From: Macrostomum lignano | Lineage: Eukaryota | Length of the DNA: 64,000 nucleotides | Reading direction: 5' to 3' | NCBI GenBank assembly: GCA_002269645.1 | Contig: NIVC01002491.1 | Location: forward strand, 62,001 to 126,000 | Shown here: in pieces, positions 1-64,000 of the stretch | Position numbering within the stretch: position 1 is the stretch's first letter | How the letters are laid out: every line of letters begins with the position of its first letter | Translations under genes and position numbers: made by a program | Notes under the pieces: generated by a model | The model's database searches: none | What the model saw: the letters and a program-made list of their open reading frames with translations, nothing else | What the model was told of the DNA's origin: nothing

Positions 1-900
1 GACAATATGACATTCTCAGTATCAGAACGGCATTCCCAGTGTCAAAATGGCATTCCCAGTGTCAAAATGGCATTTTGGGTGACAACATAGCACTCCCAGT
101 GTCAAAATGGCATTTTTGGTGACAATATGGCATTCCCAGTGACAAAATGGCATTCCTAGCGTCAAAATGGCATTCCTAGTCACAAAATGGCATTCCTAGT
201 GACAAAATGGCATTCTCAGTGACAAAATGGCATTCCTAGTGACAAAATGGCATTCTCAGTGACAAAATGGCATTCCTAGTGACAAAATGGCATTCCCAGT
301 ATCAAAATGGCATTCCTAGTGTCAAAACGGCATTCCTAGTGTCAAAATGGCATTTTTGGTGACAATATGACATTCTCAGTATCAGAACGGCATTCCCAGT
401 GTCAAAATGGCATTCCCAGTGTCAAAATGGCATTTTGGGTGACAACATAGCACTCCCAGTGTCAAAATGGCATTTTTGGTGACAATATGGCATTCCCAGT
501 GACAAAATGGCATTCCTAGCGTCAAAATGGCATTCCTAGTCACAAAATGGCATTCCTAGTGACAAAATGGCATTCTCAGTGACAAAATGGCATTCCTAGT
601 ATCAAAATGGCTTCCCATTTCAGTTACAATATGGCATTCTCAGTATCAAAATGGCATTCCTAGTGTCAAAATGGCATTCCTAGTGACAAAAATGGCATTC
701 CTAGTGACAAAATGGCATTCTCAGTGACAAAATGGCATTCTCAGTGACAAAATGGCATTCCCAGTATCAAAATGGCATTCCTAGTGTCAAAACGGCATTC
801 CTAGTGTCAAAATGGCATTTTTGGTGACAATATGGTATTCCCAGTGTCAAAATGGCATTTTCAGGGTCAAAATGGCATTTTCAGTGTCAAAATGGCGTTC
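1..900. repeat. 20-bp minisatellite (cattcccagtgtcaaaatgg), probably intronic in the FUBP-like gene; contains a 360-bp higher-order duplication
   Basis: 20-nt periodicity read directly; 1-240 recurs at 361-600. Confidence 0.95.
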
Positions 901-1042
901 TCAGTATTAGAAAAACGGCAAAATGGCTTTCCTAGGAAAAAATTTTGCACGTCGAAATGGCTGCCTTAATGATAGCTCGTAAAGGGGCCCAGGGCACTCC
1001 AAAGCCTCATTGTTTAAACTATTTGAATAAATGCATCCGCAG

Positions 1043-1345
1043 GGCTCGCCAAGCCAAATCGCCGAGGCAATTCGCCTAATCTGCGAGAAAGCCGGCCTGC
1101 CCCAGCAGCCGCAGCAGCAGCAGTCGGCCGGTTTCTATGGCAACGGTGGTGGAGTTGCCGGCGCAGCCGGCGCCGGCGATTCCGCTCTGGCTCAGGAGGC
1201 TCTGCCGGCGCCGCAGTACAACAGCCAGACTGGCCAGATGGACTACAGCATGGCCTGGGCCGAGTACTACCGCAGGCAGGGCATGCACGAGTACGCTGAC
1301 GCCATTCTGCGACAGGCCGGCCAGCAGCAGCAGCCGCAGCAGCAG
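1043..1345 (+). CDS. FUBP: FUBP/KHSRP/PSI-like KH-domain RNA-binding protein, internal coding exon (gene 5'-incomplete in window)
   Basis: ccgcAG acceptor at 1041-1042, GTgtgt donor at 1346; GSPSQIAEAIRLICEK resembles the end of KH4; DYSMAWAEYYRRQG matches the C-terminal tyrosine-rich DYSxAWAEYY motif of FUBP/PSI proteins. Confidence 0.82.
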
Positions 1346-1376
1346 GTGTGTTGCGATATCCCCCCTGGTTCCTTGC

Positions 1377-1754
1377 TTATGACTGCTGGCCGCTATCCGC
1401 CCCTCTGGTCTCTCATGACAGGCCGCTATCCGCCCCGTGGTCTCTCATAACAGGCCGCTATCCGCCCCTCTGGTCTCTCATAACAGGCCGCTATCCGCCC
1501 TCTGGTCCCTCATGACTGGCCGCTATCCGCCACTTGGTCTCTCATGACTGGCCGCTATCCGCCTCTGGTCCCTCATGACTTGCCGCTATCCGCCTCTGGT
1601 CCCTCATGACTGGCCGCTATCCGCCCTCTGGTCCCTCATGACTGGCCGCTATCCGCCCCTTGGTCTCTCATAACAGGCCGCTATCCGCCCCCTGGTCCGT
1701 CATGACTGGCCGCTATCCGCCCCCTGGTCTCTCATAGCTGGCCGCTATCCGTCC
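1377..1754. repeat. 31-33-bp minisatellite (ctcatgactggccgctatccgcccctctggtc) in FUBP-like intron 1346-1852
   Basis: Tandem copies read directly. Confidence 0.9.
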
Positions 1755-1852
1755 TTTTATATATATCCTACCCCTGTTGAGTTTCTGTCTGCCCACTCTA
1801 GTCGCAAGTAGCTGAAATCGAATATATACATTAGGCAACATCCTGTCTGCAG

Positions 1853-2188
1853 GACCAACAGTGGCAGCAGTGGCAGCAGTGGCAGGCCTGGCAGAACGGC
1901 GGCCAGAACCAGCAGCAGGCGGCTGCCGGCGCCGGAGCGGCCGGGGCCCAGCAGCAGCAGCCGGGCAGCCAGCCGGGCGGTCAGGCCCAGCAGCAGGCGG
2001 CGACCGCCTGGGCTGGCGGCGGCTGGCAGCCGACTGGAGCTGCCGGAGCCGCGGCTGCTGGCGGAGGAGCCGGCGGAGGCTGGGATCCGGCTGGCGATGT
2101 TGCCCAGCAGGCCGCCGCAGCCTGGGGCGGACCGGACGCTGGCGGCCAGCAGCAGAACTGGTGGTACGGCAACAATAGCGGCCGGTGA
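1853..2188 (+). CDS. FUBP: FUBP-like probable last coding exon (Q/G/A/W-rich tail DQQWQQWQQW...NWWYGNNSGR*)
   Basis: ctgcAG acceptor at 1851-1852; phase 0 matches the preceding exon; open to TGA at 2186-2188, which overlaps a GTGAGC donor-like sequence. Confidence 0.7.
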   Translation, partial: DQQWQQWQQWQAWQNGGQNQQQAAAGAGAAGAQQQQPGSQPGGQAQQQAATAWAGGGWQPTGAAGAAAAGGGAGGGWDPAGDVAQQAAAAWGGPDAGGQQQNWWYGNNSGR

Positions 2189-2215
2189 GCGGGCAGAGCG
2201 CTGATTTGGTGGGGG

Positions 2216-3160
2216 AATTGGGATACTTCACATTCGGAGTTGGGGTATTTACATTCGGAGTTGGGGTATTCACAATCGGAATTGGGGTATTCACATTCGG
2301 AGTTGGGGTATTCACAATCGGAGTTAGGGTATTCACATTCGGAGTTGGGGTATTCACATTTGGAGTTGGAGTATTTACATTCGGAGTTGGGGTATTCGCA
2401 ATCGGAATTGGGGTATTCACAATCGGAGTTGGGGTATTCAAATTCGGAGTTGAGGTATTCGCAATCGGAATTGGGGTATTCATATTCGGAGTTGGGGTAT
2501 TCACATTCGGAATTGGGGTATTCACAATCGGAGTTGGGGTATTCACATTCGGAGTTGGGGTATTCACATTCAGAGTTGGGGTATTCACATTCGGAGTTGG
2601 GGTATTCGCAATCGGAATTGGGGTATTCACATTCGGAGTTGGGGTATTCACAATCGGAGTTGGGGCATTCACAATCGGAATTGGGGTATTCACAATCGGA
2701 ATTAGGGCATTCACATTAGGAGTTGGGGTATTCACAATCGGAGTTGGGGCATTCACAATCGGAATTGGGGCATTCACATTCGGAGTTGGGGTATTCACAT
2801 TCGGAGTTAGGGTATTCACTATCGGAATTAGGGCATTCACATTAGGAGTTAGGGTATTCACAATCGGAGTTAGGGTATTCACATTCGGAGTTAAGGTATT
2901 CACAATCGGAATCGGGGTATTTACATTAGGAGTTGGGGTATTCACATTAGGAGTTGGGGTATTCACATTAGGAGTTGGGGCATTCACATTCGGAGTTGGG
3001 GTATTCACATTAGGAGTTGGGGTATTCACATTAGGAGTTGGGGCATTCACATTCGGAGTTGGGGTATTCACATTAGGAGTTGGGGCATTCACATTCGGAG
3101 TTGGGGTATTCACATTCGGAGTTGGGGTATTCACAATCGGAATTGGGGTATTCCCATTCC
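2216..3160. repeat. 21-bp minisatellite (ggggtattcacattcggagtt), about 45 copies
   Basis: Direct periodicity; explains the GVFTFGV and TPTPNVN repeat ORFs. Confidence 0.95.
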
Positions 3161-5018
3161 GAATCGGGCTGCGACACTTTCTACGAAAATTAATTGTTCC
3201 CACCAATCAACCTATGAAACCATTCCAGGTAAAATGTACGTGCTATACCTTAGCAACAGAGGTTGAGGCTCTGTCAGCTGCCGAGGCGCTGGGGCTGTAG
3301 CCGTCTCTGCCCCTCCATCTCACTATCTGGTGTGGCGAGTCGCCTGCAGTTAAAAAATCTGAACACTTATTAAAAAATTCGCTTATTAAACATCCCAGTA
3401 GAGCTAGTTGGCCGCAGATTTATTCCCATAATAAAAATGGCTAATCAATTTAAGGTTAATTGGTTAACGCGGGAGTTCTAGGAATTAATTGACCCCTCTT
3501 CTGTTCTATTTTTAGCTCTGTGCAACTGCCCTGGGAGTTTCCCGAGCAAGCTATATTGGTTTTTAACTTTTGACGTGGTGTTTTCTCTCTTCATCTGGCC
3601 CCCTGCTCTGCTTGTCTGTAACTATGCTTACTCAGTTAAGTTTTTAAATTCAAACAAAATCATTGCGAAACATTAAAATTAATTTAACGAGGATTAACAA
3701 CCTTCCGTTTGGAGGGGGTGAAAATAATCGTTTATCTTTAATCAACTGGACTGATTCTGTGTTTTCTGTTTCATCTGACTCCCCTCTCTCCCCTTCTAAT
3801 TATCGCATCAATAAGTAGTTTGGTAGATTTGTACTTTTACTAATTTAGCTTCTCACGCTTATCCTTGCTTATGGTAATAATACAACAGGCTCAATGCGTC
3901 CCCACTCCAGCGCACTCTGCTTATTATACTATAATAACACATAATATACTACTTATATTGATTTTACTAGCAGTAGTCACACTAATTCCCCTCTGATCGT
4001 GTTTATTCTATCTGTTGTTGTTGCGCGTTTCAAAGTTAATTAATTTTGTTGTCCTGGAGTTGTGCAGCCGGTTCTTATTTTACAATAATGCTATATTAAT
4101 ATTATTATTATTCATGTTGCCGCTATCAAACTCGTAGCTAGCAGGGAGCTGTGCCCGTTTTTAACTGTTTTGCTTGTCAGTTGTTTGTTTGTCTGTCTCA
4201 CACCTTAGCTGCTTAAGATTCAATTTGTGTTGCGTCGGCACTGGAAGCCAAGAATGCAGTGATTTTTTAGAGACTGAAGCCATCCATCTTTTGTCATTGG
4301 GAGATGTCCGTCAGCTTAACCTGTTTGTTTAACTCTCTGTGTGTAGCATTTTTTATTTCTTTACTTCCTCGATAATATATTAATTAATGTGTTTGACAGA
4401 CAGATGATTGCCTGAACCGGTTTAACTGAAGGGGTTCCACAGCGATCCTGATTACATTTGCTTACCGTTAATGATAATAATAATAATGTTAGTCTCTCTG
4501 CGTCTCTCACTTACCTGTGCTGGCTAATTGTTTGACTAAGTTTATTTTTTCCGGCTTTGCAATAAAACTTAAACAAAACACAAATTGCGCACGCTCTGTC
4601 TCCCTCTCTCTGTCCCATGCTGCGTTGATCTGCGGGCGTTTTTTAAAATTATAAAGTCCAAACTTGAAGCTGTTTGTTTAGCATGTGTGTTTTTTAAAGT
4701 TTGTCATTTTACTTTCTTTTTGTGTCAGCTTTGCTGTTCCAAATTTGTCTGTTCTCTATCTGTCATCTATTTAAGATTCAAACTACAACTAAAATGCTGA
4801 GTTAAAAGCACCAGGCAAATTTAAGTAATCATTTTGCTGCAAAAGGCTCTTTGTCTTATGATAAATCCGTTTTACTGCGCGTCTCTCTTTTGGTTATTTT
4901 TCATTTTCCTGTGTCAAATATTTCTCTATAAACAGGAGTAAATTCTTGTTAAAGACCTTGCCTGAAAAAGAACTGCAGCTTGTTAATAGATCTTTAAAAG
5001 ACCTATGTGTACGAGCAG

Positions 5019-7845
5019 CATACTTGCAACATGCATTCTAATAATAGATCACCAATGGCCGGAAACCCATACTTGCAACATGCGTTCTAATAATAGATCA
5101 CCAATGGCCGGAAACCCATACTTGCAACATGCATTCTAATAATAGATCACCAATGGCCGGAAACCCATACTTGCAACATGCGTTCTAATAATAGATCACC
5201 AATGGCCGGAAACCCATACTTGCAACATGCATTCTAATAATAGATCACCAATGGCCGGAAACCCATACTTGCAACATGCGTTCTAATAATAGATCACCAA
5301 TGGCCGGAAACCCATACTTGCAACATGCATTCTAATAATAGATCACCAATGGCCGGAAACCCATACTTGCAACATGCATTCTAATAATAGATCACCAATG
5401 GCCGGAAACCCATACTTGCAACATGCATTCTAATAATAGATCACCAATGGCCGGAAACCCATACTTGCAACATGCATTCTAATAATAGATCACCAATGGC
5501 CGGAAACCCATACTTGCAACATGCATTCTAATAATAGATCACCAATGGCCGGAAACCCATACTTGCAACATGCATTCTAATAATAGATCACCAATGGCCG
5601 GAAACCCATACTTGCAACATGCATTCTAATAATAGATCACCAATGGCCGGAAACCCATACTTGCAACATGCATTCTAATAATAGATCACCAATGGCCGGA
5701 AACCCATACTTGCAACATGCGTTCTAATAATAGATCACCAATGGCCGGAAACCCATACTTGCAACATGCGTTCTAATAATAGATCACCAATGGCCGGAAA
5801 CCCATACTTGCAACATGCATTCTAATAATAGATCACCAATGGCCGGAAACCCATACTTGCAACATGCATTCTAATAATAGATCACCAATGGCCGGAAACC
5901 CATACTTGCAACATGCGTTCTAATAATAGATCACCAATGGCCGGAAACCCATACTTGCAACATGCATTCTAATAATAGATCACCAATGGCCGGAAACCCA
6001 TACTTGCAACATGCATTCTAATAATAGATCACCAATGGCCGGAAACCCATACTTGCAACATGCATTCTAATAATAGATCACCAATGGCCGGAAACCCATA
6101 CTTGCAACATGCATTCTAATAATAGATCACCAATGGCCGGAAACCCATACTTGCAACATGCGTTCTAATAATAGATCACCAATGGCCGGAAACCCATACT
6201 TGCAACATGCGTTCTAATAATAGATCACCAATGGCCGGAAACCCATACTTGCAACATGCATTCTAATAATAGATCACCAATGGCCGGAAACCCATACTTG
6301 CAACATGCATTCTAATAATAGATCACCAATGGCCGGAAACCCATACTTGCAACATGCGTTCTAATAATAGATCACCAATGGCCGGAAACCCATACTTGCA
6401 ACATGCATTCTAATAATAGATCACCAATGGCCGGAAACCCATACTTGCAACATGCATTCTAATAATAGATCACCAATGGCCGGAAACCCATACTTGCAAC
6501 ATGCATTCTAATAATAGATCACCAATGGCCGGAAACCCATACTTGCAACATGCATTCTAATAATAGATCACCAATGGCCGGAAACCCATACTTGCAACAT
6601 GCGTTCTAATAATAGATCACCAATGGCCGGAAACCCATACTTGCAACATGCGTTCTAATAATAGATCACCAATGGCCGGAAACCCATACTTGCAACATGC
6701 ATTCTAATAATAGATCACCAATGGCCGGAAACCCATACTTGCAACATGCGTTCTAATAATAGATCACCAATGGCCGGAAACCCATACTTGCAACATGCAT
6801 TCTAATAATAGATCACCAATGGCCGGAAACCCATACTTGCAACATGCGTTCTAATAATAGATCACCAATGGCCGGAAACCCATACTTGCAACATGCATTC
6901 TAATAATAGATCACCAATGGCCGGAAACCCATACTTGCAACATGCATTCTAATAATAGATCACCAATGGCCGGAAACCCATACTTGCAACATGCATTCTA
7001 ATAATAGATCACCAATGGCCGGAAACCCATACTTGCAACATGCGTTCTAATAATAGATCACCAATGGCCGGAAACCCATACTTGCAACATGCATTCTAAT
7101 AATAGATCACCAATGGCCGGAAACCCATACTTGCAACATGCGTTCTAATAATAGATCACCAATGGCCGGAAACCCATACTTGCAACATGCATTCTAATAA
7201 TAGATCACCAATGGCCGGAAACCCATACTTGCAACATGCATTCTAATAATAGATCACCAATGGCCGGAAACCCATACTTGCAACATGCATTCTAATAATA
7301 GATCACCAATGGCCGGAAACCCATACTTGCAACATGCATTCTAATAATAGATCACCAATGGCCGGAAACCCATACTTGCAACATGCGTTCTAATAATAGA
7401 TCACCAATGGCCGGAAACCCATACTTGCAACATGCGTTCTAATAATAGATCACCAATGGCCGGAAACCCATACTTGCAACATGCATTCTAATAATAGATC
7501 ACCAATGGCCGGAAACCCATACTTGCAACATGCGTTCTAATAATAGATCACCAATGGCCGGAAACCCATACTTGCAACATGCATTCTAATAATAGATCAC
7601 CAATGGCCGGAAACCCATACTTGCAACATGCATTCTAATAATAGATCACCATTGGCCGGAAACCCATACTTGCAACATGCATTCTAATAATAGATCAACA
7701 ATGGCCGGAAACCCATACTTGCAACATGCATTCTAATAATAGATCACCAATGGCCGGAAACCCATACTTGCAACATGCATTCTAATAATAGATCACCAAT
7801 GGCCGGAAACCCATACTTGCAACATGCATTCTAATAATAGATCAC
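5019..7845. repeat. 49-bp tandem array (catacttgcaacatgc[a/g]ttctaataatagatcaccaatggccggaaacc), about 58 copies, followed by degenerate related units to about 8012
   Basis: Near-identical units with no spacers; essentially one recurrent A/G variant position. Confidence 0.97.
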
Positions 7846-8012
7846 GATTAATAACTTCAGGGGAACCCATATTTGACACGCACATTCTAAAAATAGAACA
7901 ATAACTTGGGGAAACCAATATTTGAGACGCACATTAAAAATAGAACAATAACTGCGGGAAACCCATATTTGAGACGTGCATTCTAAAAATAGAACAATAA
8001 CTACGGGAAACC

Positions 8013-8828
8013 ACCTGTTTCCACCTGTTCAAGAGTCACCACTCTGCCCTGTGCGCGCCCTGCGGTCTCACCTGCACCTGTCACCAGCCAGCGACCCAAG
8101 GGCGCCACTGTTTGGCTACGGCCTCGGAGGCGAGCTCTTAGCCAGCCAGTTCATCAGCTGTCTTCGTGCGTGTCTGGCTGCGTGCGGCCTTCCAGCTGCT
8201 GGTTTCTCCGGCCACAGCATCCGGCGTGGGGGTGCCAGCTTCTGCCATCAAATCGGCTTGTCAGATTCGGACGTTCGGGCTCTTGGGGGCTGGAGATCGG
8301 ACGCTGTTCTCCGCTACCTTTCTGCCAGCTCTACCCTGTCGCGCCGCCAGCGCTCTGCTTCGTTCATGGCTTCGCAGCTGCAGGCTGCGTCCACCTGACT
8401 GCCTTCCCGCTTTTACTCCTTCCCTTCCCCATCATTGGGGTTGGGATCCGCTTTCTCGGCCGCTGCCTGCTTTTCGCAACTGATTTGTCTCGCTTGGCTC
8501 CTTCCGGCGTGTTTAATGCAATCGTTACTCTCTGAGTAAGGGGTGTTAGACACGCCGGAGGGTGCCGCTGTACATATCGCTGTACTTTGGTGGGGGGTTG
8601 AGGTGTGGGGGTGTTGGCCGCGCCGGCCAGCTTAAAGCCTCTGCACCCGGCTGGCTTGGCTCCGCCGCCATTTCTCAATTTTTTATCTCCTTTTTACGAA
8701 CCAATAAATATTAACTCGTTTAAACTAAGAAATAAACGCTTCGCTTGATCCACTGGGATCCGCTTTCTCGGCCGCTGCCTGCTTTTCGCAACTGATTTGT
8801 CTCGTTTGGCTCCTTCCGGCGTGTTTAA
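8013..8828 (+). mobile_element. 5'-truncated tyrosine-recombinase retrotransposon (Ngaro/DIRS group): YR C-terminus plus B1-A2-B2 split-direct-repeat 3' end
   Basis: CPVRAL...HSIRRGGA...GGWRSDAVLRYL carries the H-x-x-R, W and Y catalytic motifs, stop at 8398; 75-bp direct repeats at 8442-8516 and 8754-8828 (1 mismatch) flank a 237-bp A segment containing AATAAA. Confidence 0.85.
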
Positions 8829-11800
8829 CTGCGGGAAACCCATATTTGAGACGTGCATTCTAAAAATAGAACAATAACTACCGGAAACCGTATTCGAAGC
8901 GATCAAAAAATACGTTTAACTTCAAGTCGGACGGCTTCGATATCTATGGCAACTCTCAACCGACTGTCTTGTCTGATGCTTTATTTTAAAGCTCAACTTG
9001 TGTTCTAATAGCTCATAAAAATAAACTTCACTAAATGATTCGCCTTGGCTTGGCTTTGGTGCTAAGGGAACTACAGTTAATGGAGACATTGTCTATCTTG
9101 GCTATGCAGAATAGAAGGCCTGAACAACATTGATTCCTTCACTAAGACTGTGCTCCAGTCCACAAAGCTCGGGATGTCAAGAGCTTCTTGGCTTAGTGTG
9201 GAATTTGTGATTTGCTCCATCCTCCATCCCGCCCCCTGATTTGGCACCGGCTTGGTTTTTTTTCCTTTTCCCAACCATTAAACAAGAGCTGGGCGGTGTT
9301 GCCATCAATGGCAGCGCAGCCAAGGTGGCCTGGGAACGTGCGTGCTGCCGCCTTCATCGAGAAGTCTTCTCGTCGGCGTTCAATCTGTTAGATCAAAGTT
9401 CTTCAAAAGTGCGTTGAAGTGAATGGGGAACTTCGTTGGGAAAAGCTGTACGCCTGAAAAGGAGAATCAGTCGGAATGAACTTATGTGTGGAGCATGGTT
9501 GAAGCCAATTGAGAATTGGACATGATTGACAACCAGAACTATTTTCTGTTGCAATGGTTTGCATGATTGTTGTTACTAAGACTCAGAGCAAAAGTTTGAG
9601 CTTTAAATCTGTGACTAAGAAAAAACTTTTCTGATCTGAAATTAAATGTAAATTTTAAATTAGCCACTCTTTTGTCTAACGAACAGCTGCTAGGCGAGAT
9701 ATTTACGATTATTGCCATTTTGGGTCAGGGTACACTCTGTACTTTAGCAAGCTGTGTAGCCAAGGCAAAACATTCAGTGAAGTTGAATTTTAATGAGCTA
9801 TTTACAACACAGAACTTACACAGAATGCTCAATCGGCAAGTTTTTAGGGTGAACACTGCGTCGAAATAGATACGCGCATAGACTACTTTTTCCATGAAGG
9901 AATTCGAGTAACCCGTAGCGAGCATTGAAATCCGTTTTAAGCAGAAGCAAATCTCAACAAGTCAGCCTAGTCTCAGATAGCTTGCGTATATGCCATAGAC
10001 AGCGGACTGTGTCTTTCGGCGCCTATCTTTGAGTCTTTGAGTCACATCGTTTTAGGTCATGAAATGTATACATTAGTGTCCCTGCTTCTGGAAATATGTA
10101 AACGGCATATGTGACTTTGAACAGAAACAGAAACAAGAGCTGACACCATATAAGCCAACACACAACCATAGATCTTATATTCACTAGTGCGAAAAACCCC
10201 GACATGGGTTGCTTAAATTTTGAGTTATAGTTAGCCTAGGCGTGTTGAAACGGGGAGAAACGCACAGCATCCCGCCCGCTGCAATAATCTATGGCCAACT
10301 TCAATAAGTAAAAAAACTCGTATGTATATAAGTATCTAGTTTTATGTCTATTTTAAAAGTAAAGCTTAGTGCTGCTTAATAATTCTTAGTATCAGTTACT
10401 ATTTTTTAAATTCGCAAAATAGGAGTTTTTGTCATAGACATTTTTGGATTTCATAATTTTTTTCTTTGTCTAGAGTGCTGGTGTGCTTATGTGGGGGCTC
10501 CGCCCATACACCCCCGTAAGGGTGCTCAGCGCCCCCTTGACCACGCTTTCTTCTGACTTTGCCATAGACATTTTCAGCGGGCCGTGAAACCGACTGAATG
10601 CATAGGAGTAAATGGGATTTTACCATAGACAGTCTCAGTGGCCCGTGAAACGCGGTTTTATAACACTAATATGGATGGGCCGCATCGGGCGAAACGAGCT
10701 AACACTCCTCGGCGCTGCGCGCCTCGGCGTTATAGCTCATTTCTGCCCTCTGCAGCCCATCAATATTGGTATATTGTGTATATATGATTTTTGCACACAA
10801 CAAGCAATACGAGCGTAAGTAGATGGATAAGTGACTGTTTGGAAGAGGGGATTTTTTATCAGTAGAAAGATGATAACAATGTACACGCCCCAGCAATTTG
10901 CTCGTAAAATGTATCAAACAGTTGCTGTTTAAAGCTGAACTCAAAATGTCAGTGGTACGGAAACGAGGCTTCAATTTCTGCAATCGTCTCAAGCAAGCCT
11001 CCGTTCGGTGCCTTGATTTTTCATAACCTCTAAGTAAATCGCTTAATAAAAAAGTACAATTTAAACTTTTATCGAGCTAGCAAGGATAAGTTACAACGAA
11101 AAACTTCAATGCCTTTCTAAAGCAAGCATAAGTCGACGGCTTTCATTCTTTTTCTCTATTCCAATACAAGCTCAGATCGCTTCACATATACATGTAAAAT
11201 CCCATCTAGTAGAGACTTTTTACCATAGACAATGCTTTCATGCGGGCCTTGAAAAAAAATCCTACCAAGTTTAAGTTCTGCGTCCAGAGTTTTTTAGTAG
11301 TCCTTGGCACGCGAATGCATTTCGGAGTCATGGACATAGACTGATTGAGCATTCTGTGCAAGTTCTGTGATTTAGAACACAAGTTGAGCTTAAAATGACG
11401 CGTCACACGACAAGAAAATCGGTTGAGAATTGCCACAGATATCGAGGTCGTCCGACTTGAAGTTGAACGCATCTAGCGGAAAAATACCCTGCGGGAAACA
11501 TAAATTTCTGCAACTCTCCATTTGTGCTTCAAGGCTTTAAGCAGACCTCTACTAAATCATCTAGGTTAAAATTCCATACATTAAAGCTTGTATAATTTCA
11601 GCTCTCAAGTTTGCTAAACATTTTTATTTTTTCACTGCTTGCTCGCCCTGTGTTCGCCACCTCACTTCGGGCAAGCAGAACTTCAGCTTTCTGGTCAGAA
11701 ATTTATCTAGAAAAGTTTTCGTTAAAAATCATAAAATTTCAACTTGGGCTCATTTTTTATCACTAACAGTTTGATAACCAGAAATATGCACTTTTTCTGT

Positions 11801-12002
11801 ATGTCATATACTTACATTTTTATTGCCCGTGCAACAGCAGTGTTTTTATCAGTGCTAACTGGCTAAACGCATGATCATGTAACCTTTTAGTCACGAAAAA
11901 CTGTTTCTAAGCGTCGAAACAAGATTTGAAAAGGCGAGAAGACAGTGCTTGCAGAAATGCGACATCAATGCCATTGAGATCTGCTAGAGACTGGGCAGCG
12001 GA

Positions 12003-13510
12003 TTGGCTGGGATGGAGTGGAATTGGGAATCTGGGATGGAGTTGGGCTGGGAATCTGGGATGGAGTTGGACTGGGAATCTGGGATGGAGTTGAATTGGGA
12101 ATCTGGGATAGAGTGGGACTGGGAATCTGGGATGGAGTGGACTGGGAATCTGGGATGGAGTTGAATTGGGAATCTGGGATAGAGTGGGACTGGGAATCTG
12201 GGATGGAGTGGAATTGGGAATCTGGGATGGAGTGGGACTGGGAATCTGGGATGGAGTTGGACTGGGAATCTGGGATGGAGTGGAATTGGGAATCTGGGAT
12301 AGAGTGGGACTGGGAATCTGGGATGGAGTGGAATTGGGAATCTGGGATGGAGTGGGACTGGGAATCTGGGATGGAGTGGGACTGGGAATCTGGGATGGAG
12401 TGGGACTGGGAATCTGGGATGGAGTGGGACTGGGAATCTGGGATAGAGTGGGACTGGGAATCTGGGATAGAGTGGGACTGGGAATCTGGGATAGAGTTGG
12501 ACTGGGAATCTGGGATGGAGTTGGGCTGGGAATCTGGGATGGAGTGGAATTGGGAATCTGGGATGGAGTGGGACTGGGAATCTGGGATGGAGTGGAACTG
12601 GGAATCTGGGATGGAGTGGGACTGGGAATCTGGGATGGAGTGGGACTGGGAATCTGGGATGGAGTGGGACTGGGAATCTGGGATGGAGTAGGACTGGGAA
12701 TCTGGGATGGAGTTGGACTGGAAATCTGGGATGGAGTGGAATTGGGAATCTGGGATAGAGTGGGACTGGGAATCTGGGATGGAGTGGAATTGGGAATCTG
12801 GGATGGAGTGGGACTGGGAATCTGGGATGGAGTGGGACTGGGAATCTGGGATGGAGTGGGACTGGGAATCTGGGATGGAGTTGGACTGGGAATCTGGGAT
12901 GGAGTGGAATTGGGAATCTGGGATGGAGTGGGACTGGGAATCTGGGATGGAGTTGAACTGGGAATCTGGGATGGAGTTGGGCTGGGAATCTGGGATGGAG
13001 TGGGACTGGGAATCTGGGATGGAGTGGGACTGGGAATCTGGGATGGAGTAGAATTGGGAATCTGGGATGGAGTGGGACTGGGAATCTGGGATGGAGTGGA
13101 ATTGGGAATCTGGGATGGAGTGGGACTGGGAATCTGGGATGGAGTGGGACTGGGAATCTGAGATGGAGTTGGACTGGGAATCTGGGATGGAGTTGGACTG
13201 GGAATCTGGGATGGAGTGGGACTGGGAATCTGGGATGGAGTGGGACTGGGAATCTGGGATAGAGTGGGACTGGGAATCTGGGATGGAGTGGGACTGGGAA
13301 TCTGGAATGGAGTTGGACTGGGAATCTGGGATGGAGTGGAACTGGGAATCTGGGATGGAGTGGAATTGGGAATCTGGGATGGAGTGGGACTGGGAATCTG
13401 AGATGGAGTTGGACTGGGAATCTGGGATGGAGTGGGACTGGGAATCTGGGATGGAGTGGGACTGGGAATCTGGGATGGAGTTGGACTGGGAATCAGGGAT
13501 GGAGTGGAAC
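12003..13510. repeat. 24-bp G-rich minisatellite (tgggatggagtgggactgggaatc), about 62 copies
   Basis: Direct periodicity; source of the [16 protein letters not shown] and WESGME ORFs. Confidence 0.96.
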
Positions 13511-13829
13511 TGGGATGGGTTGGCAGGGGTAGGTGCCAACGGTGATAAAATAAAGAACAGTTCGTTAAAAGCGGTTTTTTATCTAACCACGCCGCAGTGT
13601 TGTTATCTGTCGCAGGAAAACTAATCTATAGCAATCGAGCAGTGCAGGTTGGCAGCCCGGATCAAATGGAATTTACTGGCACGCCTCGAACACGCGATAG
13701 CGGCGGCGAAGATATGCTCGGCATAAACAGCTCTGGTTAATAATTTATAACATTCTCATAGGGGCTTTGATTCTTTTTCTGACAGATCTCAACCCAAGCA
13801 TAGTCTAGTGGCCACCTGCAGTATACCAT

Positions 13830-13950
13830 CGCATAGCAATTGCATAATAACCTCATAGCAACTGCACAGCAACGGCATAGCAACCTCGTAGCAACGGCAT
13901 AGCCACCGCATAGCAACGGCATAGCAACGGCATAGCAACCGCACAGCAAC
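13830..13950. repeat. Short degenerate 11-bp repeat (gcatagcaacg) immediately upstream of the EAAT ATG
   Basis: About 10 imperfect copies. Confidence 0.75.
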
Positions 13951-13956
13951 CAAAAA

Positions 13957-14402
13957 ATGGCATCCAATAGCCGCAAATCCTCGAGCTCGTGCATCCGCAT
14001 CCTCCGGCGCAACGTCTTCGTGCTCTGCCTCATCCTCGGCGTGGCGGCCGGCATCGGCCTGGGCATCGGCCTTCGCTACGCCAAGCCGGTCTGGACGGCC
14101 AGAGAGCTGGCCTACTATAAATTCCCTGGCGAGCTGCTGCTCAGGATGCTGCAGATGATGATCCTGCCGCTGGTCACCACTTCCATGATTTCCGGGATGT
14201 CTTCGTTGGGCCAGAACGCCTCCTCGAAGGTCGGTCTGCGGGCACTGCTGTTCTACATGTGCACCACCCTGTTTGCCGTCATCATCGGCATCGTGCTGGT
14301 AGTCAGCATCCGCCCGGGCAACTCGTCGGCTCCGCCAGACCAGCAGCGCCAAAATGTCAGCCGGAGCGTCAACGCCGCCGACTCGCTGCTGGACTTGATC
14401 AG
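13957..14402 (+). CDS. SLC1A: Excitatory amino acid transporter (SLC1A/EAAT), exon 1 of 5 (exons 13957-14402, 15450-15818, 16492-16786, 18191-18459, 18669-18909; 539 aa)
   Basis: FPGELLLRMLQMMILPLV and DSLLDLIR match EAAT TM2/TM4; AG|GTtgag donor; all five exon phases join in frame (1620 nt). Confidence 0.93.
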
Positions 14403-14431
14403 GTTGAGCAGCTGGAGCTGCTAGGGCTACT

Positions 14432-15298
14432 ATGGCAGCTCAGGGCGCAGTTCAGGGCAGCTCAGGGCAGCTCAGGGCAGCTCAGGGCAGTTCAGGGCAG
14501 CTCAGGGCAGCTCAGGGCAGCTCAGGGCAGCTCAGGGCAGCAGGGCAGCTCAGGGCAGCAGGGCAGCTCAGGGCAGCTCAGGGCAGCTCAAGGCAGCTCA
14601 GGGCAGCTCAAGGCAGCTCAGGGCAGCTCAAGGCAGCTCAAGGCAGCTCAAGGCAGCTCAGGGCAGCTCAAGGCAGCTCAAGGCAGCTCAAGGCAGTTCA
14701 GGGCAGCTCAAGGCAGTTCAGGGCAGCTCAGGGCAGCTCAAGGCAGCTCAGAGTTGTTCAGGGCAGCTCATGGCAGCTTAGGGCAGCTCATGGCAGCTCA
14801 GGGCAGCTCATGGCAGCTCAGGGCAGCTCAGGGCAGCTCAAGGCAGCTCAGGGCAGCTCAGGGCAGCTCAGGGAAGCTCAAGGCAGCTCAAGGCAGCTCA
14901 AGGCAGCTCAGGGCAGCTCAAGGCAGCTCAAGGCAGCTCAAGGCAGTTCAGGGCAGCTCAAGGCAGTTCAGGGCAGCTCAGGGCAGCTCAAGGCAGCTCA
15001 GAGTTGTTCAGGGCAGCTCATGGCAGCTTCGGGCAGCTCATGGCAGCTCAGGGCAGCTCATGGCAGCTTAGGGCAGCTCATGGCAGCTCAGGGCAGCTCA
15101 GGGCAGCTCAGGGCAGCTCATGGCAGCTCAGGGCAGCTCAGGGCAGCTCAGGGCAGCTCAGGGCAGCTCAGGGCAGCTCAGGGCAGCTCATGGCAGCTCA
15201 GGGCAGCTCAGGGCAGCTCAGGGCAGCTCATGGCAGTTCAGGGCAGCTCAGGGCAGCTCAAGGCAGCTCATGGCAGCTCAGGGCAGCTCAGGGCAGCT
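14432..15298. repeat. 10-bp minisatellite (ggcagctcag) filling EAAT intron 1
   Basis: Direct periodicity. Confidence 0.95.
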
Positions 15299-15449
15299 AA
15301 TGTTTAAGCGATAGGAGCTCTTTGAGGCATGCTGGTTTATCCCCCTAATCACCGCTTCTCTCTCTCCTCTCAGTCTCCTCTCCATCTCAGAGATCATCCA
15401 TCCACCTGTAAGTCTGTCTGTCACCCCAACCCGAACTGAACCTGGTCAG

Positions 15450-15818
15450 AAACGCATTTCCCGACAACGTCGTTGACGCCTGCATTCGGCGGGTGCAGAC
15501 GGTGAACAAGCCACCGACCGATGAGCCAACGACCCCGACGACTCCGCCGGTGCCCGGCAATGCGACAACGCTGGACGGCGAGCTGGCGGGCAGCGCCGCG
15601 AACGCCACAGAGCCGCAGGGGACACCGACGCCGCCGCCGGTAGACAACCTGGTGCCGCACGTGGAGAACGTGTGGGGCAGCAACCTGCTGGGCATCATCG
15701 TGTTCTCCCTGGCGCTCGGCGTCGCCCTCAGCCGCATCGGCGAGCGGGGCCACGTGGCCCGCCAGTTCTTCGACGGGTGCAGCGAAGCCGTGCTGGTGGT
15801 GGTCAAAGTTGTGATCTG
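15450..15818 (+). CDS. SLC1A: EAAT exon 2
   Basis: gtcAG acceptor; (R)NAFPDNVVDAC...GSNLLGIIVFSLALG...VVIW; GTGAGT donor at 15819. Confidence 0.92.
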
Positions 15819-15828
15819 GTGAGTCCGG

Positions 15829-16488
15829 CTGTCCCTGATAATCCTGTCCCTGATAATCCTGTCCCTGATAATCCTGTCCCTGATAATCCTGTCCCTGATA
15901 ATCCTGTCCCTGATAATCCTGTCCCTGATAATCCTGTCCTTGATAATCCTGTCCCTGATAATCCTGTCCCTGATAATCCTGTCCCTGATAATCCTGTCCC
16001 TGATAATCCCGTCCCTGATAATCCTGTCCCTGATAATCCTGTCCCTGATAATCCTGTCCCTGATAATCCTGTCCCTGATAATCCTGTCCCTGATAATCCT
16101 GTCCCTGATAATCCTGTCCCTGATAATCCTGTCCCTGATAATCCTGTCCCTGATAATCCTGTCCCTGATAATCCTGTCCCTGATAATCCTGTCCCTGATA
16201 ATCCTGTCCCTGATAATCCTGTCCCTGATAATCCTGTCCCTGATAATCCTGTCCCTGATAATCCTGTCGCTGATAATCCTGTCCCTGATAATCCTGTCCC
16301 TGATAATCCTGTCCCTGATAATCCTGTCCCTGATAATCCTGTCCCTGATAATCCTGTCCCTGATAATCCTGTCCCTGATAATCCTGTCCCTGATAATCCT
16401 GTCCCTGATAATCCTGTCCCTGATAATCCTGTCCCTGATAATCCTGTCCCTGATAATCCTGTCCCTGATAATCCCGTCCCTGATCCCG
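15829..16488. repeat. 15-bp minisatellite (gtccctgataatcct), about 44 copies, forming almost all of EAAT intron 2
   Basis: Direct periodicity; the last degenerate unit runs into the cgcAG acceptor. Confidence 0.97.
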
Positions 16489-16491
16489 CAG

Positions 16492-16786
16492 GTTCACCCC
16501 GATCGGCATCATCTTCCTGATCTCCGGCAAGATCATCGAGATGGAGAACGTGGTGGAGACGCTGTCCCAGCTCGGTCTGTACTCCATCACGGTGATCAGC
16601 GGCCTGGTGATCCACGGCTTCATCGTGCTGCCGCTCATCTACCTGATCGTGGTGAGGCGGAACCCCTTCCGCTACATGTTCGGCTGCATGCGGGCCATCC
16701 TGACTGCCGTCAGCACCGCCTCCAGCTCCGCCACGCTGCCGGTCACCCTGTACTGCATCGAGGAGGTCAATGGGGTCAACAAACGG
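16492..16786 (+). CDS. SLC1A: EAAT exon 3 (TM6 and HP1)
   Basis: (W)[18 protein letters not shown]...[11 protein letters not shown] serine-rich HP1 motif; GTGAGA donor at 16787. Confidence 0.93.
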
Positions 16787-16859
16787 GTGAGAGGCAGATG
16801 CCATGACGTGTCATTCGGGCTGTCCCGACTGAGCAGTCACAACAATCAGAACTTGTTCC

Positions 16860-17105
16860 ACCACACGATCAGAACACGATTAATTATTATTAATTACAAG
16901 ATTAGAACACGATTAATTATTTTTTATTACACGATCAGAACACGATTAATTATTATTAATTACACGATCAGAACACGATTAATTATTATTAATTACACGA
17001 TCAGAACACGATTAATTATTATTAATTACACGATCAGAACACGATTAATTATTATTAATTACACGATCAGAACACGATTAATTATTATTAATTACACGAT
17101 CAGAA
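16860..17105. repeat. 33-bp AT-rich minisatellite (tacacgatcagaacacgattaattattattaat), about 7 copies, EAAT intron 3
   Basis: Direct periodicity. Confidence 0.9.
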
Positions 17106-17149
17106 GTCACGCAAAAGTCACACCAACTATAACAACATGATGTCGGGGG

Positions 17150-17740
17150 TCCGAGGGGGCCGCGCGGTGGTTTACCACTGATGCAGTTCCTGGCTGGCCC
17201 TTCAGGATGTCATTACCTCAGTGCCATGACTAACCACCTCCTGGAGGAAGTAACGGCGCTTCTGATCCAAGCGTCGCGTTCCACTAAGACGACCTCACTC
17301 CTGGACGTCTATGGTGCTCCAGTGATGCACGACAATGGTCCTTGTACCAGCAAATCCTGGTCCCGCAGACTACGGGCGGGCCGCTTCTGGGAGTCTTCTT
17401 ACCTACTATCGAAACCGTTACAGGCATCCGCAACCAGCAGAGTTAAGCGTCTGTGGCGACATGGTTGCTCTGCTTTTGAGAGCCACCGATTGGTGACCCC
17501 TCTGAGAGGCTCACCGCATTTAAACACAACAAAATAAAGTCTGCGTCCAGGTCTCGGCGTTGCACAACAGGACGGTCTTGACCACCGAATGGAACAAAGA
17601 CAGCCCCTCGTCGCCGCAGATCCTCGCGGTCGCCGGGAAACAGACCGCCGAGGTGGATGAACTGCTGACAACGCAGAAGCTCTGTCGCCTGTCCATCTGC
17701 GCCTCGGCACAAATTGCAGCCTTAATGTCGTCCGGCACGC
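17150..17740 (-). mobile_element. Decayed RTE-clade LINE reverse-transcriptase C-terminal fragment
   Basis: LFHSVVKTVLLCNAETWT resembles the RTE LxYxxETWT motif; shares 20 identical nt (gcgtccaggtctcggcgttg) with the LINE at 38035-38460; frameshifted; boundaries approximate. Confidence 0.65.
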
Positions 17741-17744
17741 TTAG

Positions 17745-18130
17745 ACTTACTTGACTTAGCTGCCAGGGCTGTCCCGGAGGGGACGCAGCGGGAAGGCGCG
17801 AACGCCCATTCTGCTAATCTCTGAACGGCCGACGCGTCGCTATGAACGAAGGGTTGGCGCCGCCCAGGGAGGTCCCCCAGTGTCGCCAGCAGCTATGATG
17901 CTCTCTGAAAGGGAGAGTTCAGCCCTGCGGGTGGCCCGGAGGTAGCGCATGAGCTGGTTTAAATTTCAGTAATTGATGCGTGTGGCCCGAGGTAAAGTGA
18001 GTCTGGCTCACGTGAAGGCGGGACAGATGCTGACGAAATGTTCAGCGGTGCCCATGGTTCACAGCACCATGTTCTTCTGCGTGTTGACCACCAGGTGTCG
18101 TCAAAAGTCGCACTGCAGTCACTCGGAGGT
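17745..18130 (-). mobile_element. Decayed LINE 3' end (I/LOA/R1-like C-terminal Cys-His region) with short tandem tail
   Basis: Minus frame RHLVV...[12 protein letters not shown]...LNQLMRYLRATRR with internal stops, then a GC-rich UTR ending in taagtcaagtaagtc. Confidence 0.6.
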
Positions 18131-18190
18131 CATTTTAAAGCCACACCAGCAGTTCAATTCGCAGTCAGAATTCCTCAATCCCCAACTCAG

Positions 18191-18459
18191 GTGTCCCGGT
18201 TCGTGCTCCCGGTAGGTGCCACCATCAACATGGACGGCACCGCCCTGTACGAGGCCGTGGCCTCCGTGTTCATCGCCCAGTTGAACGGCATCACCCTGGA
18301 CTTCGCCAAGCTCGTCACCATTAGCCTGACAGCCACCGCAGCTGCTGTGGGCGCCGCCGGCGTGCCTGAAGCTGGCCTGGTGACGATGCTGATTGTCTTG
18401 ACCGCCGTTGGGCTGCCCACGGATGACGTCACCCTCATCCTGGCCATCGATTGGTTCCT
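18191..18459 (+). CDS. SLC1A: EAAT exon 4 (TM7 and HP2)
   Basis: [24 protein letters not shown]...[13 protein letters not shown]; ctcAG acceptor, GTAAGT donor at 18460. Confidence 0.96.
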
Positions 18460-18668
18460 GTAAGTAAAAGTCGCGACTTCATACGCAATGCGTCTACTTA
18501 CATTTAGCAGCAGTAGTACGATTGCGTCTTTTTTAAACTAAAGCGAAAAGCAAAGAATATGCACACATTCTTGAACTTGAATGATTGAATGATGATCGTG
18601 AAGGTCCTGAGTTCGCACCCCCTCAGCTTCTAAAATATTTGACACAAATAACGACGAATTATCCGCAG

Positions 18669-18909
18669 TGACCGGCTGCGCACGTCAATCAACGTCTGGG
18701 GCGACTGCGTCGGCGCCGGGGTCGTCGAGAAATTGTCGGCCAGCGATTTGGCCGAAAGCCCCGAAGGCGAACACGGCGAAGGCGACGGCGAGGCTGAGCT
18801 CAAGGGCCAGGATAACGCTGGGTTCAGCAACGGGAAGGCGACTCATTCGGTTGCCAATGAGTCGCTTGACAATGGCCCGGCCATAGAGTTGGGCAACACT
18901 GCTCTGTGA
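18669..18909 (+). CDS. SLC1A: EAAT exon 5 (TM8 and C-tail)
   Basis: cgcAG acceptor; (L)DRLRTSINVWGDCVGAGVV; TGA at 18907-18909. Confidence 0.93.
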
Positions 18910-19295
18910 AGATCGCAGCGCTTACTTCGACAAAAAACTCGATTGTGCTACTTACTATTTGAGTAGTTTGTGAAAGAAATCCGACGTATATAATTATGAC
19001 CGTGCGATTCTTATAAGTTAAATATTAAATTCCTAAGTTCTGATTGAAGTTCTTTTCAACTCGTTCTTCATTTGCAGATCTCCAAAATGAATCATACTTG
19101 AGTGACTTCACGTCAAACTCAATAAAACTTTCTCTTCTTATTTTTCGAGCAAAGTTAGTATAGTATCCGCCACCAGTTTTATCCGATATGTATCGAAAAT
19201 TCATGTTTCAGCTTGTAATATTTTACGGAATTTAACCCACTAAACGACGTGCAGTTCCCATGAGCCGATATGTATCGAAAGCTAGCAAAAGCCGC

Positions 19296-19511
19296 TTAGG
19301 CTTTGCACAGCTCCCTGGAGATGTCAGACGCTGACGCTGGGCAGCCGATGGCGGCGCAGGCGTCGCGAACGCAGCCGACGCAGTCTTCGGCGTCGGGCAG
19401 CCGATTGCGGCACTGCATCAGGGCGTCGCTGAGATTGCTGCCGTTTGCGGTGGCAGCCAGGAAGCTCAGCAGAAGCAGCAGCATCAGCGAGAACTGCAGC
19501 TTATTTGACAT
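19296..19511 (-). CDS. Small secreted cysteine-rich peptide, family unrecognised (71 aa; about 24-aa signal peptide; 6 Cys)
   Basis: MSNKLQFSLMLLLLLSFLAATANG then SNLSDALMQCRNRLPDAEDCVGCVRDACAAIGCPASASDISRELCKA*; GC-rich island in AT-rich flanks; A at -3 of the ATG. Confidence 0.72.
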   Translation of the reverse strand: MSNKLQFSLMLLLLLSFLAATANGSNLSDALMQCRNRLPDAEDCVGCVRDACAAIGCPASASDISRELCKA

Positions 19512-19729
19512 TGTTGCAGATGAATTCGCTGCATGCGGGGTGGTCAGTACGGACATCCATGAATTCCTTAGGTTAGAAATATTCAATTCAATTCATATTC
19601 AAACTACTGTTGTTTCTCTAGTTAAGCATATCGCAGGCGCACAACAGTCTAAATTTGTTTAACTCTAAGTTTTGTTCATTTTAGCTTTATCGTAGCTATA
19701 GATCAGTTCAACCTTCATGTAGCCTCCAG

Positions 19730-19940
19730 GTCCTCAGTTTCTGGGCCAGCCTCCCAGATCCCCAGTTGCTGAACCACCCTCCCAGATCCTCAGTTGCTGG
19801 GCCAGCCTCCCAGATCCTCAGTTGCTGGGCCAGCTTCCAGATCCTCAGTTGCTGGGCCAGCCTCCCAGATCCTCAGCTGCTGGGCCAGCCTCCCAGATCC
19901 TCAGTTGCTAAGCCAGCCTCCCAGATCCTCAGTTGCTGGG
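19730..19940. repeat. 28-bp minisatellite (cctcccagatcctcagttgctgggccag)
   Basis: About 7 imperfect copies. Confidence 0.85.
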
Positions 19941-20449
19941 CCACCGCCACTCGCTCAGACCCTCAGATGCTGCCCCACTAAAGCTCTAAGTTAAAAGAAC
20001 TTAATGCTTCCAACAACGTACTAAAATGCAGCGGTAATGCATGTAGATTGTACGCAATGTGGAACTTACAGTGATAACAAATTGATATTCGCGCAAATTC
20101 AAATCAGGAAGTTCTTGACCGAGTGGATGCCTTCAATTCTGCGAGTGCTGCTATATATAGTCGTGTAGAAGTTCTGGAGAAAGCAAGAGACACAGGCAAT
20201 ATCCGGCCGCCAATCAGTCGAACTGTCGTATATTTTTTATAAAAATCAATTCTAAAATTTGACCAGCCGAACCAGCTAAGCAAAAAAATTGCAGGTAAGT
20301 TTTTAGCCAGCTAGCATAGTAATTAATATTGATTTTTGTGCCTGAAAAGTGCAGCGCACGCTTGCATGCTTCTAGAGCTCTCTGGGACATTTGCACCTGA
20401 ATAACTTTCTGCTGCTGGCAGTGAAATGCCTGCCACTTGAACTGTCAGA

Positions 20450-21030
20450 CAGTGAAATTGTGAGGGATTAAAATGCCTGGGAGTGAAATTGTCTGGGAGT
20501 GAAATGTCTAGGAGTGAAATTGTCTGGGAGTGAAATGCCTGGGAGTGAAATGCCTGGGAGTGAAATGTCTGCGAGTGAAATGCCTGGGAGTGAAATGTCT
20601 AGGAGTGAAATTGTCTGGGAGTGAAATGCCTGGGAGTGAAATGCCTGGGAGTGAAATGTCTGCGAGTGAAATGCCTGGGAGTGAAATGTCTGAGAGTGAA
20701 ATGCCTGAGAGTGAAATGTCTGCGAGTGAAATGTCTAGGAGTGAAATTGTCTGCGAGTGAAATGCCTGGGAGTGAAATGTCTGAGAGTGAAATGCCTGGG
20801 AGTGAAATGCCTGGGAGTGAAATGTCTGAGAGTGAAATGTCTGAGAGTGAAATGTCTGCGAGTGAAATGCCTGGGAGTGAAATGTCTGGGAGTGAAATGC
20901 CTGGGAGTGAAATGTCTAGGAGTGAAATTGTCTGGGAGTGAAATGCCTGGGAGTGAAATGCCTGGGAGTGAAATGTCTGCGAGTGAAATGCCTGGGAGTG
21001 AAATGTCTAGGAGTGAAATTGTCTGGGAGT
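20450..21030. repeat. 15/16-bp minisatellite (gagtgaaatgcctgg)
   Basis: Direct periodicity. Confidence 0.93.
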
Positions 21031-21875
21031 GCATTGTCTCCCATTTTGAAATAGAAAAAATCCGAACAAAGCATGCTGTTTTGTGTTGTTTAACCCGCGC
21101 ACACAGCCGATTAGAACAGATATAATATGCCAGAATCAATAAATTTATATTTTATAGGTTTTATGAAATTTTTGGGCTGCAAAAGGTTTTCAAAAAAAAG
21201 AATCTCCATATTAATTAAAATTTGTGCACCTCACTAAGAGGGCTGATTACGGGTAAAGCAGATAGTGAAGGATACAGCTAAGCAATGTATAGATGGATTA
21301 TATAAGCATAAAAGAATCAATGAAAACCCGGGGGTCACATATACTGACAAGCACGCCATCCTGATTAGAAGAGATGGCATATAGCGATTATTGAAAACAG
21401 GAGGTGGCGTCAGGTGCTGCGCATAAATATCTCAAGGCCGTCAGTGAGCAGACAGCAGTATTTTATTCAGAACAATTTTCCAATTGTTTGCATAGAAGCA
21501 GAAATTAATTATTATAAATTAATTTTGACAGATCGAAACAAATATAGACACGCATGCTCACACGCGCCTACTAGCGGCCAGCTAGTCAGTAGCGCATAAT
21601 GTACACAGTAGAAACGACACCAAAAAGTAGGGTATCTGTGAATTTTTTCTGCCAAAAAGAAGTATGAAATAAATCTATTCATTTATGAATAATATTTTAT
21701 CGCAATCAGTCGTCCTAATTAATGAGGTATTAACAGTATTAATCAAACAACAAAGAAAATCTCTATCAGAAGGAGGAATAACATAAAAGAGTTGCAGTAA
21801 CACTGAGTAATGATTTCATGATGCAACAATAAAAACATGACGTCAGCCAGCGCATTCAAAAGTAACTCTGCCGCC

Positions 21876-22007
21876 TCAACAGTGCCCAGGACCTTCGATC
21901 TGCAGTCGGCGCAGCCTCTGAGCCTCATCCCAGATCATCTCTCTCAGCTTCTCTTTTGGTAGGTCGTCCAGCTCTTGCTCGAATGTGAATGGCTCAGTGG
22001 CCACCGG
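21876..22007 (-). CDS. MAPK1: ERK/MAPK exon 6 (last)
   Basis: PVATEPFTFEQELDDLPKEKLREMIWDE matches the ERK L16 segment; ctgcAG acceptor; TGA ends at 21876. Confidence 0.93.
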   Translation of the reverse strand, partial: PVATEPFTFEQELDDLPKEKLREMIWDEAQRLRRLQIEGPGHC

Positions 22008-22057
22008 CTGCAGTGTAGGATGCGAGCGCTTTAGCTTAATCCGGGTATGCGATGCAC

Positions 22058-23230
22058 TTGCTTCAGGGACCGCTGATTCTCCCCGCCCACTTGCTTCAGG
22101 GACCGCTGATTCTCCCCGCCCACTTGCTTCAGGGACCGCTGATTCTCCCCGCCCACTTGCTTCAGGGACCGCTGATTCTCCCCGCCCACTTGCTTCAGGG
22201 ACCGCTGATTCTCCCCGCCCAGTTGCTTCAGGGACCGCTGATTCTCCCCGCCCACTTGCTTCAGGGACCGCTGATTCTCCCCGCCCAGTTAGTTGCTTCA
22301 GGGACCGCTGATTCTCCCCGCTTAGTTAGTTGCTTCAGGGACCGCTGATTCTCCCCGCCCACTTGCTTCAGGGACCGCTGATTCTCCCCGCCCACTTAGT
22401 TGCTTCAGGGACCGCTGATTCTCCCGCCCACTTGCTTCAGGGACCGCTGATTCTCCCCGCTTAGTTAGTTGCTTCAGGGACCGCTGATTCTCCCCGTCCA
22501 CTTGCTTCAGGGACCGCTGATTCTCCCCGACCACTTGCTTCAGGGACCACTGATTCTCCCCGCTTAGTTAGTTGCTTCAGGGACCGCTGATTCTCCCCGC
22601 CCACTTGCTTCAGGGACCGCTGATTCTCCCCGCCCACTTGCTTCAGGGACCGCTGATTCTCCCCGCCCACTTGCTTCAGGGACCGCTGATTCTCCCCGCC
22701 CAGTTGCTTCAGGGACCGCTGATTCTCCCCGCCCAGTTGCTTCAGGGACCGCTGATTCTCCCGCCCACTTGCTTCAGGGACCGCTGATTCTCCCGCCCAC
22801 TTGCTTCAGGGACCGCTGATTCTCCCGCCCACTTGCTTCAGGGACCGCTGATTCTCCCCGCTTAGTTAGTTGCTTCAGGGACCGCTGATTCTCCCCGCTT
22901 AGTTAGTTGCTTCAGGGACCGCTGATTCTCCCCGCCCACTTGCTTCAGGGACCGCTGATTCTCCCCGCCCACTTGCTTCAGGGACCGCTGATTCTCCCCG
23001 CCCAGTTGCTTCAGGGACCGCTGATTCTCCCCGCCCAGTTGCTTCAGGGACCGCTGATTCTCCCGCCCACTTGCTTCAGGGACCGCTGATTCTCCCCGCC
23101 CACTTGCTTCAGGGACCGCTGATTCTCCCCGCCCACTTGCTTCAGGGACCGCTGATTCTCCCCGACCAGTTAGTTGCTCCAGGGACCACCGATTCTCCCC
23201 GACCAGTTGCCCAGGGACCATCGATTCTTC
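22058..23230. repeat. 33-bp minisatellite (cttgcttcagggaccgctgattctccccgccca), ERK intron 5
   Basis: Direct periodicity. Confidence 0.95.
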
Positions 23231-23789
23231 CCGACCAGTTGCTCCAGGGACACTGGCTAATCCCTCTGTCAGTTACTTCAGGACTTTTAGGGTCACTCTA
23301 ACTGTAAATAAAAATATAGTCACACGACATTATCAGTACTAAAGTACATGTAGGAAGCACTAAACACTGTCAATGATAAGCATAAAAAATCACAGACAGG
23401 AAAGAATAGGAAAACAGAGATTTATGCTTCCATCCCAACACAGAACAATGGGTGGGATAAATAATCTAGCGCGCCATGACCCGATTGCTTTGTCACTGAC
23501 AGACTGCAGCTCAGACGAAGGCCTGAGCAGTCTGTGCCCGAGCTGCTTTCGCACCGCCAAAGCCACCGCTATGATCAGCCAAGATTTTGCAGAGCTAGTC
23601 GACAGCGGCAAAATAATGTCTGACGGTACAAAAGCAGCAATAGGCGATTTCATGCAATCTTAAGGGGCGCGCAGTTGCCAAGCTAACTAATGCTGTTATT
23701 GAACTGACAGAGTCGCTTTAGTGATTTACTTAATGATAGGGGTTCACTAAGATTACTCAATGGATAGGAATTCACAGTTAATTAGTGGG

Positions 23790-24445
23790 AAATTTCTCAC
23801 TTGATGAGGGAATTTCGCATGGAATAACGGGGAATGTCTTTCGTAATAAAAGCGGCAATTTTCATTCAATCAAGGGGGAACTTCTTTCTCAATCAAGGGG
23901 GATTTTCTCACTCAATCAAGGGGGATTTCTCTCTCAATCAAGGAAAAATTTTTTAATCAAGCAAGAGGGATTTTCTCACTTAATCAAAAGGAACTTTTCA
24001 ATAAATTAAGGAGGAATTTCTCACTCAATCAAGGGGGATTTCTCACTCAATCAAGGGGGAATTTCTTACTCAATCAAGGGGGAATTTCTTACTCAATCAA
24101 GGGGGAATTTCTCACTCAATCAAGGGGGAATTTCTTACTCAATCAAGGGGGAATTTCTTACTCAATCAAGGGGGAATTTCTTACTCAATCAAGGGGGATT
24201 TCTCACTCAATCAAGGGGGAATTTCTTACTCAATCAAGGGGGAATTTCTCACTCAATCAAGGGGGAATTTCTTACTCAATCAAGGGGGAATTTCTCACTT
24301 AATCAAGAGGGATTTCTCAACGACTTAAAGAGGAATTTTTCAATCAATCAAGGGGGAATCTTTAATCAATCAAGGGGGAAATTTTGACTTAATCAAAGGG
24401 GGAATTTCTCCCTCAATTAAGGGGGATTTCTCTCTCAATCATGGG
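23790..24445. repeat. About 24-bp minisatellite (ggaatttctcactcaatcaagggg), ERK intron 5
   Basis: Homogeneous core at 24010-24300 with degenerate flanks. Confidence 0.9.
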
Positions 24446-24622
24446 GGAGGACTTGTCAAAGGAGGACTTTGTTACTTTACTAATAGGGAATATCTACGAT
24501 GAGAAATTCCCTTTCTCATAGTTTAGGGGACTGGGGACTGCGTGTTGGTAGACATAGGGGAATCTCTGAAGCCTTAATAGTACTACACAAAAGTTAGGTA
24601 AATTCCAAAAGAAACAACTGAC

Positions 24623-25096
24623 CTCATCCTGCGGGTCGTAGTACTGCTCCAGGTACGGGTGACTCAGGGCGGCCTCAACGGTGATCCGCCGCTCCGGATT
24701 AAACGTGAGCAGCCGTTCCAACAGGTCCAAAGCTTTGGGGTCAGCATTGGGATAAACTTGCGCCCAAGTCTTCTTAGTTTTCACTGGCAATTGTAGCAGG
24801 TAATTTCTGGCCTTATCGTTGCGAATACAGCTCAGGTCTTCGCTGCTAGGACTGCCCAGCACATTCAGGATGAGGTTCAGCTGATCGATGTAGTGCTTGC
24901 CCGGAAACAGCGGCTTGTTGTTCAGCATCTCTGCCAGGATGCAGCCAACTGACCAGATGTCGATGCTCTTGGTGTAGCCCTTGCTGTTCAGCATGATCTC
25001 TGGGGCCCGGTACCAGCGGGTGGCCACGTACTCTGTCAGGATGCCCGTGTGATCGTGCTCGGGGTCCGCCACGCGGGCCAGACCGAAGTCGCAGAT
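24623..25096 (-). CDS. MAPK1: ERK/MAPK exon 5
   Basis: [52 protein letters not shown]...YYDPQDE; TEY activation loop; ccAG acceptor, GTcagt donor. Confidence 0.97.
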
Positions 25097-25099
25097 CTG

Positions 25100-25560
25100 G
25101 AGGAGGAGAGGAAGAGAAGGAGAGGGAGGTGAAATGGAGGAGAGATAGAGTTGATAAGGTGCGATAGAGCGAAGAGAGAAGTAGAGTAGTGAAGAGAGAA
25201 ATAAAGTTGAATTAGAGAAGTAGGAAGAGGTAGAGTGTAGACAGAGGTAGAGTGTAGACAGAGGTAGAGTGGAGGAGGGGAATGCAGTGGAGGGAAAGGT
25301 AGAGTAGAGAAGGCGAGATAGAGTGAGAGGAGAGTAGAGTAGAGTATAGAAGGGCGATGTAGAGTAGAGAAGGGACAGGTAGAGTAGAGAAGGGACAGGT
25401 AGAGTAGGGAAGGGACAGGTAGAGTAGGGAAGGGACAGGTAGAGTAGAGAAGGGACAGGTAGAGTAGAGAAGGGACAGGTAGAGTAGGGAAGGGACAGGT
25501 AGAGTAGGGAAGGGAGAGGTAGAGAGTAGAGAATAATGCTCAATGAGAATAGAGTGAGAA
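25100..25560. repeat. Purine-rich low-complexity tract with a 20-bp repeat (agagtagagaagggacaggt), ERK intron 4
   Basis: Strong strand asymmetry; abuts the exon 5 acceptor as an extended pyrimidine tract. Confidence 0.85.
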
Positions 25561-26044
25561 GAGAATACAAAAACTATATGCACTAAACACAGGTGCCAAT
25601 AATTAAAGTTAGAACAAACAGTTAGCAAAATGTACGGGGCGACAGGCCAGTTGCTCAAAAACTGCCACAAATACGTCACACACACTGGCTAAGCAAGTTC
25701 CGAGCAACATAATAGAGAATAACAGGCTGTCAGAGCCTCGCAGCATACTGTAGCAAGCCATGACCCGACTGCCAGCCACTGTTGTTAGGCCAAATAAATA
25801 TAGGTAAACGGCTCCAGGTGCGTCTGGCCGCTCTCTGCGCTGAACTGCCGCCACAGCGAGCAAAAAACGGACACAGGTAAATAAGAAGTGTGTCTGCTAG
25901 CTGGGCACTGGGCGGCAGTAGCTGTGTGCAAGCATTTGTCAGCGCGGAAAGCAGACACCCCGACTGGCTGGCAATCTTAAGGGGCTTGCATCAAGATATA
26001 TATCACCAGAGTAATATAAACCGATTAGGCTTTTAACTTAATTA

Positions 26045-26164
<120 letters not shown>

Positions 26165-26169
26165 TTAGA

Positions 26170-26620
26170 TGGTTGAGGGGATGCTAAGAGGATGGGGTTT
26201 CTGAGTGAATGGGGGGTTGCTGAGGTGATGGGGGTTGCTGAGGGGATGGGGGTTGCTGAGGGGATGGAGTTGCTGAGGGGATGGGGGTTGCTGAGGTGAT
26301 AGGGGTTGCTGAGTGGATGGAGTTGCTGAGGGGATGGGGGTTGATGAGGGGATGGGGGGTTGCTGAGGGGATGGGGTTGCTGAGTGGATGGGGGTTGCTG
26401 AGGGGATGGCAGTTGCTGAGGGGATGGGGGTTGCTGAGGTGATGGGGGTTGCTGAGGGGATGGGGGTTGATGAGGGGATGGGGGTTGCTGAGGGGATGGG
26501 GGTTGCTGAGTGGATGGGGGTTGCTGAGGGGATGGCAGTTGCTGAGTGGATTGGAGTTGCTGAGGGGATGGGGGTTGCTGAGGGGATGGGGGTTGCTGAG
26601 GGGATTGGAGTTGCTGAGTG
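26170..26620. repeat. 18/19-bp G-rich minisatellite (gaggggatgggggttgct), ERK intron 3
   Basis: Direct periodicity. Confidence 0.92.
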
Positions 26621-26755
26621 AATCAGGATTGTTAGACGAATCCAAGGATCATCTGAAAGCCCACAAAATTGACAGAAACTGAGCTACAGAATGGCCAACC
26701 AGGTTTGACATTAAATATCAGGATGCAAAGTAAGATTTGTTGCCAATCAACCTAC

Positions 26756-26915
26756 CGCGCAGGATCTGGTAAAGAAAATAGCAGACATGCTCGTTGCTAA
26801 GATTCTGCGTCTTCAGCAGTTTGAACATGTCCGTCTCCATCAGGCACTGGACTATGTATACGTCGCGCATTGCGTCAACAGACGATGCGGTGATGATATC
26901 ACGGATATCAATAAT
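26756..26915 (-). CDS. MAPK1: ERK/MAPK exon 3
   Basis: IIDIRDII...[36 protein letters not shown]; canonical splice sites, phase-consistent. Confidence 0.95.
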
Positions 26916-27082
26916 CTGCGGGATGAAGCATTGTGGGGATCTTGATCGACTGCACGAAATACTCCCGAATATCTTGGCATCTGACTGGATTATAACCTGA
27001 TCACCTTGATCCAGAGTCAAACTAATCCCTGAATTTTTATGGGGATCGATTTTCTCCATAAAAGTACAGCAAGGCGACTCAC

Positions 27083-27209
27083 ATTTTCGTGCCTAAACCG
27101 AGTAAGAATTTTGATCTCGCGCAGGGTCCGCTGGCAGTAAGTCTGGTACTCGAATGGCGAAATCTTTTTGATGGCCACCCTATCGCCAATCATGTTGTCA
27201 TTGGCAGAT
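27083..27209 (-). CDS. MAPK1: ERK/MAPK exon 2
   Basis: [33 protein letters not shown]; ttAG acceptor, GTGAGT donor. Confidence 0.95.
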
Positions 27210-27367
27210 CTAAGCAAAACGGTAATTGGGGTATTAAGGGGTTGTAGCCTAGTGGTTAGAGCAAAATGCTAAATTATGTCTACTATAAAAATTTTGAAGT
27301 TTAAGATAAAAGTTTTGTAACTGTTAAAAGGTTACTTCAATATGCTTAAGGCGTTAATTATTAGTGC

Positions 27368-27561
27368 TGATATCATAGCAGACTTTTACGCTGCTCCAAG
27401 GTTCTTAGTCTTGCTCTTATTTCTTTTTATTTCACAGTTCTCACAGCGGGCATTTGACCCAAGCCTGTTTTGCAGCTTCATTTAGTCCATAGATAAAATA
27501 AAACGCGTCAAACTGCATATGCAATTATAAATAATATCTATATTATAGTCACGTCATATCA
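27368..27561 (-). mobile_element. 3' LTR (194 bp) of the Ty3/Gypsy element
   Basis: Termini TGATAT...ATATCA; preceded on the minus strand by the polypurine tract ggaaagaggga (27562-27572); internal AATAAA. Confidence 0.8.
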
Positions 27562-30441
27562 TCCCTCTTTCCTTCAAGATGCTTGATACCTGTCCGGTGC
27601 TCTCCGGATCCGCACCGGGTACCTGGACTCCGAAGGTTGAATTGAACTTGGTTTTCCATCGTCTTCGATAGGCTTGTGGGTTTCAGCCTCAGCTCTATCT
27701 CTGACATGGTTCCGGTGCTTCACCAGATCTCGTCCTCTATCGTCCTGTACTTGTCTCGGCTGTTCTTCAACCGCTTCTTGAAGTACGAGTAAAGTGAAGA
27801 TCTTGGACCCAAACGGGACGTAAATTTGTTGTTTTCTTGTCCTGGAACGACCGACGATGTAGCAGTGACAGTCTAGTATTAAACTGGCGCCCAAACATTT
27901 CTCTACACGGATCGACACCGTTGGCTCTTGGGCAGACTCGAATGGCGTACAAAGCTTGTTGCATTCGAACTTCCGGGTCTGGATCGTTTAGCTGTTTTAG
28001 CTTGGTCTTCAGCCTTTTCACTGCTACCTCGGCTACTCCATTCGAAGCGGGATGGTATCTGGGTGACTTGAGGTGTAGCACTCCCATTCGCTTCAACCAG
28101 GCTTCTGTTTCACTTGCAACGAACTGTGTTCCATTGTCAGTAACCAGTACTTCCGGGATGCCAAAGTTGCAAAACGTTCTTTGCAGCACTTAGATGATGG
28201 CTGCCGCATCAGTATCACGAACCCATTCGGCGCTAATAAATCCAGTCTTGGCGTCCGAGACCACGAGAAAATTTCTTCCTTCTAATTGACCTAGGTCAGC
28301 ATGCACTCGGCACTAGGCTTCCTTTGGCACTGGCCATGGTCTGAGCACAGCTTTCTGTGAAGGTCTTGGGCGTTGACACGTGCGACACTCTGCCACGCAC
28401 TTTTCTTTCTCAGCTTCCATATTGGGCTATCAAACATACTGTCGTGCCCATGCCTTCATCGCTTGCATTCCCGGATGAGAATCATGAAAACGCATAACTT
28501 GTGCTCTCAATTTTGCAGAAAATTTTGCAAAAAGTAGTAGATTATCACCGCAGCTCAGTCTATTCTGCACTCTTCGGAACGGCTCTGGCACATCTTCACC
28601 AGATCGTAATCGACTGAGAACGTCTTGGACTTCCTTGTCTTCTTGGGTCACCTGTTCTATCTGGTCTGTGGTGACTGGTCCTTCATCGGACAAGGCGATA
28701 TCTACCGCAGCAATTTCGTTCACTGCTTCAGTCGCTGACCTATCACTCCAGTTGTTTCCGTCAGTTGGAAGTCATCTTGGCCAAATTTTCCCGGTTTTTT
28801 CCGCAGACTAGAATGTCCTCAATGAACAACACCACTCCGAGGACATCTTGAAGCAACTCGCATAGTGTGTTCTGAAACAATCCAGGAGCAGATGACAGTC
28901 CGTATGGTAATGCCCTGTACCAAAAGTAACCAAAAGGTGTTGCCGATAGTAGTGATATCCTGTGAGTCCTTGCACAGCTCAAAGTTATGGTATGCATCCT
29001 TTAGATCTAGCACAGTGAAACTACTGCATCCTGAAATGGCTCGTTGCACATCCGCCTTTGTTGGCATATCGATTGGCGGTAGCTGTAAAAGCTGGTTGAC
29101 TTGTCTATAGTCTCCACACAGCCTGATGTCTCCCGAGCTTTTGGGAACGACCACAATTGGGCTAGCTAACACCGGCTGCTCTACTTTTTCAATGATCTTC
29201 CGCTTTTCCAGATCTTCTTATCTTTCCTTAATGGCTGGTACCAGCAAAAATGGGAGTGGTCGGGCCCTCGATACCACCAGTCTTGTGTTTTCTTGTACTT
29301 CCATTGACAGCATTAATACTTCCTTTGCAAGTTCCATTGGTACTTCCAACTTCACTTGAATTCGCTTATAAGCCACTGCAGCTTGACAACGGCGCTTAGT
29401 AACTTCGATACCCAAACTAAACCAATTTCGGCCAATAACTGGCTTTGCGTTCATGTCCATGACTACCACAGGTAATGAGCACTCACTCTCATCTTTGGTC
29501 TGAACTCGAACATCTGTGGTACCACGTACTGGTAGGTCTTGTCCTCCATATGATGTTAGTCAACAATTTGGGTCTGTCCAATGCAGTCCTAGTTGTTCAG
29601 CCAAAATTTTAGAAATGCAGGTCACTGATACACCAGAGTCTACCATCATAGCAACATCCTTATCGTTTAGTTTTACATTGATCCAGATGCTTGATCTGTC
29701 CCAGTCATCACATAGCTAAATAGCTCATTGTCCTTGGCTGGTTCATCCTCCTCCTCAATTCCTGCACACTCTCAGCTTTTCTTTAATGGAGCCAGATACT
29801 GGATGCTGGATGCCACTTTGACAAGTGAGCTAGCTGGCTTGTTAAGCTTACATGTAGCTTCAAAATGATTCATTTTTCCACATTTTAGACATTTTGCTCC
29901 AAACGCAAGGCATGCCTTTGGTGGGTGTCTTTTCATACAGAAATTGCAAGCCTTGCTGAATGTGCATCCCTGAGCTTGGGCCCTGTTTTGTTGTCATACT
30001 CTGCCCTTAGTTGCACTGACTGTTTCCACCTTTCCATTAGTGCTTAAGGCACTCTTGCTTACTTGCTCCTACGCTGTGGCAGTCTCCACTGCCAGCTCCA
30101 GGGTCAGTGGGTCTTTGATAAGCAGCTCTTTCACCACAGACTCACTGTGCAGTCCTGCCACAAATCTAATCTGTCTCACAAAGCTTCTTGTAGGAAATCT
30201 CCAAATTGAAATTGGTCTGCTTGAGCACATAACCTGTTCTCAAAATCTGCCATTGATTTGTATTCATCTTGCTTTAGTAAGTTAAACTTGCAGCACTCAG
30301 CTACAACCAGTTTCTTCTTCTACGGCACGACATGCTTCTCAATTTCATACTTCAATTCCTTAAAGGTTTTGTTCTCTGGCTTAGCTGGAGTGAATAGTTT
30401 CAACAGCTTGTCATAGGCAGTTCCTCTATGAGGCTTATGAA
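27562..30441 (-). mobile_element. Decayed Ty3/Gypsy LTR retrotransposon internal region (gag-PR-RT-IN; Mag-like) in ERK intron 1
   Basis: Two gag knuckles CNFCMKRHPPKAC and CLKCGKMNHFEATC; protease MVDSGV; RT SPIVVVPK...RLCGDYR...LPYGLSSAP...FIED; integrase HDSHPG...CRTC, TDNG and SNGVAE; many stops and frameshifts; RNase H absent; no 5' LTR seen. Confidence 0.92.
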
Positions 30442-31292
30442 AAAGTTTTTATACTTTAAAGATTTTAAGATCTTAAAAGATTTAAGATTTTTCAAGATTT
30501 TTCAAAGATTTCTAGCATAAGTATAATGAGCTAGACTAATAGGCCCATAGACCAGATCATAGCAGACATATAGGGCCTACTGGAATGAAAATTCATGTTT
30601 TTTCAATTTTACACCAATGTAAAATAAATAAAAAATTTATGCCAAGCTTAGAATTGTTTATATACCAATTTTTTAAGAATATATGGCGAAATCCAAAAAC
30701 ATGGGATAAAACGGTAAAACAAATCTGCGGACATTCGATGGAAAGTAATGTATCTAAAAAGGTTTTTGAAAGATAGATAGGTCTTTAGAAAATAGTTCTG
30801 GATAAAAACCATTGTTTTCATGTTTTATATTGTTGAATAAATAAGAAAAAACCACAAAAAAGCATTTTGAAAGTCCAAGTTAACCGATTTGCAATTTTTT
30901 GTTTCACTTTTTTTCATTATTAAACAATTAATTTTAAGACTTGTAGGCCTTAGAGAAGGCTAATTTTTTTACTACTTACAAAACAGAAAGTAATCTGTGT
31001 TTTACTTTTTATTCAATTCAAAAAGATGAAGTATTTCTAAGGATTTCAAAGTTTTTCTAAAACCATATAAACTCGCGAAAATTCTAATATACTAATATAC
31101 TAATATAAAGTGCAAAGTTTGCCAGCAAACATCTTTCTTTAAAAGTAAATATATGGCTAATTCCTTGTTGCAAAATAATCTTTAGGTTGTTTTCTTTCAT
31201 TTAAATATCAACTTGCATAGTATTAGTATTTGTAATATGCCTATATTTAGACTTAAAAATTTTGGGTAAAAAATGGTACCACAAAATGTAAA

Positions 31293-31995
31293 CCCGGCAT
31301 CCAAATCAGATGCTTACTGTATGCTCATTAAGCGACGAAGAACAATGAAATTACACTAAAACATGTATCATCGCGGCGTGTATGCAGGAAAAAAAGAATT
31401 TTCCAAATTGCTTTAGTAGAAGCTGAGTAAAATGCAATTTTCCAATCCTTATGGGAATTTCAATGTGTTACCCGGCTTCCAAATCAGATGCTTACTGTAT
31501 GCTCATTAAGCGACGAAGAACAATGAAATTACACTAAAACATGTATCATCGCGGCGTGTATGCAGGAAAAAAAGAATTTTCCAAATTGCTTTAGTAGAAG
31601 CTGAGTAAAATGCAATTTTCCAATCCTTATGGGAATTCCAATGTGTTACCCGGCTTCCAAATCAGATGCTTACTGTATGCTCATTAAGCGACGAAGAACA
31701 ATGAAATTACACTAAAACATGTATCATCGCGGCGTGTATGCAGGAAAAAAAGAATTTTCCAAATCGCTTTAGTAGAAGCTGAGTAAAATGCAATTTTCCA
31801 ATCCTTATGGGAATTCCAATGTGTTACCCGGCTTCCAAATCAGATGCTTACTGTATGCTCATTAAGCGACGAAGAACAATGAAATTACACTAAAACATGT
31901 ATCATCGCGGTGTGTATGCAGGAAAAAAAGAATTTTCCAAATCGCTTTAGTAGAAGCTGAGTAAAATGCAATTTTCCGATCCTTACGGGAATTTG
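31293..31995. repeat. 178-bp tandem repeat, 4 copies
   Basis: Unit starts at 31293, 31471, 31649 and 31827. Confidence 0.95.
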
Positions 31996-32488
31996 TATGT
32001 TTAAATAATAAACTTACGTTGAATACAATTTATTGCAAATGAACTCTACAAAATACACATTGTCAAGAGTAACGAAAGTGATAAACAAATAAACCCTTGA
32101 AAATAATGTTAAATATGTTATAGAATTATAGAGTGTAACATTATAAGATAATTAAAGTTAATAAAATACATTATTATAGCTTTTCTATCATTTTCATTAG
32201 ACTCATTTTAGGTTGTAATTAAACTTACTGTTTTAACAAATCATTTTATTAAAAATAAAGCTATACGAAAATAATTTGTGCTTTAATAGACTTTTTTACC
32301 TTTTAAAAACTTGAATAAATTTATTTTATAGCTTTATTGCTTTCAAATTGCCAAAAAACGAATTTTCATAAAACTTGCCCCCGATTTTTGGATTTCACCA
32401 TATACTTAAAAAATGTTTTACTAAGCTTTAACATGGCTGTTTTTTGCTATGAACTGATATTCTTTGATTGAATTTTTTCCCATAGATT

Positions 32489-32941
32489 CCATAGTCGGGA
32501 AGGTGGCACAGTGTGCGCCAGAACTATTTTGATGGCTTTTGAGCACTGTGCGCTGTGCGCCATGAAGAAAAGATTTTGTGCGCCACAGCGCGCCATGATA
32601 AGGTAAGTCTAAAGTAAGGTAAGGTAAGGTAAGGTATTTATTCTACCGTAAGGAATTTACAGTAGACAAATTTGAATTTCATTTATGTATTTTATATTGT
32701 GATTTATGTAATTTACGTAATTTACATAATTTTATTTTACAAATTATAGAATTAGTCCTGACACTATATATTTTGCAAAGTATAACGAAGTGTAACTATA
32801 TATTTTTTCAGCGCCATGCGCCATGTGTGCCACCAGAGCATTTCCAATTTTTCCTTGTACGCCGTGTATGCTGTGTGTGCCAAAAAAAGGGCCAATTTGC
32901 GCCGGAAAATTCACCAAAAACTGCCACCTTCCCAGCTATGG
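32489..32941. mobile_element. MITE (non-autonomous DNA transposon) with about 20-bp TIRs and 8-bp TSD
   Basis: TIRs ccatagtcgggaaggtggca / tgccaccttcccagctatgg; catagatt duplicated at 32481-32488 and 32942-32949. Confidence 0.85.
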
Positions 32942-33197
32942 CATAGATTGGGTTAATATTTTTTATTCTAGTCTCCAATTATTTCTAAAGGAGCTTTTGT
33001 TGGTTGATATTTAACTACACAATTATATTAGCCTTGAACTTGGCTAGTTTTTGTATGCCGACTATGTACAATTCATGTTGAACCTGGAAATTCTAAACAC
33101 CAAGTGTACACCAAGATTGTAAGCAAGCAAAAATATTCTAATATAAAGGCCACCTTTTGGACTATGGTAATAGGCTTATATTATGGTATATCATATG

Positions 33198-33948
33198 CCA
33201 TAGTCAGGAAGGTGGCAAGTGCACGCGGGAATCAATTTATGGAAAAATCCTTGGTGCATGCCAATGTATGCCAATTTTTTAAAACCCTTAACATGACGTT
33301 TCTGTTGCACGCCAAAAATCTTGAATACCAAAAATCATGTACGCCGAAAATTGTGTATACCAAAATCCTGTATGCCAAAAGTGGTTACACCGTCTGTTTA
33401 CCCTATAGTAAAATTGTAAAAATTTGAATATTAACCGTATTAGATACTATTTTAAAATAACTTTTCTACTTACATTAAACAAAGTTTATATAAAAAAAGG
33501 AAATTCGCTACAAAGAACATAGTAAGTATCGAAAACTTTTTCTTCACATTTCAAGAAACAAATAAACTAAAAGTCTACAAGAGTCACAAAATAAGAATGT
33601 TTAAAAGTTATTGGGTATTTTAATTTTAATGTAGGCTGTAGAGTGTAGGCCTGGCTGTAGGCTAGGCTGTAGCCTCAACTAGTTGGTTTAATCAGTATTC
33701 AAATTCAATTGTTCACGTTTAACTTTATATATTGTATATATAGTGTATACATCTATATTTGACTTGTTGATATACTGTCAGTTTGTAATTGCATGCCAAG
33801 GTTACACGCCAAGTAAAAAAACTTGTACGCTGAAAATTTAGGCGTGGCTTGAGACCCCTATTTGCACGCCAACTTTGCACGCCAAAATTTTAGCGTGGCT
33901 TGTGCACGCAGGAAAATTCCCGCGTGCAGGCCACCTTCCTAAGTATGG
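33198..33948. mobile_element. Related MITE with about 33-bp TIRs and 8-bp TSD
   Basis: TIRs ccatagtcaggaaggtggcaagtgcacgcgggaat / attcccgcgtgcaggccaccttcctaagtatgg; atcatatg duplicated at 33190-33197 and 33949-33956. Confidence 0.87.
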
Positions 33949-34345
33949 ATCATATGGAGTATTATTATTTGTCTAGAGTGCCTAAGTCTATGCTATCAAT
34001 ATCATTATCAGACCAATATACAATCTATATGCACCAAAGACAAAGTTGCATACCAAAGTTAAGCATCTTGTAAAATTGCAGTCTGTATTGACCTATATAG
34101 ATCTATCTAATGAATCATGCATAGGCCTATATAACTTTATAGGCCTATCTTGATTCTTGGTAGTCCTAGGCTTAGCCTAGGTGTAGCCAAGCCAATTCCA
34201 ATAGAACTTAAAGAATTTACAGGAAACACGTCATACTAGGCCCTATACTATACTCTATAGTCAACCCAGAACAGACTGGTGGCAACCCCTGAACAAACAG
34301 GTGGCAATCCCGGAATACTAAACATTATAAATAAAAAATACTTAC

Positions 34346-34452
34346 ACAACCATGCCATATGCACCTTCGCCAATGTGGGTAAGATTAGTGTAGCGTGGGC
34401 CAACGTGGAAAAGCTGTCCATGTACAGTTTCTACTGCTGTTGCAGGTTGCAT
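34346..34452 (-). CDS. MAPK1: ERK/MAPK exon 1 (gene spans 34452 to 21876; 6 exons; 361 aa)
   Basis: [35 protein letters not shown] (Gly-rich loop); GTAAGT donor; phase 2 joins exon 2; not in the ORF track. Confidence 0.92.
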
Positions 34453-36577
34453 GCTTGCAGAATATAAGAAGGAGATAAAAATAGTCTTTTTAACACAAGC
34501 AAAAATTTATAGAAACTTTGATTGTATATACAAACAAATTCGCGCTAGCCGTTAGGCCTTAGACTTCCACACTTAGACGTCCGCGGATCGTCGAGGCGCG
34601 CATAATTAAAAACATTAGAAAAACGATTTCAAAATATCATTTCCCATTACAACAAATACAACAGACAAAAACAGAGTTATTTTTTCTTAAATAGGTAAAT
34701 ATTTATATTTAATAACTCATGTACAAATAGAAAATTATAATGTTTTCCTAAACGCTAATTTAAATATCAAAAGTCCGCTTAGTAGGGCATGCACGCTTGC
34801 CCTGGCTTCTTAACATATATAAACATAGAATAACTTTACATTACATAGAATACATATTTTCTGAACGAAAGGTTTTTAAATATCAATAGAGCCATAAGAA
34901 AGTCAAGTCATATCAAAAGATAAACACTGGGTCTGATCAAAAACCTTATCTCAAAAGCAATAATTAACTATTTTTGTGCCGAAAAATGAAAACCTGCTAT
35001 CTCCGTCGTAATGCAATTCTCGGTAAATCTGCCTCTAAAATTTTCCATAGAACGCTTATAATCCAATCGTGGCTTATAATCCAATCAATCGAGCGCTTTA
35101 TTTTCTGTTTCCTCTGCCTTTTGTGGCCAAGCCATCAAATTTTATTGCAATATAGAACAAGTTGTGTTGAATGCGTGGGACATACAGCTAGTATGACATA
35201 ATTTGTTTCAGTGATACAGTATGAAAATTAAATGATCACTAAATTGCATGTATTATTGGGGCTCCAAAGAGACTTGTTAAAATTGAATGAAGGCAAACAA
35301 AAAGCAGGTATGGCTTCGTGTGGGACGCCGCACTGCAAGACCATGCATGCACGATCTCCTCAGCATTACCTGTTGGATAAAGGATAAAGTTCAAGGGGGT
35401 TACCAAAAAGGGTGAGAAAAATCCAACTGAAAAAACCGTCCAAAATTTAGGAAGAACCGGTAAAGTAGAAATTTTGTTTGAACTTTGCCACATGCGTGCT
35501 CTGCATGTAATCGCGGAATTCCAGAAGTTGAGATACATGTATTGTTGCAAATTTAGTGCTGAAAAAAACTGGAAACTTTCCATCTAGCCAACATTTTTGT
35601 AGTGAAAACTGACCGATTAGCAAGTGCAAATTCTCTACTTGAGTTATCCATTGATTTCCAGCGTATTGCCACGAGTACGTACTATATATTTGAGTAAATA
35701 AGATGACGAATCTTATCGCAAATCTGGTCGGCACCAGTTAATGAGCTCTTCCACCGGACTCACTAAGGCAGATCAGAAATTCATCAAGCCATGGTGAAAA
35801 TCTATTTTCAAAAAATCTCCTCCATCAACGAGGCTGCAGGCTTCTCACGGCGAGAACTTAACCGAAGATCCAATCGCATGAGAGACGGGATAACGGTTGA
35901 AATAGCTCCCTCACAACTTGTGAGCTCCCAAGCTTGGAATCCCGGCCACTCAGCTCCGCAGCCACTTTTCTGCAGAAGAGGGCCCGTGTTTCGTCAACAC
36001 AATTTCACCTTCAAGTTTGCTCTGCTTAGCCTGCTCTGACACATTTTCGAAGAAAAACTGCTTGATCGATAGGACTTGGCCGGGTTCTGTATCGTAACGA
36101 GAAAAAGGTGAGCGGTCGTCTACACTTGCAAAATGAACAACTGCAGTATAGTAGAAGCACGCTATGGCCAAACCCCATTCAGTGCATACTAAATGTACTA
36201 GCAATACGACAAATAAATACGCTTCATAGCGGCCTCCAACTCGTTTCTAAGAAAATCGAGTGCATTAAGAGTCCTACTTTAGCTGTGCATTAATTGCCTG
36301 CTACTTGTAGTTAGAGTTTGCTGAATCATGCGCGCTATTGTAATTGTGCAGGTAATTCTACGTTATGACGACTGAAGAGCAATAAGTTCAGTTTGATCAC
36401 AGCATAGTGCAATGGTATCTGACCAAAGTATGATGTAGGGCTGATAATAGCTGACCAAAGTATCTGGGACACAATGACTGACGAAGTGGGGCAAACCCTA
36501 AGCCTAAGCCAGAAAAGCATAACAAAACGAACCCGCTGACATCCCAGTCACATGAGGCGCCATTCCCACCCTTTAGC

Positions 36578-36884
36578 ATGAACTTCGACTTCCTGCTCAA
36601 AGCGAACCAGTTCCGCGTTACGGTGGGTCAACACGGTTCAGCCGAAGACTTTGTCGACGTTCTGAACTACACGATCACGCCCGCCGTACTGATCTTCTTG
36701 GCGAGCATCTCTGCGTCCAGACAGTATTTGTTCACACCTATTCAATGCTGGAGCTTGTTGGAACTGGACTCGCAGAGGATGGAGTACATCGAGAACCTCT
36801 GCTGGGTGGATAATATGTACTTCTGGCCGCTGGACGACACCCTGCCGAAGGGCAACGAAAAGCAGCGGGAAGAGCGAACCATAT
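36578..36884 (+). CDS. inx: Innexin (gap junction protein), exon 1 of 3 (36578-36884, 38748-39204, 39397-39982; 449 aa)
   Basis: EDFVDVLNYTIT...RQYLFTPIQCW...YIENLCWVDNMY, with two EL1 cysteines; GTGAGG donor at 36885. Confidence 0.92.
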
Positions 36885-36974
36885 GTGAGGTTTTGCGGTG
36901 ATTTTCGTCCGTATGTATCCATCGGAACTCCAACTCAACATCCCTTTATGGCCAAAATCCCAAATCAAGGGTTT

Positions 36975-37510
36975 TGCTGTTCCCTCAAACCCTTCACCCA
37001 GGGTTTTATTGCTCCCAGCCCCTTCAGCCAGGGTTTCATTGCCCCCAACCCCTTCAGCCAGGGTTTCATTGCCCCCAACCCCTTCACCCAGGGTTTCATT
37101 GCCCCAACCCCTTCACCCAGGGTTTCATTGCCCCCAGCCCCTTCACCCAGGGTTTTATTGCCCCCAGCCCCTTCAGCCAGGGTTTCATTGCTCCCTCAAA
37201 CCCTTCGCCCAGGGTTTTATTGCTCCCAGCCCCTTCAGCCAGGCTTTCATTGCCCCCAACCCCTTCACCCAGGGTTTTATTGCCCCCAGCCCCTTCAGCC
37301 AGGGTTTCATTGCCCCAACCCCTTCAGCCAGGGTTTCATTGCTCCCTCAAACCCTTCGCCCAGGGTTTTATTGCTCCCAGCCCCTTCAGCCAGGGTTTCA
37401 TTGCCCCCAACCCCTTCACCCAGGGTTTTATTGCCCCCAGCCTCTTCAGCCAGGGTTTCATTGCCCCAACCCCTTCAGCCAGGGTTTCATTGCTCCCTCA
37501 AACTCTTCAC
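36975..37510. repeat. 29-30-bp minisatellite (cccttcagccagggtttcattgcccccaac), innexin intron 1
   Basis: Direct periodicity. Confidence 0.92.
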
Positions 37511-37889
37511 TCGGAGTTTAATTACCCATTGAGACCCTGCGAGTTTTTAGTCTGGTTGCAACTAAGCCTATAACAACTAATCGGTTGAAGCAGCACTCGC
37601 AAAGATCGGAATAGCATCATCCCTCCGCCAAGGATCTTCGTCAGAGCAAACGAAATTCTCCTAGCACTGGGGAATCAATTAGCCACTTAAGGACGCAAGC
37701 AAGCCTTTGATACACAAACGCAGACTTGCCTCACTGGCTATTACAAGAACAAGATAATTGCATTGCTGCTATTAGCTACTCATGTACATTGTAGAATGGT
37801 TGCTTCAATTTTACTTGCGTGCTCATAAATCGCTAAGTACATGATATTTGGGATAAAGTGAGTCATTTGCTCACTTTGTTATCTCAGAC

Positions 37890-38715
37890 TGTCCGTTTCC
37901 ATCTCTCCTTTCACTCTCCTCGTCTCTCTACTACCATTTGTGATTCTACTCTCTCCGTCTCTCTACCATCTCTTCTTCTACTCTTCTCGTCTCTCTACTA
38001 CCATCTCTTATTCTACTCTTCTCGTCTCTCTACTACAACAACAACAACAACAGAGTACGCTGTCAGTTCGCAAAAGCAGCGTCAGATGGCTCGCTTCGAA
38101 GCTTGGGCGCGAACAAAGGCCGCACCGCCGGCAGAGTCCGGGGCGCCGGCGTCAGCCAGCAGACAGTCGACGTAGCGCCGAGTCCTCGCCTGTCCCCGCC
38201 GGTAGGGTGCCTGCAACGTAAGTAGCAGCACCTCCTGCACCGGCTCCGGACAGTAGGCCTCGGCGCGGATGACGTGGCCTGCCAGCTGGAGTCGCCGACG
38301 GCGCAGCAGATCGCTAGGACGGGCCAGGCCGGCGCGATGATAGAGCGCCGTGTTGGTGACTCGCTCGTTGCCGATCTTGAAGGCGGCGCGCAGCAGGCCA
38401 GCGTGCGCCGCGTCAACTTGAGCCTCGAGCGAGTCTGTCAGCGTCCAGGTCTCGGCGTTGTCTCGGCGTCTCTACTACCATCTCAGCTTCTACTCTTCTC
38501 GTCTCTCTACTACCATCTCTTCTTCTACTCTTCTCGTCTCTCTACTACCATCTCTTCTTCTACTCTTCTCGTCTCTCTACTACCATCTCAGCTTCTACTC
38601 TTCTCGTCTCTCTACTACCATCTCAGCTTCTACTCTTTCCGTCTCTCTACCATCTCTTCTACTACTCTTCTCAGCTCTCTACTACCATCTCAGCTTCTAC
38701 TCTTCTCGTCTCTCC
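37890..38715. repeat. About 35-bp pyrimidine-rich minisatellite (tctcgtctctctactaccatctcagcttctactct), split by a LINE insertion
   Basis: Units at 37890-38034 and 38461-38715. Confidence 0.88.
38035..38460 (-). mobile_element. 5'-truncated RTE-clade LINE, uninterrupted RT C-terminal frame plus (GTT)n tail
   Basis: NAETWTLTDSLEAQVDAAHAGLLRAAF...RRRRLQLAGHVIRAE...RRGQARTRRYVD...* followed by a short UTR and the tail (acaacaacaacaac on +). Confidence 0.88.
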
Positions 38716-38747
38716 TCGATCTCCGTCTGTTTGACGGCAACCCGCAG

Positions 38748-39204
38748 ACTACTACCAGTGGGTGCCATTCGTGCTGGCACTGCAGGCGCTGCTGTTCTAC
38801 CTGCCCCGCCTTGCCTGGCTCTGCCTCAGCGACCGCATCGGAGCCGCCAGCCTGAACGACACGATGCGCTTCGCCCTGGCCGCCGCCACCTCCTTGGATC
38901 AGGACAGGCGGCACCGCCTGATTGCCTATCTGGCCGAGCACATTCACAAACTGATGAGGCATGCCCAGCCTCTGTCAAGAAGTCGCCGATGCCGCTTGCT
39001 GACTCGGAGAACCGGATTCGCCCTGGTGTCTGCCTACCTGCTGACTAAAGCGATGTACATCTGCGTGTCTCTGGGGCAGCTGGCGTTGATGCAGCGGCTG
39101 CTGGGTCTGAGCGAGGCCACCAGCTACTGGGGCGCCAGCCTTCTGGCCAGCCTGCTTACCGGGCGGACCTGGCACTCCAGCGGCATTTTTCCTCGGGTTG
39201 CCAG
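38748..39204 (+). CDS. inx: Innexin exon 2
   Basis: cgcAG acceptor; (Y)YYQWVPFVLALQALLFYLP signature; ends SGIFPRVA with an AG|GCGAGG (GC) donor. Confidence 0.9.
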
Positions 39205-39227
39205 GCGAGGAACTATCTATGCTACAC

Positions 39228-39363
39228 TTAAGTGGTTGCTATGTGGGTGGTTTCTATGTGGGTGGCTGCTATATGGGTGGTTGCTATGTGGGTGGTTGCT
39301 ATGTGGGTGGTTGCTATGTGGGTGGTTGCTATGTGGGTGGTTGCTATGTGGACAGTTGCTATG
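39228..39363. repeat. 15-bp minisatellite (gctatgtgggtggtt), innexin intron 2
   Basis: About 9 copies. Confidence 0.9.
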
Positions 39364-39396
39364 CGCTTCTATACCAGAATTCGCCTTGTCAACCAG

Positions 39397-39982
39397 GTGC
39401 GACTTCTACGCCGATATGGTTGGCACAACTAGCAAATTTACGGTACAATGCGTCCTGCCCAACAATATGCTCAACGAGAAGATCTACATTTTCCTATGGT
39501 TCTGGGTGTTCGCCTTGGCCCTGCTCACCGCCGCCTCCTGCCTGTCCTGGGCGGCCTCATCAATCCTGCCGTCGTCTCGCCGGGCGCTGCTCAAGAAGTA
39601 TCTCAGGGCCGGCGGGGTGCCGCCGCAGGCCGGTGACCGATCCACCGCGCGCCGGTTCCTGCGCCACTTCCTGCGGCACGATGGCGTCTTCCTGTTGCGC
39701 ATGATCGGCCGCTGCGCCGGCGACCTGCTGGCGGCTGACGTGGCTCGGGAGGTCTGGCGGCGCTACCGGGACGGCCAGGCCACGGCGGCCAAGAGCTGGG
39801 ACCTGCGGTTCAGCGGCGGCTGCCCAACAGCCACGGCTGCTTCGGCGGCGGCTCCGCTGACAGCCACAATGCGGCTGGCGCAGCGACAGGTGTCGGGCGG
39901 CGGCGCTCATCAGCTGGAGGAGGACGACAATGGCAACGAGTTAGGCAGAGACGACGATGGGAACGAGTCCACCTACGTTTGA
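39397..39982 (+). CDS. inx: Innexin exon 3
   Basis: ccAG acceptor; (R)CDF...VQCVLPNNMLNEKIYIFLWFW...FLRHDGVFLLRMI; TGA at 39980-39982. Confidence 0.92.
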
Positions 39983-40029
39983 TACCTGACGATACTGACC
40001 TAGGAAGCAATCTGACTTGTTTAGAAGTA

Positions 40030-40500
40030 GTCGAATTCTAAGAATTAATCGTATTCTAAGAAACGATCGGATTCTAAGAAACAATCAAATTCTAAGAAAC
40101 AATCGAATTCTACGAAACAACCAAATTCTAAGAAACAATCGAATTCTAAGAAACAATCGAATTCTAAGAAACAATCGAATTCTAATCAACAGTCCTATTC
40201 TAAGAAACAATCGAATTCTAAGAAACAATCGAATTCTAAGAAACAATCGAATTCTAATCAACAGTCCTATTCTAAGAAACAATCGAATTCTAAGAAACAA
40301 TCGAATTCTAATCAACAATCGAATTCTAAGAAACAATCGAATTCTAAGAAACAATCGCATTCTAAGTAACAATCAAATTCTAAGAAACAATCGAATTCTA
40401 AGAAACAATCGAATTCTAAGAAAGGATCAAGCTCCAAGAAAAAAACGGATTCCAAGAAAAGAAGTTAATTCTAAGAAAAATCAATCGTGAATTCTAAGAA
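40030..40500. repeat. 18-bp minisatellite (gaattctaagaaacaatc), starting about 50 nt after the innexin stop
   Basis: Direct periodicity. Confidence 0.92.
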
Positions 40501-40897
40501 AGCATCGCCATTTTATAGATACAATCTTAAATCCTTAGAAAAAGTGCGAATGTGATGTTCTAAGACAATTCAAAACATTTACCATAGATTTCGAGTGTTG
40601 CGTCCTATATGCCATTTAGCTAAGTAGTCCTTGAATTTTGCATTGTTCGAAAAATGACAAATGAATTCCAAAAATGAATTCACATTCTAACATACAATGC
40701 AATTTGAAAAGTTGAGGCAATCTGACGTTTAAAGAAGCAACATTGAATTTTTGAGAATAATGCATTCGAAGAAAATTAATAACGAAAAGAAAAAACAGGG
40801 TATTCTATGAAACAATCTGAAAACTTGGAAAACAATCCGAAATTCTAACTTACACTCTTCACTTTCTAAAAGAAAAACATGACACTTGAAAAACAAT

Positions 40898-41630
40898 CTG
40901 ATATTCTAAGCAACAAGCTGATATTCTAAGCAACAAGCTGATATTCTAAGCAACAAGCTGATATTCTAAGCAACAAGCTGATATTCTAAGCAACAAGCTG
41001 ATATTCTAAGCAACAAGCTGATATTCTAAGCAACAAGCTGATATTCTAAGCAACAAGCTGATATTCTAAGCAACAAGCTGATATTCTAAGCAACAAGCTG
41101 ATATTCTAAGCAACAAGCTGATATTCTAAGCAACAAGCTGATATTCTAAGCAACAAGCTGATATTCTAAGCAACAAGCTGATATTCTAAGCAACAAGCTG
41201 ATATTCTAAGCAACAAGCTGATATTCTAAGCAACAAGCTGATATTCTAAGCAACAAGCTGATATTCTAAGCAACAAGCAGATATTCTAAGCAACAAGCTG
41301 ATATTCTAAGCAACAAGCTGATATTCTAAGCAACAAGCTGATATTCTAAGCAACAAGCTGATATTCTAAGCAACAAGCTGATATTCTAAGCAACAAGCTG
41401 ATATTCTAAGCAACAAGCTGATATTCTAAGCAACAAGCTGATATTCTAAGCAACAAGCTGATATTCTAAGCAACAAGCAGATATTCTAAGCAACAAGCTG
41501 ATATTCTAAGCAACAAGCTGATATTCTAAGCAACAAGCTGATATTCTAAGCAACAAGCTGATATTCTAAGCAACAAGCTGATATTCTAAGCAACAAGCTG
41601 ATATTCTAAGCAACAAGCTGATATTCTAAG
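40898..41630. repeat. 20-bp near-perfect minisatellite (ctgatattctaagcaacaag), about 36 copies
   Basis: Direct periodicity. Confidence 0.97.
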
Positions 41631-41944
41631 TATACTTTGCATGCCTCTTTATAGCGTAAGTTAAGTTACTAATCGATGATTTTGTGAACCCCACATGTAG
41701 AAATTTTCAACACCAAATTAAAAGCAGTAAAAACCGATTATACTACTGCAAGTAGCGGATCAACACTGTTTTCGAGCACAAAAATTCGATGAAACTCCAG
41801 AACAATTTTGTTTTGATATAAAAAAGTTCATCAATTTTTAACATTTTAACATTATTTTTATTATTTACCACTTCAAGGTCAACAAATTCATGGTCAGAGT
41901 TATGCACCCGCAGTAAATTATGGCGACAGGGTCGATAATTTTGT

Positions 41945-43145
41945 TAGCTAGATTAGCAATCCATTTGATTCCCTCATTCGCGTTGGCGAGATTTGCAATC
42001 CATTCGATATTTTGTTCCATACATGGCTAGATTAACAATCCATTCGATATATTAATCAATACCTGGATAGATTAGCAATCCATTCGATATATTAACCCAT
42101 ACCTGGATAGATTAGCGATCCATTCGATATATTAATCAATACCTGGATAGATTAGCAATCCATTCGATATATTAACCCATACCTGGATAGATTAGCAATC
42201 CATTCGATATATATTAATCAATACCTGGATAGATTAGCAATCCATTTGATATATATTAATCAATACCTGGATAGATTAGCAATCCATTCGATATATTAAC
42301 CCATACCTGGATAGATTAGCAATCCATTTGATATATATTAATCAATACCTGGATAGATTAGCAATCCATTCGATATATTAACCCATACCTGGATAGATTA
42401 GCAATCCATTTGATATATATTAATCAATACCTGGATAGATTAGCAATCCATTCGATATATTAACCCATACCTGGATAGATTAGCAATCCATTTGATATAT
42501 ATTAATCAATACCTGGATAGATTAGCAATCCATTCGATATATTAACCCATACCTGGATAGATTAGCAATCCATTTGATATATATTAATCAATACCTGGAT
42601 AGATTAGCAATCCATTTGATATATATTAACCCATACCTGGATAGATTAGCAGTCCATTCGATATATTAACCCATACCTGGATATATTAGCAATCCATTTG
42701 ATATATATTAATCAATACCTGGATAGATTAGCAATCCATTCGATATATTAACCCATACCTGGATAGATTAGCAATCCATTTGATATATATTAATCAATAC
42801 CTGGATTGATTAGCAATCCATTCGATATATTAACCCATACCTGGATAGATTAGCGATCCATTCGATATATTAACCCATACCTGGCTAGATTAGCAATCCA
42901 TTTGATATATATTAATCAATACCTGGATAGATTAGCAATCCATTCGATATATTAACCCATACCTGGATAGATTAGCGATCCATTCGATATATTAACCCAT
43001 ACCTGGATAGATTAGCAATCCATTTGATATATATTAATCAATACCTGGATATATTAGCAATCCATTTGATATATATTAATCAATACCTTGATATATTAGC
43101 AATCCATTCGATATATTAACCCATACCTGGATAGTTTTAGCAATC
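41945..43145. repeat. 40/42-bp minisatellite (acctggatagattagcaatccattcgatatattaacccat), often alternating
   Basis: Two unit types read directly. Confidence 0.93.
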
Positions 43146-44214
43146 CAACTAATTTCTATTCTGCTATAGTGTTCATAGAAAAACAGTTTTTTTCTTGTTG
43201 CTTTCTCAAAGAACAAATTGTATTACAGTACTCTTGGTAACCAAGCAATTACCCCCCTTAGCCGAAATTTTCTGTAACATATCTCAAGAGGCTAAGCATG
43301 CCATACTGCGTGCTCGCATTAGCGATAAGAAGTGAAGGGCATTTAGGAATTTCACACCAGATCTGCCGCAGAACCAGACAGACAGGCAGGTTTAAACTGG
43401 AAAGCAGTTGAGTGTACACTTGTACACGCTGTAACTGTGACGCAGGCCAACCCTACAATCCTTACCCCCTCATCAGCCCCAAACTGCGGACCTGCAATGT
43501 GCATATGGGAGTACAGTGAGAGATTTGCTTAGTCAGAGACACAGAGAGACTGATAAAAGCTGAATATCTTGCTTTCTCGGCTCAAGTGATTTCCCAACCG
43601 CCTGACGGAATCAGTTAGCGGCTAAACAACTTCGGGTGAGTTGCAAGAGGATCTGAATTTTATTTGTTTATTATTTCAAAGCCTAAAATATGATTAAATG
43701 ATAAATGATATGCAAATTTTCTATCATTTCTCTCTTTTTCCCAAACCCTCGGTCAGGCGAGCAAGCAGATTTTCAAAGCGGATTTATCATACTGGTATTT
43801 GCCATCCACGGCTGAGATGGTCATAAAAATGACCGATTATCGATGGATGCTTTGAGTTTAGAATCCTGTTTAGCTAATTGGAAAACCGGGCCTGATTAGC
43901 ATATCTGCAACAGCGGAGGCTGGGAATGATTCTGGCAGAGATGAAGCGCACCGGCTCCCACTTGTCAGTGATGGATAGGCAAGGATAGAAAATGTATTTC
44001 AATGATATTCATCCAGTAAGCATTATTTATATTGACAATCATTAATTGGGAAGTCGGAAACTGATTGAGTCGAATAGCTCAAATGGCGCAGTGTTCCATT
44101 CGTTTTTCAAGCAGATTAATTAACGGCATCCACTTTGGCAGTCACCGAGCTCCTGTCGGATATGAGTAGGAGCAGATGCCGAGGAGTTGCATGCAAGTAG
44201 AAATGGAAGACAGA

Positions 44215-44890
44215 GATGGAGGAGGCGAGGAGAGGAGGGGATGGAGGAGGGGAAGAGGGGAGGAAATGGAGGAGGGGAGGAGGGGAGGGGATGGAGGAGG
44301 GGAGGAGGGGAGGAAATGGAGGAGGGGAGGAGGGGAGGGGATGGGATGGAGGAGGGGAGGAGGGGAGGGGATGGAGGAGGGGAGGAGGGGAGGGATGGAG
44401 GAGGGGAGGAGGGGAGGGGATGGAGGAGGGGAGGAGGGGAGGGGATGGGATGGAGGAGGGGAGGAGGGGAGGGATGGGATGGAGGAGGGGAGGAGGGGAG
44501 GGGATGGAGGAGGGGAGGAGGGGAGGGGATGGAGGAGGGGAGGAGGGGAGGGGATGGGATGGAGGAGGGGAGGAGGGGAGGGGATGGAGGAGGGGAGGAG
44601 GGGAGGGGATGGAGGAGGGGAGGAGGGGAGGGGATGGAGGAGGGAGGAGGGGAGGGGATGGGATGGAGGAGGGGAGGAGGGGAGGGGATGGAGGAGGCGA
44701 GGAGAGGAGGGGATGGAGGAGGGGAAGAGGGGAGGAGATGGAGGAGGGGAAGAGGGGAGGAGATGGAGGAGGGGAGGAGGGGAGGGGATGGAGGAGGGGA
44801 AGGGGATGGGATGGAGGAGGGGAAGGGGATGGGATGGAGGAGGGGAGGGGATGGAGGAGGGGAAGGGGATGGGATGGAGGAGGGGAGATG
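44215..44890. repeat. GGA/GGGGA purine-rich low-complexity repeat
   Basis: Almost pure purine on + strand. Confidence 0.93.
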
Positions 44891-45188
44891 TAGCAGAAGA
44901 AGAAGCCATCAGGAAAAGCGGAACTGCTAAGCTGTTGCTGGCTCGTGAGTTTGTAGTTCTAAAGCCCCCCCCCCTTGCCTGGCCCATAGAAACTGAAGTA
45001 CGAGTACTGGCGTATGCCAACTATTCTCTTAGCCAAACTGTCTATCCTTATTTCCCCTCTTCTCAGTGACAGCATCAAGATACTGACAGGCAAAAGCAGA
45101 AATAGTTAGTTGTTTAACAAAACCCGCGGTGAATTCCAGCCTTCTTAACCGACTGCTGCGGCAACAGTTGCGCATATTTTGCTAAGCC

Positions 45189-45554
45189 ATGGCCAAGCCA
45201 GTGAGCTACGATGAGGTGGTGAAGATGCTGAAGACCAACAGCGGCTGCCTGCTGGACGTTCGCACCCAGGAGGAGCTGGACACCCACGGCCGGTACCCAA
45301 AGTACATCCACGTGCCGCACAGCGAGGTCGCCGAGGCGATGCAACTGCCGGACTCCGAGTTCAAAGCTCGTTACCATGGAGACAAGCCGAAAGCGGGCGA
45401 TCAGATTATCACCTCCTGCATGGCTGGCAAGAGGGCTGGCATGGCTGCCGATGCTCTGGCCAAGCTGAACTTCACCAACGTGGGAGTTTACAGCGGCAGC
45501 TTCAGCGACTGGAAGAGCCAGCAGGCCGATCCCGCCAAGGCCTACAAGGACTGA
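45189..45554 (+). CDS. Single-domain rhodanese/thiosulfate sulfurtransferase-like protein (TSTD-like), 121 aa, intronless
   Basis: LLDVRTQEE N-terminal motif, IHVP, active-site loop CMAGKR, C-terminal YSGSFSDW; in-frame TAA just upstream of the ATG; AATAAA at 45589-45594. Confidence 0.9.
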   Translation: MAKPVSYDEVVKMLKTNSGCLLDVRTQEELDTHGRYPKYIHVPHSEVAEAMQLPDSEFKARYHGDKPKAGDQIITSCMAGKRAGMAADALAKLNFTNVGVYSGSFSDWKSQQADPAKAYKD

Positions 45555-45639
45555 GCCTGGAGACGACGCTGGGCTCTGGCTTTTGGCTAATAAATTTATT
45601 GACAGTTTTGTACTCTTAGTGTATTCGTGTATTCCCGCA

Positions 45640-46000
45640 CCCTGTGACAGCTCCCGCACATGATAGGGCACCATGTGACAGCCCTCGCACATGATAGGGC
45701 ACCCTGTTACATCTCCAGCACATGATAGGGCACCCTGTTATATCTCCAGCACATGATAGGGCACCCTGTGACAGCTCCCGCACATGATAGGGCACCCTGT
45801 GACATCTCCAGCACATGATAGGGCACCCTGTGACATCTCCAGCACATGATAGGGCACCCTGTTATATCTCCAGCACATGATAGGGCACCCTGTGACAGCT
45901 CCCGCACATGATAGGGCACCCTGTGACAGCTCCCGCACATGATAGGGCACCCTGTGACATCTCCAGCACATGATAGGGCACCCTGTTACATCTCCAGCAC
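45640..46000. repeat. 31-bp minisatellite (catgatagggcaccctgtgacagctcccgca)
   Basis: Direct periodicity. Confidence 0.9.
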
Positions 46001-46707
46001 ATTATCCTCCAATCAAATAATGTCAGCTATAGTTTGATGTTTCACATTAATTTTCCCCATCTTAGCAATGTCGAATTTCCTAAAAACAAATCCATCTACT
46101 TAAACTGTGATCTTTATAAACCGATCACTATTAATACATTGATATAGTTATATGACACCAATAAAGTACATAGGAATTGTCAGATTGATATCGATGCATA
46201 AGGGAACTCGACAAAAACACATTAGTTAATAGAAACCTACTATGAGTAGTATCATCGCGCTGGCAAAATAGTTCTTCACAGACACGAAATTGTACTACTG
46301 ACAAGAAAAATAAGCCCTTGCTGTACGAGTATGAATAAGGGGCTTCACTGAACAAGAAGAGCGACGAACATCAACTCTGGACAATAAGATCGTGCCTTTC
46401 CAAGAAAGAAACTATACGCCAGTGAACTAAAATATTTCCGCTTAAAAATAAACACATTTCAATTTTTTAGAAGTTCAAGCGTTTTATAGAGAGCATTTTC
46501 ACGCTGATATGTACAAGTAGTAAGAATAGAGTATTTGCTCGTTTGTTTACACTTAACTGGTTTAGCTAGCTAGCCCCAAACCCAGTGCCGTCCGGATGGG
46601 AACCGGGACTATTTAAAGTTTAATTTAGCAGTCCTTGGAAACTATGCGGATATGGAAAGACTGGCTTTTGATTTCGAAGTGCATAGTTTACTTTCTCTTT
46701 GCCATCT

Positions 46708-47830
46708 ACCTGTTGACAGGGTCTAGGGTTTACCTCTTGACAGGGTCTACCTGTTTACAAAGTCTACCTGTTTACAGGGTCTACCTGTTTACAGGGTCTA
46801 CCTGTTTACAGGGTCTACCTGTTTACAGGGTCTACCTGTTGACAGGGTCTACCTGTTTACAGGGTCTACCTGTTTACAGGGTCTACCTGTTTACAGGGTC
46901 TACCTGTTTACAGGGTCTACCTGTTGACAGGGTCTACCTGTTGACAGGGTCTACCTGTTGACAGGGTCTACCTGTTGACAGGGTCTACCTGTTGACAGGG
47001 TCTACCTGTTTACAGGGTCTACCTGTTTACAGGGTCTACCTGTTTACAGGGTCTACCTGTTTACAGGGTCTACCTGTTTACAGGGTCTACCTGTTTACAG
47101 GGTCTACCTGTTGACAGGGTCTACCTATTGACAGGGTCTACCTGTTGACAGGGTCTACCTGTTGACAGGGTCTACCTATTGACAGGGTCTACCTGTTGAC
47201 AGGGTCTACCTGTTGACAGGGTCTACCTGTTTACAGGGTCTACCTGTTTACAGGGTCTACCTGTTTACAGGGTCTACCTGTTGACAGGGTCTACCTGTTT
47301 ACAGGGTCTACCTGTTGACAGGGTCTACCTGTTTACAGGGTCTACCTGTTTACAGGGTCTACCTGTTTACAGGGTATACCTATTGACAGGGTATACCTGT
47401 TGACAGGGTCTACCTGTTTACAGGGTCTACCTGTTGACAGGGTCTACCTGTTGACAGGGTCTACCTGTTTACAGGGTCTACCTGTTTACAGGGTCTACCT
47501 GTTTACAGGGTCTACCTGTTGACAGGGTCTACCTGTTGACAGGGTCTACCTGTTGACAGGGTCTACCTGTTGACAGGGTCTACATGTACCTGTTGAAGGG
47601 TCTACCTGTTGACAGGGTCTACATGTACCTGTTGAAGGGTCTACCTGTTGACAGGGTCTACATGTACCTGTTGAAGGGTCTACCTGTTGACAGGGTTTGA
47701 CTGTTGACAAGGCATACCAGGTGACCTGGGCTACCTGTTAACAGGATCTACCTGTTGACCGGAGTTCTGTTGACATTGTTTACCTGTTGACAAGGCCTAC
47801 CAGGTGACCCGGGCTACCTGTTGACAGTTT
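46708..47830. repeat. 17-bp minisatellite (acagggtctacctgtt[t/g]), with degenerate right end
   Basis: Direct periodicity. Confidence 0.95.
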
Positions 47831-47907
47831 CTACCAGGCAATCGTTGCCGCCAGGGTTTCATTAAAAGTACATTCATTTGTTCAAATTGTCGCCACAGCT
47901 CAACTGC

Positions 47908-48300
47908 TCAAAAATTTGTTTCGGCGAATCGCAGCCGACAGTCGCCGCCTCCGTGGTCGTCGTCGACCTCCTCGTCCTCTTCGGCCGGATGCGGGCCGTC
48001 GTCCCCGCCGTGGACGTTCACCGGCGCGTAGCCGGGGGCCGACGGACCGCGGCTTGAAGTCGCCGGCGGCTGCGGCTGCTGCCTGCGGCGCTGCAGCCGG
48101 GCGGCCACCGGCCGGCATGGGGTGGCCAGGAGGGCGGCGAGAGCCTGCCGGAACTGCTCGGACATGCCGTAGTAAAAGAAGAAGTTGATGCTGTGGTTGA
48201 ACAGCGTCATCAGGTCGAATACATCGCCAAGAGGGTCGTAGAAGCGCTTGGAGAAGCAGTTCTTGTTCGATGAGGAACCGAGCAGGAAGAACATGACCGC
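47908..48300 (-). CDS. Rhodopsin-class peptide GPCR, last coding exon (ECL3, TM7, C-tail)
   Basis: cccAG acceptor; AVMFFLLG...LGDVFDLMTLFNHSINFFFYYGMSEQFR; phase 0 joins the exon at 55972-56877. Confidence 0.88.
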   Translation of the reverse strand, partial: AVMFFLLGSSSNKNCFSKRFYDPLGDVFDLMTLFNHSINFFFYYGMSEQFRQALAALLATPCRPVAARLQRRRQQPQPPATSSRGPSAPGYAPVNVHGGDDGPHPAEEDEEVDDDHGGGDCRLRFAETNF

Positions 48301-48349
48301 CTGGGCAGCGGGATGGGGAGTTGGGGATTTGATGAGCTCGAGTGGGACA

Positions 48350-49195
48350 CGCCATTGTGAATGAGACCCGGCGCCATTGTGAATGAGACCCGGAGCCATT
48401 GTGAATGAGACCCGGCGCCATTGTGAATGAGACCCGGAGCCATTGTGAATGAGACCCGGCGCCATTGTGAATGAGACCCGGAGCCATTGTGAATGAGACC
48501 CGGAGCCATTGTGAATGAGCGCCATTGTGAATGAGACCCGGCGCCAATTGTGAATGAGACCCGGCGCCATTGTGAATGAGACCCGGCGCCATTGTGAATG
48601 AGACCCGGCGCCATTGTGAATGAGACCCGGAGCCATTGTGAATGAGACCCGGAGCCATTGTGAATGAGACCCGGAGCCATTGTGAATGAGACCCGGAGCC
48701 ATTGTGAATGAGCGCCATTGTGAATGAGACCCGGCGCCATTGTGAATGAGACCCGGAGCCATTGAGAATGAGACATGAAGCCATCGTGAATGAGACCCGG
48801 AGCCATTGTGAATGAGACCCGGCGCCATTGTGAATGAGACTCGGAGCCATTGTGAATGAGACCCGGAGCCATTGTGAATGAGACCCGGAGCCATTGTGAA
48901 TGAGACCCGGAGCCATTGTGAATGAGACCCGGCGCCATTGTGAATGAGACCCGGAGCCATTGTGAATGAGACCCGGAGCCATTGTGAATGAGACCCGGCG
49001 CCATTGTGAAAATACCCGGAGCCATAGTGAAAAGACCCGGAGCCATAGTGAAAAGACCCGGAGCCATTGTGAATGAGACCCGGAGCCATAGTGAAAAGAC
49101 CCGGAGCCATTGTGAATGAGACCCGGAGCCATTGTGAATGAGACCCGGAGCCATTGTGAATGAGACCCGGAGCCATAGTGAAAAGACCCGGAGCC
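48350..49195. repeat. 22-bp minisatellite (gccattgtgaatgagacccgg[a/c]), GPCR intron
   Basis: Direct periodicity. Confidence 0.95.
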
Positions 49196-49369
49196 AGTTG
49201 AAAGAAACTCGAGAATGTTAAAGCAATTGAAGTCAATCGAGAAGCTCTATTAAAGCTGATTTTATCCAAGCATTTTTATTCTCTTTCTTATTTAGCACAA
49301 CAAAGAGGGGCCTTTGATAACGGCAGTCCGTCAGTAGCGTCAGTTGAGTTGAACACTCAAAAATTCACT

Positions 49370-49830
49370 CAACTCTCCTTGAGCCTCTACCGACTCTCCC
49401 TGAGCCTCCACTGACTCTCCCTGAAGCCTCTACCGACTCTCCCTGAGCCTCCACTGACTCTCCCTGAAGCCTTTACCGGCTCTCCCTGAAGCCTTCACCG
49501 CTGTCCCTGAAGCATTCACCAATTCTCCATGAGACCTCATCCACCGACTCTCCCTGAAAACTCTACCGGCTCTCCCTGAAGCCTCCACTGACTCTCCCTG
49601 AAAACTCTACCGGCTCTCCCTGAAGCCTCCACTGACTCTCCCTGAAAACTCTACCGGCTCTCCCTGAAGCCTCCACTGACTCTCCCTGAAAACTCTACCG
49701 GCTCTCCCTGAAGTCTTCACCGACTCTTCATGAGACCTCCTTCACCGACTCTCCCTCAAGCCTTCACCGACTCTCCCTGAAGCCTTCAGTGCCTCTCCCT
49801 GAAGCCTCTACCGACTCTCCCTGAAGCCTT
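49370..49830. repeat. About 21-bp degenerate minisatellite (cgactctccctgaagcctcta), GPCR intron
   Basis: Imperfect tandem copies. Confidence 0.85.
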
Positions 49831-50624
49831 TCAAGATTGACCTACCCACGTAAGCTCGAGTCCTACACAATTTAACTGTGCTTTGCTTGACTCACAACAA
49901 AACAAGAGGCATCCAAGTGAACAGATTTCTATAGTAATGCCTCAAGTGGCGCACTCTGTTAATTAGAAGCTGGAAAAGGGGAGCATTTGCAGGGAGACTG
50001 AATGCCAGACAGACAATGGGACTACTGAAAATGACAAAAGGGGACCGGGGCAGAGAGATGAGGATAAATAGAGATTCAGAGAGTCAAAAGCCAACCCTGT
50101 CACAACAGGGAGGACTCAGTGCCCGCTGGAAGCACCTGCTATTGCTGCTTTTTAATTAAAATTCTATTTCCTGGATTTTGAGCCCTCGAGCCGAACCGGC
50201 CTATTGTTTCTAGGCGGGGGGGAACGTAGAAAATCCTCTCGCTCGAGTTGGCACTGTGTCTTCCTATCCGCATCTCCTACTAGCATTTCTCGTTTAATTT
50301 TCAATTTCCATTTTTTTCTTCTGCCAATTTTCCACTAGAAGGGTCTGATCGGATAACAATTTAAACTGTGCCTTCTCTGTCTCTCTCTGCTCTCCATTTT
50401 GTCTGTGTTTGCGAAATTTTGCTTCCAGCTCAGCGAGCCGCTGTCTTTTGATTGAACAGCATTTTGTATTGCCTGTGCCACCCACTGCCTCACCTGCCTG
50501 CTCAGCCTAGTGGGTCTCTTTGCTTTTAGTCTGTACATAATCAAGCACTTCTGTCGGAAGCGCTTTGAGAAGAGCAACACAGACGATTCTGTTTGATTAT
50601 CCCAAGCAGAATTTTGCGATGCTT

Positions 50625-51452
50625 CAGGGGTGCATTGGTGTGTCTGCGGGATGCACTGAGAGTCAGGGGGTGCATTGGAGTGTCTGCGGGATGCACTGAG
50701 AGTCAGGGTGCATTGGAGTGTGTGCGGGATGCACTGAGAGTCAGGGTGCCTTTGAGTGTCTGCGGGATGCACTGAGAGTCAGGGTGCCTTTGAGTGTCTG
50801 CGGGATGCACTGAGAGTCAGGGGTGCATTGGAGTGTCTGCGGGATGCACTGAGAGTCAGGGCGCATTGGAGTGTCTGCGGGATGCACTGAGAGTCAGGGC
50901 GCATTGGAGTGTCTGCGGGATGCACTGAGAGTCAGGGTGCATTGGAGTGTCTGCGGGATGCACTGAGAGTCAGGGTGCATTGGTGTGTCTGCGGGATGCA
51001 CTGAGAGTCAGGGTGCATTGGTGTGTGTGCGGGATGCACTGAGAGTCAGGGTGCATTGGAGTGTGTGCGGGATGCACTGAGAGTCAGGGTGCATTGGTGT
51101 GTCTGCGGGATGCACTGAGAGTCAGGGCGCATTGGAGTGTCTGCGGGATGCACTGAGAGTCAGGGTGCATTGGAGTGTCTGCGGGATGCACTGAGAGTCA
51201 GGGGGTGCATTGAAGTGTCTGCGGGATGCACTGAGAGTCAGGGGGTGCATTGGAGTGTGTGCGGGATGCACTGAGAGTCAGGGTGCATTGGAGTGTGTGC
51301 GAGATGCACTGAGAGTCAGGGGGTGCATTGGAGTGTGTGCGGGATGCACTGAGAGTCAGGGTGCATTGGAGTGTGTGCGAGATGCACTGAGAGTCAGGGT
51401 GCATTGGAGTGTCTGCGGGATGCACTGAGAGTCAGGGTGCATTGGTGTGTCT
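50625..51452. repeat. 38-bp minisatellite (gggatgcactgagagtcagggtgcattggagtgtctgc), GPCR intron
   Basis: Direct periodicity. Confidence 0.95.
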
Positions 51453-52295
51453 CTGACAGTCTGACGAAAACCTAGAGGTTCAGGTTAATGGGTTGGAGCT
51501 GTGCAGGCAAACAACACTGGTAAGTGTAAAAAAGTTTCAAATCTGAAATGGAGGCAAACAATAAAAAAAAAGAATTGTTCCTTCTCAACACTTCCGGAGG
51601 CAGTTTTCTGCCTATAGGAAGCAATGAAAGATTTTTATTGTCACCTTCGCGGGGATGTTAATTATGCTCCCGCTGGTGCACGCGGCGGTTCGGCGTATTT
51701 GTCGATGAGGATGGAGACGGCTGCACTTTCCCTTCAACCCGGGGGGGGGGGGTCGCCTCTCCTTCCTGTCATCTCCTGGCTTGATTGAAGAAGTCGCCAC
51801 GCTGCCTCAGCCCGCCTCCTCCGCCTCCGCTCTCCGCACAGCGCAGACGTCACATCGATTTCTCCATCATGCGGCTCATGCGGCATGCGGAGGACGGGCG
51901 AAGGGGGGGGGACAGGACTGGGGAGACCGCAGTGGTGAACTACGGAAGCAGAACTTGTTCAAAGAATGGGGCTGCAGGGAGCTGAGCGCTGGATTTATTG
52001 TTAGAAGACAGTTGCAGATGCTCAGCTAACGAAAGCTCCTGGCGAGCTGTCAAAGAGAGGCTCACACGAGCTTATTAATGCTGGGTCATGGCACTGGGGA
52101 GGCGGAAGAGAAGTGTGTGTGGTCCGCTTGTTTGTCTGTTCTCTGAAAATGATTTTTATAAAGCTTTAATTTTACAAATTGGCTTTTCAGATGTTAAGGA
52201 AAATCCCCTGGCTGCTGCTTTTGCGGTTATTACGTTTCGAGTGGCTAAAATGCTGCTTCAGATTCGACGTTTAATGTCGAGGAGTATCAAGCTAG

Positions 52296-52975
52296 ATGGT
52301 CCCTTAGCTCGATGGTCCCTTAGCTCGATGGTCCCTTAGCTCGATGGTCCCTTAGCTCGATCGATGGTCCCTTAGCTCGATGGTCCCTTAGCTCGATGGT
52401 CCCTTAGCTCGATGGTCCCTTAGCTCGATGGTCCCTTAGCTCGATGGTCCCTTAGCTCGATGGTCCCTTAGCTCGATGGTCCCTTAGCTCGATGGTCCCT
52501 TAGCTCGATGGTCCCTTAGCTCGATGGTCCCTTAGCTCGATGGTCCCTTAGCTCGATGGTCCCTTAGCTCGATGGTCCCTTAGCTCGATGGTCCCTTAGC
52601 TCGATGGTCCCTTAGCTCGATGGTCCCTTAGCTCGATGGTCCCTTAGCTCGATGGTCCCTTAGCTCGATGGTCCCTTAGCTCGATGGTCCCTTAGCTCGA
52701 TGGTCCCTTAGCTCGATGGTCCCTTAGCTCGATGGTCCCTTAGCTCGATGGTCCCTTAGCTCGATGGTCCCTTAGCTCGATGGTCCCTTAGCTCGATGGT
52801 CCCTTAGCTCGATGGTCCCTTAGCTCGATGGTCCCTTAGCTCGATGGTCCCTTAGCTCGATGGTCCCTTAGCTCGATGGTCCCTTAGCTCGATGGTCCCT
52901 TAGCTCGATGGTCCCTTAGCTCGATGGTCCCTTAGCTCGATGGTCCCTTAGCTCGATGGTCCCTTAGCTCGATGG
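52296..52975. repeat. 16-bp near-perfect minisatellite (gatggtcccttagctc), about 42 copies, GPCR intron
   Basis: Direct periodicity. Confidence 0.97.
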
Positions 52976-54459
52976 TAACCGATGGCAACGCGACACGGAC
53001 TATACCGCAAATATCGGAATCCTGCTCAATCCAGATGATGGTTTTCATTCCAGATGTTCAGTCTCAGTAGTCCATGAACGGTCGTGGCCATAGAAGCTAG
53101 TCGGGTGTTTCTGTGCTCACGACTCCACCCGAACCACGGCTTAACAGTTACGATATTGCGGGGTCTTCTGCTGCGTTTTTCTTAATAAAAATCAATGCCC
53201 AGGAGGAACCCGTGTTTATCAGTCCCTTCGTCTCTGTGCGTCTTCACAGACCATCGATCTCAGCTTCGCATCCGTGACACAGTCGCAGCGCTGCCCTCGA
53301 CTAAAACACCGCCTTGCCCTCCCTCTATTAGTCAGCTGGCGTCAAAGACTGAGGTGTGCTAATAGTCACTGACAGGTTTTCACCCCCTAAATTAATCTTC
53401 GGCTCTGATATAAGCGACAGGTGCGACATACTCAGGGGGGACAGAGTGACAGAGAGAGAAAGAGAGCGGAACGGAGCGGAAAAGGCAGGTGAACAGAGGA
53501 TAGCAACAGATTGGCACAGGCAAGAAGCAACACCGTCTGACTGTAAGTCAGTCAGTCAGTCAGTCAAAGTAAGTCGTGATTGCTAGATAAACTGCACCAG
53601 CCAGTCTAAACAGAGACCCAGCGCCCCGACCGGCTTGACCCACCCGACCGATCGCTAAGCGTATAGAAGATGGCAGAAGACTCATACTAGTGGCTGCAAA
53701 GTAAACCTTATATGCGACTGCAGTTAAATTACCAGAGGCAGAAGGAAGAGATGGTCAGAGCAGATAGAGCGGCTCTCCAAGAGGGGTCCCGCGGTTAAAA
53801 GTTGGAGACCGGCTGTCCGAGTTGGGCAGAGATTTCGCCGAAAAAGTTGACCCGCGACCGGCCTATACTGATATGCCATACTGAGCTGGCTTGGCAAGTC
53901 TTGGAAAATAAAATTAATGCGGTTTTATCGATGCACTTCGCCACCTGATTGTCGGGTGACTTCACTCCCTCGGCTCAGACTCTCTCCCGCACTATTTCTA
54001 ATAGGGCTCTCCGGCTCTCTTCCACTGCGAAGAAGTCAAGTAGGAGAAATCCTTGATCCCACGATATACTTTCTTTTGAGTACCCCGCCTCCAGCCGCTG
54101 TTTCGCCTCGGGGACAGCTCGGGCAGCGAGGACTCTTCTATCCCCTCCACGGCCCTTCAAAAGATTCAACCGTGAAACGCAAAACGGGATTAAGGCACTA
54201 TATGGGTTCGGAAGTGACTTCCTGAGCTTGCTCTCCGATCTACCTGTCTGTCTTCAGAGCTGTCAGGAGCGATTTTACATCCGTTTGAGTCCCCTTCCTA
54301 TATGCCCTAGCTTATCTTAGTTCTTAAAGAATTTTTCTTTGACAGGTGCAAAGGCTCGAGTCTCAGGTGCGAGCTGAAACACTCACTTTCTGAGCGATTT
54401 AATGAGTCCCTGGAAACAGAGTGGGAGAGTGCAGACTGCCGGGAAGGGAAAGTCTTCCT

Positions 54460-54935
<476 letters not shown>

Positions 54936-55694
54936 GGTTAAATCATTTACAAGGTGCGAGATTCGCGTATGAATTTCCGAGTAGATAGTATCAAAGGACC
55001 CCCTCTCGAAAGACCTATCGCAGGACTTGTCCGCCAATTTATTCGTCTTTTCGTTAATTCTCGAAAAAGAATTTTACAGACGATGAAAAATTCTGAGTGA
55101 ATTCCAGATCTACAGGTGATTAACAGAGCAGTTCATTGCATCCAAGGTAAGTCCAATCCGAATCCCCGGGTCTTTGGTGCAACAGAGAAATTCAGCCCGA
55201 AACAGAAGCCCCCCCTAGTCGCATCTATCTTCCCAGGCAGGGGATCAACATTGTTCTCCGATTGCGGGACACCAATTCCACGGGAGGGCAGATTATCCTT
55301 AGCTGCCCTGCCACGGTGCCAGCTTCGAGTTTCGGCCAAACAAAACTCCCCAGCATGACTTTGCCTCTCTCCGCTGGCCCCAAGGTACACGGAAACCCAC
55401 TGCACTGATGATGCATAGCCGATAAATCATAACACTGCTTCCCGTCCGCTTATAAGTGTAGTTGTGTCTTCCTTCCGCGGGCCTACATGTAAATTCCTCT
55501 CATGTCGATAGGGCTAGATCCCAGCTGAAGTCATCGGGCTCTGTGAAGCTGATGCACAGCCGGCTTGAATATTAATACCAGCCGTAGCAGTGGTAGTTTG
55601 TTCATCAGTTTTATATGATTGTCTGTAATAATACTGCTTAGTGTTTTTCTCATTCATGCACTTGAATGTGCAGCAAGACTAGAGAGGGTGTTCA

Positions 55695-55945
55695 CGCAGC
55701 TGGATGAGTCATCTAACTATCGATTAGCCAATGTAAGCAAAACTGGATGAGTCATCCGACTATCGATTAGCTAATGTGCGCACAGCTGGATGAGTCATCC
55801 GACTATCGATTAGCCAATGTGTGCACAGCTGGATGAGTCATCCGACTATCGATTAGTCAATGTGCGCACAGCTGGATGAGTCATCCGACTATCGATTAGC
55901 CAATGTACGCACAGCTGGATGGGTCATCCGACTATCGAGTTGCCA
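55695..55945. repeat. 43-bp minisatellite with the palindrome GGATGAGTCATCC, 6 copies, GPCR intron
   Basis: TGAGTCA at 55705, 55748, 55791, 55834 and 55877; variant at 55920. Confidence 0.9.
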
Positions 55946-55971
55946 ATCAATGCACTATGTCCCAGGCGTAC

Positions 55972-56877
55972 CTGAGGCATGATGCTGACTACGCTGACAA
56001 GCACGATGGTTGTGAGCAGTTTGGTAGTTCGAGTCATCTGCTTGTCATCGTTGGCGGCTGCGGCCTGATGCTTGCCAGCCGCCGCTGCCGCACCAGTCTT
56101 GGCTCCGGAGCGCAGAGTCCGCCGCCTCTCGTCGGTCCGTTTCAGTGATCGAATCAGAAAGATGCTGAGCACGGTGAGCAGCAGGACTGGCAGGAATTTT
56201 ATGCCGATGCCCATTATCCAGAAGTTCAGACTGCTCAACACTGAGTCCTGCGAAAATTTCAGCCCGAATGTGTAATAAGACCCGTTGATGTCCAGCTGGC
56301 AGGAGTGCTGGCGCAGAGACACGGTCTCCGCGTCCGTGGGCACCACGTGATGCCCGAGAGTGTTCGGCACCACCATGCCGACGGAGGCGGCGGCGGCCAG
56401 AGCGATGGCGAGTCGGGCGGTGCGGCCGGTGCACAGCTGCTTGCTCCGGACCGGCAGCTCGATGTACACCAAGCGGAAGGTGGCCAGGGCTACGGTGATC
56501 CAAGAGCTGCAGGCGTGAGCAAAGATTGTCACGCACAGCTGAGCCCATAGAAACAGTTGCCATGGCAACGGCTCCGGACAGTCCAGCTTCAGCCGGTTGT
56601 TCATGGTGAAGTAGAGGCAGAACGGCAGGTAGACGGTGGACATGAGGCAGTCAGACAGGGCCAGAGCGGTCAGCAGGGTGTTGGTGGGGTTGCGCATCGA
56701 AGGCTGTGCGAACACAGCGATGTTCACCAGGTTGGTGGTGACGCCCAGGCTGCACACGAAGGTGGCCAGGTACTTGTGCACGTCCGGGTACCTGCTGGAC
56801 AGGGCGGCCAGCAGCGGCGGGACCGGGTCGCACTCGAGAGCGGTGCCGTTGTCCAGCGTTGAAGTCGAGTTGGCCAT
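55972..56877 (-). CDS. Rhodopsin-class peptide GPCR (myosuppressin/sex-peptide-receptor-like, Srw-type), first coding exon, TM1-TM6; full protein 432 aa
   Basis: GVTTNLVNIAVF, RNPTNTLLTALALSD, HACSSWITVALATFRL, KFLPVLLLTVLSIFLI, RTTKLL...MPQ; GTACGC donor; in-frame TGA 15 nt upstream of the ATG. Confidence 0.9.
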
Positions 56878-56907
56878 CTGCTGTTGAGTTCACTGGAGGG
56901 CGGGAGA

Positions 56908-57500
56908 GTGAGCGGGGTGATTAGAGATGCCAGTGATGAGTGAGCGGGGTGATTAGAGATGCCAGTGATGAGTGAGCGGGGTGATTAGAGATGCCAGTGA
57001 TGAGTGAGCGGGGTGATTAGAGATGCCAGTGATGAGTAAGCGGGGTGATTAGAGATGCCAGTGATGAGTGAGCGGGGTGATTAGAGATGCCAGTGATGAG
57101 TGAGCGGGGTGATTAGAGATGCCAGTGATGAGTGAGCGGGGTGATTAGAGATGCCAGTGATGAGTGAGCGGGGTGATTAGAGATGCCAGTGATGAGTGAG
57201 CGGGGTGATTAGAGATGCCAGTGATGAGTGAGCGGGGTGATTAGAGATGCCAGTGATGAGTGAGCGGGGTGATTAGAGATGCCAGTGATGAGTGAGCGGG
57301 GTGATTAGAGATGCCAGTGATGAGTGAGCGGGGTGATTAGAGATGCCAGTGATGAGTGAGCGGGGTGATTAGAGATGCCAGTGATGAGTGAGCGGGGTGA
57401 TTAGAGATGCCAGTGATGAGTGAGCGGGGTGATTAGAGATGCCAGTGATGAGTGAGCGGGGTGATTAGAGATGCCAGTGATGAGTGAGCGTCGTGATTAG
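56908..57500. repeat. 32-bp minisatellite (gagtgagcggggtgattagagatgccagtgat), about 18 copies, in a probable 5'UTR intron of the GPCR
   Basis: Direct periodicity; abuts a ctccAG acceptor at 56893 on the minus strand. Confidence 0.95.
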
Positions 57501-58489
57501 AGACGGCAGTGGTGGGGTTAAAACTGACGACAAGATTAAAAATCGTGACTGACTGCGCTTCCAGACGGGAGTATGCGAAATTTCTCAAACTGCTCAGCTA
57601 AGAAACTTCTTCGAGGTCAAATCTGACAGAGAGGTCCATTCCAGACAGACAGACCTAGTGGCGTGAATAACGTTGAAAATCCCTTAAGCCAGTCAGAGGT
57701 ATTTGAGCGGCTGACAGGCCGGAAATCCCATCAAATCAGGCCGCCTCTCATCGAGATTATCCAGTAGCTTTTACTGGAGCCCGTTATCCCACTGCTTACT
57801 GCTGCTGCAATCTGTCTGACTGTCTATTCTATCTATCTATCTAAAACAGAACTGAGACTCTCATGAGCGGGTTGCAGCGGTGGAAAACAGTTGTAAATCA
57901 TTGGCTTTCAATGTGAGAAAATCTGCTTTCGCCCTACCCAAGGCAGACAGACAGTTTGATTTAAATTGCGCTGACAGGGAAAGCAAAGCCAACGGAGATT
58001 TCAACTCGAATTTCCCCCTAGCAACAGAATGAGACCTGAATGAAATGGCGAGTGCTCTGCCTTAGTAATTCCCCAGGATCAGAAGGGTTTGCAGTGCTCC
58101 CCTCCCCCAAAAGTTACATCTGTTGCCGGAGAATTTCTGCTACAGAACAAACGCTCAGATTGAAATGGGATTTGGACACTCGGAATACGGAAGAACAATT
58201 GCTGTGTCTGGGGAGGGGGGCTTAACATGTGAAGGCGAAAAGCTATTCAAAGATTTGATTGCGATTCACACGCAGTGTTTGACCTGAGACTGACGACAAT
58301 AGCCACTCCCCCCCCCCCAAGAGCTATGGAAACCGGAGCAGAGAGTTTTGAATTGCTTCTTTGATTTCTTGGGCGGTGACTCTTCTAGCGGACTTTGCTT
58401 TGCTGGCAGCAACTCGGGGTATTGGGACGAGTTTGACGAAGTTAAGCTGCGAATTTGGTCACAGTAATATGCCGTTTTGCCTGCTCTGC

Positions 58490-58860
58490 CACACCCCCAT
58501 CGCTCTCCCTTCATCTCCCTACCTCTCTCCCTTCATCTCCTTGCCGCTATCCCTTCATTCTCTCTAATTATTGTCCCTTCATCTCAATACCTCTCTCCCT
58601 TCATCTTCTTACCTGTCTCCCTTAATCTCCCTGACTCTCTCCCTTAATCTCCCTACCTCTCTCCCTTCATCTCCCTACATCTCTCCCTTCATCTCCTTGC
58701 CGCTATCCCTTCATTCTCTCTAATTCTCTCCTTTCATCTCCTTACCGCTATCCCTTCATTCTCCCTAATTATTGTCCCTTCATCTCAATACCTCTCTCCC
58801 TTCATCTCCCTACCTCTCTCCCATCATCTCCCTCCATCTCCCTACCTCTCTTACTACTTT
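58490..58860. repeat. Pyrimidine-rich degenerate repeat (ctctctcccttcatctccctac)
   Basis: Imperfect tandem copies. Confidence 0.82.
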
Positions 58861-59467
58861 TTCTATTTTCTACTTCTGTCCCCAACGCAGACTTCAATTT
58901 TAATCATTATTCCCATTGAAACGGGAAACTTCCCCAACAAATCTCAATAAAAAAGCGGCACTACTCAATGAAAACTAATGAGCGCTCAGGATCATAAATC
59001 CTCTTTGAAGTCTGACTCGCTACGCCATGCAGCCATTTGCTTCTTACCTTTTTTTTTACATTTTCTTCAAAGCCAGTTAAGATTTTTCCTCTGACTTATT
59101 TTCATTGCATTGCCTCTCCCGTTGAGAAGCTCACTGGCTGACTATCGCAACCGATTTTCACTCAACCTCGCTGTTGCCCCCCGCCTGCCTGCCTGACTGA
59201 GCGGCATTCGCCAGCTCGTCCCTGCATCCGTGAGCTGAGCACGGCAACTGGGGAATTTGAGCTGAGCAAGCTTGAGAAGAGCTGCGCTACGTTCGAAAGG
59301 GCGGGGCCGCAGCACAGGGTAGGGTGGGACAAACACGACAGCAAGCCTCACCACCGCTTTGCTCCCGGGGATGCGTTCTGGGTTCCGGCTTTTTAGTGAG
59401 CGAGACGATGGAGAGCTGGATGATGGAGACATTTTTTAATGCGGAAAGCTTAATGCAATTATGAGTA

Positions 59468-61254
59468 TTGAGTCTGATGCTTGTGAACTGGTTTGAGATG
59501 TGAGTCTGATGCTTGTGAACTGGTTTGAGATGTGAGTCTGATGCTTGTGAACTGGTTTGAGATGTGAGTCTGATGCTTGTGAACTGGTTTGAGATGTGAG
59601 TCTGATGCTTGTGAACTGGTTTGAGATGTGAGTCTAATGCTTGTGAACTGGTTTGAGATGTGAGTCTGATGCTTGTGAACTGGTTTGAGATGTGAGTCTG
59701 ATGCTTGTGAACTGGTTTGAGATGTGAGTCTAATGCTTGTGAACTGGTTTGAGATGTGAGTCTGATGCTTGTGAACTGGTTTGAGATGTGAGTCTGATGC
59801 TTGTGAACTGGTTTGAGATGTGAGTCTGATGCTTGTGAACTGGTTTGAGATGTGAGTCTGATGCTTGTGAACTGGTTTGAGATGTGAGTCTGATGCTTGT
59901 GAACTGGTTTGAGATGTGAGTCTGATGCTTTTGAACTGGTTTGAGATGTGAGTCTGATGCTTGTGAACTGGTTTGAGATGTGAGTCTGATGCTTGTGAAC
60001 TGGTTTGAGATGTGAGTCTGATGCTTGTGAACTGGTTTGAGATGTGAGTCTGATGCTTGTGAACTGGTTTGAGATGTGAGTCTGATGCTTGTGAACTGGT
60101 TTGAGATGTGAGTCTGATGCTTGTGAACTGGTTTGAGATGTGAGTCTGATGCTTGTGAACTGGTTTGAGATGTGAGTCTGATGCTTGTGAACTGGTTTGA
60201 GATGTGAGTCTGATGCTTTTGAACAGGTTTGAGATGTGAGTCTGATGCTTGTGAACTGGTTTGAGATGTGAGTCTGATGCTTGTGAACTGGTTTGAGATG
60301 TGAGTCTGATGCTTGTGAACTGGTTTGAGATGTGAGTCTGATGCTTGTGAACTGGTTTGAGATGTGAGTCTGATGCTTGTGAACTGGTTTGAGATGTGAG
60401 TCTGATGCTTTTGAACTGGTTTGAGATGTGAGTCTGATGCTTGTGAACTGGTTTGAGATGTGAGTCTGATGCTTGTGAACTGGTTTGAGATGTGAGTCTG
60501 ATGCTTGTGAACTGGTTTGAGATGTGAGTCTGATGCTTGTGAACTGGTTTGAGATGTGAGTCTGATGCTTGTGAACTGGTTTGAGATGTGAGTCTGATGC
60601 TTGTGAACTGGTTTGAGATGTGAGTCTGATGCTTGTGAACTGGTTTGAGATGTGAGTCTGATGCTTGTGAACTGGTTTGAGATGTGAGTCTGATGCTTGT
60701 GAACTGGTTTGAGATGTGAGTCTGATGCTTTTGAACAGGTTTGAGATGTGAGTCTGATGCTTGTGAACTGGTTTGAGATGTGAGTCTGATGCTTGTGAAC
60801 TGGTTTGAGATGTGAGTCTGATGCTTGTGAACTGGTTTGAGATGTGAGTCTGATGCTTGTGAACTGGTTTGAGATGTGAGTCTGATGCTTGTGAACTGGT
60901 TTGAGATGTGAGTCTGATGCTTGTGAACTGGTTTGAGATGTGAGTCTGATGCTTGTGAACTGGTTTGAGATGTGAGTCTGATGCTTGTGAACTGGTTTGA
61001 GATGTGAGTCTGATGCTTGTGAACTGGTTTGAGATGTGAGTCTGATGCTTGTGAACTGGTTTGAGATGTGAGTCTGATGCTTGTGAACTGGTTTGAGATG
61101 TGAGTCTGATGCTTGTGAACTGGTTTGAGATGTGAGTCTGATGCTTGTGAACTGGTTTGAGATGTGAGTCTGATGCTTGTGAACTGGTTTGAGATGTGAG
61201 TCTGATGCTTGTGAACTGGTTTGAGATGTGAGTCTGATGCTTGTGAACTGGTTT
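59468..61254. repeat. 32-bp near-perfect minisatellite (tgagtctgatgcttgtgaactggtttgagatg), about 56 copies
   Basis: Direct periodicity; source of the 656-aa repeat ORF. Confidence 0.97.
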
Positions 61255-61699
61255 CAATTTTTATAATGACGCTCAGGTATTGCTGTGGTGTTACTTAAAT
61301 AATAATTTTTTCAGAACATCTGCACTTCTCTTGGAAAAAATCAGCTCCTCAATGTTTCTATTCATCAGCGAGGTCGGCCACAGATGAAACTTTATCCCAA
61401 ACCAAAGTCCAGCTGCCCAGTGATGGAGCAATTCGGCCGTTTGCCGCTGCAATCCCAGAAGTGGCCTTCCCCAAGGCCTGACTGCCTCCCCCCAGCAGCT
61501 GCCGGCAGTCTAAGTGGCCCAATGGCCGATACGAAGGGCTCGAAGTCTAATTTAATTTGCCTGTCCGGCCCCCGGAGCGATTCGTTCGTTTAAAAAGATT
61601 TTTTTCGGACACGAATTCGGCCTGCAGAGGCATTGGGAAAATATGTTGATCTGTGCGCTGTGGTCTGAATGCCTCTCAATTTATACTTGAGGCATGATC

Positions 61700-62060
61700 T
61701 GATATGAGACTGATGAGATGTGAGACTGATGAGATTTGAGACTGATGAGATGTGAGACTGATGAGATACCGTATGAGACTGATGAGATGTGAGACTGATG
61801 AGATTTGAGACTGATGAGATATGAGACTGATGAGATATGAGACTGATGAGATATGAGACTGATGAGATATGAGACTGATGAGATGTGATATAGATGAGAT
61901 GTGAGACTGATGAGATATGAGACTGATGAGATGTGATACAGATGAGATGTGAGACTGATGAGATATGAGGCTGATGAGATGTGATACTGATGAGATATGA
62001 GACTGATGAGATGTGAGACTAATTAAGTATGAGAGTGATGATATATGAGATTATGAGATG
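61700..62060. repeat. 16-bp minisatellite (gagactgatgagat[a/g]t)
   Basis: Direct periodicity. Confidence 0.9.
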
Positions 62061-62369
62061 GGAGTACGGAGATATAAGGGACCTGATAAGTTGATCAATT
62101 TTTTGCCCAGTAGCATGAGTTTGCTCAGCCATGCGGATTCATTTTAAACGAATAAAAAAATTGTCTTCTCACCTGGTTTCAATATTAATAAATTTGGAGC
62201 TGTCAAGATCACCGATATAAAGGGGCGCGTTTTTGAATTTAAAAATGATTAATTTGCAAAATTGCAGCAGGTTACGCTGAAGCGGTGCTGATCAATATTG
62301 TTTGTGCGGATGCAGCCGTTCCCCATGCCTGTCTTGCTTGCTCTATTATCCACACTCATCCGCCTCATC

Positions 62370-62450
62370 GGAGCCCTCCCGCCCCCTGATTGGTCAGTGA
62401 GGGCAGCGTCACCCTTCTGCCCTGGACCAATAGGATGAGCGGGAGAAACA
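62370..62450. promoter_or_regulatory. Candidate promoter elements (GC box and two CCAAT boxes)
   Basis: CCCGCCCCC, ATTGG and CCAAT clustered in a GC-rich patch; target transcript unknown. Confidence 0.3.
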
Positions 62451-62494
62451 CTCTGTGACTGCCTCTCCTCTTCCTTTGTAGCGGCTGGCTGGTG

Positions 62495-63505
62495 AGATGT
62501 GTGCTCACTCCAACAGGTGCATAATATGTGTGCTCACTCCAACAGGTGTGAGATGTGTGCTCACTCCAACAGGTGTGAGATGTGTGCTCACTCCAACAGG
62601 TGTGAGATGTGTGCTCACTCCAACAGGTGTGAGATGTGTGCTCACTCCAACAGGTGTGAGATGTGTGCTCACTCCAACAGGTGTGAGATGTGTGCTCACT
62701 CCAACAGGTGTGAGATGTGTGCTCACTCCAACAGGTGTGAGATGTGTGCTCACTCCAACAGGTGCATAATATGTGTGCTCACTCCAACAGGTGTGGTGAT
62801 ATCTGTGCTCACTCCAACAGGTGTGGTGAGATGTGTGCTCACTCCAACAGGTGCATAATATGTGTGCTCACTCCAACAGGTGCATAATATGTGTGTTCAC
62901 TCCAACAGGTGCATAATATGTGTGTTCACTCCAACAGGTGCATAATATGTGTGCTCACTCCAACAGGTGCATAATATGTGTGCTCACTCCAACAGGTGCA
63001 TAATATGTGTGTTCACTCCAACAGGTGCATAATATGTGTGTTCACTCCAACAGGTGCATAATATGTGTGTTCACTCCAACAGGTGCATAATATGTGTGCT
63101 CACTCCAACAGGTGCATAATATGTGTGCTCACTCCAACAGGTGTGAGATGTGTGCTCACTCCAACAGGTGTGAGATGTGTGCTCACTCCAACAGGTGCAT
63201 AATATGTGTGCTCACTCCAACAGGTGTGAGATGTGTGCTCACTCCAACAGGTGTGAGATGTGTGCTCACTCCAACAGGTGCATAATATGTGTGCTCACTC
63301 CAACAGGTGTGAGATGTGTGCTCACTCCAACAGGTGTGAGATGTGTGCTCACTCCAACAGGTGTGAGATGTGTGCTCACTCCAACAGGTGTGGTGAGATG
63401 TGTGTTCACTCCAACAGGTTCATAATATGTGAGCTCACTCAAACAGGTGTGAGATGTGTGCTCACTCCAACAGGTGTGGTGATATCTGTGCTCACTCCAA
63501 CAGGT
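62495..63505. repeat. 27/29-bp minisatellite (gtgtgctcactccaacaggtg[tgagat/cataatat])
   Basis: Two unit types read directly. Confidence 0.95.
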
Positions 63506-64000
63506 GAACCTGTTTACTAGAAGTAGATTTTTACAAATATTACAAGATGTGTTTATTAAAAAGTGCGGCCAGCAGTATAGATATGTTTCGCGGTTGATAA
63601 GGCATAATTATTAATGCTCGTAAATAACAAAATCTGTGCTGCTCTCCGAGTGCCCATTAAATCAATATGGAGCAATTGGCGTCGAGACACGGGAGAGAAG
63701 ACAGGGGAGGCTGGCTATAAAAGCCAAAGCTGAGTATAGCTCCATCCCTCGATCGTGCAGCAGGGAGAGGGGCGGAAGCAGGATGAAGGCCACTTAAATC
63801 TCTTCGAATTTGTACTTTTATTCGATGGCTACAGATATGGCTTCAGTTTTTATCGAAAGCTCCGTCTGATTAACTTATTTATATTATGGTCAGGCATCAG
63901 GGCATGTTCCCCCATAGCTTTTACTGGAAGGACATGTCCCCCCTGACCCCCGGTGGCGACGCGCCTGAGCATAGACATTTAGCTGAAGCAATTGCGGCCT

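Follow-up and report, generated by a model that had tools for sequence, protein, structure and literature searches.

A gene of Macrostomum lignano that probably encodes a small secreted three-helix peptide with six cysteines

Results

A single-exon reading frame encodes a predicted secretory precursor

The DNA analysed here (the window, 64,000 nucleotides of contig NIVC01002491.1) carries a short reading frame on its minus strand, at 81296-81511 in contig numbering and placed between a MAPK gene and a gene of the EAAT type. Three features describe the encoded precursor:

19296..19511, minus strand: coding sequence of the peptide precursor, a single exon of 71 codons plus TAA, defined by translation, the GC island and codon-position GC
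19440..19511, minus strand: predicted signal peptide, residues 1-24, rule-based
19299..19439, minus strand: mature peptide, 47 amino acids, six cysteines, acidic, from the sequence and AlphaFold2

Translation of the minus strand from 19296 to 19511 gives MSNKLQFSLMLLLLLSFLAATANGSNLSDALMQCRNRLPDAEDCVGCVRDACAAIGCPASASDISRELCKA, that is 71 amino acids followed by TAA, and the coordinates of the reading frame in the preliminary description are exact. The N-terminus has the three parts of a signal peptide, an n-region MSNK, an h-region LQFSLMLLLLLSFLAA and a c-region TANG. A single positive charge (K4) in the n-region is followed by an uncharged run from residue 5 to 28, and the hydrophobic core LMLLLLLSFL reaches the top ten-residue Kyte-Doolittle mean of 3.05. 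The (-3,-1) rule is satisfied at two predicted cleavage sites, after residue 24 (A-N-G, followed by S) and after residue 22 (A-T-A, followed by N). Hence, the signal peptide with A-N-G cleavage that had been proposed earlier agrees with the strong hydrophobic core and with this rule, and cleavage at A22 fits as an alternative.

The cysteines of the precursor occupy positions 34, 44, 47, 52, 57 and 69 and form the pattern C-x9-C-x2-C-x4-C-x4-C-x11-C; both this spacing and the mature length of 47 residues, as described before, were reproduced from the translation. The mature peptide has a mass of about 4.9 kDa, a pI of 4.6 and a net charge of -2.6 at pH 7. N-x-S sequons are present at N23 and N26. 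The precursor sequence has no KR, RR, KK or RK site, and its C-terminus (...ELCKA) is without an amidation signal. With its signal peptide, a length below about 100 amino acids and an even number of cysteines (at least four) in the mature part, the product fits the generic class of small, cysteine-rich secreted proteins, which is a descriptive class and not a homology family.

The peptide gene converges with an EAAT-type gene

The plus-strand open reading frame at 18038-18463 matches the Pfam family SDF at 5.9e-32, and the called SDF gene of 539 amino acids ends 386 nt from the stop codon of the peptide gene. The two genes are convergent, as had been claimed for the peptide gene and EAAT. Towards the MAPK gene, which lies upstream, the interval is 2.4 kb long and carries 28-bp and 15-bp minisatellites. 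Around the coding sequence the following elements were noted:

19529..19549, minus strand: candidate 3' splice site for cis- or SL trans-splicing, inferred from the sequence
19554..19556, minus strand: in-frame upstream ATG that would yield 86 amino acids; the coding sequence in GenBank starts at 19511
19577..19583, minus strand: TATA-like AATATTT, about 66-72 nt upstream of the ATG
19183..19280, minus strand: putative 3'UTR segment
19137..19142, minus strand: AATAAG, 154 nt past the stop codon
19121..19126, plus strand: AATAAA of the EAAT gene, given for context

The earlier term 'intronless' holds for the coding sequence only; a good candidate for a splice acceptor is present 17 nt 5' of the ATG. 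This acceptor would consist of TACTGAC at 19549-19543, which resembles a branch point, a tract rich in C, and a CAG with its AG at 19530-19529; an exon starting from it would begin at 19528. It fits the cis acceptor motif CAG that has been published for M. lignano and fits in part the trans-splice motif [T/C]TNCAG (PMC8629364). The same junction is employed by an older UniRef gene model, A0A1I8HRR7. Further upstream, the ATG at 19556-19554 lies 15 codons 5' of the start of the coding sequence with no stop codon between them. Exact look-ups of the extended products of 86 amino acids (from this ATG) and 96 amino acids (from a TTG) showed that neither is on record. Since the transcript-based coding sequence omits the upstream ATG and the 86-residue product is not on record, the 5' end of the mRNA probably lies downstream of 19556-19554 and before 19511. 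As an alternative to splicing, it may be speculated from the sequence that the AATATTT element could place this 5' end.

On the 3' side, no AATAAA is found on the gene strand within about 480 nt downstream of the stop codon, and of hexamers similar to a poly(A) signal this interval has AATAAG alone. The position of the EAAT polyadenylation signal (19121-19126, plus strand) relative to AATAAG (19142-19137, minus strand) indicates that the 3' ends of the two genes probably meet directly or share a few tens of nucleotides. The putative 3'UTR contains a quasi-palindromic motif of 16 nt in two exact copies (19183-19198 and 19265-19280).

The gene is annotated and present in three homeologous copies

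The preliminary description regarded the gene as unrecognised and as easily missed by annotation. This view has to be corrected. An exact-sequence look-up identifies the peptide as a called 71-residue gene on NIVC01002491.1 of the M. lignano assembly GCA_002269645.1 (Mlig_3_7), listed as a hypothetical protein in GenBank and also present in UniProt. Two further copies of 71 amino acids are on record, PAA69794.1 (BOX15_Mlig034478g1) with the single exchange D43A, and PAA71805.1 (BOX15_Mlig025478g1) with the two exchanges D43A and G46R; the net charges of these homeologous peptides are -1.6 and -0.6. All three loci share the same gene order, with MAPK on the same strand, the peptide gene, and EAAT in convergent orientation. 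The three copies are homeologues of the neopolyploid genome and not dispersed paralogues. Thus, the gene is not a missed gene but an annotated, uncharacterised hypothetical protein.

The gene models in GenBank form the 'coregenes' subset of a transcriptome assembled with guidance from the genome, which combines StringTie, TACO and a mapped de novo assembly (PMC5730564). Transcripts were filtered by strand and by an RPKM threshold, coding sequences were predicted by TransDecoder, and non-coding as well as repeat-overlapping transcripts were dropped (PMC5730564). A gene model within such a transcript-derived annotation implies that RNA-seq data support the locus on its minus strand. A lack of transcripts had been named beforehand as an observation that would speak against the gene; RNA-seq transcripts were the source of the annotation (PMC5730564), and this method implies that such transcripts exist for this locus.

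Two database entries need caution. UniProt automatically names the homeologues A0A267F9B1 and A0A267FDG2 '4Fe-4S ferredoxin-type domain-containing protein', a name that is discussed below. The UniRef model A0A1I8HRR7 mentioned above (4,130 amino acids) is a chimera of MAPK, the peptide reading frame and antisense EAAT sequence, and it distorts the clustering of the peptide in large sequence collections.

Comparison of the homeologues gives a divergence of 0.9-1.4% in the coding sequence versus 0.5-5.3% in the flanks, which are about 98% identical as well. The coding sequences differ by two nonsynonymous and two synonymous changes. Indels are absent from the coding sequence, for which about 1.4 would be expected, and several are found in the flanks. 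Because the flanks are equally similar, the intact reading frame in all three homeologues is uninformative on selection. Full-text literature searches by gene identifiers and accessions gave zero matches. The supplements of PMC5816591, PMC5730564, PMC7336406 and PMC5977470 likewise gave no match; later papers use identifiers of another transcriptome version (v3), to which those of this gene may not map.

The reading frame coincides with a GC-rich island of coding character

The reading frame has a GC content of 62.5%, compared with about 36% in both flanks, and the edges of this island are the start and the stop codon. At the first, second and third codon positions the GC content is 0.58/0.49/0.81 (chi-square p=2.6e-4). 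The exons of the neighbouring EAAT gene have values of 0.65/0.44-0.48/0.68-0.70, with the same rank order as the peptide reading frame, and the host-like, GC-rich coding composition within AT-rich flanks that had been described for the gene is therefore confirmed. Codons ending in C or G are strongly favoured, with CTG used for 10 of the 12 leucines and TGC for all six cysteines. Cysteine itself is enriched: the frame encodes six, and shuffles that keep the composition at each codon position encode 1.9 on average (P=0.0016). The length of the open frame by itself is unremarkable (P~0.16 given the composition).

The window holds 34 tandem arrays of minisatellite type that cover 39% of it, and 58 of 153 GC-rich windows of 216 nt lie mostly inside such arrays. 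As minisatellites produce many GC-rich windows, GC-richness alone is weak evidence for coding in this genome. The island of the peptide gene is non-repetitive, lies outside the tandem arrays and is single-copy within the window. An origin of the reading frame from a transposon or repeat was rejected: it is single-copy in the window, it is not part of a tandem array and only three syntenic homeologues are on record. Such an origin is also countered by the fact that the 'coregenes' set leaves out repeat-overlapping transcripts (PMC5730564). An Rfam scan of the island found no known RNA family (best E=0.86, 18.6 bits versus a gathering score of 71), and its predicted RNA structure is not exceptional (z=-1.1).

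AlphaFold2 predicts a bundle of three helices

With the mature 47 residues as single sequence, AlphaFold2 returned a model with a mean pLDDT of 85.7 and a pTM of 0.63, values that may be over-confident for a single-sequence prediction of an idealised helical peptide. The predicted helices span mature residues 2-13, 17-31 and 37-46, and no strand is predicted. On the full precursor the same two C-terminal helices were obtained, while the signal peptide was of low confidence and merged with helix 1. The helices are moderately amphipathic. Helix 2 holds C20, C23 and C28 (mature numbering), and helices 1 and 3 hold one cysteine each, C10 and C45. Judged from this helix geometry, the most plausible pairing would tie helix 1 through C10 and helix 3 through C45 to C20/C23, the CxxC pair of helix 2; the loop between helices 2 and 3 could be closed by C28-C33. 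The prediction agrees with the helical mini-protein with three disulfides that had been suggested from the cysteine pattern.

Searches for relatives return no family

No Pfam family matched at E<=10, and a phmmer search of the PDB (E<=10) gave no significant match. Foldseek with the predicted model likewise returned nothing significant; the best PDB match, at E=5, was to a helical bundle designed de novo, and the best match in BFVD had an E-value of 2.3. A word-index search of 5.8 billion clusters gave no match either, a result that is partly an artefact because the 90% cluster of the peptide has a MAPK representative, owing to the chimeric UniRef model. In a phmmer search against 1.84 billion representatives three matches were obtained at E<=1e-3, all of them translated tandem-repeat or low-complexity proteins. 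They were rejected as spurious, since they have no cysteine framework and their scores are inflated by 4-5 repeated stretches. Searches for paralogues with a regular expression for the cysteine pattern and with tblastn found only the gene itself in the window and in the three 20-kb loci. In run-derived Logan assemblies, with their thin coverage, the peptide was not seen.

The power of these negative results is limited. In a library of 1.84 billion representatives, a domain of 47 residues has to score about 35 bits before E<=1e-3 is attained; in addition, the peptide is clustered under a MAPK representative and the one demonstrable relative in the collection is distant, namely a Logan cDNA contig from SRR30276804 whose MAPK has 87.6% protein identity and about 81% nucleotide identity. 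A strong match to a known family or a transposon, which had been named as an argument against a new secreted peptide, was not found, with Pfam empty at E<=10 and the sequence not derived from a repeat or transposon.

Several families were considered by name. The peptide had been described as not recognisable as a defensin, knottin, EGF or Kazal domain, and this is upheld: defensin/CS-alpha-beta, knottin, EGF and Kazal were rejected because there is no profile match at E<=10 and the predicted fold is all-alpha, three helices with no beta core. The CHH/ITP and eclosion-hormone families were rejected by the empty Pfam search (E<=10) and by the spacing 9-2-4-4-11, which differs from the spacings of these families. 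Members of the insulin/relaxin superfamily have an A-chain with CC-x3-C-x8-C, a B-chain with C-x11-C and a C-peptide that is excised at dibasic sites; here, there is no CC pair, no dibasic site and no Pfam match. Twin Cx9C (CHCH) proteins carry the Cx9C motif twice, within a hairpin of helices, and are without an ER signal peptide, while in the present peptide a lone, proline-interrupted Cx9C is combined with a signal peptide. A classical processed neuropeptide precursor was rejected as there are no dibasic sites and no C-terminal glycine, and homology to Euplotes-type pheromones was rejected because no such chain appears in the PDB phmmer or Foldseek lists at E<=10.

Discussion

We consider it likely that the locus described here is a genuine, transcribed, lineage-restricted gene of M. 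lignano, and that its product is a small secreted peptide of three disulfide-stapled helices which acts outside the cell as an intact fold. The signal peptide would direct the nascent chain into the ER, where cleavage after Gly24 (or Ala22) would release an acidic mature peptide of about 4.9 kDa. This peptide would fold as a three-helix mini-bundle that three disulfides lock, N-glycosylation at N26 being possible, and it would be exported as a protease-resistant extracellular mini-protein. Its acidic character and the absence of dibasic processing sites and of a C-terminal amidation signal make it more probable that the peptide acts intact, be it as a ligand or signal outside the cell or as part of a gland secretion, than that it lyses membranes as a cationic peptide or is processed to a neuropeptide. 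Among the roles that had been proposed earlier, a pheromone or seminal-fluid role is possible for the predicted peptide, and an adhesive role finds no support.

The main rival reading is that no peptide is made at all. The annotated transcript would then be a lncRNA, a read-through or a 3'-end antisense transcript between MAPK and EAAT, in which TransDecoder chose a chance frame of 71 codons. With this composition, open frames as long as this one are not rare, GC-rich non-coding arrays are abundant in the window, and a canonical poly(A) signal is absent downstream of the stop codon. The searches returned no homologue outside M. lignano and so no sign of purifying selection, the homeologues give no evidence of selection, and there is no literature or proteomic trace of the product. 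On the other hand, the boundaries of the GC island and of the reading frame coincide exactly, the periodicity of GC over codon positions is significant and follows the rank order of the host, and the sequence is non-repetitive. A strong signal peptide, an even and enriched set of cysteines and a confident, compact predicted fold also occur together in the same short frame. We therefore regard a spurious reading frame as unlikely, although it deserves more weight than any other alternative.

The preferred reading, a secreted peptide acting as an intact fold, has counterparts in other organisms. The water-borne pheromones of the ciliate Euplotes, such as Er-1 and Er-10, are acidic secreted peptides of about 40-50 amino acids with six cysteines, which form a three-helix bundle with three disulfides. 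The M. lignano gene resembles them in its precursor with a signal peptide and in the acidic peptide with six cysteines, and the three-helix build, which for M. lignano is a prediction, makes them the closest analogue for the build and for a possible action as an intact extracellular ligand. They differ in the cysteine spacing, in the pro-segment that the M. lignano precursor does not have, and in belonging to a different phylum, and no sequence or structure match in the PDB at E<=10 connects them. The resemblance would be convergent at most. Eclosion hormone, CHH/ITP and Aplysia attractin are likewise secreted, helical peptides with three disulfides, of 58-75 amino acids, and are conserved across phyla. 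They are active as intact folded peptides with no dibasic processing inside the folded domain, which is what we predict for the M. lignano peptide. In contrast to them, the latter has 47 residues, another spacing, no Pfam match and no detectable relative.

Closer to the animal itself, many reproduction-related secreted proteins of M. lignano are fast-evolving orphans. Among prostate-limited transcripts, which are putative seminal-fluid transcripts, 38/65 have a signal peptide and 31/76 have no BLAST hit (Weber et al. 2018, PMC5977470). These prostate-limited sequences come from the same organism and include orphans that bear signal peptides like the present peptide; a search of the supplements of PMC5977470 found no sequence or identifier match that would link it to this set. 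A further-reaching reading can be formulated from these comparisons, in which the peptide is the founder of an undescribed secreted fold of three helices and three disulfides. It would serve as a water- or ejaculate-borne pheromone or allohormone in an outcrossing hermaphrodite, convergent on the Euplotes pheromones, and its origin within the Macrostomum lineage may be recent and possibly de novo. We consider this combination of claims doubtful and put it forward as a speculation.

Still less probable is a role in defence or predation, with the product being a cationic antimicrobial peptide or a toxin that forms pores. Typical members of this class are small and secreted orphans rich in disulfides, like the one described here, and the moderate amphipathicity of the predicted helices would suit it. 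An antimicrobial role is nevertheless made less likely by the acidic character of the mature peptide, with its pI of 4.6 and negative charge, a sign that the two homeologous peptides share; moreover, no similarity to an antimicrobial peptide or toxin family was found in Pfam or the PDB.

The name that UniProt gives to A0A267F9B1 and A0A267FDG2 amounts to another reading, that of an iron-sulfur protein of the 4Fe-4S ferredoxin type. Apart from the name, a local resemblance of EDCVGCVRDACAAIGCP to the cluster motif EDCVGCKRCETACP of PsaC speaks for it; PsaC is the best Fe-S match in the PDB search, and at E=1.3 this match is not significant. Fe-S assembly is cytosolic or organellar, whereas the precursor starts with a signal peptide for the ER. 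Only helices are predicted for the fold, in place of the alpha+beta arrangement of ferredoxins, and no Fer4-type family of Pfam matches at E<=10. Finally, the motif requires CxxCxxCxxxCP (PROSITE PS51379), while the peptide has CxxC-x4-C-x4-CP (C-VG-C-VRDA-C-AAIG-CP, spacing 2-4-4). This reading is thus effectively refuted and its chance of being correct is very small; the UniProt name of the homeologues is probably a misannotation. It is equally improbable that the true coding sequence is the overlapping plus-strand frame (first ATG at 19321, end at 19662, 113 amino acids) with the minus-strand frame as its antisense shadow: third codon positions are common to both frames and a GC3 of 0.81-0.83 fits either, but the plus-strand frame has GC1 below GC2 (0.49/0.59), the reverse of the host exons, extends 150 nt past the GC island into sequence with a GC3 of 0.30, encodes a low-complexity product rich in S, A and R without a Pfam match, and is opposed by the strand-filtered GenBank annotation, which calls the minus strand.

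For the peptide as we prefer to read it, the kind is known, namely that of small cysteine-rich proteins that are secreted, and the cysteine framework and the orphan family are new. Orphan small secreted cysteine-rich proteins are common in this and in other genomes. M. lignano serves as a model animal in research on regeneration, on bioadhesion and on sexual conflict among hermaphrodites, and a peptide of 4.9 kDa with a confident predicted fold and no relatives is tractable in this animal by chemical synthesis, RNAi soaking and in situ hybridisation. If the peptide is indeed a signal or a component of the ejaculate or of a gland secretion, it would represent a new cysteine framework among helical mini-proteins.

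Gene models and database records of the peptide locus

The older 4130-aa gene model UniRef100_A0A1I8HRR7 is a chimera of MAPK, the peptide ORF and antisense EAAT sequence. The ORF portion lies at residues ~1297-1365 and is entered via an acceptor at 19530/19529 of the window. Because of this fusion, the protein collection places the 71-aa peptide in a cluster represented by a MAPK, and a word-index homology search misses even the peptide itself. The records of the other two homeologues (UniProt A0A267F9B1 and A0A267FDG2; peptide CDS at 10001-10216 of their loci, L002 and L003) are automatically named "4Fe-4S ferredoxin-type domain-containing protein". This assignment rests on a mis-spaced CxxC...C...CP string in a peptide predicted to be secreted and all-helical, and it is probably a misannotation.

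Among the three homeologues there are two amino-acid differences, D43A and G46R, both flanking or within the CxxC pair, and they shift the net charge of the peptide stepwise from -2.6 to -0.6; this placement and the charge steps are indistinguishable from chance, because the substitutions total only four.

Codons that differ among the homeologues
19383-19385, codon 43 (D43A)
19374-19376, codon 46 (G46R)

Neighboring MAPK gene and minisatellites

The Logan cDNA contig SRR30276804_36565, which comes from a related species, matches the window MAPK with 87.6% protein and ~81% nucleotide identity over 21900-27208 (-), outlining five coding exons.

MAPK coding exons matched by the cDNA contig
27208-27083, -, coding exon
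26915-26755, -, coding exon
26133-26051, -, coding exon
25098-24615, -, coding exon
22009-21900, -, coding exon

The last MAPK intron houses a minisatellite of 35 copies of a 33-bp unit (22055-23251). Overall, 34 distinct minisatellite arrays occupy ~39% of the 64-kb window, with periods of 4-178 bp and up to 118 copies; in several arrays the units are 98-99% identical. Many of the arrays are rich in GC or show a strong strand skew, and together they are the source of most long spurious ORFs and of many GC-rich islands.

Example minisatellite stretches (window coordinates)
5019-7845
12007-13515
22055-23251
59469-61254

3' region of the peptide gene

A 16-nt quasi-palindromic motif occurs twice, without mismatch, in the peptide gene's putative 3'UTR. 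The two copies are spaced 82 nt apart (0.05 matches expected by chance), and no further copy was found in the window. All three homeologues retain both copies, one copy with one substitution. RNA structure of the motif region was not significant (z=+0.8).

The 16-nt motif
19183-19198 and 19265-19280, + strand CCGATATGTATCGAAA, gene strand UUUCGAUACAUAUCGG

Further downstream, the EAAT poly(A) signal and the sole poly(A)-like hexamer of the peptide gene stand opposed within a 22-nt span (19121-19142).

Poly(A) hexamers
19121-19126, +, AATAAA, EAAT
19142-19137, -, AATAAG, peptide gene

The convergent EAAT and peptide-gene transcripts thus probably overlap at their 3' ends, and these overlapping ends may form a short sense/antisense duplex.
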